DNA of 64,000 nucleotides from Mycobacterium kyogaense (GTDB taxonomy: Bacteria > Actinomycetota > Actinomycetes > Mycobacteriales > Mycobacteriaceae): the NCBI RefSeq assembly GCF_036946525.1, contig NZ_JAQIIY010000019.1, positions 45,458 to 109,457 of the forward strand, in the 5' to 3' direction. Numbering within the stretch: the stretch's first letter is position 1; every line of letters begins with the position of its first letter. The notes under the pieces were generated by a model, which was not told the origin of the DNA, searched no databases, and was given only the letters and a program-made list of their open reading frames with translations. This document shows positions 1 to 64,000 of the stretch, one piece after another. A program made the translations under genes and the position numbers.

Positions 1-1
1 C

Positions 2-298
2 ACCGAGGGCGGCCTCGACATCCACACCTCACCGGTCATCGCGCTCGTCGTGGAGTCGTCGTGCACCTACAGTGCCCCGGCCGCCTACCCGGACCAACTC
101 CGGGCGGGCCTGCGCGTCGATGCGATGTCCCGACGCTCGGTCACCTGGGGTGTGGCGATCTTCGGCGCCGACGACACGGCGGCGCTGGCCCACGGCCGCT
201 TCGTGCACGTGTTCGTCGACCGCGAGCAGCGCACGGCGGTGCCGATTCCCGAGGCGATGCGTGCTGCGCTGGAAACTATTGCCGCACAGCCGCAATGA
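2..298 (+). CDS. hotdog-fold (4HBT-type) acyl-CoA thioesterase, 3' portion; 5' end lies outside the window
   Basis: Frame is open from the window edge to TGA 296-298. The tail ...VTWGVAIFGADDTAALAHGRFVHVFVDREQRTAVPIP... resembles YbgC/4HBT thioesterases. Confidence 0.6.
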   Translation, partial: TEGGLDIHTSPVIALVVESSCTYSAPAAYPDQLRAGLRVDAMSRRSVTWGVAIFGADDTAALAHGRFVHVFVDREQRTAVPIPEAMRAALETIAAQPQ

Positions 299-947
299 GC
301 TCGGCCACCTGCTGCGCAGCGAGCAGTGCGGACGGGTCGTCCGACGGCGCGTAGCGGTCGGCGGCGGCGTCGTAGCAAGCCCCGGCGATCCCGCCGTGAT
401 CGGTGTCGAGTTCGACCACGCGCACAGGCCACCCGGCGGATTCCAGCCGCTGGGCGAACCGACGGCTCACCTCCACGCCGACGACGTCGTCGGCACGGCC
501 GTGCAGCAGCGTGAACGGCGCGCCGGCAACGGCTCGCGGGAGCGCATCAGCCGGCGGTACCCCGCTGATCGGATCGGCCACCATGAACGCGCCGGCCAGG
601 CACACCGTGTGCGCCAGTGACACGTCCAACTCGTCGGCGTGCAGTGTCAGGCCCGCAGCCGCAGCACCCCCGAGCGACCATCCGACGAGCGTGAGCCGAT
701 CCGGGGCGGCCGCCCAGTCACGCACGCAGTCGACCGACGCCAGCAGGTCCGACCGGCCGTGATCGGGTGCATGCGAATTCCAATCCGGCGCCACCACTCC
801 GAAGCCCCACTCGACGAGCGCGGTGGCCAGCCGAGCGACGGTGGCACGGGCGTCGGTCTGGGTCCCGTGCCACAGCAGCAGTGGCGCATCGGCCGGCTCA
901 CCGTAGATGTCCGCGTGGCGGCCCGGTGCGTACTCGATGGTGTCCAT
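276..947 (-). CDS. alpha/beta hydrolase
   Basis: GWSLGG nucleophile-elbow motif and C-terminal ...LDTDHGG... His region. Start placed at MDTIEY (947) to avoid overlapping nei; the longest ORF alternative starts at 1004. Confidence 0.75.
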   Translation of the reverse strand: MDTIEYAPGRHADIYGEPADAPLLLWHGTQTDARATVARLATALVEWGFGVVAPDWNSHAPDHGRSDLLASVDCVRDWAAAPDRLTLVGWSLGGAAAAGLTLHADELDVSLAHTVCLAGAFMVADPISGVPPADALPRAVAGAPFTLLHGRADDVVGVEVSRRFAQRLESAGWPVRVVELDTDHGGIAGACYDAAADRYAPSDDPSALLAAQQVAELIAAVRQ

Positions 948-979
948 GACGCTCGGGTGCCCACCGCGGCCCATTCGAT

Positions 980-1768
980 TCATCTCTGACAGGTCGGGCA
1001 CCACCAGGTGCGCCTGCGCTCCGGATCTCCCGCCACCTCAGCGACCACCCGCACCGTCGTCCCGCAGCGCAGGCACGGACGTCCCGCGCGCCCGGCCACC
1101 CAGTGCTGCTCGCCTTTGCGTCGCACCCCGGTCGTCACCTGCATCGCGCCCGGCACCGTCGCGGAGTGGCGCAACGCCCGCGCACCCAACTCCAGCAGCG
1201 CGGCGACGTCGACCTGTCCGACCGGTGTCCACGGATCGTGCCCACGCAGGAAGCACAGCTCGTTGGCCCACAGATTGCCGAACCCGGCGACGCACCGCTG
1301 GTCGAGCAGGACGGCGACCAGCGGTCGCTGCGGGTCGGCGCCGACGCGCCGGGCTGCCTCGTCGAGATCCCAGTCGTCGCGCAGCGGATCGGGTCCGAGG
1401 TGGCCGACGCAGCGATCCTCGTCGGCCGTGCGCACCAGCTCGACCACCGGCAGCCTCACCCCGTAGGCGGCCGGCCCGTCGGTGCGCAGCACCACCCGGA
1501 CGTCGGGCATCACCGACCGCGGCAGCCAGCGCCCGGTCGGCGACACCGTCCACGATCCCGACATGCGCAGATGGGTGTGCAGCGTGACATCGCCGGAGAG
1601 CCGCGTCAGCAGATGCTTGCCGTGAGTCAGGTGCGCCGTCACGGTGTGGCCCGAGAGATCGTCGGTCGCGTGCGCGGGCACGCGCAGGTCGCCACGGACG
1701 AGGGTGCGGCCCCTCAGGGCGTCATCGAGGCGCCGGGCCAGCGCGTAGACGGTGTCACCCTCGGGCAC
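980..1768 (-). CDS. nei: Fpg/Nei family DNA glycosylase (endonuclease VIII-like)
   Basis: N-terminal MPEGDTV (catalytic Pro2/Glu3) and C-terminal zinc finger CLRCG...WWCPTCQ. 262 aa. Confidence 0.9.
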   Translation of the reverse strand: MPEGDTVYALARRLDDALRGRTLVRGDLRVPAHATDDLSGHTVTAHLTHGKHLLTRLSGDVTLHTHLRMSGSWTVSPTGRWLPRSVMPDVRVVLRTDGPAAYGVRLPVVELVRTADEDRCVGHLGPDPLRDDWDLDEAARRVGADPQRPLVAVLLDQRCVAGFGNLWANELCFLRGHDPWTPVGQVDVAALLELGARALRHSATVPGAMQVTTGVRRKGEQHWVAGRAGRPCLRCGTTVRVVAEVAGDPERRRTWWCPTCQR

Positions 1769-1774
1769 GCGGTC

Positions 1775-2125
1775 TCAGACGCTGCGGGATTCGCTCGCCG
1801 CTTCGCGGATGGGCCTGGTGGTCAGGTGGTCCAGCACGCCGGTGATGTCGAGCAGCCGCTGCAACTGCGCAGGCCGGCGGTCGAGGTGCAACTGCACCCC
1901 TGAGACAGAGGTCTTGCGATGAACGAGCAGGAGGCCGGACAGACCGGCCGAGTCACAGAACGTCAGGCCGGCGAAGTCGAGGCGCAGGTCGGTGACCGAC
2001 GGCGAACCGGCCAGCAGGTCCGTCACGGCCGAGACGAGCCTCGGCGTGCTCTCGTAGTCGAGGTCTCCGGCCACGGTCAGCCTGGTCGACGTGCCGTCGA
2101 AGTCGGTGCTCAGCGTGAGATTCAT
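1775..2125 (-). CDS. STAS-domain anti-sigma-factor antagonist (SpoIIAA/RsbV-like)
   Basis: 116 aa starting MNLTLSTDFDG. Conserved phosphorylatable Ser in FCDSAGLSGLL. ATGA overlap with the upstream gene at 2122-2125. The longer 366-aa ORF prefix is Arg/Pro-rich out-of-frame noise. Confidence 0.85.
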   Translation of the reverse strand: MNLTLSTDFDGTSTRLTVAGDLDYESTPRLVSAVTDLLAGSPSVTDLRLDFAGLTFCDSAGLSGLLLVHRKTSVSGVQLHLDRRPAQLQRLLDITGVLDHLTTRPIREAASESRSV

Positions 2126-3177
2126 GCAGATGCTGCCTGGTCGATCGGGGCCCTGCCGAGTGCACGGTGTGCCGCGGCGAGGAGGCGCTGGGTACGGGGG
2201 AATTCGGACAGGTGGGCGGCCAGCGAGTCGAGCGCGGGATGCAGCGACGCCGCAGGCACCCCACGGGCGGAGAGGATCTCGGCGGTCCAGGTGACGAAGT
2301 CGGTGAACAGCGCATCGTCGTCGGTGTACAACGCGGTGGCCAGGAAGTCGACGATGTGCGCGAGGTCCTCGACGGTGTGCTGGCGCTGCTGCTCGGTGTA
2401 GTCGCGCATCGCGGGAAAGCGGGTTTCCAGCTCGGTCATCGTCGTCGCGACCAGGTTGCCTGCCGCCGTGCTGACCATCGTGTACTCCTGGTCGGCCAGG
2501 TGCGGCAGGTCGTCGATGGGTTGGTGCGGCGCGCACGGCGTACGGCGCGGCACCCCGTCCGCGAGCAACGTGGCTGCGGTCCTCGCGTCGGGCGCCCACG
2601 CCTCGGCGCCCAGAAGTGTGGCGTAGCGGCCGTCGATTCCGAAGCCGGCGCCACCGGCGAGAACCGGGACTCCGGCGGCCTGGCACGCCGTGATCGCGGC
2701 GTGCGCGGTGGGCAGACGGGTCGGGATCATGCACGACAGCGCAACCGCGTCGGGGCCGTGATGATGCAGGTGCGCGATCAGATGGGGCGTGGGTACCTGG
2801 GCGCCGAGGAAGTCGACCTGCCACCCGCGCAGCCGCAGTACTTCGGCCAGCAGCCGCGCGGGCAGCGCGTGCCACTCACCGTCGACGCACGCGACCGTCA
2901 CGCGGCCCGCTGATGCCTGCGCCGACCGGCACGCACCGTGGTGCGCCAGGGCCGCGATGACCCGGTCGTTGATGGCGGTGGCCACATGCTCCTGCACGAC
3001 CGTGATCCGGTTGGCCGCCCACTCCGTGCCCACTCGACGCTGCACGGGCGCGATGACGTCGAGAAGCAGCTCCTCGCAGGGAACCCCGGCGTCGGCGGCC
3101 TCGAGAACCGCTGCTGCGGCGGCGTATTCGTCACCGTCGAGGAGCGCGGCCCACAGCCTGTCGATGGTGGTGCTCAT
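2122..3177 (-). CDS. stand-alone cobalamin (B12)-binding protein, CarH/LitR-type sensor module without a DNA-binding domain, plus a C-terminal helical domain
   Basis: 351 aa from MSTTIDRLW. W53-x9-E63H64 (EWAANRITVVQEH), E101-x-H103 (DGEWHALP), then a Rossmann-like GPDAVALSCM...GVPVLAGGAG. ATGA overlaps at both ends (3174-3177 and 2122-2125). Confidence 0.8.
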   Translation of the reverse strand: MSTTIDRLWAALLDGDEYAAAAAVLEAADAGVPCEELLLDVIAPVQRRVGTEWAANRITVVQEHVATAINDRVIAALAHHGACRSAQASAGRVTVACVDGEWHALPARLLAEVLRLRGWQVDFLGAQVPTPHLIAHLHHHGPDAVALSCMIPTRLPTAHAAITACQAAGVPVLAGGAGFGIDGRYATLLGAEAWAPDARTAATLLADGVPRRTPCAPHQPIDDLPHLADQEYTMVSTAAGNLVATTMTELETRFPAMRDYTEQQRQHTVEDLAHIVDFLATALYTDDDALFTDFVTWTAEILSARGVPAASLHPALDSLAAHLSEFPRTQRLLAAAHRALGRAPIDQAASA

Positions 3178-4589
3178 GCGGACGCCGTGAACCTCCCGGC
3201 CGTGTGCCCGTCGACCGCGCTGAGGTGAGTGCGGCGGGGCGATGTGATCGCCACGACGGCGATGTCGTCGTGAGGGCGGCCCTTCACCCATTGCGAGGTG
3301 AGCATCATGATGCGCTCGACGACAGCCTCGGCGGGCATACCGACGCACTCTCGCAGAGCAGCGGTCAACCGTGGTTCCCCGAACATCTCCGAGCCCGTCG
3401 GCCCGCCGTGTGCCTCGGTCACCCCGTCGGTGAACAGCAGGCAGGTCTCGCCAGGAGCCAGCGTGGTCTCGAAGGTGGACGACCTGATCTCGGGCAGCGC
3501 CCCGACCAGAGTGCCGCGCGTATCGGCCTCTTCCACCCGACCGTCGGCACGCACGATCAGCGGCGCGAGATGTCCGGCACTGGTCAGGCGCAGGCAGACC
3601 TGGCCGTCGCGGCGGCACACCGACGCCAGCACGAGCGTGGCGAACTTCGTGTGCTCGGCTGACAGCAGCGCACTGTTGAGTAGACGCAGCACGCCGGCGT
3701 GGTCGTCGGCCAGCGGCGCCAGCGCCTGCAGGGTGTTGCGGATCTTCCCGGTGACGAGCGCGGCCTCGAGACCCTTGTCGCAGACGTCGCCGAGCACGAC
3801 CAACGTCTCGTCCTCCGGGCTCGCCGCGGGATGCACGTCGTAGAAGTCACCGCTGACCAGGTGGTCGTCCTCGGAGGCGCGGTAGCCGCCTGCCAATTCG
3901 ATGCCGTGGAAGCGATGCAGCTGCGGGGGCAGCAGGTCCCGCATCAGCGTGCGGGTGATCGCCGCCTGCTCGCCGTAGAGGCGGGCGGCGGACAGCGCCG
4001 TGCCGGCGCGGGCGGCGAAGAGACGGGCGAAGACTTCCTCGCCGTCGCTGAACGCCATCTGCGAGGTCTGGCGCAGTAGCACCAACGCGCCCGCGGGGAC
4101 ACCGTGGCCTGGCAGTGGCGTGATGACGACGGAGCCGACGGGGCCGGAGAAACCCTCCGGAATGAGCCATTCGGGGACCGTGGCCGCATCGATCCACCGC
4201 GACGGCACCGGCGGGAATCCCCGCAGGGCCTCCGCGAGGCCGGCGACCAGCTCAGGTCCGCCCTCCACGGTGCGCTGCACAACCGTGCCGTCGGGACCCG
4301 CGCACACCAGCGAGATCTGTCGGCGCGTCGCGGGCGCCACCACGACCGCGGCGTCGGCGAGGTGCCGCGCCGCCATCCGGACAGTGGCTTCCATGCAGCG
4401 CTCGACGTTGAGCGAGGCCATCAGTTCTGTGGAGGCCTCGTCGAGGAACGCGGCGCGGTCGCGTTCGCGACCCACGGCCTCCTGGGCGAGCAGCAGGGCC
4501 TGGTCGATGTCGGTGAAGAGCCACCAGGGCGATCGCACCGTCGGGCAACCGGGTCGGTCGCGCTTCGATCTCGCGGCCGGCGACCTCAC
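3174..4589 (-). CDS. GAF-PP2C (SpoIIE/RsbU-type) serine phosphatase; the native N-terminal PAS part appears to lie in another frame (see 4252..4854)
   Basis: PP2C motifs SGDFYDV, LGDVCDKG, LLFTDGVTEAHG and DDIAVVAI. GAF-like middle region. The first ~18 codons after GTG 4589 look non-native. Confidence 0.85.
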   Translation of the reverse strand: MRSPAARSKRDRPGCPTVRSPWWLFTDIDQALLLAQEAVGRERDRAAFLDEASTELMASLNVERCMEATVRMAARHLADAAVVVAPATRRQISLVCAGPDGTVVQRTVEGGPELVAGLAEALRGFPPVPSRWIDAATVPEWLIPEGFSGPVGSVVITPLPGHGVPAGALVLLRQTSQMAFSDGEEVFARLFAARAGTALSAARLYGEQAAITRTLMRDLLPPQLHRFHGIELAGGYRASEDDHLVSGDFYDVHPAASPEDETLVVLGDVCDKGLEAALVTGKIRNTLQALAPLADDHAGVLRLLNSALLSAEHTKFATLVLASVCRRDGQVCLRLTSAGHLAPLIVRADGRVEEADTRGTLVGALPEIRSSTFETTLAPGETCLLFTDGVTEAHGGPTGSEMFGEPRLTAALRECVGMPAEAVVERIMMLTSQWVKGRPHDDIAVVAITSPRRTHLSAVDGHTAGRFTASA

Positions 4590-4854
4590 CGACGGCGGTG
4601 GCGGGCAGCCCCATGTGGGCGGCGATCAGCCAGTCGGGGGCACAGTCGAGCAGCGCCGCGCCGGGCCGGGCCGCGGGCAGCAGCGCCAGCGCGGCGGCGC
4701 TCGCGGCGCTCACGACGCCATCGGCGTCCACGACGATCACGGGGTGAGGGACCTTGGCCCAGGTGGGGTCCCAGGTGGGCTCTGCGGCGATGGTTTCGGT
4801 GACAGCGCCGACGGCCAGTTCGGGGGTAGCGTTCTTACGCACGTCAACCCCCAT
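4252..4854 (-). pseudogene. PAS-like N-terminal fragment of the phosphatase gene, separated from the GAF-PP2C body by an apparent 1-nt frameshift near 4535-4539
   Basis: Residues 1-106 (…HPVIVVDADGVVSAASAAALALLP…VGEVAGREIEARPTRLPDG) look native. After that the frame becomes Arg/Pro/Gly noise, while the other frame continues ...RSPWWLFTDIDQALLLAQ. Confidence 0.55.
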
Positions 4855-4995
4855 TCGATGTTGTTGATCACTCTACGCCGGAACAGCGCTGAAGCGATTT
4901 GCCTTGACTGCAGTGGTCGGACCACCCTGGAAGAAGTGAGCAAGGCCCCCAGCACTGCAGCTGTTCCTTCGACGGTAACGCATCATCGGCCGCGG

Positions 4996-6165
4996 ATGGG
5001 AGTTGTGACGATTCTGTCGGCTGTCGCGATCATGCTCGTCGCGGCGAATCTGCGGCCGGCCGTGGTGGCGGTGGCGCCCCTGGTCGGGGACATCAAGTCG
5101 GCAACCGGGTGGGGCAGCGGGGTCACCGGCCTGCTCACCACCCTGCCGGTGCTGGTGTTCGGCCTCGTCTCTCCGCTGGCGCCCCGGTGCGCGGCGCGCT
5201 TCGGCATCGAACGCACGGTGTTCGGAGCGCTGGTGGTTCTCGTCGTCGCCAGCGCCGTGCGGCTGGTTCCCAGCCCGTGGGCGCTGTTCGCCGGTTCCGC
5301 GCTCGCCGGCGTCGGCATCGGGATCTGCAACGTGGTCCTGCCGTCGCTGATCAAGCGCGACTTCGTTCATCATTCCGGCCTGATGACCGGCCTGTACTCG
5401 ATGACGCTGTCGGGTGGCGCCGCCGCGGCCGCGGCGCTGACCATCCCCATCGACGATGCGCTGGGCGGCAATTGGCGGCTCGCGCTGGCGAGTTGGGGTG
5501 TCTGCGCGGCGGCGGCGCTGCTGATCTGGGTGCCGCAACTGGCCCGCGTGCACCGGGTCAGCGCCGGGCGCCCCGCGGCGTCGCTGTGGCGCAATCCGAT
5601 CGCCTGGGCCGTCACCGCCTTCATGGCGTCGCAGTCGTTCATCTTCTACACATTCACGGCCTGGCTGCCCGAGGTCCTGGTGGATCGCGGCATGTCGGCC
5701 AGCAGTGCCGGCGCGGTACTGGCTCTCGGTCAGGTGGCCGGGCTCGTGATGTCGCTGCTGGCGCCGATCGTGGCGGGTCGGTTCACCGACCAGCGCGCCG
5801 TCACGCTGGCGGCGCTGGCGCTGACCGCCGTCGGGTTCGTCGGTCTGGTGACGACGACGTCGGCCCCGACGCTGTGGACGATGCTGGTGATGGCGGGCCC
5901 GGGTGCATCGATCAGCCTGGCGCTGCTGTTCATGGTCCTGCGCAGCACCTCGACGGACCAGACCAGCCAGGTGTCGGGCATGTCGCAGAGCGTCGGATAC
6001 GTCGTGGCGGCGATAGGGCCGGTCGCGATCGGCGCGCTGCACGACGTGACGGGATCGTGGACCGTCGCGATGACCGTGCTCGCTCTGGTCCTCGTTCCGC
6101 AAGCGGTCTCCGCACTGTGGGCGGCCAGGGACGTGACCATGGACGAGTACCAAAAAAGCCGGTGA
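4996..6165 (+). CDS. MFS transporter (CynX/NimT-like)
   Basis: About 390 aa of hydrophobic 12-TM-like sequence from MGVVTILSAVAIMLV. The upstream part of the 721-aa ORF is antisense to the phosphatase gene and looks non-coding. Confidence 0.85.
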   Translation: MGVVTILSAVAIMLVAANLRPAVVAVAPLVGDIKSATGWGSGVTGLLTTLPVLVFGLVSPLAPRCAARFGIERTVFGALVVLVVASAVRLVPSPWALFAGSALAGVGIGICNVVLPSLIKRDFVHHSGLMTGLYSMTLSGGAAAAAALTIPIDDALGGNWRLALASWGVCAAAALLIWVPQLARVHRVSAGRPAASLWRNPIAWAVTAFMASQSFIFYTFTAWLPEVLVDRGMSASSAGAVLALGQVAGLVMSLLAPIVAGRFTDQRAVTLAALALTAVGFVGLVTTTSAPTLWTMLVMAGPGASISLALLFMVLRSTSTDQTSQVSGMSQSVGYVVAAIGPVAIGALHDVTGSWTVAMTVLALVLVPQAVSALWAARDVTMDEYQKSR

Positions 6166-6181
6166 CCGCGAGGTCACCGGC
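6152..6181. terminator. bidirectional stem-loop terminator (A6-GCCGGTGACC-gcga-GGTCACCGGC-TTCT)
   Basis: Perfect 10-bp stem with a 4-nt loop. Read on the minus strand it is followed by TTTTTT, which serves the small ORF 6228..6371. The stem contains the TGA stop of the MFS gene. Confidence 0.75.
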
Positions 6182-6227
6182 TTCTACGGCTTCACTGGGC
6201 GTTCCCCAGCGCGTCGCTGTGCGTTCG

Positions 6228-6371
6228 TCAGCCCTGAGCGGATTCGTACCGCTCGGCGACGGCCACGAGTTCGTCGCGGATCGACGAATCGGGCAGCGAA
6301 CGGATCCGCGCGTACAGACGACGCCGATCCCTGGCGAGCTTGAGGTTGGCGCGGAACTGCGCGACAGACAT
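6228..6371 (-). CDS. small conserved-looking hypothetical protein (47 aa)
   Basis: MSVAQFRANLKLARDRRRLYARIRSLPDSSIRDELVAVAERYESAQG. Strong AAGGAG RBS about 8 nt upstream of the ATG and a hairpin plus U-tract downstream. Confidence 0.65.
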   Translation of the reverse strand: MSVAQFRANLKLARDRRRLYARIRSLPDSSIRDELVAVAERYESAQG

Positions 6372-6574
6372 GGTGCGTGTACTCCTTGTTCGGTTCCCGG
6401 GGTGCCGGGGTGCTTCGGTGTGGCCTGCGGGGCGAGGATCGCCCGCCCAGCAGGCACAACCGGACATGCTTCCGTGTTAATTCCACGTAAATCAACTTGC
6501 TGACGTGTGAGTTTGCGGACAGTGAGCGCCGTCACGCAGGAGTGTTCGGGACGGAAACGGGTAACGCCGCTGCC

Positions 6575-6703
6575 ATGACAACCGACCCAACTCGCGACGA
6601 TCCGGACCAGTCCGTCACCGATTCCGGAGAGGGCGTGCCGCCGGCCAACCCGGCCTACGCGACGCCGCCGCCCGAGGGAATGCCCGACGCCGACCGCGAC
6701 TGA
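6575..6703 (+). CDS. possible 42-aa acidic/Pro-rich ORF (doubtful)
   Basis: MTTDPTRDDPDQSVTDSGEGVPPANPAYATPPPEGMPDADRD. No clear RBS. The 3' end overlaps the convergent acyltransferase gene by ~49 nt. Confidence 0.25.
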   Translation: MTTDPTRDDPDQSVTDSGEGVPPANPAYATPPPEGMPDADRD

Positions 6704-8001
6704 GCCGCGGCGCGAGGGCGCATCGCGACGAGCAGTGCACCACCCACGAACAGTGCCGCCGCGAGCACCGGGAGGCGGCCGCCGGGCGCGAATCCCTGTG
6801 CCGACAGGACTGCCAGAGCCAAAGCGCATGCCGCGGTACCCGCGTACAGCGTTGCCTCGGCGACCACCCCCGGCAGCGGGACGGCAAGCGTCGGCATCGC
6901 GGCCGCGACGAATCGGCGTTGCCAGTGCAGCACCGCCAGCAGTGCCGCCGCGACCACCGCGAGCACCAGTTCCCACTCCAGGCGGGCCAGCCACCACGCG
7001 CCCGAGCCCAGCGGTGGTTGCGGCAGGAGCCCGGTGGGATAGCCGACGAGGGTCACGACGATCACCGGCAGCATGTGCCACAGGTACAGCGCCATCACGT
7101 TCTGGTTGGCCAGGCCGATCACCCGCGGCCAGACACCACGCGCCAGTACCCGGTTCAGCGCCGGAACCAGGGCGAACAGCACCCCGAACTGCAGCAGGGC
7201 CAGCGCCAGCAGCGCCGCCGACGGGGGTGCGCTGTTCTCCACGCGGTCGCCGGGGACACCGATCATCGCGATGGGATAGGGCCCCCACGTCACCAGCGCG
7301 GGAAGCGTCAGCGCAGCGGCCGCCGCTGTGGAGAGCAGCACACGCCGGCTCAGCAGGCCGTCATGGAACGCGATGCCGAGCTGGTAGACGGCGGCCCAGC
7401 AGAAGAAGTAGTTCGCCATGCGAATCTCGGCGTGATCCGCCGCGATGCCGACCACGTCGACGAGCACCAGGCAGATTCCTAGGGTCAGGGGCACCCGCAG
7501 CCCCCACCGCCGGTTCGCCGCGACGGCCAACGGTGTCAGCGCGACGACCATCAGGTACACGGCGAGAAACCACAGATGCATCGCGACGGCCCAACCGCCC
7601 AGTTCCAGCACCGATCCGCTGACGCCCAGCGCCAGCAGCACCGCCATCACCACCACGATGAATCCCGCATAGACGCCGGTGGGACCCAGCGTGCCGGCCA
7701 CTCGGCGCCGGATCCAGTCCTGCCTGCCCGCGGTACCCGCATCGGCGGGCAGCCGCTCCCATGATGTCGCGCTGGCGTATCCGGCGACGGCGAAGAAGAC
7801 CGGTACGACCTGGAAGAACCACGTGATCCACTGCGTCAACGGCATCAGGACCAGCGGATTGTCCCGACCGAAGGAGCCGTCGCGGTAGGTCATCACCGAC
7901 AGCAGCCAGTGCCCGATCACGACGAGCAGCACTGCGGCGGACCGGTAGAGGTCGAGCGCACCCTGGCGCGGTGCGGCTCCCGCGGCGGTGGTCTCGGTCA
8001 T
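6655..8001 (-). CDS. acyltransferase family 3 integral membrane protein
   Basis: Multi-TM protein with N-terminal ...LDLYRSAAVLLVVIGHW... typical of Acyl_transf_3. GGGAGGG RBS lies just upstream of ATG 8001; the longest ORF starts at 8058. Confidence 0.8.
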   Translation of the reverse strand: MTETTAAGAAPRQGALDLYRSAAVLLVVIGHWLLSVMTYRDGSFGRDNPLVLMPLTQWITWFFQVVPVFFAVAGYASATSWERLPADAGTAGRQDWIRRRVAGTLGPTGVYAGFIVVVMAVLLALGVSGSVLELGGWAVAMHLWFLAVYLMVVALTPLAVAANRRWGLRVPLTLGICLVLVDVVGIAADHAEIRMANYFFCWAAVYQLGIAFHDGLLSRRVLLSTAAAAALTLPALVTWGPYPIAMIGVPGDRVENSAPPSAALLALALLQFGVLFALVPALNRVLARGVWPRVIGLANQNVMALYLWHMLPVIVVTLVGYPTGLLPQPPLGSGAWWLARLEWELVLAVVAAALLAVLHWQRRFVAAAMPTLAVPLPGVVAEATLYAGTAACALALAVLSAQGFAPGGRLPVLAAALFVGGALLVAMRPRAAAQSRSASGIPSGGGVA

Positions 8002-8110
8002 CGACCCTCCCGATGCGCATGTCTCCATTCGCACGGTAGCGGAAAGGACTTCCGTCACCGATACGCGCGAAATCTGGACGAGGCGTGACGGCAGCGTCAG
8101 AATCTCACGT

Positions 8111-8239
8111 GTGACGTGCCTGCTGAGTCATCGGCGCATCGGCGTGTTGGCCGGTCTGGGTGCGACGCTGCTGAGCGGTGCGGTGTCTGCGCCCACGGCG
8201 TCGGCTGACGTGTGCATCAGCGTGAGTGGCTGTGTCTAG
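8111..8239 (+). CDS. putative 42-aa secreted pre-peptide (signal peptide plus mature DVCISVSGCV)
   Basis: GTG start. VTCLLSHRRIGVLAGLGATLLSGAVSAPTASA|DVCISVSGCV. Overlaps the next gene by 14 nt. The mature N-terminus resembles that of the next protein. Confidence 0.35.
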   Translation: MTCLLSHRRIGVLAGLGATLLSGAVSAPTASADVCISVSGCV

Positions 8240-8495
8240 GCTGCGGGCCGCGGCGGCACTGTACGGGTCGTCGGCATTGTTCGCCGCCGCGCTGGCCGTC
8301 GCGCCGGCGGCCGGTGCGGAGTGCGTCAGCTCCAACGGCACCACGGTCTGCTCGCAGGGCTCCGTGCGTGGCACCAACAACGGGCAGGGTCCCGGAACGC
8401 TCGACACCGGACCTGCGTGGCCCTATCCCTGCGACTACGACTGGTACTGCGACGACGGCGGGCTCTCGATCATCTTCTCGCCCGGACGCAACTGA
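8226..8495 (+). CDS. small secreted Cys-rich protein (89 aa)
   Basis: Signal peptide ...FAAALAVAPAAGA|ECVSSNGTTVCSQGS... with four Cys (C-x9-C and C-x5-C, PCDYDWYCDD). Confidence 0.6.
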   Translation: MAVSRLRAAAALYGSSALFAAALAVAPAAGAECVSSNGTTVCSQGSVRGTNNGQGPGTLDTGPAWPYPCDYDWYCDDGGLSIIFSPGRN

Positions 8496-8512
8496 ACGCG
8501 AACAGGAGCACC

Positions 8513-8851
8513 ATGAGCACTCTCCTCGCCCGTGCCGTGATGACGGCACTCGCACCGGCAGCGGCGCTGCTGGCCGTCGCGGGCCCGGCGTCCGCCCAAC
8601 CGGCGCCGGCCCCGCCGCCGAACTGCACGGCCGCCGACCTGGCCGGCGTCATGGCCGGCGTCACCGCCGCCACCTCGGCCTATCTGTTCACCCACCCGGA
8701 CGTGAACGACTTCTTCACCAGCCTGCGGGACAAGAGCCGCGACGACATGAAGGCCGCGGTCGAGGCGTACGTCACCGCACGCCCGGATGTGGGGGACTCG
8801 CTGCGCGCGATCCGGCAGCCCTCGGTCGACTTCCGGGCCCGCTGCGGTTAG
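8513..8851 (+). CDS. hemophore-related secreted protein (Rv0203/Rv1174c family)
   Basis: Signal peptide, then ...PPNCTAADLAGVMAGVTAATSAYLFTHPDVNDFF...VDFRARCG with terminal Cys pair. AGGAG RBS before ATG 8513. Confidence 0.8.
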   Translation: MSTLLARAVMTALAPAAALLAVAGPASAQPAPAPPPNCTAADLAGVMAGVTAATSAYLFTHPDVNDFFTSLRDKSRDDMKAAVEAYVTARPDVGDSLRAIRQPSVDFRARCG

Positions 8852-10125
8852 CTGCCGTGTGGTGACGTGGCCGGAGGTGTTCCGGTCGACGGTGTCATCT
8901 GACGTGGTCGGCACAGCATCACGACGACCCCGCACAGCACGGCGGCGACGCCGAACGCTGCGTACACGCTGACTGCGTCGGCGGTCCCGCCGAGCAGTGC
9001 CGCCGCCAGCGGTCGTGAGCCGAGGAAACCCACCAGCCATAGCGCCATGATGCGGCCGCGAAGCTCCTCGGGCGCCTGCTCCTGCACGACGGTGCCGAGT
9101 CCGGTCATCGCCCACCCGAAACCGAGCCCGGCCAGCGCGAACCCGGCGACGGCCACGGCGGCGACGCCGCCGACCGCCAGCACCGCGCAGCCCGCCGCCA
9201 GCCCCCAGAGCCCGAGCCACGACACGAGGTCGGCCGCGATGCGGCCGCGCAGCGCCGCCAGCAGTGCCATCCCGACCGCGGCGCCGATCCCGAAGACCGC
9301 CGAGAGCATGCCGACCATCCGGGGGCCACCGCCGAGCGCGTCGGCCACCGACGGAGTGAGGGTGATCGACGAGTCCGACGCGACGCCGACCACCGTCACC
9401 GCGATGAGTGCCAGCAGTAGCCTGCGGTCGCCCAGCACGTAGCGGACCGCGACACGCACCCGGTAGTCGGCGCCCGCGCGCCGAGGCGCGGGTGCCGGAA
9501 AGCGCACCACGATCAGGAGTGCCGCGAAGACCAGGTGCAGACCGGCGCTCGCAGCGAACGCGTACGCCGGTCCCAGGTGGGCGGCCAGGTACGCGCCGGC
9601 GGCGGGACCGAGGATGCGGCCGATCGTCATGGGCATGCTGTTGAGCGCCATGGCCGTGGACAGCTCGCCGTCCCTGATCAGGCTGGGCACGATGGACTGC
9701 ATCGCCGGACCCCCGACGGCGAACCCGAAGCCGACGAGCAGCGAGCCGAGCAGCACCGCCGCTGCTGCCGCCGTTCCGTGCGCCGACGGCGTGGCGAACA
9801 ACCACACCGCCACCAGGCCGGAGCCCATCGCGCAGAACACTCGGCCGAGCAGGATCTGCCGTACCGGATTCCCGGTGTCGGCCCATTTGCCGCTGGTCGG
9901 GGTGAGCAGCAGCTGAGGTCCGAACTGGGCGACGCCCACCATGCCGACCATCAGAGCCGAGCGGGTGGCGTCGTAGATGACGATCGCCGCGACGATGCCG
10001 TGCGTCCAGACGGCGACGACCGAGAAGATCTTGCCCCAGAACAGGGCGCCGAAGACCCGGTCGAACATCAGCCCCACCGCGCCGCGGGCGCGGAGGCCGA
10101 GGGCGTCGTCGCGCGCTGCGGTCAC
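8848..10125 (-). CDS. MFS transporter (EntS/DUF894-like)
   Basis: 12-TM-like hydrophobic profile. Start set at GTG 10125 (VTAARDD...); alternatives are 10242 (longest) and ATG 10068. Confidence 0.8.
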   Translation of the reverse strand: MTAARDDALGLRARGAVGLMFDRVFGALFWGKIFSVVAVWTHGIVAAIVIYDATRSALMVGMVGVAQFGPQLLLTPTSGKWADTGNPVRQILLGRVFCAMGSGLVAVWLFATPSAHGTAAAAAVLLGSLLVGFGFAVGGPAMQSIVPSLIRDGELSTAMALNSMPMTIGRILGPAAGAYLAAHLGPAYAFAASAGLHLVFAALLIVVRFPAPAPRRAGADYRVRVAVRYVLGDRRLLLALIAVTVVGVASDSSITLTPSVADALGGGPRMVGMLSAVFGIGAAVGMALLAALRGRIAADLVSWLGLWGLAAGCAVLAVGGVAAVAVAGFALAGLGFGWAMTGLGTVVQEQAPEELRGRIMALWLVGFLGSRPLAAALLGGTADAVSVYAAFGVAAVLCGVVVMLCRPRQMTPSTGTPPATSPHGS

Positions 10126-10314
10126 CCGATCTGCATAGCACAGAGGCGCCACCCGCCTCGACCGACTATCCTGTCCGCTGAGCGAAATCGCCAGTGCTGC
10201 TTGAATTTCGGCGTAACGGCGGACGCGCGTGGATCGATACACTGGGCGGCTGGCTCGTGCCCGGCTCCGTTCTGATCGTTTCTCCTGTCCAGGCTCTCAT
10301 CGAAGGATGATGCG

Positions 10315-11499
10315 TTGACTCGCCCGACCGCACAGGTCAGCTCCGCCACTGTCGGAGGTGCCCTGGGCCGCCGCACCGCGCTCAAGGCGTCCGTCCTCGC
10401 GGCGGCGGCGATGACGTTGACACCGGTGCCGCGGGCGTCAGCCGACGACGGACGCTGGTCGCCCGACCGTGCCGCGCGCTGGTATCAGGATCAGGACTGG
10501 TTGGTGGGCGCGAACTACATCGCCAGCAACGCGGTCAACCAGTTGGAGATGTTCCAGCCCGGGACGTTCGACCCGCTGCGCATCGACGCCGAGTTGCGGT
10601 TGGCGAGGCTGGCCGGCCTGAACACGGTGCGGGTGTTCCTGCACGACCTGCTGTGGATCCAGGACCCGACGGGCTTTCTGAACCGCGTCGGTCACGTCGT
10701 GGACATCGCGTCCCGCCACGGCATACGACCGCTGTTCGTCCTGTTCGACAGCTGTTGGGATCCGCTGCCCGCCCTCGGGAGGCAGGCCGCGCCGCGGCCC
10801 GGGGTCCACAACTCGCGGTGGGTGCAGAGTCCCGGGGCGGAGAACCTCGACGACCGGCGCTACCGGCGCGTCCTGCACGACTATGTCGTCGGCGTACTCA
10901 CCCGGTTCCGCGGCGATCGGCGCATCCTCGGATGGGACCTGTGGAACGAACCCGACAATCCCGCCAAGCAGTACCGGGACACCGAGCGCGCCGACAAGCT
11001 CGCCCTCGTCGCCGATCTGCTACCGCAGGTGTTCCGCTGGGCGCGTTCCGTCGGGACGATCCATCCACTGACCAGCGGTGTGTGGGACGGCCCGTGGGCC
11101 GATGCGCGGCGGCGCAGTGAGATCGCGAGCATCCAGCTCGAGAACTCCGATGTCATCTCGTTCCACAGCTACGACAATCCGGCCGGGTTCGACGCCCGCA
11201 TCAGCGAGCTCGACTTCACCCGGCGCCCGCTGCTGTGCACCGAGTACATGGCGCGGTCGCTGGACTGCACGGTCGAGAACATCCTGCCGATCACCAAGCG
11301 CCGCAACGTCGGAGCGTATGCATGGGGTTTCGTGGCCGGTAAAACGCAGACCTACTATCCATGGGATTCGTGGGACCGGCCCTATACCGCCGAACCGCAG
11401 CCGTGGTTTCACGACCTGCTCACCCGCGACGGGCAGCCCTACCGGCCGACAGAGATCGCGGCCATCCGGGGTCTGACCGGGCGACCCCGCCCGTCCTGA
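10315..11499 (+). CDS. secreted glycoside hydrolase, GH5-like TIM barrel, with Tat-type signal
   Basis: GRRTALKASVLAAAAMTL...ASA signal. RVFLHDLLW, catalytic-type WNEPDN motif and later CTEY. TTG start at 10315 is uncertain. Confidence 0.7.
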   Translation: MTRPTAQVSSATVGGALGRRTALKASVLAAAAMTLTPVPRASADDGRWSPDRAARWYQDQDWLVGANYIASNAVNQLEMFQPGTFDPLRIDAELRLARLAGLNTVRVFLHDLLWIQDPTGFLNRVGHVVDIASRHGIRPLFVLFDSCWDPLPALGRQAAPRPGVHNSRWVQSPGAENLDDRRYRRVLHDYVVGVLTRFRGDRRILGWDLWNEPDNPAKQYRDTERADKLALVADLLPQVFRWARSVGTIHPLTSGVWDGPWADARRRSEIASIQLENSDVISFHSYDNPAGFDARISELDFTRRPLLCTEYMARSLDCTVENILPITKRRNVGAYAWGFVAGKTQTYYPWDSWDRPYTAEPQPWFHDLLTRDGQPYRPTEIAAIRGLTGRPRPS

Positions 11500-11515
11500 T
11501 GCCCGCCCTGACTGG

Positions 11516-12289
11516 TCAGCGCCCTCGCCACTGCGGGCGACGTTTCTCCCGCCACGCCGAAATACCCTCTGCCACATCGGCTGTCGCGCCGGCCACCTTG
11601 CGCATCACCTCGCCGAACCGGACCGACTCGATCCACCCCATGTCGGCAGTGCGCCAGGCGACCTCCTTGGTGGCCCGCTGTGCGAGCGGCGCAGCCTCGG
11701 CCAGAGTGCGCGCCCATTGCTGAGCCGCGGGGAGAAGGTCGTCCGGTTCCACGAGCTTCCACACCAACCCGACCTCCTTCGCCCGCTCGGCGGTCATCGG
11801 TGTGCCGGTGAGCAGCAGCTCCATCGCGTCGGCCCACCGCAGCCGTCTCGGCAGCCGGATCGCCCCGACGATCGTCGGCACGCCGATGGTGACCTCGGGG
11901 AAGGCGAAGGTGGCCTCGGTGCTCGCAATCACGAAGTCGCAGAACAGAACTCCGGTCAGGCCGTAGCCCATGCACGGTCCCTGCACCGCGGCGATCGTCG
12001 GCTTGAACAACTCCATGCCGCTTTCGAAGGAGTTGATGGTCGGCTTCTCCCAGAACGTGCCGCCGAACGTCCCGACGGCGCCGTCGCCGTCTTTGAGGTC
12101 AGCGCCGGCGCAGAACACCCGACCGTTGGCAGTGAGGATGCCGACCCAGGCGTCCTCCTCGTCGCGGAATCGGTCCCACGCGGCGTTGAGTTCCTGCCGC
12201 AGCGCACCGTTGATCGCATTGCCGGCTTCGGGCCGGTTCAGTGTGATCGTCGCGACGTGACCGTCGAGCTCGTAGGTGACCAGGCTCAT
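11516..12289 (-). CDS. enoyl-CoA hydratase/isomerase (crotonase) family protein
   Basis: MSLVTYELDGHVATITLNRPEAGNAIN...VFCAGADLK... crotonase signature. Confidence 0.9.
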   Translation of the reverse strand: MSLVTYELDGHVATITLNRPEAGNAINGALRQELNAAWDRFRDEEDAWVGILTANGRVFCAGADLKDGDGAVGTFGGTFWEKPTINSFESGMELFKPTIAAVQGPCMGYGLTGVLFCDFVIASTEATFAFPEVTIGVPTIVGAIRLPRRLRWADAMELLLTGTPMTAERAKEVGLVWKLVEPDDLLPAAQQWARTLAEAAPLAQRATKEVAWRTADMGWIESVRFGEVMRKVAGATADVAEGISAWREKRRPQWRGR

Positions 12290-12305
12290 GGCGACACTGT
12301 AGAAC

Positions 12306-12692
12306 TCAGCCGCGTTGCTTTTCCGCGTGCAGGAACGCCGCCGTGTCGTAGTAGGTGCGGAACGCGGTGATCGTCTCGTCGTCACCCTCGAGCACGCTCA
12401 TCCCGTCGTAACGGAATTCGGTGCCGTCGCGCAGCGTCCCCGTCGAGGTCCACTCGAGATAGGCGATGCCGTCATCGGTGACGGTGTGCGAGAAGTCGGA
12501 TGTCAGGTCGTCGAAGACATCGCGGTACTGCGTCCAGAAGGTGCGCGCACCATCCTGCCCGTGCTGTTCATGAGGCAACCCGGCCTTGGTGAGGGTGGCG
12601 TCGTCGGAGAACAGCTCGACCAATGGCTCCACGTCACGGCTTTCGTGCAGGCGGCCCAGTGCGTCGGTGAAACGTCGTGTCAGCTCATGCAT
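12306..12692 (-). CDS. SnoaL/NTF2-like (ketosteroid isomerase-fold) protein
   Basis: 128 aa with pattern ...LFSDDATL...TFWTQYRDVF...IAYLEWTSTGTL. Confidence 0.7.
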   Translation of the reverse strand: MHELTRRFTDALGRLHESRDVEPLVELFSDDATLTKAGLPHEQHGQDGARTFWTQYRDVFDDLTSDFSHTVTDDGIAYLEWTSTGTLRDGTEFRYDGMSVLEGDDETITAFRTYYDTAAFLHAEKQRG

Positions 12693-12759
12693 GTGCTTCG
12701 CCTACCCGCCGTCACCACGCCCACACGCCGGACCGCCGACGGGTCACTGTTTCGACAGA

Positions 12760-13317
12760 TCAGGTGTGCGCGGGCGTCTCGGCGAATCGATCGGTGATGG
12801 CCTGACAGAAGGCGGGCAGATCGTCGGGGGAGCGACTGGTGATCAGGTTGCCGTCGATGCACACCTCCTGGTCGACGACCGTCGCGCCGGCGTTGCGCAG
12901 ATCGGTGCGCAGGCTGGGGTACGAGGTGAGCGTGCGGCCGTCGATGACGCCGGCCTCGAGAAGAACCCACGGGGCATGGCAGATCGCGGCCACCGGCTTC
13001 CCCGAGCGAACGAATTCCGCGACGAACGAGACGGCCGAGTCCTCGAGGCGCAGCTTGTCCCCGTTGACGGTGCCGCCGGGGATGACGAGGGCGTCGTACT
13101 CGTCGACCCGTGCGTCATCCACTGTGCGGTCGACCGAAAAGGTGCCCGCCAGTTCCAGATCGTGGTCACGTGCCTCGATCTGACCGTCGCTGATCGAGAG
13201 CAGGTCGACCTGCCCGCCCGCGTCGGTGACCGCGTCGCGCGGCCGCTCGAGTTCGACTCTCTCCACCCCGTCGGTGGCCAGGAACGCGATCTTGCGGCCG
13301 TGGAGTTCGTTCGCCAT
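12760..13317 (-). CDS. DJ-1/PfpI family protein (type 1 glutamine amidotransferase-like)
   Basis: KIAFLATDGVE...YDALVIPGG...VAAICHAPWVL nucleophile-elbow Cys-His. Confidence 0.9.
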   Translation of the reverse strand: MANELHGRKIAFLATDGVERVELERPRDAVTDAGGQVDLLSISDGQIEARDHDLELAGTFSVDRTVDDARVDEYDALVIPGGTVNGDKLRLEDSAVSFVAEFVRSGKPVAAICHAPWVLLEAGVIDGRTLTSYPSLRTDLRNAGATVVDQEVCIDGNLITSRSPDDLPAFCQAITDRFAETPAHT

Positions 13318-13458
13318 GGCGGCATCCTTTCGTCGGCGTGAATCGTCCGTCGGCCGCCGGTTACCCGCTCGCCGACGAACGAATCCCGCGGGAGGTCACC
13401 CGTCGACAGATCTCCGCACCCGCGGGATCACGTGCCCGGCGAATCGCGCCGTCAGCGG

Positions 13459-14490
13459 CTATTTGACGATCAGCTTGCGCTGTGAGGCCATCGTGAACAC
13501 GGCCGCCACGATGATCACCAAGCCCTTGATGATCGTTTGGGTGTAGTCGGCGGCGCCGATCTGGTTCAGGCCGTTGGACAGCACCGTGAGGATCAGGACA
13601 CCGAGGACGGTCCGATTGACCCCGCCGACTCCGCCGGACAGCGCGGTGCCACCGATCACGATGGCCGCCACCGAGTCGAGCAGGATCTGCGATCCCAGAG
13701 TCGGCCCCGCCGCGCCCAATTGGGCGGTCAACAGCAGACCGGCCACTCCGGCGGTGATGCCCGACACCACCAGGATGAGCACCTTGATGCGGCGCGTCTT
13801 CACCCCGGCCAACTCGACCACCTTTTCATTGCCTCCGATGGCGTAGACGTACAACCCGAACCGTGTGCGGCGGGCGAAAAACCACACCACGGCCAGCGCC
13901 AGCAACGCGATCAGTGCCGCGTTCTGGATGTTCGGCACGAACTGGCCGATGGCCAGGTCACGAATGCCCTGGTTGGTGAAGTTGATGGTGCTGCCCTGCA
14001 GGATGGTCAAGCCGATCCCGGCGAACAGCGACAGCGTGCCCAAGGTGGCGATGAACGACGGCACCCGCCCGTAGGCGAACACCAGACCGTTGAGCAGGCC
14101 GATGGCTGCACCCACCGCGACGGCGATGAGCAGCACCAGAATCGGATTGCCGAAGCCTTCGTTGATCAGGGAGGCGACCACCGCACCCGTGAGCAACGCA
14201 ATGGAGCCCACGGACAGGTCAACGCTGCCGGCGACCACCACCAGCGTCGCGCCGAGCGAGGCGAGCAGCAGGATGCCGGCCTGCCCGCTGATCAGGGTGA
14301 GGTTGGCCGCCGTGAGAAAGGCTTCGGCGCGGACCGAGAAGAACACCACCAGGGCCAGGAGCGCGGCCAGCGGCAGCACGTCACGCGTCAGGTTGATGCG
14401 AGTCGGTGAAACCGAGGGCGACGGACGCGTACCGGAGGGTGCCTCGGGTGTTGCGATTCCCGTTGCAGGGGAGGTCAGTTCAGCAGTCAT
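13459..14490 (-). CDS. sugar ABC transporter permease (RbsC/AraH-type)
   Basis: 343-aa polytopic protein typical of BPD_transp_2 permeases. Confidence 0.9.
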   Translation of the reverse strand: MTAELTSPATGIATPEAPSGTRPSPSVSPTRINLTRDVLPLAALLALVVFFSVRAEAFLTAANLTLISGQAGILLLASLGATLVVVAGSVDLSVGSIALLTGAVVASLINEGFGNPILVLLIAVAVGAAIGLLNGLVFAYGRVPSFIATLGTLSLFAGIGLTILQGSTINFTNQGIRDLAIGQFVPNIQNAALIALLALAVVWFFARRTRFGLYVYAIGGNEKVVELAGVKTRRIKVLILVVSGITAGVAGLLLTAQLGAAGPTLGSQILLDSVAAIVIGGTALSGGVGGVNRTVLGVLILTVLSNGLNQIGAADYTQTIIKGLVIIVAAVFTMASQRKLIVK

Positions 14491-14494
14491 CTTC

Positions 14495-16072
14495 TCATCC
14501 GATGGTGGTAGGGACAGCGGTGGTGCCGGGGATCATCAGGGCCACGAGGTCGTGCTCGTCCGGCTTGGCCCCCGGTGGCGCGTCCACCGTGGCCACCAAC
14601 CGGCCGTCGGTGATCACCGCGACCCGGTTGGACAACCCGATCAGTTCTGGGAGGTCGTCGCTGACCAGGATGACGGCAGCGCCGGAAGCAGCGACCTGGC
14701 GCAGCAACTCGTAGATACCTTCTCGAGCGCCGGTGTCAACGCCCTGTGTCGGTTCGTCGAGGACCAGCACATCAGGTTGCCGCAGAAGCCATTTGGCGAT
14801 GAGTACCTTCTGCGCGTTGCCGCCCGACAGCGAAGCCACCGGCGCATCGATACCGACGGCGACGATGCCCAGCTCGTCGACGTACCGCTGGGTGACCGCG
14901 CGGGCACGGCCAACCGCCCACAACCCGACCAGGCGGGTGGCGAAGCGGTCATGTAGCGAGGCCAACTGGATGTTGTCGACGATCGACGAGCTGGTGATCA
15001 GCCCCTTGTCGTTGCGGTCCGGTGGCACATAGGCGATGCCGGCGCGAACGTGCTCGCCGATGGTGCCGCCGACTGGTTCGCCGTCGATCAGGATCCGCCC
15101 GTGGGTCGGTCGCACGGCGCCCGCGATGATCTCGCCCAGCACCCGCTTGCCCGAGCCCTCGGTCCCGGCCAAGCCGACGATTTCTCCCGCCGCGACCTCG
15201 AGCGAGGCATCCCGCAACACCCCGGCACCGCCCACGGATTCGACCACCAACCGGGGTGCTGCGCCGGTGTCGATGACGCGCTGGTCGTGTTCGCGGTAAT
15301 AGTTCTCGGTGCGTATCCGTCCCACCATGAGCCGGTGCAACTCGTTCTCGTCGACTCCGGCCGTCGGGCGATCAGCCACAGATTCGCCGTCCTTGAAAAC
15401 GGTGACTCGGTCGGTGGATTCGATGATCTCGGGCAACCGATGCGAGACGAAGACCACCGCGGCGACGCCGCGCAACCGTTGCAGCAAACGCAAAAAGTTG
15501 TCCTCGTGTTCGGAGTCCAGGGCGGTCGTCGGCTCATCGAAGAGCACCACGGGGCGCTGCACCTCGAGCAGGTCTGACAGTGCCGTCACCCGCGCGATGT
15601 CAAGGCTCTGTTTCTGTCCCGGTGTCAGCCGGCCCGTAGGCGCGCCCACGTCGACACCGTCCACACCGGCCTTCGCGAGCGCCTCGGTCGCGGCGCGGCG
15701 CAGCGCGCGCCGGTCCAATCCTCCAGTCCTCCTGCGGAACAGGTGTTCCCAGCCGAAGAAGACGTTCTCGTAGACGGCCAGGGAGTCGATCAGCGCGGCG
15801 TCCTGGAACACGCGGAAGATGCCGAGCTTGTTGGCTTCCTGGTAGGTCTTCGGGGCGATTTCACGACCGTCGAGCACCAGCGACCCTGAGTCGGGGGGCA
15901 GAACGCCGGACACGATGTTGAGGATGGTGCTCTTGCCTGCCCCGTTCTCGCCGATCAAACCGACCACCTCGCCGTCACCGACGGTCAGGTCGACACCCTT
16001 GAGTGCGCGGTTGGCGCCGAACGATTTGACGATGCCAGCTGCCTGCAACCGGGGTCCTGGACGTGAGGTCAT
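14495..16072 (-). CDS. sugar ABC transporter ATP-binding protein (duplicated NBD)
   Basis: GENGAGKST Walker A, LSGGNAQK signature, two nucleotide-binding domains. Confidence 0.95.
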
Positions 16073-16073
16073 G

Positions 16074-17414
16074 TCACACCTTCTGATAGGGGGACGGCCC
16101 GAGAACGGGGGTGCGGTAGTGGTCCTCGTACAGCGCGCGGACGCGGTCGAAGTCGCCGTTGCGTTGTGCGGTCAGATAGGCCTCGGGGAACTGGAAGCCT
16201 TCGGGTTTCGGCACGCCCGGCCAGATGGTCTCGAGATCTTCGACCGGGTACCCGGCGAACTGCAGATCGAAGTCGTGGGGGTGCTCGACGCGGGAGAGCA
16301 GTTTGACGTCGAACGACTCGCCGATGGGCCCGTCGACGTACCGGGACTTGAACGCCTGCACGTTGTCGGCGGTGATGATCTCGGCGTGCCATCCGTAGAA
16401 CCGTTCGGCGGCATCGGGTTTCCACCCGTTGAGCCGGTCGTGGAACTGCGCCACCGTGAAGAAGGAGGGGTAAGCCGGGACGTTGCCGGTGGTCACCAGC
16501 TGCGTGCCCTTGACGATCCGGTCGATGCCGGCAGTCGAGCCGTTGGCTCCAACGACGAAGACGTCCTTGCCGGGCACCTTGCCCGCTGCTTCGATCCCGG
16601 CGACCACTCCGGTGGCGGCGTCGTCGTTGACTGCGACGATGCCCCGGGTGTCGGGGTAGCGGGCCAGCAGGGCGGCCGCGGCGCGCTGTGACAGGTCGGC
16701 GTCGTACTTGGCGTGGAGTTCGCCGGCAAAGGTGATCTTCGGGTATTTCTTGAGGGTGTCGTGCACGGCGAGCCGACGCTGGACCTCGCAACCGTCGATG
16801 GACGGGTAGTACCCGCCGACTCGCACGATGGTGCCTTCCTCGCCGATGGTGCGCGCCAATACGTCGACGGCCTTGCCGACGGCGACGTACTCGTCGGGCA
16901 TCAGGAAGGTGTTGTACTTGTTGCCGTCGGCGTCGCTGTGCCACGGCGTGTACCAGGCTGGTGAGTTCCAGGCCGCCTGGAACAACACCCCGCCCCCGTT
17001 CGAATCGTGGGCCATGGTGGGCAGCGCGCCGGGGTCGTTGAGCCCGACGAAGATCGCGGTGGTCTTCTGGGTGAGCAGCTGATTGAACTGATTGGACTGC
17101 ACCGCGGCATCGCTCTTACCGTCCAGAACGACGCTCTTGTAACCCAATTGGGCGGCAGCCTCTTGGTACGCCTTGGCCCACTGCACCTGATAGTCACCGG
17201 TGGCCGACCAGTTCAGCAGAGCGAACTGACCGTCCGTGTAGGCGACGGCGTCACCGCGGGCCTCGCTGCGCCGGCCCACCGCGGTCAACGCACCCGCGGC
17301 GGTCAGCGCGGCGGCGCTGCCGGCCAGCAGTTTCACGAACTGCCGCCGGCCCAGACCGTAGGTGTCCAGGCGTTCGAGGACCGGATCGATCGCACGGCGT
17401 TCTTCGGAATTCAT
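16074..17414 (-). CDS. sugar ABC transporter substrate-binding protein with Tat signal and a long C-terminal extension
   Basis: [21 protein letters not shown] signal. Periplasmic-binding-protein type I core, then ~110 extra residues. Start at MNSEERR (17414). Confidence 0.85.
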
Positions 17415-17578
17415 CGGGCAGACGGTAGTGCGCGGCCGGATCAATTCCCAGCGTCTGGATCAGGATAAGACTTACCGTGATTGGAACGCATGGTGATCAG
17501 AAGTATTGCGCCGAACGGTCTTTGGTCACGACATTGGGTGAGGTGTCCGTTCCTTACCTCCGTTTCTCTGCCTTTGTC

Positions 17579-18973
17579 ATGAACACGACCTCACATATCC
17601 TGCAGGGTGTGTGGCGCCGGCCCGAAGCCCGCCAGACGGATTTCAACTCACTCGATCATTGGGTGCATCTGGCGAAAGTTCTCGAGAGGGGCCGATTCGA
17701 CGCCATCTTCTTCGCCGATGTCGTTGGCCTGTACGGCGATTACGGCGGGTCCTACGAGAAGTACGTGCAGGCCGGCCTGCAGATTCCGAGCAATGACCCG
17801 AGCGTGATTGCGTCGGCAATCGCATACAACACCTCGGATATCGGGATCGCCATCACCAGTTCGGTCATCCAGGAGCACCCGTTCAATTTCGCGCGCAAGA
17901 TATCGACCCTTGATCACGCCTCGAACGGCCGGATCGCGTGGAACATCGTCACCAGTGGTCTGGCCAACGCGGCCCGCAACTTCGGGTACGACGGGCTGGA
18001 GGAGCACGACGAGCGCTACCGATGGGCCGAGGAGTACGTCGACGTCACCTACAAGCTGTGGGAGGGCTCGTGGGACGACGGGGCGCTGCTCCAGGATCGT
18101 GTTCGTGGGCTGCATGGGGACTACTCGAAGATCCACAAGATCCACCACGTCGGAGAGCGCTACTCGGTCGAGGGACCACACCTGGTGGCGCCGTCACCGC
18201 AGCGCACACCGATTCTGTTCCAAGCAGGGTCGTCAACGGCCGGGCGCGATTTCGCGGCCCGTAACGCCGAAGCACAGTTCATCATCAGCCCGAGCCCCGA
18301 GAATGCTCGCGATCTGATCGAGGACACCCGCCGGCGGGTGGTCGCCGCGGGACGCAAACCTGATGACCTGAAGTTCTTTCAGGGTCTGCATTTCGTCATC
18401 GGCAGCACGGAGGAGGAGGCGCGGCGCAAGGAAGTCGAACTCGACGAGGCGATCGACCTGGACGGGATGGTTGCCCACCTGTCCGGTGCTGTCGGCATCG
18501 ATTTCGGCGGCCACGACCTCGACACCCCGTTGGGTGACATCGCCGATACCGACGGCACCCGCAGCATCGTGGCGTGGGTGCAGGAATCGGTGTCTCGGCG
18601 GGCAGGAGCGGTGGGCCCACGCGCGCAGCGCAGGGGACGACCCGGGGAATCACACAGCCGTGAGGCCACCGTGCGCGATTTGGGCCTGTTGCAGGGGCGC
18701 AACTCGCGAGTGGTGGGCACCCCGGAGTCGATCGCCGACCAGTTGCAACGGTGGCGCGATGCCGGGGTGGACGGCATCAACGTCGTCAACGCCACCATTC
18801 CCGGCAGCTACGAAGATTTCGTCGAGCACGTCATGCCGGTGCTGCAGCAGCGCGGACTGGCCCAGCGTGAGTACCGTGCCGGCACGCTGCGCGCCAAGCT
18901 GTTCGGAGCAGACCGGATCAACGAGCGGCACCCGGCCGCACGGTATCGCGGCGCCTTCGCTGGGTGTAGGTAG
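17579..18973 (+). CDS. LLM-class flavin-dependent monooxygenase (NtaA/SnaA/DszA family)
   Basis: MNTTSHILQGVWRRPEA...FDAIFFADVVG...RIAWNIVTS... Start at ATG 17579. Confidence 0.9.
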   Translation: MNTTSHILQGVWRRPEARQTDFNSLDHWVHLAKVLERGRFDAIFFADVVGLYGDYGGSYEKYVQAGLQIPSNDPSVIASAIAYNTSDIGIAITSSVIQEHPFNFARKISTLDHASNGRIAWNIVTSGLANAARNFGYDGLEEHDERYRWAEEYVDVTYKLWEGSWDDGALLQDRVRGLHGDYSKIHKIHHVGERYSVEGPHLVAPSPQRTPILFQAGSSTAGRDFAARNAEAQFIISPSPENARDLIEDTRRRVVAAGRKPDDLKFFQGLHFVIGSTEEEARRKEVELDEAIDLDGMVAHLSGAVGIDFGGHDLDTPLGDIADTDGTRSIVAWVQESVSRRAGAVGPRAQRRGRPGESHSREATVRDLGLLQGRNSRVVGTPESIADQLQRWRDAGVDGINVVNATIPGSYEDFVEHVMPVLQQRGLAQREYRAGTLRAKLFGADRINERHPAARYRGAFAGCR

Positions 18974-19004
18974 CCCGCCACCCATGGGGCGACTCCGGCC
19001 TGGC

Positions 19005-19301
19005 TCAAGCCGAGTCGGTGCCGTCGGTGTGCGGGGTCGGGCTCTGCTCCGACTCCCACTTGGATTCCAGCGACCGCGTCACGCGCGTGCCGGCAGCGAA
19101 CTGCTGCTGGAACGTCTCGCCGTCGCCGTCGTCTTCGAGCGTCACCAGGTAGCCACCGTCGGTGGTGGCGATGTGGACCACCTTGTAGGACCGTGCTCCG
19201 TCACCGCGATCAGCCGTGATGATGTCGCCGGGCGCGACGTCGTCGATGGGATCGTCAGAGGTGGGGTCGGCCGGGGATGACGAAGAATCGGCGTCAGACA
19301 T
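19005..19301 (-). CDS. small acidic hypothetical protein
   Basis: 98-aa ORF with a low-complexity acidic N-terminus followed by an ordered-looking core (SYKVVHIATTDGGYLVTLEDDGDGETFQQQF). Confidence 0.55.
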   Translation of the reverse strand: MSDADSSSSPADPTSDDPIDDVAPGDIITADRGDGARSYKVVHIATTDGGYLVTLEDDGDGETFQQQFAAGTRVTRSLESKWESEQSPTPHTDGTDSA

Positions 19302-19419
19302 GCGTCGACCGTAGCCGACGTCAGCGGGTGGTCAGCTCTCGATCGTTTGACCAGCAAACGTGCGGGTACTGCAGGACTGGCGCTGCTCTCCGCGCGTCAG
19401 CCTGAGAGAGGAAGCCCCT

Positions 19420-20124
19420 ATGTCACGTCATCCCTGGGCCCGTGTCGCCGCAACGTTGATCGCCGGAGCCGCCGCGGTGGCGGCCGGCGGTGCCGCCGCC
19501 CCGACGGCAGCTGCCCAAGGATGTCCGGACGTCGAGGTGGTGTTCGCCCGCGGCACCGGTGAGCAGCCGGGAGTCGGCGGAGTCGGACAGGCCTTCGTGG
19601 ATGCGGTGCGCGCGCAAGCGGCACCCCGGACGGTCGGTGTGTACGCGGTGAACTACGCCGCGTCCAACAACTTCGACGCTCGCACCGAGATCGCCCAGAC
19701 CGTCATCGACGGCATTCGCGACGAGTCCGACCACGTACAGGCGATGGCCGCCAACTGCCCGAACACCAGGATGGTGCTCGGTGGCTACTCGCAGGGCGCT
19801 CTGGTGTCGGGCTTCACGACCTCCGATGTCGTTCCTGCCATGGTGCCTGCGGCGATCGCGCCGCGTCCGATGCCGCCGGAGGTGGCCGATCACGTCGCGG
19901 CCGTCGTGCTGTTCGGCACACCGTCGGCGCCCTTCCTGCAGCGCTACGGCGCTCCGGCCATCACGATCGGGCCGCGCTACGCGGACAAGACCCTGCAGCT
20001 GTGCGCGCAGGGCGACACGATCTGCGACGGCGCCCCCGACGGCGGCCCGACCGTGGCGCACGCCCTGTACCCGGTCAACGGGATGGTCAACGAGGGTGCG
20101 ACATACGCCGTCGGCCGGTTATAG
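19420..20124 (+). CDS. secreted cutinase family protein
   Basis: Signal peptide, CPDVEVVFARGTGE, catalytic GYSQG, C-terminal ...LCAQGDTICDG...H. Confidence 0.9.
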   Translation: MSRHPWARVAATLIAGAAAVAAGGAAAPTAAAQGCPDVEVVFARGTGEQPGVGGVGQAFVDAVRAQAAPRTVGVYAVNYAASNNFDARTEIAQTVIDGIRDESDHVQAMAANCPNTRMVLGGYSQGALVSGFTTSDVVPAMVPAAIAPRPMPPEVADHVAAVVLFGTPSAPFLQRYGAPAITIGPRYADKTLQLCAQGDTICDGAPDGGPTVAHALYPVNGMVNEGATYAVGRL

Positions 20125-20128
20125 GGGC

Positions 20129-20383
20129 TCACGCCCCGGCAGGCACGGGATAGCGGTCGTTGACGTCGGCGTTGGTGTCCTTGCGGGCGCAGTGCGCGCA
20201 GCAGAAGATGCCCTCGTCGGTCTCGATGCCGTGGCCCAGGATCCGGCACCCGCAGTGTCCGCATTCCGGTGCCAGTTGCATCGTGGCGCACTCGACGCTG
20301 TCGAACGTCGCGGACCGGCCGTCCGGCCAGGTCACCGTGAATGCCTTGTCGTAGTCGTTGCCGCACGTCGCGCAGATGGTCAT
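20129..20383 (-). CDS. Cys/His-rich metal-binding protein (metallothionein/zinc-finger-like, internally duplicated)
   Basis: 84 aa from MTICATCGNDYDKAF. Two units: C-x2-C...FDSVECA and C-x-C...IFCCAHCA. GAGAGGG RBS upstream. Confidence 0.6.
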   Translation of the reverse strand: MTICATCGNDYDKAFTVTWPDGRSATFDSVECATMQLAPECGHCGCRILGHGIETDEGIFCCAHCARKDTNADVNDRYPVPAGA

Positions 20384-20549
20384 GAGGGGCCCTCTCAGTC
20401 GGGTGGTTGCTGGTAATCGCAGCAACGCAACGGTTTCCCGCAGCGTGGCGGCACAAACAGGGGTTTGGCCGGTCTGAGAGGGGGCATCAGTCGGGGGCGA
20501 TGCCGCCCGGCATCAACATCGTCATCGCCATCGTCGGCGAGGAGGCCGC

Positions 20550-21236
20550 ATGACCACCGCATACACCGATTTCGGCATCACTCCAGCCGGAGTCTATCCG
20601 CCGCAGGAAGATTCGCAGCTTCTGATCGATGCGATGACGGCAGCCGGGCTCGCCCCCGGTGCGCGGGTGGCCGATCTGTGTACCGGTAGCGGAGTGGTGG
20701 CATTGGCCGCCGCGCAGGCCGGCGCCGCCGAGGTCGCGGCATTCGACATCTCTCCCGCCGCCGTCGCCCATGCCCGCCGCACTGCGCGCGCTGCCGGCGC
20801 GAACATGGTCGTGCACCGCGGGTCCTGGGCACGCGCAACCGAATTCGGGCCCTTCGACGTGGTGCTCGCCAATCCGCCCTACGTGCCGCAGGCGCCCGTC
20901 GACGACTCGAATGACATTCCGATGGCTGCCGGTCCGGCCCAGGCATGGAACGCCGGTGCCGACGGTCGCCTCGTGCTGGACCCGATGTGCGCCGCGGCGC
21001 CGCTGCTGCTCGCCGAGGGCGGCACGATGCTCATCGTGCACTCGGAATGCTCGAATGCCGAGCGCACTGTCCACGCGCTACGAAGCCACGGTATGACAGC
21101 GGATATCGTTGCCCAACAGATGATTCCGTTCGGACCGGTGATGACGGCACGGGCCGACTGGTTGAAGAGCGCGGGTCTGCTGCCGCAGGGGTGTGAGATG
21201 GAACGCATCCTGGTCATCCGCGCGGACGCGCCATGA
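20550..21236 (+). CDS. class I SAM-dependent methyltransferase with NPPY motif (HemK/Mtq2-like)
   Basis: DLCTGSGVVAL (motif I) and VLANPPYVP (motif IV). 228 aa. Confidence 0.8.
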   Translation: MTTAYTDFGITPAGVYPPQEDSQLLIDAMTAAGLAPGARVADLCTGSGVVALAAAQAGAAEVAAFDISPAAVAHARRTARAAGANMVVHRGSWARATEFGPFDVVLANPPYVPQAPVDDSNDIPMAAGPAQAWNAGADGRLVLDPMCAAAPLLLAEGGTMLIVHSECSNAERTVHALRSHGMTADIVAQQMIPFGPVMTARADWLKSAGLLPQGCEMERILVIRADAP

Positions 21237-21463
21237 ACGAGCACGCCCCACGTACCGTCCGGGTCGTGCCCGGCGGTCCGGTGATGGTGGAAGGACCTGT
21301 GCGCGTGGAACTTCCGGACGGCTCAGTGGCGGAATCGGACAGATTCATGGTGGCCATCTGCGCGTGCCGGCGCTCGAAGACCTATCCGCTGTGCGACACC
21401 AGCCACCGCCGCCGGCAACGCCCGGCGGCGGATGCCGAGTCAGTCCAGAGCGCGGCGGAGTGA
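21233..21463 (+). CDS. CDGSH-type iron-sulfur domain protein
   Basis: CACRRSKTYPLCDTSH matches C-x-C-x2-S-x3-P-x-C-D-x-S-H. ATGA overlap with the methyltransferase stop. Confidence 0.8.
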   Translation: MNEHAPRTVRVVPGGPVMVEGPVRVELPDGSVAESDRFMVAICACRRSKTYPLCDTSHRRRQRPAADAESVQSAAE

Positions 21464-22453
21464 GCTGCGTCCCGCGTCCCAGCTCTGCATGAGGTGATCG
21501 GCCAGTCGGCCCTCCACGAGGTCGAACGCCCGGATACCGAACACCACGTCGGTGTCCAGCTCGGGCTCACGAGCCACCAAGTCGCCCACCACGTCGGTAC
21601 GGACGACCTGCTCGTGCACCGCGTCGGCTTCGACGTGCTCGCGGTAGAAGGCCGCGCATTCGTCGGGCGCGCCCATCCGCTCCAGCGCCGCCACCATGCG
21701 CTTCGACCCGGGGGGAGAGGTCACCTCGGTCGCCGCGAAATGGCCGACTGCTGCGCCGCGCCACCGACGGTGCAAACCGAACAGCGACATCAGGTTCACC
21801 ACGGCCAGCGAATGCGCGGGAACGTCGGCAAGGTAGCCGAGATAGGTGGTGTCCAGTCCGGCCGCCGCCATCAGGTCAGCGAACAGCTGCTGGTGCAGCC
21901 TCGCGCCCTTGCCTGCGCCAAACTCGTCGAACTCGACGGCGACGAACGACGCTTTGGCCTGTCCCGTCAGACGCGGTATGGCCCACGCGTGCGGATCGCC
22001 TTCTTTGAGGTGGTACAGCGAGCGGTGGGCGAAGTATTCGCGCATCTGGTCCCACGTGCCGCTGTCGCGCAGATAGTACGACGGGCCGGTGCCACCGACG
22101 GGCTCCAGACAGAGTGCGTCCAGCTCGTCGAGCGCACTGGTGTCGGGGTCGATCTCGCCGACTCCGCGCCTGACGTCATCGAGAAAGAGATCTTCCAGGC
22201 GGCCGCGCAGGTAGAGCAGTCCGGGGTTCCATTCCCAGCCGGCGTCCACTCCCGCGAAGCCGCGGTAGTGGAGTTCGTAGCAGAGATACAGCGCCAGGTG
22301 CAGATCGATGCCCGCGGGATCGGCGTCGGCGAGCGAGGTTTCGACTTTGGTGAGGTAGCGCAGCGGTGCCCGCTCGGCCAGCAGCTCGACCACGGACAGC
22401 GAGATCGGCCCGCGGGGTTCGGGAAGCAGGGGTTGAACCATCGTCGGCATCAC
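21440..22453 (-). CDS. iron-containing redox enzyme family protein (heme-oxygenase-like fold)
   Basis: 337-aa helical protein with ...DLHLALYLCYELHYRGF... and later E/H-rich helices. Family assignment is from memory of similar annotations. Confidence 0.6.
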   Translation of the reverse strand: MMPTMVQPLLPEPRGPISLSVVELLAERAPLRYLTKVETSLADADPAGIDLHLALYLCYELHYRGFAGVDAGWEWNPGLLYLRGRLEDLFLDDVRRGVGEIDPDTSALDELDALCLEPVGGTGPSYYLRDSGTWDQMREYFAHRSLYHLKEGDPHAWAIPRLTGQAKASFVAVEFDEFGAGKGARLHQQLFADLMAAAGLDTTYLGYLADVPAHSLAVVNLMSLFGLHRRWRGAAVGHFAATEVTSPPGSKRMVAALERMGAPDECAAFYREHVEADAVHEQVVRTDVVGDLVAREPELDTDVVFGIRAFDLVEGRLADHLMQSWDAGRSSLRRALD

Positions 22454-22660
22454 GGCTGCGACATACCCCGCCGAGATCGCGCCAAACGGGCGGCGCCGGT
22501 ACCCACTCAGGGGGCTTGATCACACATGGATGCTGCCTTTTTCACATTTTCCCGTTCTGTGCTGTCAGGCCCCCCGGTAGGTGGGTAGCCGGTCGGCAGG
22601 CGCACATCAGTGCCACTGACCGAAGCAGGAAGCAAACTCCCGAAGGGGTGAGTACGACAC

Positions 22661-23653
22661 ATGGCCACCACGGCTACCACCGAGTCCGTCACCATCGAAG
22701 CCACCACAGCCACGCTGATCGCTCAGCTGCGCACCATTCTCGACCTGACCCACACCGAGATCCAGGTCGCCGAGACCCGAATTGCCCAGGCGCGCACGGA
22801 CGCCGTCCGCACGGAGCTGACGCAGAACGCCGAGAACGGGCGTGCGCGCGCCGAGCAGATCGAGGCGGCGATCCGCGACCTCGGCGGGTTCCCCGACGTC
22901 ATCGGGCCGTTCCTGGGACGGGCCGCGGCCGCGGTGAAGGCACTCACCGAGCAGGCCGAACCGTTCGACGAGGCGCTCTTGGGTGACCTCGCCCTGGAAG
23001 ACCAGCTGCTGGATCGTTCGCGCTACGTCAAGGCCCTCGCTGTCGCCGCCAAGCACAAGGACGTACAGGACCTCGCCGACCGTCTCATCACGGCGCACTC
23101 GGCGACCGTCGATTGGCTGACCACCGTGCTCGCCGAGGACGCGCTCGGCGGCCCGGCGGCCCTGCGCCGCACTCCGCTGCAGGCTGCCGCGGGTCTGACC
23201 GTGAAGCTGTTGAACCTCCCGTTCACGTGGTCGGTGGAGCGCGCGGAGCGGGCCGTCGAAGCGGTGCGTTCGGTGCGGCCGGCTGTCGGCGACCTCGTCG
23301 ACCGCGGCGCCCGCAGCACTGAGATCGCGGCGAAGGCGCTCGCCGGTGCGCGCAACTCGGCTCTGGAAGCCGCCGAGCGTATCACCCGTGAGCAGGGTGC
23401 CGACGACGTCGCCGACGTCATCCACGCGGCACGCGGGGCCGCCGGCGTGCTGGAGGCCGACGAGCTGCCGATCGCCGAGTACGACGATCTGAACCAGGCC
23501 GACGCGATCGCCGCGGTGAAGGAGCTCTCCGAGGCCTCCGACATTCGCGTGATCGTGGCTTACGAGGAGGCGCACAAGAACCGCCAGCGCGTGGTCTCCG
23601 CGGCGCAGACCCGGTTGGCCGCCATTGCCCAGGACGTGGTCGGCATCAGCTGA
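22661..23653 (+). CDS. ferritin-like (DUF892/YciE-like) domain protein with a C-terminal helical extension
   Basis: 330-aa all-helical protein with a good RBS (GAAGGGG) and clean GC3 usage. Confidence 0.6.
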   Translation: MATTATTESVTIEATTATLIAQLRTILDLTHTEIQVAETRIAQARTDAVRTELTQNAENGRARAEQIEAAIRDLGGFPDVIGPFLGRAAAAVKALTEQAEPFDEALLGDLALEDQLLDRSRYVKALAVAAKHKDVQDLADRLITAHSATVDWLTTVLAEDALGGPAALRRTPLQAAAGLTVKLLNLPFTWSVERAERAVEAVRSVRPAVGDLVDRGARSTEIAAKALAGARNSALEAAERITREQGADDVADVIHAARGAAGVLEADELPIAEYDDLNQADAIAAVKELSEASDIRVIVAYEEAHKNRQRVVSAAQTRLAAIAQDVVGIS

Positions 23654-23669
23654 CGCTGCACGGCTCGAA

Positions 23670-23706
23670 CCACCGGCGCGGGCCCTTCGGGGTTCCGCGC
23701 CGGTGG
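23670..23706 (+). terminator. stem-loop terminator candidate (12-bp stem CCACCGGCGCGG/CCGCGCCGGTGG)
   Basis: Lies 17 nt after the stop of the 22661..23653 gene. No U-tract (I-shaped type common in mycobacteria). Confidence 0.5.
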
Positions 23707-23817
23707 CGTCTGACCGGCGGCGGAAGGGTTTCTGACAGAGGCTGCCTTGACGGAGCCTGCACGTCTCGTTAGAGAATTATTTGTGAGTTTCCGACGGGTC
23801 GAGGGGAATCGGACGAG

Positions 23818-25056
23818 ATGACAGCCACAGCTGACCGGCCGGCGGTCGTGGTGACAGCGCTGGCAGCGACGACGGCTCTGGCCGCTGACGTCGAGGAATC
23901 GTGGGCCGCGCTTCTCAACGGCAAGAGCGGCATCGGGCCCATCGACGACCGCCTTCCCGGTGATCTTCCGGTGCCCGTGACCATCGGCGGACTGGTCCGG
24001 GAGGACTTCGATTCGCAGCTCAGCCGGGTGGAAGTCCGCCGCCTGTCCTACATGCAGAAGATGGCGCTTGTGCTGAACCGGCGGTTGTGGGCGGCCGCGG
24101 GCACACCTGACGTCGATACCCGCCGCCTGTTGGTGTCGGTGAGCCACGCCTTCGGCTCCACGCAGGATCTATGGACCGCGTGGGAGGCGTTCAAGGAGCG
24201 CGGTATGCGCGCGGTCTCGCCGCTGGCAGTGCAGATGCACATGCCAAACGCCCCAGCGGCCGCCGTCGGGTTGGACAGGCAGGCCAAGGCCGGTGTCATC
24301 GCGCCGACCAGCGGCGACGCCTCAGGCTCGGCGGCGATCGCCGAGGCGTGGCGCCTGATCACGCTCGGCGAGGCCGACGTCGCGATCTGTGGCGGCGTCG
24401 AGTCGCAGATCGAGCCGGTGCCGATCGCCGCGTTCGACAACCTGGGATTGCTGTCCCATCACAACGACGACCCGGTCGGCGCATGCCGCCCGTTCGACAA
24501 GAATCGCGACGGCATGGTGTTCGGCGAGGGCGGCGCACTGCTGCTGCTCGAAACCGAGGAGCACGCCAGGGCGCGCGGCGCGACCATCCTCGGCCGGCTG
24601 CTCGGCGCGGGCACCACGTCGGACACCGTCGACCTGATCGAGCCCGACCCCGACGGGCAGCTGGCCGCCGCGGCATTGAGCCGGGCGCTGCAGCTCGCCG
24701 CAGTGGAGCCCAGCGACGTCGACGCGGTGATCGCCCATGCAGCGGGTACGCGAGTCGGTGATCTCGCCGAGGCCCGCGCGCTGCAGACCGTGCTGGGGAC
24801 TCACCGGCCCGCCGTGACCGCACCGAAGGCCGCTCTCGGGCACTCCATGGGCGCCTCGGGCGCCGTGGCCGCCGCGCTGACCGTTCAGTCGCTGCGTGAC
24901 GGCGTGCTGGCGCCGACGCTCAACTACGACACCCCTGACCCCGACATCGACGTGGATCTGGTGGTCGGCGAACGCCGCTCAGGCGACTACCGCCACGCGA
25001 TCTCGAACACGCTCGGGTTCGGCGGGCACAACGTGGCACTGGTCTTCGGGCGGTAG
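23818..25056 (+). CDS. KasA/KasB-like beta-ketoacyl-ACP synthase paralog with active-site Cys replaced by Asp
   Basis: Collinear with KasA as I remember it (…SPLAVQM.MPN…, FGFGGHNVAL). KasA ACSSGSEAIAHAW is here GDASGSAAIAEAW (D167, GAC at 24316-24318). Both catalytic His are retained (AHAAGT, GHSMGA). Confidence 0.85.
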   Translation: MTATADRPAVVVTALAATTALAADVEESWAALLNGKSGIGPIDDRLPGDLPVPVTIGGLVREDFDSQLSRVEVRRLSYMQKMALVLNRRLWAAAGTPDVDTRRLLVSVSHAFGSTQDLWTAWEAFKERGMRAVSPLAVQMHMPNAPAAAVGLDRQAKAGVIAPTSGDASGSAAIAEAWRLITLGEADVAICGGVESQIEPVPIAAFDNLGLLSHHNDDPVGACRPFDKNRDGMVFGEGGALLLLETEEHARARGATILGRLLGAGTTSDTVDLIEPDPDGQLAAAALSRALQLAAVEPSDVDAVIAHAAGTRVGDLAEARALQTVLGTHRPAVTAPKAALGHSMGASGAVAAALTVQSLRDGVLAPTLNYDTPDPDIDVDLVVGERRSGDYRHAISNTLGFGGHNVALVFGR

Positions 25057-25077
25057 CCCCGGCGCTAACCTCGAGCG

Positions 25078-25794
25078 GTGACCCTGGTCTACGACGACAC
25101 GCTGCGAGACCGCATCAGGGACAACCTGGCCGCGCACCACCGTCGCACCGTCTCCGATCCCGAGAAGCGCCGCGCGGCGGTTGCCGTGGTTCTGGTCGAC
25201 TCCGAGGTCGGGGAGGACCGTGTCGATCCCGCTCCCGTCGACGACTGGATCGCCGGCAGACCGATGCCCGAGAACCTGGACGGCCGCATGGTGGACGTGT
25301 CCGGTGGCGCGTCATTCCTGTTGTGTCGCAGAACATCTCGACTCTCGACGCATGCCGCCCAGTGGGCGCTGCCCGGCGGCCGGCTGGATCCGGGAGAAGG
25401 CGCCGTCGACGCGGCGTTGCGTGAACTCGACGAGGAGGTCGGCGTGGCGCTGCCCGAGGCGGCCGTGCTCGGACTGCTCGACGACTATCCGACCCGCTCG
25501 GGGTATGTCATCACCCCGGTGGTGGTCTGGGGCGGGGGCAGGCTTGATCTGCAGCCGGCGCCCGACGAGGTGGTCGCGGTCTATCGCGTCGGACTGCACC
25601 AGCTGTTGCGGGACGACTCACCCCGGTTCATCACGATCCCGGAGAGCGCGCGGCCGGTGGTGCAGATCCCGTTGGGCAACGACCTGATCCATGCGCCGAC
25701 CGGGGCGGTGCTGCTGCAGTTGCGGTGGCTGGGGCTGGAGGGGCGAGACGACCCGGTCGACCAGCTCGAGCAGCCGGTGTTCGCCTGGCGGTGA
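25078..25794 (+). CDS. Nudix hydrolase, CoA pyrophosphatase-like
   Basis: Nudix box GGRLDPGEGAVDAALRELDEEVGV preceded by the CoA-type motif LLCRRTSRLSTHAAQWALPGG. GTG start. Confidence 0.8.
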   Translation: MTLVYDDTLRDRIRDNLAAHHRRTVSDPEKRRAAVAVVLVDSEVGEDRVDPAPVDDWIAGRPMPENLDGRMVDVSGGASFLLCRRTSRLSTHAAQWALPGGRLDPGEGAVDAALRELDEEVGVALPEAAVLGLLDDYPTRSGYVITPVVVWGGGRLDLQPAPDEVVAVYRVGLHQLLRDDSPRFITIPESARPVVQIPLGNDLIHAPTGAVLLQLRWLGLEGRDDPVDQLEQPVFAWR

Positions 25795-25842
25795 CTGCAT
25801 TCCGGTGTTTCTGCCTGCAGCGGGCCGGGTAGCCGGATCTCG

Positions 25843-26295
25843 ATGGCCACGACACACCTACCCGGCAGGCACCGCCTCTCGCCGGCCCACGCCGGTCCGC
25901 GGTGGGGCTTGGCGTCGCTGATGGTGGCCGCGGGTATGGCGGGTTGGTTGCTCGCCGTGGCCGGACCCGATGGTCCGCGGACGATGACGATGTCTGCACC
26001 CTCGGTGCCACAGCCTGTTGCGATCGCTGCCCAGGACATTCAGCGCACCGGTTGGGTCACCGCGGTGTCAGAGACATCGCTGACCACCGCCGATGCCGCA
26101 GGGCGGACCATGACGTTCGCCATCACCCCCGACACCACGAAGGTCCATCGGCCGGGCGCGACGGCTTTTGCCCCGTCCGAGCACGTCGCCGTGGTCGCCG
26201 TCGTCCGCGACGGCGTGCCGGTGGCCACCGCGATCGTCGACAGAGGTGCCACGGAAGGGGCCGGCCAACCGATGGACTATGGGTTGCCGCACTGA
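25843..26295 (+). CDS. hypothetical membrane-anchored protein
   Basis: 150-aa ORF with one TM (LASLMVAAGMAGWLLAVAG) then a beta-rich region. Start uncertain. Confidence 0.5.
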   Translation: MATTHLPGRHRLSPAHAGPRWGLASLMVAAGMAGWLLAVAGPDGPRTMTMSAPSVPQPVAIAAQDIQRTGWVTAVSETSLTTADAAGRTMTFAITPDTTKVHRPGATAFAPSEHVAVVAVVRDGVPVATAIVDRGATEGAGQPMDYGLPH

Positions 26296-26374
26296 CGACC
26301 TTGCGAAGTTCACACCCCTGTTGTTAGCTTTGTGACGTTCAGTGTGAGGTTTGGGCGTGCAAGGAGGCGCGGCG

Positions 26375-27172
26375 ATGTCGAGTCCGCCTGTGCGCGCCAT
26401 CGGCAACACGTCTCGGCGCGCCGAAATCGCGCAGTTCGTCCGAGCCAAGGGTGCTGTCCGAATCGATGACCTGGCGCACCAATTCGGCGTCAGCACTATG
26501 ACCATCCACCGCGATCTCGACCATCTTCACCAGGCGGGCATGGTGCGCAAGGTGCGCTCCGGAGCCGAGGCGCCTCCCAGCGAGGCGTTCGAACGCAACA
26601 TCGAGCTGCGCCGCATGCTCAATCTCGCGGAGAAGCAGGCCGTCGCCCGAGCCGGCGTCGCGTGGGCCGCCGACCGCATCGACATGACCGCCGTGGCCCT
26701 CGACGACAGCACCACCGCTTTGCACGTGGTGCCGCTGCTCACGTCGCGCCTGCCACTGACCGTGATCACCAACTTCCTGCCCGCGATCAACGATCTCTCG
26801 GCGGAGCCACGGGTACGCCTGACCGCGATCGGCGGCGACTTCGTCCCCGAGTTCTCCTCGTTCCTCGGCCCGCAAGCCACCGGCGCGCTGAACGACGTGC
26901 ACTGCGACGTCCTGTTCATGTCGGTGCCGGCGCTCTCCCGCGGAAAATGCTTCCATCCCTCCAGTGCCGCAGCGCAACTCAAGCGCGCCTTCATGGACAG
27001 TGCCGAGCTGCGCGTGCTGCTGATCGATCACTCCAAGTTCGCGCGCCGGGCGATCCACCGGATCTGCGATCTGGCGGACTTCGACGTCGTCGTCGTCGAC
27101 GCCGGCATCGATCCCGACGAGCGTCGCCGCCTCGACGACGCCGGCGTGAACGTCCTGGTGGCCGAGTCGTGA
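26375..27172 (+). CDS. DeoR family transcriptional regulator
   Basis: HTH RIDDLAHQFGVSTMTIHRDLDHL plus a DeoR C-terminal sensor domain. AAGGAGG RBS 7 nt upstream of ATG 26375. Confidence 0.9.
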   Translation: MSSPPVRAIGNTSRRAEIAQFVRAKGAVRIDDLAHQFGVSTMTIHRDLDHLHQAGMVRKVRSGAEAPPSEAFERNIELRRMLNLAEKQAVARAGVAWAADRIDMTAVALDDSTTALHVVPLLTSRLPLTVITNFLPAINDLSAEPRVRLTAIGGDFVPEFSSFLGPQATGALNDVHCDVLFMSVPALSRGKCFHPSSAAAQLKRAFMDSAELRVLLIDHSKFARRAIHRICDLADFDVVVVDAGIDPDERRRLDDAGVNVLVAES

Positions 27173-28713
27173 CCGCCGCGTCGACGGCACCGCTGGTGAT
27201 CGCGGTCGACTGCTCGACCACCGCCGCGAAGGCGATCGTCGTCGACGCCGCCGGCCGGGTCGTGGGCGAGGGGAGTCAGGCCCTGGACACCCGAAGCCCG
27301 GTCCCGCACTGGTTCGAGCAGGACGCCACCCAGTGGTGGACCGCCACCGATGCGGCCATCCAGGCTGCGCTGCATGATATTTCGGACCGCAGCGCCGTCG
27401 CCGCGGTGTGCGTGACCCATCAACGCGAAAGCTTCGTCTGTCTCGACGAGGACGCATCGCCGATTCGGCCGGCGATCCTGTGGCTCGACGGGCGGGCCGA
27501 GGCCGAGGTCCGCACCTACGGCACCGAACGCGTGGAACTGTTGTCGGGCAAGCCCGCCGACATCACCCCCGGGCTCTACAAGCTGCTGTGGCTGCGTGAT
27601 CACGAACCCGACACCATGGCGCGCTGCCACCGCGTCGCCGACGTGCACACCTACCTGGTGCACACCATGACTGGTCGCTGGGTGTCGAGCACCGCATCGG
27701 TCGATCCCCTGGCTGTGATCGACCAGAGCACAGGCGATTACAGCGACGAGTTGCTCGACCTCGCCGGGCTGCGCCGAGACCAGCTGCCCGAGCTCGTCAC
27801 GAGCGGATCAACCGTCGCGGCACTGCGGCCCGAGATCGCTGACGCGTGGGGCGTGGGCCACGACGTCGCGGTCGTCGCCGGCACGGGCGACGGCCAGGCC
27901 GGCGGTATCGGACTGGGCGTGACGGATCCGGGCGCGGCCTACCTGGTTCTCGGGACGGCCGTGGTGATCGGCAGCGAGACCAAATCCTACGTTCCGGCAC
28001 GGGCGTACCGGTCGATGATCTCGGCCATGCCCGGGCAGTCCACGGTGGAGACGTTCAGTTCGTCGGGTACCTACCTGTCGACCTGGTTCCGCCGCGAGTT
28101 CGGCGACCCGGGCCTGGCCGGCGCGCCCGACCCTGCGCTGGAGAGTGCGGCCGCGGCGCTGCCGATCGGCAGTGAACGGCTGATGACGCTGCCCTACTGG
28201 AACGGCGCCCAGACGCCGCACTGGGACGGGCAGGCCTCGGGAGTGACGTTGGGGTGGCAGGGATGTCACACCCGCGCACACTTCTATCGATCCCTGCTGG
28301 AGGGCATCGCACTCGAACTGCGGCTGCAACTCGACGGTCTCGAGGCCGCGCGCGGCGAGCGGGTCGAGGTGATCCGCGCGACCGGCGGAGGAGCACGCAG
28401 CGCGCTGTGGACCCAGATTCTGGCCGACGTCTTCGACCGACCGCTGCAGGTCTGCGCGTCCGGTGAGGTGAGCGCGCTCGGCGCGGCGGCGATCGCGCTG
28501 ACCGCGGTGGGCGCGTACGACTCGCTGCCCGCGGCCGCTGCGGCGATCAGCACCACCGACGCCGTCGTCGCACCCCGCCCGGACGCGGCCGCCGCCTATC
28601 GGCGCCTGCGCGCACTCTACGAGCAGGTCTACGCGCAGACCCGCGGCCTGCTGCACACCCTGCACGACACACCCCTGACCGAAACACCCCTGTCGAAGGA
28701 GAATTCACCGTGA
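27169..28713 (+). CDS. FGGY family carbohydrate kinase (xylulokinase-like)
   Basis: LVIAVDCSTTAAKAIVVD...GTGDGQAGGIG...ATGGGARS. GTGA overlap with the deoR stop. Confidence 0.9.
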   Translation: MTAASTAPLVIAVDCSTTAAKAIVVDAAGRVVGEGSQALDTRSPVPHWFEQDATQWWTATDAAIQAALHDISDRSAVAAVCVTHQRESFVCLDEDASPIRPAILWLDGRAEAEVRTYGTERVELLSGKPADITPGLYKLLWLRDHEPDTMARCHRVADVHTYLVHTMTGRWVSSTASVDPLAVIDQSTGDYSDELLDLAGLRRDQLPELVTSGSTVAALRPEIADAWGVGHDVAVVAGTGDGQAGGIGLGVTDPGAAYLVLGTAVVIGSETKSYVPARAYRSMISAMPGQSTVETFSSSGTYLSTWFRREFGDPGLAGAPDPALESAAAALPIGSERLMTLPYWNGAQTPHWDGQASGVTLGWQGCHTRAHFYRSLLEGIALELRLQLDGLEAARGERVEVIRATGGGARSALWTQILADVFDRPLQVCASGEVSALGAAAIALTAVGAYDSLPAAAAAISTTDAVVAPRPDAAAAYRRLRALYEQVYAQTRGLLHTLHDTPLTETPLSKENSP

Positions 28714-29747
28714 GAGCCGCCATGTTCTACGGGCCCGGCGAACTACGGCTGGAGGACATCGGCTCCACCGAGCCTGCGCCGGGCGAGATCCTCGTCGAGG
28801 TCCGCGCCGCCGCGACGTGCGGAACCGACCTGAAGTCCTACCGGCGCGGCCACCCCAAGCTGTTCCCGACTCTGCCGTCGCGTTTCGGTCACGAGTTCGC
28901 CGGTGTGGTCACCGCCGTCGGCGACGGTGTCGAGCGCTTCTCCGTGGGCGACCGCGTCACCGCCGCCAACACCGTGCCGTGCGGGTACTGCTGGGCGTGT
29001 ATCCGCCACCGCGAAAGCCTCTGCGAGAACCTCGAATTCCTCAACGGCGCCTTCGCCGAGGAGGTGGTGATCCCTGCAGCGATCGTGGCCCGCAACACCT
29101 ACACGCTGCCCGACGACCTCGACTTCGCCGACGCCGCGCCGCTGGAGCCGCTGGCCACGGTGGTACACGGAATGGCCGAGACGGGAATCGAACTCGGCGA
29201 CACCGTCGTGGTGCACGGGGCGGGGCCGATCGGGCTGATGTTCGTGCGGCTGGCCACCCTGCGGGGCGCCAACGTGATCTCGGTCGACCAGTCGCCATGG
29301 CGGCTGCAGCAGGCTCTTCGGGCCGGCGCCGTCGACACCATCGACCTGTCCGAGGTATCCGACTTCGGGGACCGGGTGGCGCTGATCAAACGCCACACGC
29401 CCCACGGTCGCGGCGCCGACGTCGGGATTGAAGCGGTCGGGCTGCCGCAGGTGTGGGAGCAGACCGTCCGCACGCTGCGGCCCGGCGCGACGGCCGTGCT
29501 CTTCGGTGGAACACCCGCTGGCGCAGCGTTTTCCGTCGACTCCAGCGCGATGCACTACGAGGAGTACACCCTCAAGGGCGTGTTCCACCACACCCCGAAC
29601 TACGTGCGCACCGCCGTCGAACTGCTGTCCACCCGCAAGGTGGACGGCTCGATGCTGGTGACCGAACGCCGGCCGCTGTCGGAGCTGGTGCCCAGCCTCG
29701 AGGACATGGCCGCCGGCCGCGGATCGAAATACATCCTCGAGCCATGA
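28710..29747 (+). CDS. zinc-dependent medium-chain polyol/alcohol dehydrogenase
   Basis: CGTDL...GHEFAGVV...C..C..C.......C structural zinc site, GAGPIGLM Rossmann motif. GTGA overlap with the kinase stop. Confidence 0.9.
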   Translation: MRAAMFYGPGELRLEDIGSTEPAPGEILVEVRAAATCGTDLKSYRRGHPKLFPTLPSRFGHEFAGVVTAVGDGVERFSVGDRVTAANTVPCGYCWACIRHRESLCENLEFLNGAFAEEVVIPAAIVARNTYTLPDDLDFADAAPLEPLATVVHGMAETGIELGDTVVVHGAGPIGLMFVRLATLRGANVISVDQSPWRLQQALRAGAVDTIDLSEVSDFGDRVALIKRHTPHGRGADVGIEAVGLPQVWEQTVRTLRPGATAVLFGGTPAGAAFSVDSSAMHYEEYTLKGVFHHTPNYVRTAVELLSTRKVDGSMLVTERRPLSELVPSLEDMAAGRGSKYILEP

Positions 29748-30394
29748 GACTGCACGAGCAGCGGCAGCAGGTCGTCGACGCCTGCCAGTACCTCAGCCGC
29801 TCGGGCCTGGTGGTCGGCACCGCGGGCAACGTGTCGATCCGGGTCGACGATCTCGTCGTCATCTCACCCAGCGGTGTCGACTACGAGGCGATGTCGGCGC
29901 GAGACGTCGGCATCCACGACCTGGACGGCGCCGCCGTCGACGCGGTGCTCGCGCCGTCGAGCGAGTTGGCCCTGCACCTGGCGGTCTATCGGTCCTCGGC
30001 CCATACGGCCGTCGTGCACACCCATGCGCCTGCATCGACCGCGCTGTCCACGGTCGTCGACGAAGTGTCTGCGTCGCACTACTATTCGGCGCTGTTCGGC
30101 GGCCCGGTCCGCGTCGCCCCGTACGCCACCTTCGGCACGCAGCAGCTGGCGGACAACGTCACCGCCGCACTGCGCGACCGCACCGCGGCGCTGATGGGCA
30201 ACCACGGCGCGGTGCTGGCGGGTGCGGCGCTACCCAAGGTGCTGAACCTGGTGCCCTACCTCGAGTACGTGTGCGACGTGCAGCTGCGGGCCATGGCCAC
30301 CGGCGCGCCCGTGCGGGTCCTCGACGACGCCGAGATCGCCGAGGTGGGCCGGCTGCTGGCCGGCTACGGGCAGCAGGCGTCCGGGAAGGACTGA
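29744..30394 (+). CDS. class II aldolase/adducin-fold enzyme (FucA/AraD-like aldolase, epimerase or isomerase)
   Basis: GTAGNVSIR...SSELALHLAVY...VVHTHAP...NHGAV. ATGA overlap with the dehydrogenase stop. Confidence 0.85.
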   Translation: MRLHEQRQQVVDACQYLSRSGLVVGTAGNVSIRVDDLVVISPSGVDYEAMSARDVGIHDLDGAAVDAVLAPSSELALHLAVYRSSAHTAVVHTHAPASTALSTVVDEVSASHYYSALFGGPVRVAPYATFGTQQLADNVTAALRDRTAALMGNHGAVLAGAALPKVLNLVPYLEYVCDVQLRAMATGAPVRVLDDAEIAEVGRLLAGYGQQASGKD

Positions 30395-30401
30395 CGAAAC
30401 A

Positions 30402-30430
30402 GGGGCCGGTCGCAGTGTGCGACCGGCCCC
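30402..30430. terminator. bidirectional terminator hairpin between convergent operons (13-bp perfect stem, 3-nt loop)
   Basis: GGGGCCGGTCGCA-gtg-TGCGACCGGCCCC sits between stop 30394 (+) and stop 30447 (-). Confidence 0.7.
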
Positions 30431-30446
30431 AGCTTCGTGTGATGCG

Positions 30447-31496
30447 TCAGGGCTGCTTCTGGCCCGGGATTCCCTCATAGGCGATGTCGCCGGTCTTGAG
30501 GTTCTGTGTGGTCAGCTCGGAGAGCCCGTCGAGGAACTTCTGCCGGTCGGTCACCACGTGCTGGATCGCGACGTCGACGTTGTCCTTGGTGATGGCAGGC
30601 ATGAGGTAGACCGGCTTGGTGTTGACCTCTTCCTTCTTGGCCAGGGCGTTGGCCACGGCCAATCCGGCGGAGAGCTCCACGGTGCCGTTCTGCAAAGAGG
30701 TGCCGATGAATTCACCGCTCTTGACCGCGTTCAGGCCGTCCTCGATGCCGTCGATACCGACGATCGGGACGTCGTTGCGGCCGGACTCCTTGAGAGCCTG
30801 CAGGGCGCCGAGACCCATGTCGTCGTTCTCGGAGACCACGGCGTTGATCTGGGGACCGAAGCCGGAGATCCAGTTCTTCATCTTGTTGACGGCCTCGTCG
30901 CGCTTCCAGTTGGCCGTGTCCTTGGCCAGCACCTTGATGTCCGGGTACTTGGCGAGCACGTTGTTGATGCCCTTGGTGCGGTCCAGCTCGCCGGACTGAC
31001 CCAGCGGGCCCTGCAGGATCACGATGTTGCCCTTGCCACCGAGGTGGTCGGCCATCATCTGCATCTCCTGCTCACCGGCCTTGACGTCGTCGGGCTGCAC
31101 GCTGCCGGCGACGTCCGGGTTGTTCAGCGCTGCGTTGACGGCCACCAGCGGGATGCCCTTGGCCTTGGCGCTGGCGACCTGCGGTCCGAGCGAATCCGCC
31201 TGGATGGGAACGACGATGATCGCGTCGACGCCCTGGTTGACCATCGAGTCGATCTGGCTGGCCTGCGTGGACACGTCGAGATTGGCGGAGTTCCAGACCA
31301 ATTCGATGTTGTTGTCCTTCGCGTAGGCCTCCATGCCCTCTTTGCCCGCGGTGATGAACGAGCTCATGTCGTACACCGTGACGCCGATGCGCTTGGTGTC
31401 CGCGTTGGAGGTGGTGTCTCCGGCTCCGCAGGCGGTCAGCGCTGTGCCGACGACACCCACCGAGGCCATCGCCGCGATCTTGGTGAGCAATCTCAT
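30447..31496 (-). CDS. sugar/polyol ABC transporter substrate-binding lipoprotein
   Basis: Lipobox ...[10 protein letters not shown]. Periplasmic binding protein type I pattern. Confidence 0.9.
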
Positions 31497-31561
31497 GGGT
31501 TCTCTCTATCTTTCGTTGTCAGGTTGCCAGCGTTTACAACTCGGTCCAGGTTCGGCTGTCG

Positions 31562-32602
31562 TCAGGTACGCCTCCTGGAGGACCAGACGTCCACCGCGAC
31601 CGCGGCGACGATCAGCACACCCTTGATGACGTCTTGCCAGTACGCCGGGACGACGAGGATGTCGAGGCCGTTGTTCAGCGTCATGATCATGAACAGGCCG
31701 AGCGCGGTACCCCAGATGCTGCCGCGTCCGCCCATCAGGCTGGCTCCGCCGATCACGACCGCTGCGATGGCGTCGAGTTCGTAGCCCTGGCCCAGATTCG
31801 GCGGGCCGGAGATGACACGGGACGCGAGCATGACGCCCGAAAGCCCGGCCAGCAGACCGGAAATCGCGTAGACGCTGAACAGGACGTTCTTGGCGTTGAT
31901 ACCGGCGATCTCGGCCGCGTTGCGGTTGCCGCCGACCGCGTACACCCGCATGCCGTAGGTGGTGCGCTTCATGATGATCGCCAGCGCGATGATGCCGATG
32001 ATCATCAGAAGCACCGGGATCTGCAGGCCGAGGATCTTGGTGTTGGCGATGGAGCCGAACTCCGCCGGCAGCCCGTTGATCGGCGCCCCGCCACCGATCA
32101 CGTATGCCAGACCGGAGCCCGCTGTCAGTGTGCCCAACGTCGCGATGAACGGTGGAACGTTGATGCGCGACACCAGGAATCCGTTCACACAGCCCACCGC
32201 CAGGCCGACCAGGACGGCCACCAGCACGGTCATCCACACCTGGCCGGGGTTGGCCTTGGCCGTCGCGGCGGCCGACATCGCCGACACCGCGATCACGCTG
32301 CCCACGGACAGGTCGATGCCGCCGGTCAGGATCACCAACGTCTGCCCGAGCGCGATCAGCGCGAATGGTGCCGCGGCCACCAGGATGGTGACCAGGTTCT
32401 CGGGGGTGGAGAAGCGCGCACTGCGGTAGCTGAAGTAGGCGATGACCAGCAGCACCACGATCACCATGGAGTAGCGCAGCAGTACACCCGAAATCCACTG
32501 CCGGGAGAACAGTTTCACCGGCTCGCCGGTGATCGGCGAGGCGACGGTCGGGGCAGCCGACGGGCCGGGCGGCTGCGCGCTGCTGTCGACGTCGGTACTC
32601 AT
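31562..32602 (-). CDS. sugar ABC transporter permease
   Basis: 346-aa polytopic RbsC-type permease. ATGA-type overlap with the upstream ATPase gene. Confidence 0.9.
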   Translation of the reverse strand: MSTDVDSSAQPPGPSAAPTVASPITGEPVKLFSRQWISGVLLRYSMVIVVLLVIAYFSYRSARFSTPENLVTILVAAAPFALIALGQTLVILTGGIDLSVGSVIAVSAMSAAATAKANPGQVWMTVLVAVLVGLAVGCVNGFLVSRINVPPFIATLGTLTAGSGLAYVIGGGAPINGLPAEFGSIANTKILGLQIPVLLMIIGIIALAIIMKRTTYGMRVYAVGGNRNAAEIAGINAKNVLFSVYAISGLLAGLSGVMLASRVISGPPNLGQGYELDAIAAVVIGGASLMGGRGSIWGTALGLFMIMTLNNGLDILVVPAYWQDVIKGVLIVAAVAVDVWSSRRRT

Positions 32603-34131
32603 GAAGCCTCCTGCTGCGGGGTCGTTGATCTGCTGTCGAGTGCGGTGGCCAGGCGGAAGACCGATTCCTGGACCTCGGGGTGGTCGAGGGCGTCGCGGTC
32701 GAGCTCGCCGACGAACGTGCCTTCGCGCATGACGAATGCGCGGTGGGAGAGCCCCACGATCTCGGGCATGTCCGACGACGCCATCAGCACCGCCATCCCA
32801 TTGGCCGCGAATTCAGTGACAATGCGGTAGATCTCGCTGCGCGCCCCGACGTCGACGCCACGGGTCGGCTCGTCGAGCAGCAGCACGTTGACGTCCCCGG
32901 TGAGCCAGCGCGCCAGCACCACCTTCTGCTGGTTGCCACCGGAGAGCGTGCCGACCTCCTGGCTCAGCCCGCGCGTCTTGAGGCGCACCGACGACATCAC
33001 CTCGGATACCGCCTTGTTGCGGGCCCGGGCGCGCAACCAGCCGCCCAGCGAGAACGACGAGAGGCGGGGCAGGGTGCCGTTGTCGAGCACGCTCATCGAC
33101 AGCACCACCCCGGACAGCTTTCGGTCCTCGGGCACCATCGCCATGCCCGCGGTGATCGCCGCCGCGGGCTGATTGCGCTTGACGGCCTTGCCGCGCACCG
33201 TGATCTGGCCCGCGCTGCTGGACCGTGCGCCGAAGACGGCCTCCAGCAGTTCGGTGCGGCCTGCGCCGACGAGACCGGCCAAACCCACGATCTCGCCGGC
33301 GTGCACTGTGAACGACACCGGCCCGGAAGCGCCGTCGACCTGTAGGTCGCGCACCTCGAGGACGGGATCGGTGCCCGGTGTCGGGCGGTCGGGAAAAAGA
33401 GCGTCCAGTTCGCGGCCGATCATCGCGGTCACGATGTCGTCGTCGCTGACGTCGCCGATCGGCTTGTCGAGGATGAGCCCGCCGTCGCGCAGCACGACGA
33501 CACGGTCGGCGATCGCACGGATCTCGGCCATCTTGTGGGTGGTGTACACCATGGCCACGCCGTGCTCACGCAGCCGGCGCACCACCTTGTAGAGACCTTC
33601 CACCTCGCGTTCGGAGATCGCGGAGGTGGGCTCGTCGAGCATCACCACCTGCGCGCCGGTGCTCGCCGCCTTGACGATCTCGACGATCTGGCGCAGCCCG
33701 ACCGGCAGGCTGCCCATCCGCGCGGACGGGTCGATCGCGACGCCGAAAACGGCAAGCGCGTCGCGCGCCTGGTCGATCATCGCGCGCCGGTTCAGGAACG
33801 GGCCGACGGTGAGTTCCCGCCCCACGAACAGGTTTTCGTAGACCGACATGTTCTCGATCGAGGCCAGCTCCTGCGGCACGATCGCCACGCCGTGGCGCAC
33901 CGCGTCCTTGGTGTTGCCCGGCGTCAGCGTCGCGTCGCCGACCGTGACGGTGCCATGGTCGGCGCTGTACTGGCCGCTGATGATCTTCATCAACGTGGAC
34001 TTGCCCGCGCCGTTCTCGCCGGCCAGTGCGGTGACCGTGCCCGGCTGCAGATCCAGCGTGATGCCTTCGAGCACCGGCACGCCGCCGAAGCTCTTGCGAA
34101 TGTCGTTGCACTGCAACACAGGTGAGGTCAT
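32599..34131 (-). CDS. sugar ABC transporter ATP-binding protein (duplicated NBD)
   Basis: [17 protein letters not shown], two NBDs. Overlaps both neighbouring genes by 4 nt. Confidence 0.95.
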   Translation of the reverse strand: MTSPVLQCNDIRKSFGGVPVLEGITLDLQPGTVTALAGENGAGKSTLMKIISGQYSADHGTVTVGDATLTPGNTKDAVRHGVAIVPQELASIENMSVYENLFVGRELTVGPFLNRRAMIDQARDALAVFGVAIDPSARMGSLPVGLRQIVEIVKAASTGAQVVMLDEPTSAISEREVEGLYKVVRRLREHGVAMVYTTHKMAEIRAIADRVVVLRDGGLILDKPIGDVSDDDIVTAMIGRELDALFPDRPTPGTDPVLEVRDLQVDGASGPVSFTVHAGEIVGLAGLVGAGRTELLEAVFGARSSSAGQITVRGKAVKRNQPAAAITAGMAMVPEDRKLSGVVLSMSVLDNGTLPRLSSFSLGGWLRARARNKAVSEVMSSVRLKTRGLSQEVGTLSGGNQQKVVLARWLTGDVNVLLLDEPTRGVDVGARSEIYRIVTEFAANGMAVLMASSDMPEIVGLSHRAFVMREGTFVGELDRDALDHPEVQESVFRLATALDSRSTTPQQEAS

Positions 34132-35207
34132 CGGGGCTCCACGATCGACTTGAGGCTGGCCGGGTCCGAGTCGCTCTCCAGCGCTTCGCCGACGTGCTCG
34201 AGGTCGTAGCGGCCGGTCACCATCGCGTCGAGATCGATTGCGCCGCTGGACACCAGGTGGATCGCGGCGGGCCAGGTGTCGGTGTAGCGGAAGATCCCGG
34301 TGAGGTTGATCTCGTTGTTGGCGATGTGGGCGACGGGCAGGGGGTACTCGTCGGCGCCCATGCCCACCAGCACGACGTGCCCCGCCGGGCCGACGGCTTT
34401 GATCCCGCTCATCACCGCCGTGGGCACGCCGGTGGCGTCGACGAACGCGTCCACGGGATCGATGGCGGCGACGTCGACCGCGGTGGGATCGAGCACCTCG
34501 GTCGCGCCGAACTGCAGCGCCTTCTCCCGCCGGGAGGCCACCAGGTCGGTGACGACGATGCGCGCGGCCCCGAACGCGCGGGCGGTCTGTGCGCAGATGA
34601 CGCCGATCGGTCCGGCACCGGCGATCAGGATCGACGTGCCCGGGGCGACGTGCGCCTTACGCATGGTGGCGATGGCGACCGACAGCGGCTCGAGCAGTGC
34701 GGCCGCGTCGTCGGACATCGAATCGGGCACCGGGTGGGCCATGTCGTCGTCGGTGAGGACGTAGCGGCAGAAGGCGCCGTCGATCGGCGGAGTCGCATAG
34801 AACTCGATGTGACGGCACAGGTTGTAGCGGCCCGCCCGGCACTGGGCGCACCGCCGGCACGGATGCTGCGGTTCGACCGCGACGCGCTCGCCGACCCGCT
34901 GCGGGTCGACCCCGGCGCCGACCGCGGCGATGCGACCCGAGAGCTCGTGGCCGAGGATCATCGGCTCCTCGACGACGAAGTCGCCGATGCGGCCGTGCCG
35001 GTAATAGTGCACGTCAGAGCCGCACACGCCGACGGCGGCGACCTCGACGAGAACCTGGTGATCGCCTGGGGTGGGGACCGGTCTGTCCTCGATCCGCAGG
35101 GCGCCGACGCCGGTCATGACACTGGCCCGCATGGTGGCCGGGGTCGATGCGGCGGTATCAGAAACGGCCACGGTCACACTGCACTCCTCGGCACTCCTCG
35201 CGCTCAT
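34128..35207 (-). CDS. zinc-dependent polyol dehydrogenase (sorbitol/xylitol dehydrogenase-like)
   Basis: GVCGSDVHYY...GHELSG...CRRCAQCRAGRYNLC, GAGPIGV. Alternative start at ATG 35132 (MRASVMTG). Confidence 0.9.
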   Translation of the reverse strand: MSARSAEECSVTVAVSDTAASTPATMRASVMTGVGALRIEDRPVPTPGDHQVLVEVAAVGVCGSDVHYYRHGRIGDFVVEEPMILGHELSGRIAAVGAGVDPQRVGERVAVEPQHPCRRCAQCRAGRYNLCRHIEFYATPPIDGAFCRYVLTDDDMAHPVPDSMSDDAAALLEPLSVAIATMRKAHVAPGTSILIAGAGPIGVICAQTARAFGAARIVVTDLVASRREKALQFGATEVLDPTAVDVAAIDPVDAFVDATGVPTAVMSGIKAVGPAGHVVLVGMGADEYPLPVAHIANNEINLTGIFRYTDTWPAAIHLVSSGAIDLDAMVTGRYDLEHVGEALESDSDPASLKSIVEPR

Positions 35208-35260
35208 CTGTTACAAGAGCCGCTCATTTGATCCTTGTGATGTGGATCATTCTCTGGGCT

Positions 35261-35296
35261 ATGCTCACATGTCAAGCACCCATGCTCATATGAGCA
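35261..35296. promoter_or_regulatory. operator-like palindromes in the divergent promoter region (TGCTCACATGTCAAGCA and perfect TGCTCATATGAGCA)
   Basis: Perfect 14-bp palindrome at ~35283-35296, 32 nt upstream of the sorC-type regulator ATG. A related imperfect copy lies at ~35262-35278. Confidence 0.45.
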
Positions 35297-35327
35297 GCGT
35301 TGGTGATCGGGCGAGAGGGGAGGCGAG

Positions 35328-36248
35328 ATGGGGCCGGACGAGCTGTTCCAACGCGCCGTCATCGCCCGCCGCTACTACCTCGAAGGCCGCACCCGCGTCG
35401 AGATCGCCGAAGAATTCGGCCTGTCCCGCTTCAAAGTCGCCCGCATGCTCGAAGAGGCACTCGAATCCGGCATGGTCGAGATCACGATCCACGACCCGGG
35501 CTCCATCGACGTCGGGCTGTCCAGTGCGCTGCAGAAGCGGTACTCACTGCGGCACGCGTATGCCGTTGTTGCGCAATCCAAGAACACCGCAGACCGCGTC
35601 GAAGCCGTCGCCAAGGCGATGGCCGACCTGCTGCAGTCCGTCCTGCACAAGGGCGACGTGATCGGCATCGACTGTGGCCGCACGATGACCCGGATCGCGC
35701 CCTACCTGCACGACCTCCCGCGCTGCGACGTCGTCCAGCTGACCGGGCTGGCCGGCGGACTCACCTCCAACGGGGCCGACCTGACCCGGCGCATCACCGA
35801 GGTCACCGGCGGCAAATCCTGGCCGCTCTACGCCCCCTACGTCGTCGGCGACGCCCGCACGGCCCGCAGCCTCGCGAGCACCCCGCCGATCAAGGACGCG
35901 TTCGCCAACCACGCCCGGGTCACCTGCGCGCTCGTGTCCGTCGGCGGCTGGACCGCCGAAGCCTCGCAGGTGTACACGTCGGTACCCGAGGAGGAGGCCG
36001 CCGCGCTGTACGCGGCGGGAGTGCGGGCCGAGACCTGCGGCCTGTTGCTCGACGCCAACGGTCAGCGCATCGCCGGTCTCGACGAGCGGCGCATGGGCAT
36101 CACCGAACAGGGCCTGCGTGCCATCCCCACCGTCATCGCGATCTGCGCCGGAGCCGAGAAGATCGTCGCCACGCGCGCCGTCCTGCGGTCCGGGCTGATT
36201 TCGGCACTGGTGACCGACACCGAGATCGCGGCCGCAGTCCTCGACTGA
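35328..36248 (+). CDS. SorC/DeoR-type sugar-binding transcriptional regulator
   Basis: N-terminal HTH YYLEGRTRVEIAEEFGLSRFKVARMLEEA plus a SorC sugar-binding domain. Confidence 0.9.
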   Translation: MGPDELFQRAVIARRYYLEGRTRVEIAEEFGLSRFKVARMLEEALESGMVEITIHDPGSIDVGLSSALQKRYSLRHAYAVVAQSKNTADRVEAVAKAMADLLQSVLHKGDVIGIDCGRTMTRIAPYLHDLPRCDVVQLTGLAGGLTSNGADLTRRITEVTGGKSWPLYAPYVVGDARTARSLASTPPIKDAFANHARVTCALVSVGGWTAEASQVYTSVPEEEAAALYAAGVRAETCGLLLDANGQRIAGLDERRMGITEQGLRAIPTVIAICAGAEKIVATRAVLRSGLISALVTDTEIAAAVLD

Positions 36249-36278
36249 TGCTGCGCCACCCAGCGAAAGGACTCCACC

Positions 36279-37043
36279 ATGACCGAGCCGGTAGTCGACC
36301 TGAACTTCCCGCTGACCGGTAAGACCGCGATGGTGACCGGAGGCGCGTCCGGTATCGGCGCCGCCATCGCCGCCGCGTTCGCGACCAAGGGCGCCCGGGT
36401 CGCTGTCGTCGACCTCGACGGTGACGCCGCCCAGCAGCGGGCCGACGAATTGAGTTCTGAGAGCCGGGGATTCGCCGCAGACGTCGCCGACCCGGCGTCG
36501 GTCGCCGCGGCCGTCGACGCCGTCGTCGCCGCGTTCGGACGGATCGACATCCTCGTCAACAGCGCGGGCATCGTCATGCTCGCACCCGCCGAGGACCTGC
36601 CGCTGGACGCGTGGACCAAGACCATCGCGGTCAACCTCACTGGCACGTTCCTGGTCAGCCAGGCGGTCGGGCAGCACATGCTCACCGCCGGCGGAGGCGC
36701 GATCGTCAACATGGCGTCGCAGGCTGCGACCGTGGCCCTCGACCAGCATGTCGCGTACTGCGCGTCGAAGTTCGGTGTCGTCGGCGTGTCCAAGGTGCTC
36801 GCCTCGGAGTGGGGGCCGCGAGGGGTGCGGGTGAACACGATCTCGCCGACCGTGGTGCTCACCGAGCTCGGACGCAAGGCCTGGGACGGCCCGCGCGGCG
36901 ACGAGCTGAAGAAGCAGATCCCCACCGGGCGCTTCGCCTATCCCGACGAAATCGCCGCCGCCGCAGTATTTCTCGCCAGCGATGCCGCCGCAATGATCAC
37001 CGGTGCGGACCTGCTGATCGACGGCGGCTACACGATCCGCTAA
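36279..37043 (+). CDS. SDR family polyol dehydrogenase (GolD/DthD-like by my recollection)
   Basis: TGGASGIG, NSAG, Y-x3-K (YCASK), ISPTVVLTELGRKAW...GRFAYPDEIAAAAVFLASD. Confidence 0.85.
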   Translation: MTEPVVDLNFPLTGKTAMVTGGASGIGAAIAAAFATKGARVAVVDLDGDAAQQRADELSSESRGFAADVADPASVAAAVDAVVAAFGRIDILVNSAGIVMLAPAEDLPLDAWTKTIAVNLTGTFLVSQAVGQHMLTAGGGAIVNMASQAATVALDQHVAYCASKFGVVGVSKVLASEWGPRGVRVNTISPTVVLTELGRKAWDGPRGDELKKQIPTGRFAYPDEIAAAAVFLASDAAAMITGADLLIDGGYTIR

Positions 37044-38278
37044 CCGGTCTTCTCGAACGCCCGATTGCGGCGCTCGGCGTCCGCGCTACCGCTGAACAGC
37101 CCCGAATCCGCCTGTGGCGCATTGCGATACACGTCGTCGCGGGTATCGTCGCGCACCGCCTCGGTCTGGTGCTCGATTCGCCGAACAGGCAGTGCGCCGG
37201 GGTTGGTGCGCTGCAGCCACGCCACCATGCCCTCGCGGACATCGCAGCGCAGGTCGAACAGCTGCCCGGCGTCTGGCGCGCTGACCAGCATCCGAACCCG
37301 CACCACGCCCTCGACGGCGTCAGTGACCTGCAGGACGCCCACGCGGCCGTCCCACTTGTCGTTGGCACGCAACAATCTGTCCAGTTCGGCCCGCATCGCG
37401 TCGAACGGGACAGTGAAATCGACGTCCAGTTCCGCGGTTCCGAGCAATTGGGTCGCGTTGCGGGTCCAGTTCTGGAACGGGGTCGTGGTGAAGTACGTGC
37501 ACGGCAGCACCAGCCGGCGCTCGTCCCACAGATGCACGACGACGTAGGTGAGCGTGATCTCCTCGATACGGCCCCACTCCTCCTCGAGGACGACGACGTC
37601 GCCCACCCGGATCGCATCGGAGAACGCGATCTGGATGCCGGCGAACACCGAACCGAGGGAAGTCTGAGCGGCCAGACCGGCGACCACGGTCAATACGCCC
37701 GCCGAGGCGAACACCGTCTTGCCGACGTCGGAGAACGACGGGAACGTCATGAGCGCCGCTGCCACACCCAGCACGACGACGACCGCAACCGCGAGCCGGC
37801 GCAGCGTCGTGACCTGCGTGCGAATTTTGCGCCGGTGCCTGTCGGCGTCAGTCAGCCCGGTGTCACCGCCGGCGAACCGGGTGATGACCTGGCGCTCGGC
37901 GACCAGCAGCAGGCTGGCGACCAGCCAGGTCAGCGTGCCGATCACCGCGATCAGCAGCGTGTGATCCAGCCAGCCACGCCAGGCGGCCTGCCCGTCCGAG
38001 GCATTCCGCACGGCGGCTGAGGCCGCGATCACCACGAGCGTCGCTCGCAGGGGACGGCGGGTCAGATCGCCCACGTCGTGCAGGACGCGGCTGCGCCGGC
38101 CCAGTCGCTGGAGCAGCCAGGACAGGGCGAGACCCACCGCGTACGCGAGCGCGATGGAGCCGGCCACCCACGCTGCAGCGGTGGCCAGATGAGTTGCGGG
38201 GGCTATGGCATCGTCCACAGGGAAGACAGCTCCTCGGGATCGGGGGTGTGGCGCCAGAGGGGGACGTCGTCGTCGCAT
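37040..38278 (-). CDS. mechanosensitive ion channel (MscS family) protein
   Basis: TM helices followed by ...FSDAIRVGDVVVLEEEWGRIEEITLTYVVVHLWDERRLVLP. Start uncertain. Confidence 0.85.
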   Translation of the reverse strand: MRRRRPPLAPHPRSRGAVFPVDDAIAPATHLATAAAWVAGSIALAYAVGLALSWLLQRLGRRSRVLHDVGDLTRRPLRATLVVIAASAAVRNASDGQAAWRGWLDHTLLIAVIGTLTWLVASLLLVAERQVITRFAGGDTGLTDADRHRRKIRTQVTTLRRLAVAVVVVLGVAAALMTFPSFSDVGKTVFASAGVLTVVAGLAAQTSLGSVFAGIQIAFSDAIRVGDVVVLEEEWGRIEEITLTYVVVHLWDERRLVLPCTYFTTTPFQNWTRNATQLLGTAELDVDFTVPFDAMRAELDRLLRANDKWDGRVGVLQVTDAVEGVVRVRMLVSAPDAGQLFDLRCDVREGMVAWLQRTNPGALPVRRIEHQTEAVRDDTRDDVYRNAPQADSGLFSGSADAERRNRAFEKTG

Positions 38279-38356
38279 GATGCCGGCGCACCTGAGGCGT
38301 TCCCTACTGCGTCCCGGTGCAAAACCGCATCACCGGATCTGCCGCCCGATTGCGAC

Positions 38357-39007
38357 TCACCTCACACGCTTGGCCACCTGTCGCTTGATCTTCTCCGGCA
38401 GCGCGTCGGCCACCGTGAGCTCGGGCAGCAGCTCCGGCTCGGACATCAACGCGCGGAACACCACACCGACGCTGACCGCATGGTCGGGCCGCGAGACGAT
38501 CTCGATCGCGTCGCCGGCGCGCACTGTTCCGGGGGAGACGACGCGGAAGTAGGCGCCGGGAAGTGCGGCCGCGGTGAACGTCTTCATCCAGCCGCGGATC
38601 CCCAACCAGGTGGTGAACGTCCGGCACGGGGTGCGCGGGCTGGTCACCTCGAGGACCAGACCGTCCGAGCCGACCGCCCACCGCTCGCCCACCAGCGTGC
38701 CGGTCACGTCGACACCGGCGGTGGTGAGGTTCTCGCCGAACATCCCGTTGGTCAGTTCGCGGTCGAGCTCAGTGGCCCAGTGGTCGAGATCCTCACGCGC
38801 ATAGGCGTACACCGCCTGATCGTCGCCGCCGTGATAGCGGCGATTGCAGATGGAGTCGCCGATGACGCCGCTGCCCAGGCCGTCCTTGCGAGGCCCGGGG
38901 GCTCGCACCTCCATCGGTTCGGCGCTGGGCCGCTTGTCGATCCCGGTACGCAGCTCGCCCAGATCGATCGGCGCGGACGCCGTGTTCACCGTCAACACCG
39001 AAGCCAT
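38357..39007 (-). CDS. MOSC domain-containing protein
   Basis: ...HGGDDQAVYAY...GENLT..G...G..W......LEVTSPRTPC..F conserved Cys motif. Confidence 0.85.
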   Translation of the reverse strand: MASVLTVNTASAPIDLGELRTGIDKRPSAEPMEVRAPGPRKDGLGSGVIGDSICNRRYHGGDDQAVYAYAREDLDHWATELDRELTNGMFGENLTTAGVDVTGTLVGERWAVGSDGLVLEVTSPRTPCRTFTTWLGIRGWMKTFTAAALPGAYFRVVSPGTVRAGDAIEIVSRPDHAVSVGVVFRALMSEPELLPELTVADALPEKIKRQVAKRVR

Positions 39008-39032
39008 GACCGACGCTAACCCGTCTGGACGC

Positions 39033-39419
39033 TCACAGCCCTGCCGGGTCGTCAGGCACGTCGACGGCGTAGGACGCCAGCACCTCCAACGGGACGACCT
39101 CGAGGGTGCGTTCGTGCGTCGAGGCCAGCACCACAGGGCACGCCTGCCCGTCCTGGTGTGCGAGCAGCCAGTTGCGGGCCGTCACGCACCACCGGTCACC
39201 GGGCACGAGGCCGGGAAATCGGTACGCGGGCATCGGCGTGCTCAGGTCGTTGCCGATCGACCGCTGATGCGCGAGGAACTCCGTGGTCACCACTGCGCAG
39301 ATGGTGTGCAGCCCGAGGTCCTCGTCGCCGGTGCTGCAGCAGCCGTCGCGATAGAACCCGGTCAGAGGTTCGGTGCCGCACGGGTCCAGCTGCTCGCCGA
39401 GCACATTCAGTTCTTGCAC
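39033..39419 (-). CDS. DUF2237 family protein
   Basis: NVLGEQLDPCGTEPLTGFYRDGCCSTG..DLGLHTICA...FL pattern typical of DUF2237. Confidence 0.75.
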   Translation of the reverse strand: MQELNVLGEQLDPCGTEPLTGFYRDGCCSTGDEDLGLHTICAVVTTEFLAHQRSIGNDLSTPMPAYRFPGLVPGDRWCVTARNWLLAHQDGQACPVVLASTHERTLEVVPLEVLASYAVDVPDDPAGL

Positions 39420-39435
39420 GGGCTCAGCCTAGGTG

Positions 39436-40512
39436 TCAGATGCTGAGCCGGCGGTAGCGCTGCAGCCGGCGGATGGCCGGGGCCGCCGCGGTTCCGTCGC
39501 TCGGCGCCAGTGCCGCCGTCACCGCCGCCCGCACGCTGTCGGTGTCGAGGTGCATGCCGATCGCGACCAGGGAGTTGGCGGGCGAGTTCGCCGGGGCGGG
39601 CGCCACGTGCACCGAGGCGCCGACGACGTTGACCACGTAGCGGCGGACCGCGCCACGGAACCGGACCGCCACCGTGCCCTTCATCCGGTACACCCCGGCC
39701 GGGGGTTCCTCGAGCAGGTCGAGCACCGCGCCGGGATCGACGCATCCCTCACTGAGCACGGTCACCGAATCCGCGTGTGTGTGCTCGTGAGCACGGTCGT
39801 CATCGGCCGCCTTCAGCAATTCCTGGAACGTCAGCTGCCCCACCTGCTCCTCGGCGGCCACGTCGAACAGCAGCGCCGGGTCGATCCGCCCGGCCGTGGC
39901 GCCGACGACCTGCGCGTGCGGGTTGGTCTCGCGCACGCGGTCGGTGACCCGGCGCAGCACCGCGTCGCGTTCCCGCGGCCCGACCTGATCCAGCTTGTTG
40001 ACCACCACCAACGTCGCGGCGCCGTAGCGTGCCGGCGGGGCGGCGTCCCGGTCGACGGTGTCGAAGTGCGTCACCGCATCCAGCACGTCGACCACGCCGC
40101 CCGAGCGGATCGCGTCCACGCCGCTGAACCGGATGATGCGGGAGATCGCGACCGGGTCGGCCAAGCCGCTGGCCTCGACGATGATGGCGTCCAGCCGCAG
40201 ACGGGGGTCGGCGAGCCGGGCCAGCGCCACGTCGAGACCGCCGTCGTCGGGCAGGCAGCAGATACATCCGCCGGCGATCGAGGCGGGTTCGTCGACCTGG
40301 CCGGTGACCAGCCCGGCGTCGACGTTGAGCTCACCGAAGTCGTTGATCACCACGCCGATTCGTGCATCAGGGCTGCGCAGCACGTGGTTGAGCAGCGTCG
40401 TCTTCCCGGCGCCGAGATAACCGGTCAGGGCGATGACGGGTATCGGGTGCACAGCAGGGCAGGTTACCGGCGCGCGGAAGGAATCACGGCTGCCAGGATT
40501 CGCCGGTAGCAT
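39436..40512 (-). CDS. COG0523 (CobW/YeiR/ZigA-like) G3E-family metallochaperone GTPase
   Basis: Walker A GYLGAGKTT, metal motif GGCICC, C-terminal CobW_C-like domain. Probable true start is GTG 40452 (VHPIPVIAL). Confidence 0.85.
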   Translation of the reverse strand: MLPANPGSRDSFRAPVTCPAVHPIPVIALTGYLGAGKTTLLNHVLRSPDARIGVVINDFGELNVDAGLVTGQVDEPASIAGGCICCLPDDGGLDVALARLADPRLRLDAIIVEASGLADPVAISRIIRFSGVDAIRSGGVVDVLDAVTHFDTVDRDAAPPARYGAATLVVVNKLDQVGPRERDAVLRRVTDRVRETNPHAQVVGATAGRIDPALLFDVAAEEQVGQLTFQELLKAADDDRAHEHTHADSVTVLSEGCVDPGAVLDLLEEPPAGVYRMKGTVAVRFRGAVRRYVVNVVGASVHVAPAPANSPANSLVAIGMHLDTDSVRAAVTAALAPSDGTAAAPAIRRLQRYRRLSI

Positions 40513-40535
40513 CAGCCTCCGCGCCGGGAGCGCGG

Positions 40536-42215
40536 ATGGTGGGGGTGCGACGGGTGCAGGGCGACTTGGACGAGGGCGCGGACGAGGGCGCGGCCGAGGA
40601 GCTGACGCTCTCCGACGCTGCCTCTGACCTGCAGGTTCTCCGGTGCCTGCTGCGCGTCGCCGAGGCCGTCGCCCGGGCCGACGCGTTCGACGAGGCCCTC
40701 GAGGTGATCGCTGAGCAGGCGCTCGGCGCGCTTCGGGCGTCGTCGCTGTCGATCAGCCGCTGGGAGGCCGATCTCTCGTCGCTGCGCACCATGATCAACG
40801 TCGGCGACCTCGGCCCCGACGAGACGCGGTGGCCGGCCGACGAGTACTACCCGGTGAACGCCGACCCCCACATCTCTGATTTGCTGCTGCACGGCCGCTC
40901 CTACATCAACGCCCTTGACCAGCCCGACTGCCCGCCGTATTGCACGGCGTGGCTGCAGAAGATCGGCAAGGAGAGCGAGATCGCCGTGCCGATCATGAGC
41001 GGTGACTCGATGTGGGGCGAGATCTGGGCCTCCGGCGACGGCGGTCGACGATTCGACCTCGGCGACGCGCAGCTGCTCGCGGCCATCGCGGCGTACATCA
41101 CGGTGGCGATCAACCGATCCGAGACGTTGAACACCGTCTGGGGATATGCCCTGCAGGACCCGCTCACCGGCATCGCCAACCGCCGCGCCATCGATCAGCG
41201 TTTCACTGAATTGGATTGGGAGACATCCACTCCCGTAGTCATCCTGTGCGACCTGGACGGCTTCAAACGCATCAACGACCGTGACGGTCACCCGGCGGGG
41301 GATCAGCTGCTGCGCGATGTCGCCGCAGTGCTCGGCGGTCTGGCCGACACCGTCGATGGCGCGATAGCCGCGCGTCTGGGTGGCGACGAATTCTGCATCG
41401 TGCTCCCCGACGCATCGCTGGCCTCGGCGCAGGTGTTCGCCACCGATGCCACCCGTGCCCTGCACGACGCCGTCGATCGCGAGGTCAGTCTGTGTTGGGG
41501 CGCCGCGACGACGGGACCGGACGTCCGCAGCGCGGCGGAGTTGCTGGCCGCCGCCGATGCCGCACTGCTGCACGCCAAACGGCAGGGGCCGGCGCGCTAC
41601 AGCACCGGGGCACCGGCGTCGGTGGATGCCCGCGACCTCGCCGGGTGGGACCGTCGAACGGGGCCGCGCCGCGCCGTCGACCGGTTGGCCTCCGATCTGG
41701 TGCGCATGCTCGACGAGCAGCCCGAGATGACGCTTGCGCAGGCCCTGGAGGCGCTGGCCGTCGCCCTCTCGCAGGCACTCGACGCGGCGGCCTGGGCAAT
41801 CTCCGAGACCACCGAGGGAGGCACGGCGCTGAGGCTGGTGAGCAACGTCGCCAGCGTGCGCAAGCAAGAGGCGGGGCTCACCGTCCTCATCGACTTCGGA
41901 CCGCCGAACTATCCGCTCGAGGACTACCCCACCTCGGCGCGTGCGATCGCCGACGGCACGACCTTCCTGGCCGCGGTGGGAATGGAGTCCGCCGACCCCG
42001 ACGAGGTCGCGCTCCTGCAGGTTCTCGGCTACCAGGCGGTGCTCGGCATCGGTGTGCCCGCCGGCGAGAAGGGCTATTTGATGGAGATCTACTCCCATGA
42101 CGGTCACGCAGAACTCGCCGACATCGCCCCGCTGGCAAGGATTCTCGCGGCGTACTGCGTGACCCGGGTCGGTCAGCGGAACCCGGCCGACCCGCCGTCG
42201 GCCATGACCGTCTGA
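40536..42215 (+). CDS. GAF-GGDEF-GAF diguanylate cyclase
   Basis: N-terminal GAF-like region, LTGIANRRAID...CDLDGFKRINDRDGHPAGD...RLGGDEFCIV, then a second GAF-like C-terminal domain. Start uncertain. Confidence 0.85.
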   Translation: MVGVRRVQGDLDEGADEGAAEELTLSDAASDLQVLRCLLRVAEAVARADAFDEALEVIAEQALGALRASSLSISRWEADLSSLRTMINVGDLGPDETRWPADEYYPVNADPHISDLLLHGRSYINALDQPDCPPYCTAWLQKIGKESEIAVPIMSGDSMWGEIWASGDGGRRFDLGDAQLLAAIAAYITVAINRSETLNTVWGYALQDPLTGIANRRAIDQRFTELDWETSTPVVILCDLDGFKRINDRDGHPAGDQLLRDVAAVLGGLADTVDGAIAARLGGDEFCIVLPDASLASAQVFATDATRALHDAVDREVSLCWGAATTGPDVRSAAELLAAADAALLHAKRQGPARYSTGAPASVDARDLAGWDRRTGPRRAVDRLASDLVRMLDEQPEMTLAQALEALAVALSQALDAAAWAISETTEGGTALRLVSNVASVRKQEAGLTVLIDFGPPNYPLEDYPTSARAIADGTTFLAAVGMESADPDEVALLQVLGYQAVLGIGVPAGEKGYLMEIYSHDGHAELADIAPLARILAAYCVTRVGQRNPADPPSAMTV

Positions 42216-42926
42216 CCGGTGACGAACGCGGCGTCGTCGCTGAGTAGAAAGCGCACGACGGGCCCGATGTCGGTCGCCACGTCGCCGAGCCGGCCCAGCG
42301 GGACTGCACGGACGGTGCGTTCGTAGGTCGTCGGGTCCATCTCGCGCCACGCCCTGATGCTCTCGGTTTCGGCGTACGGGCACACGACGTTGACGCGGAT
42401 GCGGTGGCGGCCCCACTCCAGTGCCGCGACCTTCGACATGCCCCGGATCGCTTCCTTCGCCGCGCCGTAGGCGCCGAACCGGGACAGACCCTGTGTTCCC
42501 GATCCGGAGCCGAGGTTGACGATGCTGCCTCCACCGTTGCCGACGAAGATCGGGTACACGGCCTGCATCAGCAGGAACGTGGCGCGCGGCCCGACGTCGA
42601 ACACGAGGTCGTAATCCTGCTCGGTGATCTCGTGAAAAGCCTTGGGCTCGTTGGTCGCAATCGCGTTGTTGACCAGACCGTGCACGGTGCCGAAGGCGCC
42701 GACCGCCGCCGCGACGATGCGTGCGGCGGCGTCCTTCTCGCGCAGGTCCATCACCAGTGAGTCGACGGAACGGTCGGACAGCTCTGAAGCCGTCGCGCAG
42801 CACCTCCTCGTCGCGGTCGACCAGGAGCACCGAAGCGCCGCGCGCGGTGAGCGCGGTCGCGATGCCCTTGCCCACGCCGCGGGCCGCGCCGGTCACGATG
42901 ACCGAGCGCCCGGCCAGATCCGTCAT
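42173..42926 (-). pseudogene. SDR family oxidoreductase interrupted by a frameshift near 42793-42797
   Basis: N-terminus MTDLAGRSVIVTGAARGVGKGIATALTARGASVLLVDRDEEVLR is in one frame (from ATG 42926). The continuation ATASELSDRSVDSLVMDLREKD...NNA...YGAAK... is in another frame (ORF 42173..42754). Confidence 0.7.
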
Positions 42927-44176
42927 GTCGGCGCCCCCTTGACGATCACGCCGTCCTTGACGATCACGTGGAGATTCTTGGCCGGGTCGGCCAGCACGGA
43001 CAGGTCGGTGGTCGGGTCGCCGTCGACCAGCAGCACATCGGCCCAGGCGCCGGCGGTGATCTCGCCGAGGCGGGCCGACCGGTAGGGGTCGCGGTCGCCG
43101 GCCATCCGCAGCAGTGCGGCGTTGCCGGAGGTGACGAGCTTGAGGGCGGCGACCGCGCTCATGTATTCGCCGAGCCGCACCATCATCGCGCTCTGGAGAT
43201 CGGCGTGCTCCGGCTCGAACAGCAGGTCGGTGCCCCAGGCGAGACGCACCCCATGGGTGGCGGCCCAGCCGAAGAGCCGGTCGGTGCCCGCGCAGATCTC
43301 CCGGTTCTTCTGCGCGCTTGCCGGGTTGGCGAACGTGTGGTCGTGTTCGGCGAACGGTTGGGTGGACAGCCACACCTCGCGTTCCGCGAGCATCGCGATG
43401 GTCGGTTCGTCGGCGAGGTGGCCGTGCTCGATGGACTTCACGCCGGCGTCGACGGCGCGACGGATCCCGGTGACGTTGTAGACGTGCGTGGCGACGTAGG
43501 TGCCGTAGTCCTCGGCGGCCTGCACGGCGGCCCGCAACTCGGCCGGAGTGAACTGGACGGTGTAGAGCGGGTCGTACAGCGATGCCGCACCGCCGCCGAC
43601 CATGAGCTTGATCTGGCTGGCGCCGAGCTTCAATTGCTCGCGCACCGCGGCCAGCACGCGGTCGGGACCGTCGGCGACACGCATGAAACCGATCTGCTCG
43701 GCGCGGGACTCGTTGCCGCCCAGCGCGGTCGGCCGTTCGTAGACGAAACCGAAGTCGCCGTGACCGCCGGTCTGCGACAGCGCGGCCTGGCTGGGATAGA
43801 TCCGCGGACCCAACGCGGGTCGCGCATCGATCACCGTCTTGAGGCCGGCGGTGTCGCCGGCCATGTCGCGCACGGTGGTGAAGCCGCGCAGCAGGGTGTC
43901 CGTCGCACCGGTCAGCGCCGTCGCGGCGAGCAGCGTCTGCGAGCCCATCGCGAGGTTCAGCAGCGAGTTCGCCATGCCGACCAGGTGGACGTGGGCATCG
44001 ATCATGCCGGGCATCAGGGTGCGTCCGGTGCCGTCGATCACGGTGGTGCCGTCGGTCTCGGCGATGGGCGATGTCTCGACTGCGGAAATGGTGCGGCCCT
44101 CGATCAGCACGTGCCCGTCCGTCACCCGGTCGGACAGTCCGTCGAAGACTCGTACGTTCTTGATCAGCAGCGGCAT
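42923..44176 (-). CDS. amidohydrolase family (metal-dependent hydrolase) protein
   Basis: MPLLIKNVRVFDG...LMPGMIDAHVHL... Stop overlaps the SDR ATG (ATGA). The longer ORF prefix looks non-coding. Confidence 0.9.
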   Translation of the reverse strand: MPLLIKNVRVFDGLSDRVTDGHVLIEGRTISAVETSPIAETDGTTVIDGTGRTLMPGMIDAHVHLVGMANSLLNLAMGSQTLLAATALTGATDTLLRGFTTVRDMAGDTAGLKTVIDARPALGPRIYPSQAALSQTGGHGDFGFVYERPTALGGNESRAEQIGFMRVADGPDRVLAAVREQLKLGASQIKLMVGGGAASLYDPLYTVQFTPAELRAAVQAAEDYGTYVATHVYNVTGIRRAVDAGVKSIEHGHLADEPTIAMLAEREVWLSTQPFAEHDHTFANPASAQKNREICAGTDRLFGWAATHGVRLAWGTDLLFEPEHADLQSAMMVRLGEYMSAVAALKLVTSGNAALLRMAGDRDPYRSARLGEITAGAWADVLLVDGDPTTDLSVLADPAKNLHVIVKDGVIVKGAPT

Positions 44177-44206
44177 AGCGCTCACGCTAGCCGCTGAAGG
44201 ACACCG

Positions 44207-44235
44207 AAAAGCCGGACCCGCGTTGCGGGTCCGGC
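44207..44235 (-). terminator. rho-independent terminator (GCCGGACCCGC-aac-GCGGGTCCGGC followed by TTTTC on the minus strand)
   Basis: 11-bp perfect stem ~30 nt downstream of the stop of the Gly-rich protein gene. Confidence 0.75.
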
Positions 44236-44264
44236 TGCGATCGGTGGTCGGAGGTTGGTAGGGG

Positions 44265-44687
44265 TCAGGACACGGGGATGGAGGCGCAGCCGACGCCGGG
44301 GATGCAGCCCGACACGCCGCCGGGTCCGGCCGTGCCGCCGACGCCGCCCGGGTTGGTCGAGCCGCTGGCGCCGCCGGGGCCGGCCACGCCGGACGGGCCA
44401 CCGGGGATCGCGCCGCTGGCCCCTTCAGGGCCTGCGGCACCGGCTACGCCGCCGGGGTTGGTCGCACCGCTGACGCCACCGGCACCTGCTGTGCCGCCCG
44501 GACCGCCGGGGATGGCGCCGCTCGCGCCGCCCGGGCCCGCGGTCCCGATCGACGCGCAGGGCGTGCCGTCCGGGTTGAAGCACGGCGGGGGAGCCGGCTG
44601 GGCGAAAGTCAGGGGCGCAGTTGCGATTGCAGTCGCCGCCGCGCCCGCGAAGATCAAGGAACCTAGATTCAGTGTCTTGTGTCGCAT
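44265..44687 (-). CDS. secreted glycine-rich repeat protein bracketed by Cys pairs
   Basis: Signal peptide ...APLTFA|QPAPPPCFNPDGTPCASIG, then 35-aa repeats GPGGASGAIPGGPGGTAGAGGVSGATNPGGVAGAA, ending ...SGCIPGVGCASIPVS. Confidence 0.7.
   Translation of the reverse strand: MRHKTLNLGSLIFAGAAATAIATAPLTFAQPAPPPCFNPDGTPCASIGTAGPGGASGAIPGGPGGTAGAGGVSGATNPGGVAGAAGPEGASGAIPGGPSGVAGPGGASGSTNPGGVGGTAGPGGVSGCIPGVGCASIPVS
44295..44537 (-). repeat. about 2.3 tandem copies of a 105-nt (35-codon) coding repeat
   Basis: Protein residues 51-85, 86-120 and 121-131 align with few substitutions. Confidence 0.7.
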
Positions 44688-44748
44688 GTCTAACTAGTTG
44701 CCCGATCGCCGCAGAATCGAAACCACGAGTTGATGGCATCCTGGCGGG

Positions 44749-45396
44749 ATGGGTCTGATCTTCCGGTTGGTCGAGCTGCTGGTGGTGCTCGTGCCGCTGG
44801 TCGGGGTGGCCTACGCCACCTATCGCGGGATAGCCGCGGCCCGGCGTCAGCGTGATCCCGAACTCCCCGTGGCGCCCCCGGCGGTGCGGCCCGCCACCAC
44901 GGCTCAGCGTCGCACCGTGGTGCGGACCATCGAGCAGCACGATCGCACCGACACCCGGTGGCTGGAGTACGAATTGGACGCCGCGAAGGTGTTGGACTTC
45001 CCGCTGATGACCGATCTGCGCGATCCTCTGACCGAACGCTTCCACCGCGCGAAGTTGCGCGCCGATTTCCTGCGGCCCGCCGACATCGCCGACCTGCTCG
45101 AGGATCGCGACGCCCTGCGGACCTACGTCGAGGCGGTCGGTGAGTACGCGACGGCCTTCGACGTGGCCGAAGCCGAAGCGCGGCGGCGCAAGCGGGCCGC
45201 GTTCACCGCCGAGGAACAGGAGCGTCTGGCGCGCGCGCAACGGCTGCTGCGGGTCGCCGCCGACACCGCCGCCACCCCGCAGGAGCGTGAGCGGGCCTAC
45301 CGGTTGGCGCAGCGCGAACTCGACGGACTACTGGTCCTGCCCGAGCGTGCGCGTCATGAGCTGGAGCGCGGAATCAGCGGCGAACTCGGGGATTAA
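44749..45396 (+). CDS. hypothetical membrane-anchored coiled-coil protein
   Basis: N-terminal TM (LIFRLVELLVVLVPLVGVAYA) followed by Arg/Glu-rich helices. Confidence 0.6.
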   Translation: MGLIFRLVELLVVLVPLVGVAYATYRGIAAARRQRDPELPVAPPAVRPATTAQRRTVVRTIEQHDRTDTRWLEYELDAAKVLDFPLMTDLRDPLTERFHRAKLRADFLRPADIADLLEDRDALRTYVEAVGEYATAFDVAEAEARRRKRAAFTAEEQERLARAQRLLRVAADTAATPQERERAYRLAQRELDGLLVLPERARHELERGISGELGD

Positions 45397-46778
45397 CCGA
45401 TTGCGGCGTCAGCGACGTCGAGCGCCCGGTCCAGGATGGCGACGCCTTCGCGGGCCAGGTCCTCGGTGACGATGCACGGCGGCACGACGTGGATGCGGTT
45501 GTAGTTGGCGAACGGCAGCATGCCGAGCTTCTTGCATTCGGCGATCACGGAATTCATTGCTGCGCTGGAACTTCCGTACGGAGCCAACGGTTCGCGGGTG
45601 TTCTGGTCGGAGACCAGTTCGACGGCCCAGAACACGCCGGTGCCGCGCACCTCACCGACACTGCGATGCCGCGCCGCGACGTCGCGCAGCGCCGGTCCCA
45701 GCACCTCGGTGCCGATACGGGCGGCGTTCTCGACGATGCCCTCCTCCGCCATCGCGGTGATGGTCGCCACCGCGGCGGCGGTCGCGAGCGGATGCCCGGA
45801 GTACGTGAGCCCGCCGGGGTAGGCGCGGTGGGCGAACGTCTCGGCGATGTGGGGGCTGATCGCGACTCCGCCCAGCGGCACGTAGCCGGAGTTGACGCCC
45901 TTGGCGAACGTCAGCAGGTCGGGCACGACGTCGGCATGGTCGATGGCGAACCACTTCCCGCTGCGGCCGAAGCCCGACATCACCTCGTCGGCGATGTAGA
46001 TGATGCCGTATTCGTCGCACAGTGCGCGGACGCCGGCGAGGTAGCCGGGCGGGGGCACCATGATGCCTGCGGTGCCCGGGATGGACTCGAGGATGATCGC
46101 GGCGATCGTCGACGGGCCTTCCATCCGGATGATGTCGCGCAGATGAGCGAGTGCCCGCTCGGATTCCTCCTCCTCGGTGGTGGCGTGGAACTGCGAGCGG
46201 TACAGGAAGGGCCCGAAGAAGTGCACGATGCCGGCGTTGCCGTGGTCGTTGGGCCAGCGGCGGGGGTCGCCGGTCAGGTTGATCGCGGTCTCGGTGCCGC
46301 CGTGGTACGAGCGGTAGCGGGAGAGCACCTTGTAGCGGCCGGTGTGCAGGCGGGCCATGCGCACGGCGTGCTCGACGGCGTCGGCGCCGCCGTTGGTGAA
46401 GAAGATCTTGTTCAGCTCACCCGGCGTGCGCTCGGCGACCAGACGGGCGGCCTCGGAGCGGGCGGCGTTGGCGTGCTGGGGCGCGACCGTGCACAGCTTG
46501 GCGGCCTGCTCGGCGATCGCGGCGACGACTTTCGGGTGCTGATGGCCGATGTTGGTGTTGACCAGCATCGAGGAGAAGTCCAGCAGGCGCTTGCCGTCGC
46601 CGTCCCAGACGTGGCAGCCCTCCGACGCGGTGATCGTCATCGGCGAGATCTCGGCCTGCGCCGACCACGAATGGAACACGTGGGCACGGTCGAGTTCGTA
46701 AGCGCGGGCGGCTTCGGCGCGGGCCTCGTCGGCGGTCAGGCCGTTGGGCAGGGTCGCGGTGTCGTCGGTCAGGGTCAT
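45393..46778 (-). CDS. class III (omega-type) PLP-dependent aminotransferase
   Basis: ...HQHPKVV...FTNGGADAVE...IADEVMSGFGRSG...TFAKGV (PLP Lys). Confidence 0.9.
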   Translation of the reverse strand: MTLTDDTATLPNGLTADEARAEAARAYELDRAHVFHSWSAQAEISPMTITASEGCHVWDGDGKRLLDFSSMLVNTNIGHQHPKVVAAIAEQAAKLCTVAPQHANAARSEAARLVAERTPGELNKIFFTNGGADAVEHAVRMARLHTGRYKVLSRYRSYHGGTETAINLTGDPRRWPNDHGNAGIVHFFGPFLYRSQFHATTEEEESERALAHLRDIIRMEGPSTIAAIILESIPGTAGIMVPPPGYLAGVRALCDEYGIIYIADEVMSGFGRSGKWFAIDHADVVPDLLTFAKGVNSGYVPLGGVAISPHIAETFAHRAYPGGLTYSGHPLATAAAVATITAMAEEGIVENAARIGTEVLGPALRDVAARHRSVGEVRGTGVFWAVELVSDQNTREPLAPYGSSSAAMNSVIAECKKLGMLPFANYNRIHVVPPCIVTEDLAREGVAILDRALDVADAAIG

Positions 46779-46870
46779 CGCAGTTCCTTCGTCGATGGAG
46801 ACGAGCGTCGAACGTGGGGCGTGTGCACGCTCATCAAGGAATTCTCGTGCATGAGGCCCACGCTCGGCGA

Positions 46871-48307
46871 CTAGGTCTCCGAGGCCTTCTCGAGCGCGGC
46901 CAGCGCGTCACCGCTGTAGACGGCCAGGCGCTGCAGGTGGGGCAACCGGTCGCGGCAGCCCACGAACCCGATGTTGAGGGTGTCGGCGTAGCTCTGCAGC
47001 GTGATATTCAGCGCCATGCCGTGGATCGGGATGGACACCGGGTAGGTGGCTTCCAGTCGGGACCCGTTGAACCACAACGGTTCCCGCGGACCCGGGACAT
47101 TGGAGACGCAGAGGTTGAAGGTGTAGGGCCACGGCGCCTTCACGCCGGTGAGTGCGCCCGCGATCTGCGTGCCCGCCGGCGCGAGCAGTGCCGCGCTGTA
47201 GGCGATGATCACCGCGGGCGACATGTTCTGAAGCTGCGCCTTGGCCGCCCCCGTTGCGGCGCTGATGACGTTGAGCCGCTCGACCGGGTCGGCGATGTCG
47301 GTGCCCATCGGGGCGAGGATCGCGCCGACGGCGTTGCCGCCGCCCTCGTCGCCCTTGGGCCGGACGTTGACGGGCAGGAACGCGATCAGCGAGCGGTCGG
47401 GCAACTCGTCGATCTCCGAGAGGAACTGGCGCAGACCGCCGCCGAGGATCGCGAGCGCGACGTCGTTGATCGTCGCGCCGTGCTGGGAGCTCAGCTTCTT
47501 GAGGCGGTCGAAGTCGTACTGCTGGGTCGCGAAGCGCCGATTACGGCTGATCCGTGCGTTCAAGATGCTGTGCGGCGCCGACGCCGACCCGGCGATCTGG
47601 GCGTACTCGCCGTCGCGGCGGATCTGCGTGTTCACCACCGCCGTCGTCAGATCGACCGCGGCGCTGACACCGCCGGTGACGGTGGCGCCGATCCCGCCGA
47701 TCGTCCGCAGCGCCGCGGTGAGCGGGTTGGCCGATGCTGCGCTCGATTCGGTGGCCTCCGGTCCCGGCGTGCGCCCCGGCATCGGCACGTTGAAGAACAT
47801 CCGGGTGTCCCGCGACTCCGGGTCGGTGGACAGGCTGCGCGCGAGCATGCGCATCGCGCTGTAGCCGTCGACCAGCGCATGGTGGATCTTCATGTAGAGC
47901 GCGAAACGGCCGCCTTCGAGGCCCTCGATGACGTGCAGCTCCCACGGCGGCCGAGTCAGGTCGAGGTGATTGCTGTGCAGCCGCGAGACCAGGACACCGA
48001 GCTCGCGTTCATCGCCGGGGCTGGCCAGAGCCGACCGACGCACGTGGTAGTCGAAGTCGAAGTCCTTGTCCTCGACCCAGCTGTGCAGCGGGCTGTACTG
48101 CAGCCTCGGGTGGGCGAGCTTGAGGTTCCACGGCCGCATCACCTCCTGGCGGCGGGCCTCGGCGATCATCTCGCGCAGGTACTCGACCGTCGCGTTCGGC
48201 GGCGGTGTGAACGGCAGCAGGCCGGCCACATGCATCTTCGAGCTGGGGGTTTCCCCGTAGATGAACAGCAGGTCCTGCAGGCCGAGCCTCTTGCTAGTCG
48301 CGCTCAC
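46871..48307 (-). CDS. wax ester synthase/diacylglycerol acyltransferase (WS/DGAT)
   Basis: Catalytic HHALVDGYS motif. Start set at GTG 48307 to avoid a 59-nt overlap with selO; the longest ORF starts at 48388. Confidence 0.9.
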   Translation of the reverse strand: MSATSKRLGLQDLLFIYGETPSSKMHVAGLLPFTPPPNATVEYLREMIAEARRQEVMRPWNLKLAHPRLQYSPLHSWVEDKDFDFDYHVRRSALASPGDERELGVLVSRLHSNHLDLTRPPWELHVIEGLEGGRFALYMKIHHALVDGYSAMRMLARSLSTDPESRDTRMFFNVPMPGRTPGPEATESSAASANPLTAALRTIGGIGATVTGGVSAAVDLTTAVVNTQIRRDGEYAQIAGSASAPHSILNARISRNRRFATQQYDFDRLKKLSSQHGATINDVALAILGGGLRQFLSEIDELPDRSLIAFLPVNVRPKGDEGGGNAVGAILAPMGTDIADPVERLNVISAATGAAKAQLQNMSPAVIIAYSAALLAPAGTQIAGALTGVKAPWPYTFNLCVSNVPGPREPLWFNGSRLEATYPVSIPIHGMALNITLQSYADTLNIGFVGCRDRLPHLQRLAVYSGDALAALEKASET

Positions 48308-48329
48308 CCCGTCACGGTACGCGGTGTGA

Positions 48330-49787
48330 TCAGGTCCCACAGAATGTTCGGAACGTGGCGGAGAACTCCTGCCGGCCCGGCTCCGCATAGCGTTCGAGAC
48401 CCGGTCGCACCTGGAAGGGGGAGCGCACCGCGGAGAGCAACGTGTCCACCGGACCGAGGTCCCCGTCGGTGGCCGCGGCGAGCGCCTCTTCCACCAGATG
48501 GTTGCGCGGGATGTAGACCGGATTCACCGCATCCATGGCCACCGGATCGGGTTCGAGAGCTCGCCATCGGCCCAGCCACGCGTCGAAGCCGGCGAGGTCG
48601 ACGAACTCGCCGCGCACCGGCTCGGCGTCACCGCGGGCCGCCTCGGCCAGCCGCCGGTAGAACGACGTGTGGTCCACGCCGTTGGCCTGCAGCACGACCA
48701 GCAGGTCCCGGCCCAGCGCATCAGCCTGTTCGGGCGGGGCGCCGGCGAGCCCCAGTTTCGCGCGCATGCCCTCGTCCCAACGGCTCTGGTAGCGATCGCG
48801 GAACCGACCCAGTGACCCCTCGGCCATGCTGATGGCGCGGTCGGTGTCCTCGTCGAGCAGCGGCAGCAGCGCCTCGGCGAAGCGCGCCAGGTTCCACAGC
48901 GCGATGCCCGGCTGATTGCCGTAGGCGTAGCGGCCCCCGTGGTCGATCGAGCTGAACACCGTTTCCGGATCGAAGGCCTCCATGAACGCGCACGGGCCGT
49001 AGTCGATGGTCTCGCCCGAGATCGTCATGTTGTCGGTGTTCATCACACCGTGGATGAAGCCGACCAGCATCCACTGCGCCACCAGGTCGGCCTGGACGTC
49101 CATGACCGCCTCGAGCAGCGCGTGGTGCGGCTGGGCGGCCTGCGCACAGCTGGGATGGTGCCGCGCGATCGCGTAGTCGGCGAGCCGGCGCAGCACACCG
49201 ACGTCCTTGGTCTGCTGGGCGACCAGTGATGCGTACTGGAAGCTGCCGACGCGCAGGTGGCTGGCGGCGACCCGGGCCAGGACGGCACCGGGCAGCTCGG
49301 TCTCCCGGTACACCGACCGGCCGGTGGCGACCACCGACAGCGAGCGGGTGGTGGGGATGCCGAGCGCGTGCATCGCCTCGCTGATCACGTACTCGCGCAT
49401 CATCGGCCCGACCGCTGCCAGGCCGTCGCCGCCGCGGGCGAACGGGGTGCGTCCGGACCCCTTCAGGTGTAGGTCGCGGACCCGTCCGGCGGTGTCGAGA
49501 AGTTCCCCGAGCAGCAGGGCGCGCCCGTCACCGAGCCGGGGGACGAAGCCGCCGAACTGGTGGCCGGCGTAGGCCTGGGCCACCGGGGTGGCCTCGGCCG
49601 GAACTGCGACCCCGGCGAGCAGACGCACTCCGTCGGGGCTGCGCAGCCACGCCGGGTCCAGGCCGAGCTCGGCGGCCAAGGCCTCGTTCAGAACGAGCAG
49701 CGTCGGGTCCGGTGCATCCTCGGCCTGCCATCGCAGCGCGAGCTCGGGAAGCTCGCGGACGAACGTGTCGTGCAGCGCGATGCTCAT
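48330..49787 (-). CDS. selO: protein adenylyltransferase SelO (YdiU/UPF0061)
   Basis: ...[20 protein letters not shown]...HLKGSG.TPF.R.GDG.A... GVMNTDNM. Confidence 0.9.
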
Positions 49788-49797
49788 GGTTCCCAGC

Positions 49798-50958
49798 CTA
49801 CGGAGACGCCTCGATGAGCGCGATGGCGTCGACGTCGTCCTTGACGGGGATCCGGCGGTTGCTCTCCTCGACCACGAGCGCGCCGTCGGGGTCGTCGTAG
49901 CCGTCGCTGTGCGGCAGGATCAATGCCCGCTGCCCCGGCGCCAACTCGGTGGTCTGCAACGCCGACGTCGGCGGGGTGACCTGGGCGATGTGGTCTCCGG
50001 TCAGCTGCCAGACCACGGGCGGTGCCGCGTCCGCTTGACCGCAGCGCCACGTCGTCAGGCTCAGCTTCGGCGGGCCTTCCCGCGGCCACCACAGCTTGGT
50101 GATGCGGAAGCCGGCGGCCGGGTCGGCCGCGGTCACGTCGAATGTCTGCTGGTTGCCGTCCGCGTCGGACTGCACGACGGCCGCGGTGCCGCATGCGGTG
50201 TCGGTCGCGCGGTAGAGCGCGTAGGCCAATGAACCCCCGTCGGGCGACAGACGGGCGATCGAGACCGGGCTGTTGGCGTCGACCTGCCCCAGCGAGGTCG
50301 GGGGGCCGGGGCCGCGGACCGCGTACAGGGTGTCCGGGCCACCGAACGGGGACGGCGTCGCTTCGACGCGGGCCACCACCGCGGTCCCGCCGCGCGCCAC
50401 GATCAGTCGCGCCTCGCCCGCGCCGGGCGCAGGCGGGAGGTCGACAGTCTGCAACAGTCGCGGTGCCGCGTCGGGGGCGGACAGGTCGAGGCTCATCAGC
50501 CGGTTCGGCTGCTCCCACCACACGATCGTGGCGCCCCCCGCGGTGCCGAGCGTCGGCCCCACCGGGATCTGCCGGACACTGCCGCGCCTGTTCTGCACGT
50601 CGATCGTGGCCAGGTGGTTGTCCACGGTGCGGGCGAAGACGAACCTGCCGTCTTCGGTGGTGATCAGGTCGTTGCTGGGGGTGAAGGCCCCCGCCACCGT
50701 CGCGATCTTGGTGGTGCCGTCGACGACGCCGAGCTCGTCGGCGGCGCGGTAGGCCAGCAGCGGGCCCGTCGGCGCGGCCGGAGTCGTCGTCGGATCGAAG
50801 GGGGAGGTGACTCTCGGCGCCGACGATCCCGCGCTACTCGATGACGCAGAACCGGACGAAGAACCGGGCGGCGACTGCAGGCCGCTGCACGCCGCGACCA
50901 GGACGGCCAGCAGGGCGAACAGTGCGGTGGTCAGGGTGAAACGGAACGAATTTCTCAT
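49798..50958 (-). CDS. lipoprotein of unknown function (beta-rich, possibly propeller-like)
   Basis: Lipobox LLAVLVAAC, Ser-rich linker, 386 aa. Only 10 nt upstream of selO. Confidence 0.75.
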
Positions 50959-51137
50959 AGGGGATCGCTCTCCATGGTGGCCGAAGATCGGGCGGCCGGA
51001 CGGAGCGGGTGCCCGCGGGACGGGTCCGCGACGCGCCCCGGACCGTCGCGCTCGGTATGGTGATTGCTCGCCGGCGACGGGGGAATCGTGGGCTGACGAG
51101 CATCGTCGGCCGGGCAGCCGGACTGTCAGAACCTCAG

Positions 51138-52046
51138 ATGTGGAGCAACGCTGTGAGCCTGAACACCATCGCTTTGGAGCTGGTGCCGCCGAACGTCGAT
51201 CGGGGGCGCGAGCAGGCTCTCTCCGACGCCGAGAAGGTGCTGCGCTGTTCGGCCGAAGCGGGCATCGGCGGTCGGGTTCGGCACGTGATGATCCCGGGCA
51301 TGATCGAGGAGGACGACGACCGTCCCCTGGAGATGAAGCCCAAGCTCGACGTGCTCGAGTTCTGGTCGATGATCAAGCCCGAACTGCCCGAGGTGCGCGG
51401 GTTGTGCACCCAGGTCACCGCGTTCATGGACGAGCCGACGCTGCGCGGCCGGTTGACCGAGCTGAGTGACAGCGGGTTCGACGGCATCGCGTTCGTCGGG
51501 GTGCCGCGCACGTTGAGCGACGGCGAAGGTTCGGGCGTGGCGCCCACGGATGCGTTGACGATGTTCGACGAGGTCGTCGACAACCGCGGCGTCATCCTCA
51601 TCCCGACCCGTGAGGGCGAGCAGGGCCGGTTCAGCTTCAAGTGCGGTCGCGGCGCCACCTACGGCATGACGCAGCTGCTGTACTCCGACACGATCGTCGA
51701 CTTCCTCACCGAGTTCGCCGCCACCAACGAGTACCGGCCGGAGATCCTGCTGTCCTTCGGGTTCGTGCCTGCGGTGGAGAACAAGGTCGGCTTGATCAAC
51801 TGGCTGATCCAGGACCCGGGCAACGCCGCGGTCGCCGCCGAGCAGGACTTCGTCAAGCAGCTGGCCGGCGCCGAGCCGGTGGAGCGGCGCAAGCTGATGG
51901 TCGACCTGTACAAGCGCGTGATCGACGGGGTCGGCGAGCTGGGCTTTCCGCTCAGCGTGCACTTCGAGGCCACCTACGGCGTCAACACCCCGGCGTTCGA
52001 GACGTTCGCGGAGATGTTGGCTTTCTGGGCTCCCGACACCGATTAG
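51138..52046 (+). CDS. non-canonical methylenetetrahydrofolate reductase-like protein (Rv2172c-like by recollection)
   Basis: ...LNTIALELVPPN...HVMIPGMIEEDDDRP...GIAFVGVPR...ATYGMTQLLYSD. Alternative start at GTG 51153. Confidence 0.65.
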   Translation: MWSNAVSLNTIALELVPPNVDRGREQALSDAEKVLRCSAEAGIGGRVRHVMIPGMIEEDDDRPLEMKPKLDVLEFWSMIKPELPEVRGLCTQVTAFMDEPTLRGRLTELSDSGFDGIAFVGVPRTLSDGEGSGVAPTDALTMFDEVVDNRGVILIPTREGEQGRFSFKCGRGATYGMTQLLYSDTIVDFLTEFAATNEYRPEILLSFGFVPAVENKVGLINWLIQDPGNAAVAAEQDFVKQLAGAEPVERRKLMVDLYKRVIDGVGELGFPLSVHFEATYGVNTPAFETFAEMLAFWAPDTD

Positions 52047-52585
52047 CCCAGCGGCTGGCCGTAGATCGGTTCGTGCGGATTACCGGGCTCTTCGATGACC
52101 GGCACCGGGTACAGCGGAAGATCGTCCGGCAGTGTCGATTCGGGTTGCGGCGAGGTCGACGGTGGGGTGCCGGACGGGCTCTCGGCGGCAGGTAGTGCTG
52201 CGATTCCGGCTCCGGCCGCCACCCCGGGTGTCGGGGTCCCCGGTGGCTCGAGACCGGCGGAGATCCCGTAGCGGCTGTTCGACGTGACAAGGGGGCCGTC
52301 GTCCTGGGGTGCGTTGCCGCGGCTGCTGCCGGGCAGCCCCTCGGCCTGTGACGGGCCGTCGACGGTCGCGGTGATGCGCACGCCGCGTGAATCGGTCAAA
52401 GGGGGCGGCTCGACCGCGATGACGTTGTAGGGGTAGTCGAAGCTGCCCGGCTCGACGTCGGGGGCCAGCGGCACCCACGGCGGCGGATCCGGCAGGTCGG
52501 GTTGAGCGGCCGCCGGCATGCAGGTGGCGACAGCGGCGGCGCTGATCGCCAGGCCCATGAGGACCACGGAAGCCACCCGCCGCAT
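52043..52585 (-). CDS. secreted proline-rich protein
   Basis: Signal peptide MRRVASVVLMGLAISAAAVA..., Pro-rich mature part. AGGAG RBS overlaps the stop of the upstream porin gene. Confidence 0.65.
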   Translation of the reverse strand: MRRVASVVLMGLAISAAAVATCMPAAAQPDLPDPPPWVPLAPDVEPGSFDYPYNVIAVEPPPLTDSRGVRITATVDGPSQAEGLPGSSRGNAPQDDGPLVTSNSRYGISAGLEPPGTPTPGVAAGAGIAALPAAESPSGTPPSTSPQPESTLPDDLPLYPVPVIEEPGNPHEPIYGQPLG

Positions 52586-52595
52586 CTGAAGACTC

Positions 52596-53258
52596 CTAGA
52601 TCTTGATCGGATCGCCGTAGACCGCGAACTGCGTGTGGGCCACGTCGGTGGAGACGCGCAGGTACGCATACGACCGCACGGTCACGTCGCCGCCGCACGC
52701 ATCGGCCTTGATGTGGATGTTGTCGATGTCGATCATCGCCCGGCCGTCCTGGCTGAGCGTCATGTTCGACAGTGGAAGGTCGACGATCACGCCGGGCTGC
52801 AGGACGGTCTGCACGAAGCCCGCGACTCCACCGGTGCCGCCCACCGACACACCGGAGCCACCGCCGACGCCGACCGTGCCCTGGGGCGCCACCCCGGCTG
52901 TGCCGCCGTACTGCAGACCGGCGGACACGTCGGATTGGCAGCCCAGCTGGTAGCCCAGGATGAAGATGCTGTCAGTGATCGGGCTGGACCCGCCGACTGC
53001 GGTCGCGGTCGCCGATGCGGTGACGAAGCCCTCCCGGGAGTCGTTGGCATTGGCCAGGTTGGGCACCGAGTTGACCACTTCGTTGTCGATCCGGATGGTG
53101 AGATGCCAGCCGTCACGGGACACCTTGTCGTAGCTCTGCGGGCGCATGGCCACCGGTTCTGCGCCGGCCAATCCGCCGCTCGCCGCCACCAACGCCGTCA
53201 CAGCAGCAAAGACCCTCCCCGCACCCCACAGCACGCGTGTAGCTAAGCAGACCGGCAC
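52596..53258 (-). CDS. MspA-family porin, divergent member
   Basis: Signal peptide. ...SREGFVTASATATAVGG....FILGYQLG... parallels MspA ...TREWFHSGRAKYIVAGP...LELGYQIG. C-terminal ...FAVYGDPIKI versus ...TTYGEPWNMN. Confidence 0.7.
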   Translation of the reverse strand: MPVCLATRVLWGAGRVFAAVTALVAASGGLAGAEPVAMRPQSYDKVSRDGWHLTIRIDNEVVNSVPNLANANDSREGFVTASATATAVGGSSPITDSIFILGYQLGCQSDVSAGLQYGGTAGVAPQGTVGVGGGSGVSVGGTGGVAGFVQTVLQPGVIVDLPLSNMTLSQDGRAMIDIDNIHIKADACGGDVTVRSYAYLRVSTDVAHTQFAVYGDPIKI

Positions 53259-53309
53259 GGGGTGTGCGCGCTCAGCGCCGTCCGCGGCCGGCGTGTCAGA
53301 GTGGACGCC

Positions 53310-53708
53310 ATGACTTCCGGGCAGACCTCAGATCCTCCGGTCGGCACCCTGGGCGCGACGTCGATCGATTGCCCGAACCCGGGCGAGCTGGCCGACTTCT
53401 ATGCCGCGCTGCTCGGCATGCGGCGACTGGTGGAGACCCCCGACGGCGGCGTCGTCGCGATCACCGACGGTGCCGCGATCCTCGCGCTGATGCGTGTCGA
53501 TGACTACCGAGCTCCGACGTGGCCGAATCCCGACGTCCCGACCCAGGTCCATCTGGATGTTTCGGTCACCGATGTCGACACGGCGGTGGCGGCCGCCGAG
53601 CGGCTCGGCGCACGCCAGGCCGACGTGCAGCCGCAGCCGACGCTGTGGCGGGTGATGCTGGATCCGGTCGGACATCCGTTCTGCCTGACCACGGTGACCG
53701 CCGGCTGA
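53310..53708 (+). CDS. VOC (glyoxalase/bleomycin-resistance) family protein
   Basis: ...LADFYAALLGM......HLDV.V.DVD.A......GA........W.VM.DP.GHPFCL. Confidence 0.8.
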   Translation: MTSGQTSDPPVGTLGATSIDCPNPGELADFYAALLGMRRLVETPDGGVVAITDGAAILALMRVDDYRAPTWPNPDVPTQVHLDVSVTDVDTAVAAAERLGARQADVQPQPTLWRVMLDPVGHPFCLTTVTAG

Positions 53709-53709
53709 A

Positions 53710-56700
53710 ATGCCCGAACCGAGCACGGAGCAGGTGCGTGCGCTGCGCGCACGGCTGGACGGTCTGACGCTGCGGGACGCGTCGCGGCTGGGCCGGAAGC
53801 TGCGCCAGCTCAGATCCCCCGAGCCAGCCCAGCTCGACCGCCTGACCGCGCAGATCACAACCGCCGAGGCGCTGGTCGCCACGCGCCTCGCCGCGGTTCC
53901 CGCGATCAGCTACCCGGATCTGCCGGTCAGCGAGCGCCGCGACGACATCGCTGCGGCCATCGCCGCGAACCAGGTCGTGATCGTCGCCGGAGAGACCGGC
54001 TCGGGCAAGACCACGCAGCTGCCCAAGATCTGCCTGGAGCTGGGCCGGGGCATCCGCGGCACCATCGGCCACACGCAGCCGCGTCGGCTCGCCGCGCGCA
54101 CCGTCGGACAGCGCATCGCCGACGAACTGGGCACCCCGCTGGGCGAGGCGGTCGGTTACACCGTGCGCTTCACCGATCAGGCCAGTGACCGGACGCTGGT
54201 GAAGTTGATGACCGACGGCATCCTGCTGGCCGACATCCAGCGGGACCGCCGCCTGCTGCGCTACGACACCCTGATCATCGACGAAGCGCACGAACGCAGC
54301 CTCAACATCGACTTCCTGCTCGGCTACCTGCGTCAGCTGCTGCCGCGCCGCCCCGACCTCAAGGTGATCGTCACGTCGGCGACCATCGAGCCCGAACGCT
54401 TCGCCCGGCACTTCGGGGGCGCCCCCATCGTGGAAGTCAGCGGGCGCACCTATCCCGTCGAGATCCGTTATCGCCCACTGGAAGTGCCGGTCGTCGCCGA
54501 CGGAGACGATCCGGACGACCCCGACCACGAGGTGGTCCGCACCGAGGTTCGCGATCCCACCGAGGCGATCGTCGACGCCGTCGCCGAGCTCGCGAGCGAG
54601 CCGCCGGGCGACGTGCTGGTGTTCCTGTCCGGTGAACGCGAAATCCGCGACACCGCAGAGGCATTGCGTGCCGACCTCGGCGACCGGGCCGAGATCCTGC
54701 CGCTGTATGCCCGCCTGCCCACCGCGGAGCAGCAGAAGGTGTTCAGCCCGAGCCGCGCCCGCCGGCGGGTGGTGCTGGCCACCAACGTCGCCGAGACATC
54801 GCTGACGGTGCCCGGTATCCGCTACGTCGTCGACCCCGGGACCGCGCGGATCTCGCGGTACAGCCGGCGCACCAAGGTGCAGCGGCTGCCGATCGAGCCG
54901 ATCTCCCAGGCGTCCGCTGCGCAGCGAGCCGGCCGGTCGGGTCGCACCGCACCGGGTGTGTGCATCCGCCTCTACTCCGAGCAGGACTTCGAATCACGGC
55001 CCCGCTACACCGATCCCGAGATCCTGCGCACCAACCTCGCCGCGGTCATCCTGCAGATGGCTGCCCTGGGTTTCGGAGACATCGAGGGCTTCGGGTTCCT
55101 GGACCCACCCGATGCCCGCAGCATCCGCGACGGCATCGCCCTGCTCACCGAACTGGGTGCGTTCACCGATGGTGAACTGACGCCGCTGGGCCGCCGGCTC
55201 GCACAGATCCCGGTCGATCCCCGGCTGGGACGCATGATCCTGCAGGCCGACACCGAGGGCTGTGTGCGGGAGATGCTGGTGCTCGCCGCGGCGCTGTCCA
55301 TCCCGGATCCTCGCGAGCGCCCCACGGACAAAGAGGAGGCGGCCCGGCAGAAGCACGCGCGGTTCGCCGACGAGCACTCCGACTTCGTGTCGTTCCTGAA
55401 CCTGTGGCGATACCTGGGTGAGCAGCGAAAGGAGCGGTCCGGCAGTTCTTTCCGCCGGATGTGCCGTGAGGAGTTCCTGCACTACCTGCGCATCCGGGAG
55501 TGGCAGGACCTGGTCGGTCAGCTGCGCGGCATCTGCCGTGATCTGGGCATCACCGAATCCGACGAGCCGGCCGACGTGGCTCGGGTGCACACGGCACTGA
55601 TCGCGGGCCTGCTGTCGCACATCGGGATGCGGGACGACGCGAAAGGCCGGGAGTCTCGAGAGTTCCTCGGCGCGCGCAACGCCAGGTTCGTGCTGGCGCC
55701 CGGCTCCGTACTGACCCGCCGACCGCCGCGCTGGGTGGTGGTGGCCGATTTGGTGGAGACCAGCCGGCTCTACGGGCGGATCGCGGCCCGCATCGATCCC
55801 GAGGCCGTCGAACGGGTGGCGGGTCACGTGGTGGTGCGCACGCACAGTGAGCCGCATTGGGACGCCGAGCGCGGCGCGGTGATGGCGTACGAGAAGGTCA
55901 CGCTGTACGGGCTGCCGCTGGTGGCGCGGCGGCGGGTGGGGTACGCACAGATCGATCCGCCGGTGGCGCGCGACCTGTTCATCCGGCACGCTCTGGTCGA
56001 TCAGGATTGGCGCACCAAACACCACTTCTTCGCCGACAATGCCCGTCTGAGAACAGAACTCGCGGACCTGGAGGAGCGCGTGCGCCGCCGCGACCTGGTG
56101 GTCGACGACGACGAGGTCTTCGCGTTCTACGACGCCCGGATTCCCGCCGACGTGGTGTCGGCGCGGCACTTCGACGGGTGGTGGCGCAAGCAGCGGCACC
56201 GCACGCCCGACCTACTGACGATGACTCGAGATGATCTGCTGCGCAACGACTCCGGCGACGCGCAGCCTGACGCGTGGCAGGCCGAGGACGTCGCACTGCC
56301 TCTGTCCTACCGGTACGAACCGGGCGCCACCGACGACGGTGTCACCGTTCACGTACCCGTCGACGTGCTGGCCCGGCTCGGCGGTGACGACTTCGCCTGG
56401 CAGGTGCCCGCTCTGCGCGAGGAACTGGTGACCGCGCTGATCCGTTCGTTGCCCAAGGATCTGCGGCGCAATTTCGTGCCCGCACCGGACACCGCTCGCG
56501 CGGTGCTGTCGGCGATCACCCCGCAGGATGGTCCACTGCTCGATGCGCTGCAGCGGGAATTGCGCAGGCGCACCGGCATTCTCGTTCCCACAGACGCCTT
56601 CGACCTGGACAAGATCCCGCCCCACCTGAAGGTGACGTTCGCGGTCGAGGCGACCGACGGCAAGGTCGTCGCGCGCGGCAAGGACCTCACCGAACTGCAG

Positions 56701-57618
56701 CGCACGCTGGCTGCGCCGGCCCGCGATGCGGTGGCCGCCGCGGCCGGGGACCTCGAACGGTCCGGGTTGCGGGCGTGGCCGGACATCGATGAGGTGCCGC
56801 GGGTGGTCGAACGGCAGGGCCGCTCAGGTAACACGGTGCGCGGCTACCCCGCTCTGGTCGACGAGGGGACGTCGGTGGCGGTGCGCGTGTTCGCCAGCGC
56901 GGCCGAGCAGGCCATCGCTGCGCCGGCGGGCACCCGGCGTCTGCTGCGGCTGACCGGACCATCGGTGGTCAAACAGGTCGAGAAGGCGCTCGACATGCGG
57001 ACCCGGTTGTCGCTGGGCACCAACCCGGACGGTTCCCTGGCGGCGTTGATCGAGGACTGCGCCGATGCCGCGATGCAGCTGCTGGCGCCCGAACCGATCT
57101 GGACCAGAACGGACTTCGAGCAGGCTCGGGCACGTGTGTCGCAGTCCCTGGTCGCCACGACCCTTGAGGTGGTGCGGCGCGCGGACAAGGTGGTCGGCGC
57201 GCTGCACGACGTGTCGCTCGCGCTCCCCGACATTCCGTCGCCGACACAGGCCGATGCGGTCGCCGACATCCGCGCCCAAGTGGCGCGGCTGGTACCCGCC
57301 GGCTTCGTGGCTGCCGCCGGGGCATCGCGGTTGGCCGACCTGACCCGCTACCTGACCGCCGTCAGCCGACGGCTCGAGCGGCTGCCGCAGGCTCCCGCTG
57401 CCGACCGCGAGCGGATGGATCGGATAGACGCCGTGCAGGACGCCTATGACGAGGTGGTCGCGGCGCTGTCGCCGACGCGGGCTGCCGCCGCGGACGTTCG
57501 CGACATCGCCTGGATGATCGAGGAACTGCGCGTCAGCCTGTGGGCGCAGCAATTGGGCACCCCGCGCCCGATCAGCGAGCAGCGGATCCATCGCGCGCTC
57601 GACGCGATCACGGGCTGA
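53710..57618 (+). CDS. hrpA: ATP-dependent RNA helicase HrpA (DEAH box)
   Basis: 1302 aa. GETGSGKTTQ, DEAHE, SAT, QRAGRSGR, then HA2/OB and the HrpA C-terminal region. Confidence 0.97.
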   Translation: MPEPSTEQVRALRARLDGLTLRDASRLGRKLRQLRSPEPAQLDRLTAQITTAEALVATRLAAVPAISYPDLPVSERRDDIAAAIAANQVVIVAGETGSGKTTQLPKICLELGRGIRGTIGHTQPRRLAARTVGQRIADELGTPLGEAVGYTVRFTDQASDRTLVKLMTDGILLADIQRDRRLLRYDTLIIDEAHERSLNIDFLLGYLRQLLPRRPDLKVIVTSATIEPERFARHFGGAPIVEVSGRTYPVEIRYRPLEVPVVADGDDPDDPDHEVVRTEVRDPTEAIVDAVAELASEPPGDVLVFLSGEREIRDTAEALRADLGDRAEILPLYARLPTAEQQKVFSPSRARRRVVLATNVAETSLTVPGIRYVVDPGTARISRYSRRTKVQRLPIEPISQASAAQRAGRSGRTAPGVCIRLYSEQDFESRPRYTDPEILRTNLAAVILQMAALGFGDIEGFGFLDPPDARSIRDGIALLTELGAFTDGELTPLGRRLAQIPVDPRLGRMILQADTEGCVREMLVLAAALSIPDPRERPTDKEEAARQKHARFADEHSDFVSFLNLWRYLGEQRKERSGSSFRRMCREEFLHYLRIREWQDLVGQLRGICRDLGITESDEPADVARVHTALIAGLLSHIGMRDDAKGRESREFLGARNARFVLAPGSVLTRRPPRWVVVADLVETSRLYGRIAARIDPEAVERVAGHVVVRTHSEPHWDAERGAVMAYEKVTLYGLPLVARRRVGYAQIDPPVARDLFIRHALVDQDWRTKHHFFADNARLRTELADLEERVRRRDLVVDDDEVFAFYDARIPADVVSARHFDGWWRKQRHRTPDLLTMTRDDLLRNDSGDAQPDAWQAEDVALPLSYRYEPGATDDGVTVHVPVDVLARLGGDDFAWQVPALREELVTALIRSLPKDLRRNFVPAPDTARAVLSAITPQDGPLLDALQRELRRRTGILVPTDAFDLDKIPPHLKVTFAVEATDGKVVARGKDLTELQRTLAAPARDAVAAAAGDLERSGLRAWPDIDEVPRVVERQGRSGNTVRGYPALVDEGTSVAVRVFASAAEQAIAAPAGTRRLLRLTGPSVVKQVEKALDMRTRLSLGTNPDGSLAALIEDCADAAMQLLAPEPIWTRTDFEQARARVSQSLVATTLEVVRRADKVVGALHDVSLALPDIPSPTQADAVADIRAQVARLVPAGFVAAAGASRLADLTRYLTAVSRRLERLPQAPAADRERMDRIDAVQDAYDEVVAALSPTRAAAADVRDIAWMIEELRVSLWAQQLGTPRPISEQRIHRALDAITG

Positions 57619-57685
57619 ATCTGCCGAGACTGTAGTCCGTGCGCTTCAGAGACCGAAAACCCCGCGCGGAATACAGTTTCGACGT

Positions 57686-58846
57686 CTAGGGGCTGACCGC
57701 GGCGCTCTTCGGGTCGATGAGGATCTTGGCGTGCGTCTCGGGATCTCCGAGTGCGTCGAAGGCCGCAGCGACGCCGCCGAGGCCGACCGTGCCGGTCACC
57801 AGAGCCGACGCGTCGAGCTTGCCGTCGGCCAGCATGTGCAAGGTGTCGCGGAACTCCAGCGGCGTGTAGCCGAACGCGAACCGGATGTCGACCTCCTTGC
57901 CGATCGCCATCGCGGGCCGGATCTTGTCCTCGCCCATGCACACGCCGACGACGACGATCCGCGAGGCCAGGGGCGCTGCGCCGATGACCCCGTCGATCAT
58001 CCCGGGCACCCCGACGCATTCGAAGATCACCGGCCGCTTCGGCGCCGTCCCGCCGAGCCGGTCGGCCAGCCGATAGACGTGCGACCAGCCGGGCACCTTG
58101 CGCAGCTTCTCCATCGAGCCCATGCCGAACTCGTAGAGCGCCGGCAGTTCGGTCATGCCCTGTTGCTTTCTGGGCACCGCCTCGTACGGCGAATCTGCTG
58201 CGGGATCGACGACGACGTCGGCGCCGCACCGGGCGGCCAGCGCCCGCCGGCCGGGGGAGAAGTCGCTGGCGACGATCGTGCCGACACCGAGCGTCTTCAG
58301 GTGACAGATCACCGCGAGCCCGACTGGGCCACAGCCGAGCACGATCGCGACGTCCTTTGTGGCGATCTCACTGCGCCGCACCGCGTGATAGGCCACCGCC
58401 ATCGGCTCGGTGAGCGCCGCCGTCGCGGCGTCCAGGCCGTTGGGCACGACGAACGTCATCGCGGCCTCGGCCAGCACCTGCTCGGCGTAGGCGCCCGGCG
58501 CCAAGGGGGAGAGACCCGTCAGGTGCACGCCGCCGCGCGCACGTAGCAGCGGGAACGACACCACCGTGGTGCCGGGGCTGAACTCCTTGCCCACCTTGCG
58601 GCCGCGTTCGGCGACCACGCCGCTGAACTCGTGGCCCATCACCACCGGGGTGTCGCCGCGCATGAAGTCGGTGTAGCCGCCCTCGACCATCACCTCGCGC
58701 AGTTCGTCGGCGTGGTCCTTGGCGTGCAGGTCCGATCCGCAGATGCCGCAGCGCAGCACTTCGAGGACCAGCTGGCCCTCGGCGGGGGCGGGATCGGGAA
58801 GGTCGATGACGTCGAGAGAGCCGTTCACACAGCGGACCGCTTTCAT
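57686..58846 (-). CDS. zinc-binding medium-chain dehydrogenase/reductase
   Basis: MKAVRC...CGICGSDLH...GHEFSG..., GCGPVGL. Start at ATG 58846; the 637-aa ORF prefix is antisense noise. Confidence 0.9.
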   Translation of the reverse strand: MKAVRCVNGSLDVIDLPDPAPAEGQLVLEVLRCGICGSDLHAKDHADELREVMVEGGYTDFMRGDTPVVMGHEFSGVVAERGRKVGKEFSPGTTVVSFPLLRARGGVHLTGLSPLAPGAYAEQVLAEAAMTFVVPNGLDAATAALTEPMAVAYHAVRRSEIATKDVAIVLGCGPVGLAVICHLKTLGVGTIVASDFSPGRRALAARCGADVVVDPAADSPYEAVPRKQQGMTELPALYEFGMGSMEKLRKVPGWSHVYRLADRLGGTAPKRPVIFECVGVPGMIDGVIGAAPLASRIVVVGVCMGEDKIRPAMAIGKEVDIRFAFGYTPLEFRDTLHMLADGKLDASALVTGTVGLGGVAAAFDALGDPETHAKILIDPKSAAVSP

Positions 58847-58876
58847 CGGCCCATCGTCGCACGGTAGAACAGGCCT

Positions 58877-59668
58877 ATGACCAGACGGCAGAAGTGGACG
58901 GGGATCGCGCTGGCGGTGCTGGCCGTCGTCACGGTCGTGCCGGGCGCGCACGCCGAGCCCGAACCGCCACCGGGGGTCGCCGCGGTGCCGGTCGTCGAGC
59001 CCGTCGTGCTGGGGGAGATGCCGCACGATCCGATGGCGTTCACCGAGGGCTTCGAGATCGACGACGGCGTGCTGTACGAGGGCACGGGCGAGGTCGGCAC
59101 CTCCCAACTGCGTGAGCTCGACCCCGACACCGGCGCCGTCCGCAAGGTCGTCGACATGCCCGGCCGCTACTTCGGCGAGGGCGTCACCGTGGTGGGGGAC
59201 CGGATCTGGCAGCTCACCTACACCGACGGGGTGGCCGTCGAATGGGATCGGGCGACGCTGACCCCGATCCGCGAAGTCCCGATCACGCCGCAGGGGTGGG
59301 GCCTGTGCCGGGATGGCGACCGGCTGATCCGCAGCGACGGCACAGCGCGGCTGCGTTTCCAGAACCCGGACGACCTGACCGAGACCGGCGGCGTCGATGT
59401 CACCAAGTCCGGGTTGCCGGTCACCGGGTTGAACGAACTCGAGTGCGTCGGCGACAGGGTGTGGGCCAACGTGTGGCCCACCGACACGATCGTGCGGATC
59501 GATCCGTCCACCGGTGCGGTGGATCTCGTGGTCGATGCCAGCGGGCTCCGGGCGCGCGGCATTCCGCCGACGGCGCAGGTGCTCAACGGCATCGCGCACG
59601 TCGCGGGCGAAGAGTTCCTGCTGACGGGCAAGTACTGGCCGACGACGTTCCGGGTCCGGCTAGGGTGA
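58877..59668 (+). CDS. secreted glutaminyl-peptide cyclotransferase (beta-propeller, plant/bacterial type)
   Basis: Signal peptide. ...FTEGFEIDDGVLYEGTG...SQLRELD..TG...FGEG......WQLTY....V......LNELE......WANVW....I..ID..TG. Confidence 0.85.
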   Translation: MTRRQKWTGIALAVLAVVTVVPGAHAEPEPPPGVAAVPVVEPVVLGEMPHDPMAFTEGFEIDDGVLYEGTGEVGTSQLRELDPDTGAVRKVVDMPGRYFGEGVTVVGDRIWQLTYTDGVAVEWDRATLTPIREVPITPQGWGLCRDGDRLIRSDGTARLRFQNPDDLTETGGVDVTKSGLPVTGLNELECVGDRVWANVWPTDTIVRIDPSTGAVDLVVDASGLRARGIPPTAQVLNGIAHVAGEEFLLTGKYWPTTFRVRLG

Positions 59669-60546
59669 CCCGGGTGAGCAAGGCGCGCTCGCTGTGGATC
59701 GTGGCCGTGGCCTACCTGATCGCCGTCGCCGTGGCCGCGGCATGGCTGCTGTGGGGACCGGATACCGGGTGGTTGTGGCTGGACACCCTGATCGCCGACG
59801 TGCTGGCCACACTGGTGGTGTTCGCGTTCAGCCGGGCCTACGGCAACTCCAGCTTCTACGACGCCTATTGGAGCGTGATCCCGCCGCTGCTGCTCCTCTA
59901 CTGGTGGAGCCAGGGTGACGGCGATCCGTTGCGGTCGGCGTTGCTGGTCGTGCTGGTGATGGTGTGGGCGGTGCGCCTGACCGGCAACTGGCTCTACGCG
60001 TTTCCCGGCCTGCACCACGAGGATTGGCGCTACCCGATGTTCCGTGAACGGGCGGGCCGGTGGGAGCTCGTGGTGGATCTGGTGGCGATCCACCTGATCC
60101 CGACGCTGCAGGTGTTCCTCGCGATGGTGCCCGCCTACGTGGCGGTGACGGCGCCGCAGCGCGGCCTGGCCTGGCTCAGCGTGGTCGCTTTCGTGCTCGG
60201 AATGGCCGCGGTGGCACTCGAATTCACGGCGGACGCGCAGATGCACCGCTTCGTCCGCGACCGGCGGCCCGGGCAGGTGATGGATCGCGGGCTGTGGGCG
60301 TGGTCGCGGCATCCGAACTACTTCGGGGAGTTCGGGTTCTGGTTCGCGGTGGCCCTTTTCGGCGTCGCGGCCTGGCCGACGGCGTGCTGGTTGTTCGCGG
60401 GTGCCGCCGCGATGCTGGCGATGTTCCTGGGCGCGAGCATCCCGATGATGGAGGAGCGCAGCCTGGCCCGCAGGCCCGACTATCAGTCGGTTGTCGACCG
60501 CGTGCCGCGGTTCGTGCCGCGGCCGCCGGCGAAGGTACGCGCGTGA
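59665..60546 (+). CDS. DUF1295 family membrane protein (steroid 5-alpha-reductase/ICMT-like fold)
   Basis: ...GNSSFYDAYWS...VWAVRLTGNW...HEDWRY....GLWAWSRHPNYFGEF.FW. GTGA overlap with the cyclase stop. Confidence 0.8.
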   Translation: MTRVSKARSLWIVAVAYLIAVAVAAAWLLWGPDTGWLWLDTLIADVLATLVVFAFSRAYGNSSFYDAYWSVIPPLLLLYWWSQGDGDPLRSALLVVLVMVWAVRLTGNWLYAFPGLHHEDWRYPMFRERAGRWELVVDLVAIHLIPTLQVFLAMVPAYVAVTAPQRGLAWLSVVAFVLGMAAVALEFTADAQMHRFVRDRRPGQVMDRGLWAWSRHPNYFGEFGFWFAVALFGVAAWPTACWLFAGAAAMLAMFLGASIPMMEERSLARRPDYQSVVDRVPRFVPRPPAKVRA

Positions 60547-61643
60547 CGCGGGTCGTGATCGCCGGCCTCGGCGATACCGGCGTGCTCACCGCGATCAAGT
60601 TGGCACGCCACACGCAGGTCACCGGGATCTGCAGCAAGCCCGGCCTGGTCAGCGGTCAGGAGTTGGGCTGGCGGCTCGCTCGGCCCGACGAGTGGGCACG
60701 GCACAACTGGATTCCCTACGGCCGGTTCCGCGGGTTGGACCGGGTCACCACGGTGCACGGCACGCTGACCGGTGTGGACCTCGAATCACGCAGCGTCGCT
60801 GTCGAACTCGCTGATGGCACAGCGCAGCTGGTGCCCTATGACGCGCTCGTCATCGCGACCGGGGTCCGCAGCGGGTTCTGGCGCACCCCCGTCCTGCAGG
60901 GTGTCGACGAGGTCGACGCGGACCTGCGCGGACCGCACGAGAAGCTGGCCGCCGCCCGGTCGGTGATGGTGGTCGGAGGGGGAGCGGCCGCGGTCAGCAG
61001 CGCCGCGCAGATCGCCACCACGTGGCCCGGAACGCGGGTGGACCTGTACTTCCCGGGGGAGCGCGCGCTCGCCGGGCATCATCCGAGAACGTGGAAGACG
61101 GTGCAGCGCAGGCTCACCGACGCCGGGGTGGGGTTACATCCCGGTCACCGGGCCGACGTGACAGAGCTGCCGACCGATCTGACTGCCGGCCCGGTGCAGT
61201 GGCGCACCGGTCAGCCACCGGCGACGGCCGACGTGGTGCTCTGGGCGATCGGGCGAGTCGAGCCCAACACCGGTTGGCTGCCCGCTGACCTACTCGACGA
61301 GCAGGGCTTCGTGCGCGTCGGCCCCACACTGCAGGTGCCGGGGCACCCCGAGGTGTTCGCGATCGGCGACGTCGCCGCCACCGATCCGCTGCGCAGCTCG
61401 GCGCGCAACCGTGCCGACGGTCTGCTGGCCCGCAACGTGCGTGCGTTCTTCGACGGTGGCGAGCTCAAGACCTACCGCGCGCCGACGCGGCGGTGGGGAT
61501 CGGTGTTGGGCATCCAACCCGACGGGCTGGAAGTGTTCGCGCCCAACGGCCGTGCGTTCCGCTTCCCGGCGTGGTCGTTCGACCGGGTGCTGATGCCCTG
61601 GATCGTGGCCCGGGGAATCTACCGGGGTATCCGGGCGCGCTAG
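60543..61643 (+). CDS. FAD/NAD(P)-dependent pyridine nucleotide-disulfide-type oxidoreductase (NDH-2/AIF-like)
   Basis: VVIAGLGDTG dinucleotide motif, second VVGGGAAAV motif, FAIGDVA. GTGA overlap with the upstream stop. Confidence 0.85.
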   Translation: MTRVVIAGLGDTGVLTAIKLARHTQVTGICSKPGLVSGQELGWRLARPDEWARHNWIPYGRFRGLDRVTTVHGTLTGVDLESRSVAVELADGTAQLVPYDALVIATGVRSGFWRTPVLQGVDEVDADLRGPHEKLAAARSVMVVGGGAAAVSSAAQIATTWPGTRVDLYFPGERALAGHHPRTWKTVQRRLTDAGVGLHPGHRADVTELPTDLTAGPVQWRTGQPPATADVVLWAIGRVEPNTGWLPADLLDEQGFVRVGPTLQVPGHPEVFAIGDVAATDPLRSSARNRADGLLARNVRAFFDGGELKTYRAPTRRWGSVLGIQPDGLEVFAPNGRAFRFPAWSFDRVLMPWIVARGIYRGIRAR

Positions 61644-62851
61644 AGGCTGGGCATCTCGGCGTTGATGCGGTCCAGTAGCTGCGGATACCGTTTGGCTTCG
61701 GGGTGCCCACTGGGCTTGCCGCTGCTGACCACCGCGACCGAGAGAGCCCTCTCAGGGTCGGCCCACATCGCGATGTCGGTGAGTCCGGTGTGGCCGAACG
61801 CGCCCGCGGCATCCCGGCCGAACGGGCCGAAACGCTTGGAGCCCAACATGTATCCGGTACCCCAGCGCATCGGCTTCAGTCCGGTCGCCAGGTCCGGCCG
61901 GAGCCGGCGGGCCTCCCGAGTGGCCGCCCGTAGCGTCTCCGGCGACATCACCCGGACACCGTCGAGTTCGCCTCCGCGGCACAGTATCTCGGCGAAACGG
62001 GACAACTCGTTGGCGTTCGACACCGTGCTGGACGACGGGATCACGCTGGTCAGGAAAGCCGGGGTGTTGGAGAACGGGATGATCTGCTGTGGCGTGCCGC
62101 CGACGGCGGTCTTGAACGCCTTGGCGATCGGCGCGGGCAGCGGTTTACCGGTGACGTGGCTGGGCGCCACCAGCGGAACATCCTGCGGCGCAACACCGTA
62201 GTTCGTCCATCGGAAGTTCAGCGGCGCCAGGATCTCGTCGCGCAGGATGTCACGGATGTTGCGACCCGTCGCGGCGTTGATGATCTCGCGCATCAGCGGA
62301 CCCCACGTGACACCGTGATAGATGTGCACCAGACCCGGTGGGTACACCGGCTTCATCTTGCCGAGCATGTCGCGCGCGTAATCGCTGTCGTCCATCCGCT
62401 TGAGGTCAGGACGGGGGCCGGTCGCGAACGGCACACCGGCACTGTGGGTCATCACGTGCCGGATCGTGGTGCGGTCCTTGCCATGGCTGGTGTAGGTGGG
62501 CAGGTAGTCACACACCCGGTCGTCGAGGGCGAAGACACCGCGCTCGATGAGCATGTGCGCGATGGTCGTGGTGATCGCCTTGGCGGTGGAGTACACGCAG
62601 AACGGGGTGTCGGTGCCGGCGACGACTTTCTCCGCGTCGGGAGGATCGGCAGGGCCGTTACCCCAGGCGTGGCCGATGGCGCGGTCCAGGACGACGCGGC
62701 CGTCACGACGGATACAGACCTGGATGGCCGGGTGCATGCCCGCGGAGTACCAGTGCTGGGCAGCCTGCCAGATGCGCTCCACCGCGGCGGGGTCGACGCC
62801 GGTGTGGTCCTCGGCTCCGACGGAGGTGACCGCCGCGAGGTCCGCAGGCAC
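61640..62851 (-). CDS. serine hydrolase (class C beta-lactamase/esterase family)
   Basis: S-x-x-K motif (YSTAKAIT), later Y and H.G motifs. 403 aa. Confidence 0.85.
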   Translation of the reverse strand: MPADLAAVTSVGAEDHTGVDPAAVERIWQAAQHWYSAGMHPAIQVCIRRDGRVVLDRAIGHAWGNGPADPPDAEKVVAGTDTPFCVYSTAKAITTTIAHMLIERGVFALDDRVCDYLPTYTSHGKDRTTIRHVMTHSAGVPFATGPRPDLKRMDDSDYARDMLGKMKPVYPPGLVHIYHGVTWGPLMREIINAATGRNIRDILRDEILAPLNFRWTNYGVAPQDVPLVAPSHVTGKPLPAPIAKAFKTAVGGTPQQIIPFSNTPAFLTSVIPSSSTVSNANELSRFAEILCRGGELDGVRVMSPETLRAATREARRLRPDLATGLKPMRWGTGYMLGSKRFGPFGRDAAGAFGHTGLTDIAMWADPERALSVAVVSSGKPSGHPEAKRYPQLLDRINAEMPSL

Positions 62852-62889
62852 CGCGATGCGGCCGTCACCCCGATCTGGACCGGCCGAAC

Positions 62890-63333
62890 TCAGCGAGGCC
62901 CTCCGTTGAACATGCCGCTGCCGATGGCCTGGGTCAGCGCGCCCAGCAGGTCGCCGGGGCCAGGCTGGGGCGGCAGCGGGGCGTTCGTGAGCTGCCAGGC
63001 CTGGCAGTCAGTGGTGGTGAACGACGTGTCGGTCGCATCGATCTGGACGAACGCCGGCTTCTTGGTCAGGGCGTTGTCGACCAGCTTGTCTCCGGCCGAG
63101 CGCTTCCAGTAGCAGGCGCCGTTGTCGACCGGGCCAGCGGAGGAGTACACGCCGGGCAGGATGTCCTTGCCGACCGCATAGGAGCCGTCGGCGTCGATGG
63201 TGGTCTTCGGGCCGTCGCCGGCGGGAGCCGGAGGTGCCGGTGCAGGAGGCGCCGGCTGAGCGTGGGCCAGTGGCGCCAGCACGCAGGAGCACGTCAGCGC
63301 CACGGCGACGGTGGCCAAACGCATCGATCTCAT
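62890..63333 (-). CDS. secreted hypothetical protein
   Basis: Signal peptide ...VLAPLAHA|QPAPPAPAPPAPA, one Cys pair (C..WKR ... DCQAW), Pro-rich tail. Confidence 0.6.
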   Translation of the reverse strand: MRSMRLATVAVALTCSCVLAPLAHAQPAPPAPAPPAPAGDGPKTTIDADGSYAVGKDILPGVYSSAGPVDNGACYWKRSAGDKLVDNALTKKPAFVQIDATDTSFTTTDCQAWQLTNAPLPPQPGPGDLLGALTQAIGSGMFNGGPR

Positions 63334-63367
63334 GAGAAAACCAGCCTCATAGCAAGACAGTCTAAGT

Positions 63368-63401
63368 GCTGCGGCGGCGGGCGGGAACCCACCGCCGCAG
63401 C
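63368..63401 (-). terminator. stem-loop terminator candidate (GCTGCGGCGG / CCGCCGCAGC)
   Basis: 10-bp stem ~20 nt downstream of the second hemophore gene's stop. No U-tract. Confidence 0.45.
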
Positions 63402-63420
63402 CTCAGTGTTCTGTCCGTTG

Positions 63421-63825
63421 TCAGCCGGCCATGAACGTGTCGTACGCCGACTGGAGGTCGGCGGGCAGCACGGTGACGTTGCAGGTGCGCTGGGTGTCGC
63501 CGATCGGTGCCAAGATGCCCCGCAGCTCGTAGTACTCAGCCGGGTTCGCGGTGAAGTAGGCCCGCACGTTGGCCTCGGCCTCGGGGCGCGGCTGCCGCAT
63601 CGCGGCCGTCACGACCTGGTTGGCACCGGGATGGCTGTCGAGGTACTGGCGGGCCGCCGTGGTCGCCGAACCGACCGTGCCCGCGACCTGGCTGGCGCTG
63701 CAGCCGTCGCCGGGCTGAGCCGATGCGACAGGCGCGGCAACACCTGCGACAGCAAGTCCGCCGAAGACACACGCCGCCCCGACGCGAGCCACGTTCTTGC
63801 GCACGCTGATAGCACTGGAATTCAT
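63421..63825 (-). CDS. hemophore-related secreted protein (Rv0203/Rv1174c family), second paralog
   Basis: Signal peptide, ...GDGCSASQVAGTVGSATTAARQYLDSHPGANQV...RTCNV... AAGGA RBS before ATG 63825. Confidence 0.75.
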   Translation of the reverse strand: MNSSAISVRKNVARVGAACVFGGLAVAGVAAPVASAQPGDGCSASQVAGTVGSATTAARQYLDSHPGANQVVTAAMRQPRPEAEANVRAYFTANPAEYYELRGILAPIGDTQRTCNVTVLPADLQSAYDTFMAG

Positions 63826-64000
63826 GGTGATTGTGGTCCTTGTCAGATCTCGTTGGTGAATCTTTCCCCGCCCGAAATCCACGGTAACCGCGTTCCGAAG
63901 GGCTCCCGCCAGACCGGATGACGCGCTCGCGAAGCGCGGCGCGGTGTTACAGGATCGAGGCGTGAGTTCGGCCTCAAAACGACCGCGAAACCCCCTCTGA

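Follow-up and report, generated by a model that had tools for sequence, protein, structure and literature searches.

Gene content and conservation of the operon

The 64-kb window, that is, the whole stretch of DNA that was analyzed, contained three minus-strand genes coupled by ATGA overlaps that were read in the sequence at 3174-3177 and 2122-2125. In the ORF list their order was GAF-SpoIIE/PP2C phosphatase, 351-aa B12-binding protein, and 116-aa STAS protein. The features of the operon were:

4531..4854, minus strand: PAS-like N-terminal segment of the phosphatase, 108 aa, in the frame of ATG 4854 (alignment to relatives)
4527..4531, minus strand: frameshift site, one extra base in the C run of gcgatcGCCCtggtgg (comparison with related loci)
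3174..4589, minus strand: GAF-SpoIIE/PP2C serine phosphatase ORF, 471 aa (Pfam)
about 3993-4451, minus strand: GAF domain of the phosphatase (Pfam GAF, weak, E 0.003)
about 3243-3815, minus strand: SpoIIE domain of the phosphatase (Pfam SpoIIE E 7e-41, model positions 2-190 of 192)
2122..3177, minus strand: photocobilin, 351 aa (match to PDB 8J2W/8J2X, Pfam, AlphaFold2/Foldseek)
2947-3165, minus strand: B12-binding_2 four-helix bundle (Pfam PF02607, residues 5-77, E 2e-15)
2605-2907, minus strand: B12-binding Rossmann domain (Pfam PF02310, residues 91-191, E 7e-19)
about 2155-2505, minus strand: predicted photoglobin/bilin-binding domain, the C-terminal domain of the photocobilin
3019-3021, 2986-2991, 2869-2871, 2365-2367 and 2287-2289, minus strand: photocobilin key codons W53, E63-H64, H103, D271 and W297, respectively
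1775..2125, minus strand: single-domain STAS protein of the anti-sigma-factor antagonist type, 116 aa (Pfam STAS E 4e-11, STAS_2 E 1e-12)
1949-1951, minus strand: putative phosphorylatable Ser59 of the STAS protein (alignment with SpoIIAA)

A first-pass annotation of this DNA had reported the three genes and their overlaps, which were borne out by the ORF coordinates and the sequence at both junctions, and every motif that it cited was found at its position. Its central observation, a B12 module inside a PP2C-STAS operon, also stood, but the reading frame of the phosphatase is interrupted near 4527-4531. A Pfam scan recovered PF02607, PF02310, SpoIIE and STAS, with weaker matches to GAF and PAS.

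The gene order phosphatase, photocobilin, STAS was conserved in 73 of the 80 related species loci, from at least eight genera that include Mycobacterium, Streptomyces, Amycolatopsis and Saccharothrix. An in-frame start with a 4-bp overlap was available at the phosphatase-photocobilin junction in 74 of 78 related loci and at the photocobilin-STAS junction in 73 of 75. Such overlaps are common in operons, so a single one is unremarkable by itself; overlap starts at both junctions in these proportions exceed chance.

The B12-binding protein is a photocobilin

The B12-binding protein matched the photocobilin SasPcob (PDB 8J2W/8J2X) with an E value of 1.3e-90 over residues 6-341 and an identity of 50.5%. 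All six SasPcob ligand residues (W61, E71, H72, H108, D270 and W296) were kept, pairing in the alignment as W53/W61, E63-H64/E71-H72, H103/H108, D271/D270 and W297/W296. The first-pass annotation had recognized CarH-type W-x9-EH and E/D-x-H signatures, and these were located exactly where it placed them, nt 3021-2986 for W53-x9-E63-H64 and nt 2877-2869 for E101-W-H103. Four signatures of light sensors, GxxW, EH, GxxH and GxxxP (PMC11796333), were legible as G50xxW53, E63-H64, G100xxH103 and G125xxxP129. The ligand residues, GxxW, EH and GxxxP were invariant in all 80 orthologs and GxxH was found in 79, with G100 as the exception.

Structural comparison pointed the same way. The AlphaFold2 model had a pLDDT of 94.4, and Foldseek aligned it to 8J2W with TM scores of 0.87/0.92. 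When the C-terminal domain was modeled in isolation, its best matches were the SasPcob biliverdin domain (TMq 0.82-0.85) and then phycobiliproteins (about 0.7), and Pfam gave no match for this domain at E<=1. The function of this domain had been left open in the first-pass annotation, which had a tentative impression that it was RsbRD_N-like; the structural matches instead identify it, at the level of predicted models, as a bilin-binding photoglobin of the phycobiliprotein type, not the RsbR type. RsbRD_N (PF14361) itself had no Pfam match at E<=1, and no RsbR appeared among the top 50 Foldseek matches. A bilin-binding photoglobin at the C-terminus makes the protein a two-chromophore photocobilin (PMC10979010), and the whole protein is an ortholog of SasPcob. 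Co-binding of adenosylcobalamin (AdoCbl) and biliverdin, with green/red photoconversion, is predicted by this homology.

The assignment of the B12 module to the light-sensor (CarH) type, rather than the methyltransferase or mutase type, was supported by the NCBIfam comparison, in which CarH was the best-scoring family (E 1e-15), although this match covered model positions 87-262 only and scored 57 bits, where the family cut-off is 400. No HTH was detected in the photocobilin by Pfam at E<=1 and the four-helix bundle begins directly at residue 5, in agreement with the earlier claim that a MerR/HTH domain is lacking.

Two observations concern the chromophore. The window yielded no canonical haem oxygenase as a source of biliverdin, which was counted against the explanation preferred below. 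In mycobacteria, haem degradation by MhuD yields mycobilins, not biliverdin, so the native mycobacterial red-light antenna could differ from the bilin used in vitro.

The STAS protein

The STAS protein aligned with the structures of SpoIIAA and RsbV, and Ser59 lined up with the serine in DSSGL, the SpoIIAA phosphorylation motif (PDB 1TH8), consistent with the first-pass claim that a phosphorylatable serine is kept. Ser59 was conserved in 72 of the 75 STAS orthologs. The NCBIfam model for anti-sigma factor antagonists, TIGR00377, matched with an E value of 1e-13 and 51.0 bits, slightly below its curated cut-off of 53.45.

The phosphatase and its frameshift

The SpoIIE domain of the phosphatase was complete by Pfam coverage, and the four acidic motifs of PP2C phosphatases, which the first-pass annotation had likewise described as kept, were legible as GDFYD, GDVCDKG, TDG and DDIAV. 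The GAF domain was most similar to GAF-A of DevS. In the alignment, the His in 'PPYHPP' of DevS, which we take to be the haem ligand, is matched here by a Gly.

The phosphatase gene is not a single ORF from ATG 4854, a point that had been missed. There is a one-base offset between the PAS-like frame, from 4854 to about 4531, and the frame of GAF-PP2C, 4589-3174. Two related loci (L001 and L002) are one base shorter in 'GCGATCGCCCTGGTGG', where the DNA alignment has a single-base gap and the protein alignment switches frame. The PAS-like segment aligned to the N-termini of intact phosphatases of 538-553 aa in relatives. The Pfam PAS match was weak (E 0.31), and a profile of 20 relative N-termini searched against the PDB retrieved only PAS domains (FixL, DcuS), weakly (E 0.07-0.3). 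By tblastn, the segment was detected in 57 of the 80 related loci, with its match in frame with the PP2C match, ending directly upstream of it and, in some of these loci, overlapping it by a few residues.

A one-base frameshift means that the module here is either mis-sequenced at this site or impaired, and the frameshifted gene was counted against the preferred explanation. If the frameshift is real, the module may be decaying, the phosphatase being either without its PAS-like domain or not produced at all, and signaling from the operon being abnormal. The extra base relative to L001 and L002 and the directly adjoining matches in the loci with a detected N-terminal segment are on the side of decay. 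So are the neighboring MFS transporter, acyltransferase and nei genes, which are all of the expected length and indicate that the assembly is not generally error-ridden. Against this, the only lesion is one indel within a short run of C; the GAF-PP2C frame downstream has no others and shares 92-95% identity with the phosphatases of the nearest relatives, and neither the photocobilin gene nor the STAS gene is disrupted. We regard decay as improbable; a sequencing error, or else a mutation of very recent origin, is consistent with the pattern.

Previously described photocobilins and operons

SasPcob, from Saccharothrix syringae, binds AdoCbl and biliverdin and responds to green and red light (PDB 8J2W dark, 8J2X light; Zhang et al., Nat Commun 2024, PMC10979010). 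Binding of both chromophores, photochemistry, and enzyme regulation via protein contacts were shown for SasPcob and AbDPcob, and SasPcob was linked to STAS and SpoIIE/PP2C neighbors (PMC10979010). The in-trans assay relied on a diguanylate cyclase that is not a cognate partner, and what standalone photocobilins do is, in the words of the authors, 'less clear' (PMC10979010). The present protein shares with SasPcob the three-domain architecture and length, all AdoCbl/biliverdin ligand residues and the predicted fold, and three Saccharothrix loci (L055, L062 and L079) likewise read PAS-GAF-PP2C, photocobilin, STAS. It differs in its host, which is Mycolicibacterium-like.

Actinobacterial operons of exactly this configuration (B12-binding_2, B12-binding and photoglobin; PAS-GAF-SpoIIE; STAS), with a standalone HATPase in some genera, were described in 2021 (Schneider et al., CSBJ, PMC8717448). 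That study was purely bioinformatic, interpreted the components as one- or two-component signaling and not as partner switching, and described how the parts are coordinated as unknown. In a full-text literature search, B12, photoreceptor, STAS and SpoIIE occurred together only in PMC8717448 and PMC10979010. These two papers overtake the novelty suggested in the first-pass annotation, which knew of no characterization of this type of input to partner switching. A photocobilin in its usual actinobacterial operon is a correct observation that had already been published, and since the idea is in print as a neighborhood observation, the value of the present analysis lies in confirmation and quantification, not discovery.

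The AdoCbl-dependent, light-responsive repressors CarH/LitR, such as CarH of Thermus thermophilus (PDB 5C8A/5C8D), have the same Wx9EH cap and ExH lower ligand, with 28-30% identity and a TM score of about 0.83 normalized to CarH. Unlike them, the photocobilin has no MerR-type DNA-binding domain and carries an extra bilin-binding globin; its output presumably goes through protein contacts rather than DNA binding. The SpoIIE-family PP2C phosphatase and single-domain STAS protein with a phosphorylatable serine are shared with RsbU/RsbP-RsbV-RsbW, SpoIIE-SpoIIAA-SpoIIAB and the mycobacterial UsfX(RsbW)-RsfA/RsfB-SigF module. Here, in contrast, the kinase and sigma factor lie outside the window and the input would come from a dedicated photoreceptor, whose gene sits between those of the phosphatase and the antagonist.

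A possible light input to partner switching

As a whole reading, we favor as probable a chain in which the light state of a standalone photocobilin acts on the PP2C phosphatase, and through it on phospho-STAS, an RsbW-type kinase and a sigma factor. The CarH-type N-terminal module would hold AdoCbl in the base-off/His-on state, with H103 as the lower ligand and an adenosyl cap formed by W53 and E63-H64, and the C-terminal phycobiliprotein-like globin would hold a bilin (D271, W297) beside the corrin. By homology to SasPcob, green light directly, or red light via the bilin, would break the Co-C bond, and this would alter the conformation or assembly of the photocobilin dimer. The coupled operon partners would be its physiological targets: through protein contact, its light state may change how actively the PAS-GAF-PP2C phosphatase dephosphorylates Ser59 of the STAS protein. 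Dephosphorylated STAS would then capture an RsbW-type anti-sigma kinase and free a SigF/SigB-family sigma factor, the kinase gene being adjacent in Amycolatopsis and Streptomyces and presumably elsewhere in mycobacteria. It is plausible that light controls the dephosphorylation of STAS. The link of SigF to carotenoids in mycobacteria is background (PMC4694148).

Photocobilins were characterized in 2024 mainly for their photochemistry and optogenetic use. This locus and the related loci that share its gene order point to one testable target pair, the PAS-GAF-PP2C phosphatase and its STAS substrate. If this is true, partner switching in actinobacteria, among them many environmental and opportunistic mycobacteria, gains a cobalamin/bilin light input. 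More tentatively, and as a possibility rather than an expectation, the triad may be the physiological output of standalone photocobilins, a dual-color B12/bilin light switch that sets STAS phosphorylation and hence controls a regulon of the SigF/SigB type in actinobacteria that are not phototrophic, environmental mycobacteria among them.

A HATPase_c_2 (RsbW-type) kinase adjoined the triad in 21 of the 80 related loci, in genera that include Amycolatopsis and Streptomyces; none of the 21 was mycobacterial. No recurrent sigma-factor family was seen among the common neighbors of these loci in a general neighbor survey that was not specific to sigma factors. In the 64-kb window, tblastn with 23 RsbW-like kinases and Pfam on 30 further ORFs detected no anti-sigma kinase or sigma factor, so the first-pass claim that both lie outside it holds within these searches. 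Their absence from the window was counted against the best explanation.

Alternative explanations

The photocobilin might instead act mainly on the STAS protein, as a split RsbR/YtvA-like sensor that decides whether STAS is available to the kinase or the phosphatase, the latter being regulated separately via its own PAS and GAF domains. Precedents come from the Bacillus subtilis stressosome, in which RsbR joins a non-haem globin to STAS and YtvA joins a LOV domain to STAS; they illustrate both light input to a sigma cascade and the pairing of a non-haem globin with STAS. The STAS gene lies directly 3' of the photoglobin domain, with the overlap start noted above, the phosphatase does have sensor domains of its own, and two Streptomyces loci (L040 and L064) keep photocobilin and STAS without the phosphatase. 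However, the phosphatase is coupled equally tightly on the other side, and the globin is of the phycobiliprotein type, unlike that of RsbR. YtvA and RsbR differ further in having FMN or no known chromophore, in the fusion of sensor to STAS, and in acting via the RsbT kinase and a large stressosome. This division of labor is unlikely.

It is less likely still that the protein is a chemical sensor that reports cobalamin or bilin (haem-breakdown) status to the cascade, with light sensitivity incidental in soil bacteria. B12-binding regulators such as AerR act partly via cofactor state, and the hosts are non-phototrophic. In characterized photocobilins, AdoCbl binding by itself shifts enzyme activity and bilin affinity (PMC10979010). 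Yet the invariant W53 and E63-H64 of the photoactive pocket are needed for adenosyl capping, beyond mere B12 binding, and SasPcob, from a similar soil actinomycete, photoconverts cleanly (PMC10979010).

A corrinoid methyl-carrier of a methyltransferase system, suggested by the automatic annotation 'methanogenic corrinoid protein MtbC1', by the JGI names of many homologs and by weak NCBIfam matches to pyl_corrinoid, MtgC and MtbC (E 1e-7 to 1e-10), is scarcely credible, since NCBIfam scores for corrinoid methyl-carriers (the class of MtbC, MtaC, MttC and MetH cap+B12) were 18-38 bits against cut-offs of 215-450, below CarH, none of the 80 loci had a methyltransferase gene in the operon, the light-sensor signatures and fused bilin-binding globin are present, and the best structural matches are photoreceptors.

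Flanking regions

Two further features border the operon:

4855..4996, no strand: conserved divergent intergenic region between an MFS transporter gene and the operon
980..1768, minus strand: nei/fpg-type DNA glycosylase gene (ORF), starting 6 nt past the STAS stop

An alignment of nine loci showed long invariant blocks in the intergenic region. A scan of this region for the sigma-70 consensus gave no match, and a SigF-type motif was absent from it; a -10-like TAGAGT about 25 nt before ATG 4854 is a candidate promoter element. No terminator-like site was found within 1-5300. The nei/fpg-type glycosylase gene may be co-transcribed with the operon in this lineage only, as this neighbor was common to only seven closely related loci. 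Its homolog in L002 carries the Pfam domains Fapy_DNA_glyco and H2TH.

Photocobilin identity of the B12-binding protein

The locus encodes the mycobacterial counterpart, by orthology, of a photocobilin that has already been characterised, situated in the operon typical of such genes. The three minus-strand ORFs, whose ATGA overlaps at 3174-3177 and 2122-2125 were read in the sequence as first described, are as follows:

1775-2125, minus strand, STAS gene (ORF, 116 aa)
2122-3177, minus strand, B12-binding gene (ORF, 351 aa)
4589-3174, minus strand, GAF-PP2C frame of the SpoIIE/PP2C phosphatase gene (ORF, ending at 3174)

The protein encoded by the middle gene contained the Pfam domains B12-binding_2 (residues 5-77) and B12-binding (residues 91-191). 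In a PDB sequence search, residues 6-341 matched 8J2W and 8J2X (E 1.3e-90), which are named 'cobalamin-binding protein' in that database, followed by 8J2Y (E 2e-45). These entries are the photocobilins SasPcob, from Saccharothrix syringae, and AbPcob, which join a B12 module like that of CarH to a biliverdin-binding 'photoglobin' domain with a five-helix, globin-like fold (Zhang et al., Nat Commun 2024; PMC10979010). SasPcob holds AdoCbl base-off/His-on via His108, with Trp61 and Glu71-His72 surrounding the adenosyl group, and its biliverdin ligands are Asp270 and Trp296. The Co-C bond is cleaved by green light directly and by red light through biliverdin, and the light state of a photocobilin is able to switch on an enzyme that is fused to it or supplied in trans (PMC10979010).

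The motifs W53-x9-E63-H64 and E101-W-H103, which the first-pass annotation had pointed out in the B12-binding protein, were found at the nucleotides where it had placed them. Alignment with SasPcob (50.5% identity overall) mapped the ligand residues of the latter to W53, E63, H64, H103, D271, and W297, all of which were invariant in 80 of 80 orthologues, each from a different species. Among the signatures described as 'light-responsive' (GxxW, EH, GxxH, and GxxxP; PMC11796333), GxxH was present in 79 of the 80 orthologues and the others were invariant. The AlphaFold2 model of the protein (pLDDT 94.4) superposed on 8J2W with TM scores of 0.87/0.92. Below the photocobilins, the B12 domains of CtMerR and CarH were interleaved with MetH and MttC in the structure matches (E about 1e-9 to 1e-7), with the photoreceptor domains superposing better than MetH/MttC (TM at least 0.8 on target).

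The C-terminal domain had been considered to be of unknown function and possibly RsbRD_N-like, a likeness that its fold did not bear out. There was no Pfam match to this domain, and the C-terminal 132 residues alone (model pLDDT 91.6) matched the SasPcob biliverdin domain best (TMq 0.82-0.85), followed by dozens of phycobiliproteins (TMq about 0.7); none of the top 50 matches was an RsbR structure. The domain was therefore assigned as a bilin-binding photoglobin. The protein is predicted to have two chromophores rather than one; binding of AdoCbl and of a bilin, and photoconversion, are predictions shown by close homology to the characterised protein.

The phosphatase and STAS proteins

The 116-aa protein matched both STAS and STAS_2 in Pfam, and alignment paired its Ser59 with the serine of the SpoIIAA DSSGL phosphorylation motif, in agreement with the phosphorylatable serine previously proposed. 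The phosphatase matched SpoIIE strongly (E 7e-41) and GAF weakly (E 0.003). Its N-terminus was weakly PAS-like, as a profile of 20 N-termini matched only PAS domains in the PDB (E 0.07-0.3). The GAF domain (3993-4451, minus strand) most resembled GAF-A of DevS, a redox sensor in M. tuberculosis (PDB 2Y79, E 2e-4). A DevS-like haem-binding role for this domain was considered and dropped, because in the alignment with 2Y79 a glycine replaced the histidine of the DevS 'PPYHPP' segment, presumably the haem ligand, and haem binding is thus not expected.

The phosphatase gene starting at 4854 belongs to the operon, but it is not the single ORF that it had been taken to be. The PAS-like N-terminal 108 codons (4854-4531) were out of register with the GAF-PP2C frame (4589-3174), the source being one surplus base in 'gcgatcGCCCtggtgg', at about 4527-4531, relative to related loci. 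The phosphatase of the relatives was one unbroken protein of 538-553 aa, and with two C's in place of three at this site the gene here would encode one of similar size, about 559 aa. In agreement with an unbroken frame in related loci, the N-terminal segment ended directly upstream of the PP2C match in 57 of the 80 loci compared, those in which tblastn detected the segment. The frameshift is an isolated lesion, since three neighbouring genes (MFS transporter, acyltransferase, and nei) had the expected lengths. Its origin lies either in an error of sequencing or in a mutation that recently inactivated the gene. That it leaves the module impaired in this genome is possible, though improbable. 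Save for this overlooked frameshift, what the first-pass annotation had observed in the sequence was confirmed.

Conservation of the operon

The photocobilin family is large: more than 2400 of the scored candidate proteins matched at E ≤ 1e-20, as did 327 clusters (50% identity) at E ≤ 1e-30 out of 1.84 billion representatives. The nearest named relatives were from Mycobacterium sp. PSTR-4-N and M. kyogaense (91-93%), which points to a Mycolicibacterium-like source for the window. Gene neighbourhoods were counted with tblastn in 80 loci, each from a different GTDB species, from the genera Mycobacterium, Mycolicibacterium, Streptomyces, Amycolatopsis, Saccharothrix, Pseudonocardia, Nocardia, Actinacidiphila, and Actinoallomurus. 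In 78 loci the photocobilin gene had the phosphatase directly upstream and in 75 it had STAS directly downstream, and the complete three-gene arrangement was conserved in 73. An in-frame start with a 4-bp overlap was available at 74 of the 78 phosphatase/photocobilin junctions and at 73 of the 75 photocobilin/STAS junctions, which is strong evidence that the triad is co-translated and shares a function.

A small RsbW/SpoIIAB-type HATPase_c_2 kinase adjoined the operon in 21 of the 80 loci, among them loci of Amycolatopsis and Streptomyces, and in no mycobacterial locus of this set. In Amycolatopsis the kinase was ~160 aa and its gene immediately preceded that of the phosphatase (locus coordinates about 5850-6340), forming a kinase-phosphatase-photocobilin-STAS block (loci L035, L045, L051, L053, L056-L059, L061, L063, L065, and L067). 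These four-gene genomes would be the best systems for rebuilding the cascade. No anti-sigma kinase or sigma factor was found in the window, as had been stated, using tblastn with the relatives' kinases and Pfam on 30 further ORFs, nor were extra STAS or PP2C paralogues; about half of the window ORFs were scanned with Pfam and the rest were judged from a crude ORF list.

Possible output of the operon

Actinobacterial B12-photoglobin genes were previously reported to go with STAS proteins, described as 'ubiquitous', with PAS-GAF-SpoIIE phosphatases, and with HATPase proteins that stand alone; the authors pointed out that none of these loci had yet been studied and that how the parts are coordinated was not known (Schneider et al. 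2021, PMC8717448). SasPcob itself was later linked to STAS and SpoIIE/PP2C neighbours (PMC10979010). In a full-text literature search for B12, photoreceptor, STAS, and SpoIIE, only Schneider 2021 and Zhang 2024 combined all of these. Light- or B12-gated partner switching, as proposed in the first-pass annotation, is a reasonable idea, arrived at independently of earlier work, yet not a new one, because operons of this type have already been published; the interpretation as a whole is partly supported. With conservation as tight and broad as quantified here, what standalone photocobilins natively control can be tested directly.

In the proposed mechanism, the partners encoded in the operon would sense the light state of the photocobilin via protein contacts, and Ser59 of STAS would be phosphorylated to a different extent as a result. 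Whether Ser59 carries a phosphate would then govern if a distal RsbW-type anti-sigma kinase is sequestered, and sequestration would release a SigF/SigB-family sigma factor. It is also conceivable, at rather long odds, that the photocobilin acts on STAS instead of on the phosphatase, in a split version of the RsbR/YtvA logic. Sensing of chemical cofactor status instead of light is less probable still. A methyltransferase- or mutase-type B12 domain was ruled out by the PDB match, the family-profile scores, and the structure matches, and the latter two effectively exclude a methyl-carrier corrinoid protein, as which some pipelines annotate it.

The connection between SigF and carotenoids, which had been thought to suit a light input, is documented in M. 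smegmatis (PMC4694148). Nothing in the window tied the operon to SigF, and no SigF-type promoter (GTTT-N14-18-GGGTA) preceded it. There were three exact matches to this pattern in the window, versus 0.21 expected by chance:

19345-19368, plus strand, immediately upstream of a cutinase gene (19360-20124)
22464-22487, minus strand, immediately upstream of a haem-oxygenase-like 'iron-containing redox enzyme' gene (PF14518, 21440-22453)
25807-25831, plus strand, immediately upstream of a 150-aa ORF of no known function (25843-26295)

These matches suggest a putative local group of SigF-regulon genes.

Flanking regions and other genes

No sigma-70 consensus promoters or intrinsic terminators were found in 1-5300, and no cobalamin riboswitch, other Rfam family, or tRNA across the whole window. 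The operon and the MFS transporter gene diverge from an intergenic region (4855-4996) that was strongly conserved in nine Mycolicibacterium loci, with invariant blocks including GTTA.CGTCGA, CTCACT, GGCAAATC, and GCGTA, and with a -10-like TAGAGT some 25 nt ahead of the start codon; the region yielded no regulator site. Downstream, a Nei/Fpg-type DNA glycosylase gene (980-1768, minus strand) begins 6 nt past the stop codon of STAS. No terminator-like site separates the two, and the glycosylase gene may be co-transcribed with the operon, an arrangement found in only about 7 closely related loci.

Two genes encoded haem-binding proteins of the mycobacterial haemophore type (Pfam MHB), at 8321-8851 (plus strand, E 2e-30) and 63421-63882 (minus strand, E 3e-28). 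Although only 3.5 kb separate the first from the photocobilin gene, that haemophore gene is syntenic in just the two closest relatives, and a functional link to the operon is therefore unlikely. GGDEF domains are fused to some photocobilins; the GAF-GGDEF (diguanylate cyclase) ORF at 40536-42215 (plus strand) is unrelated to the operon. Consistent with a source among the fast-growing mycobacteria, the window also contained a mycobacterial-type methylenetetrahydrofolate reductase gene (51009-52046, plus strand; PF19345, E 6e-160) and an MspA-type porin gene (52596-53258, minus strand).
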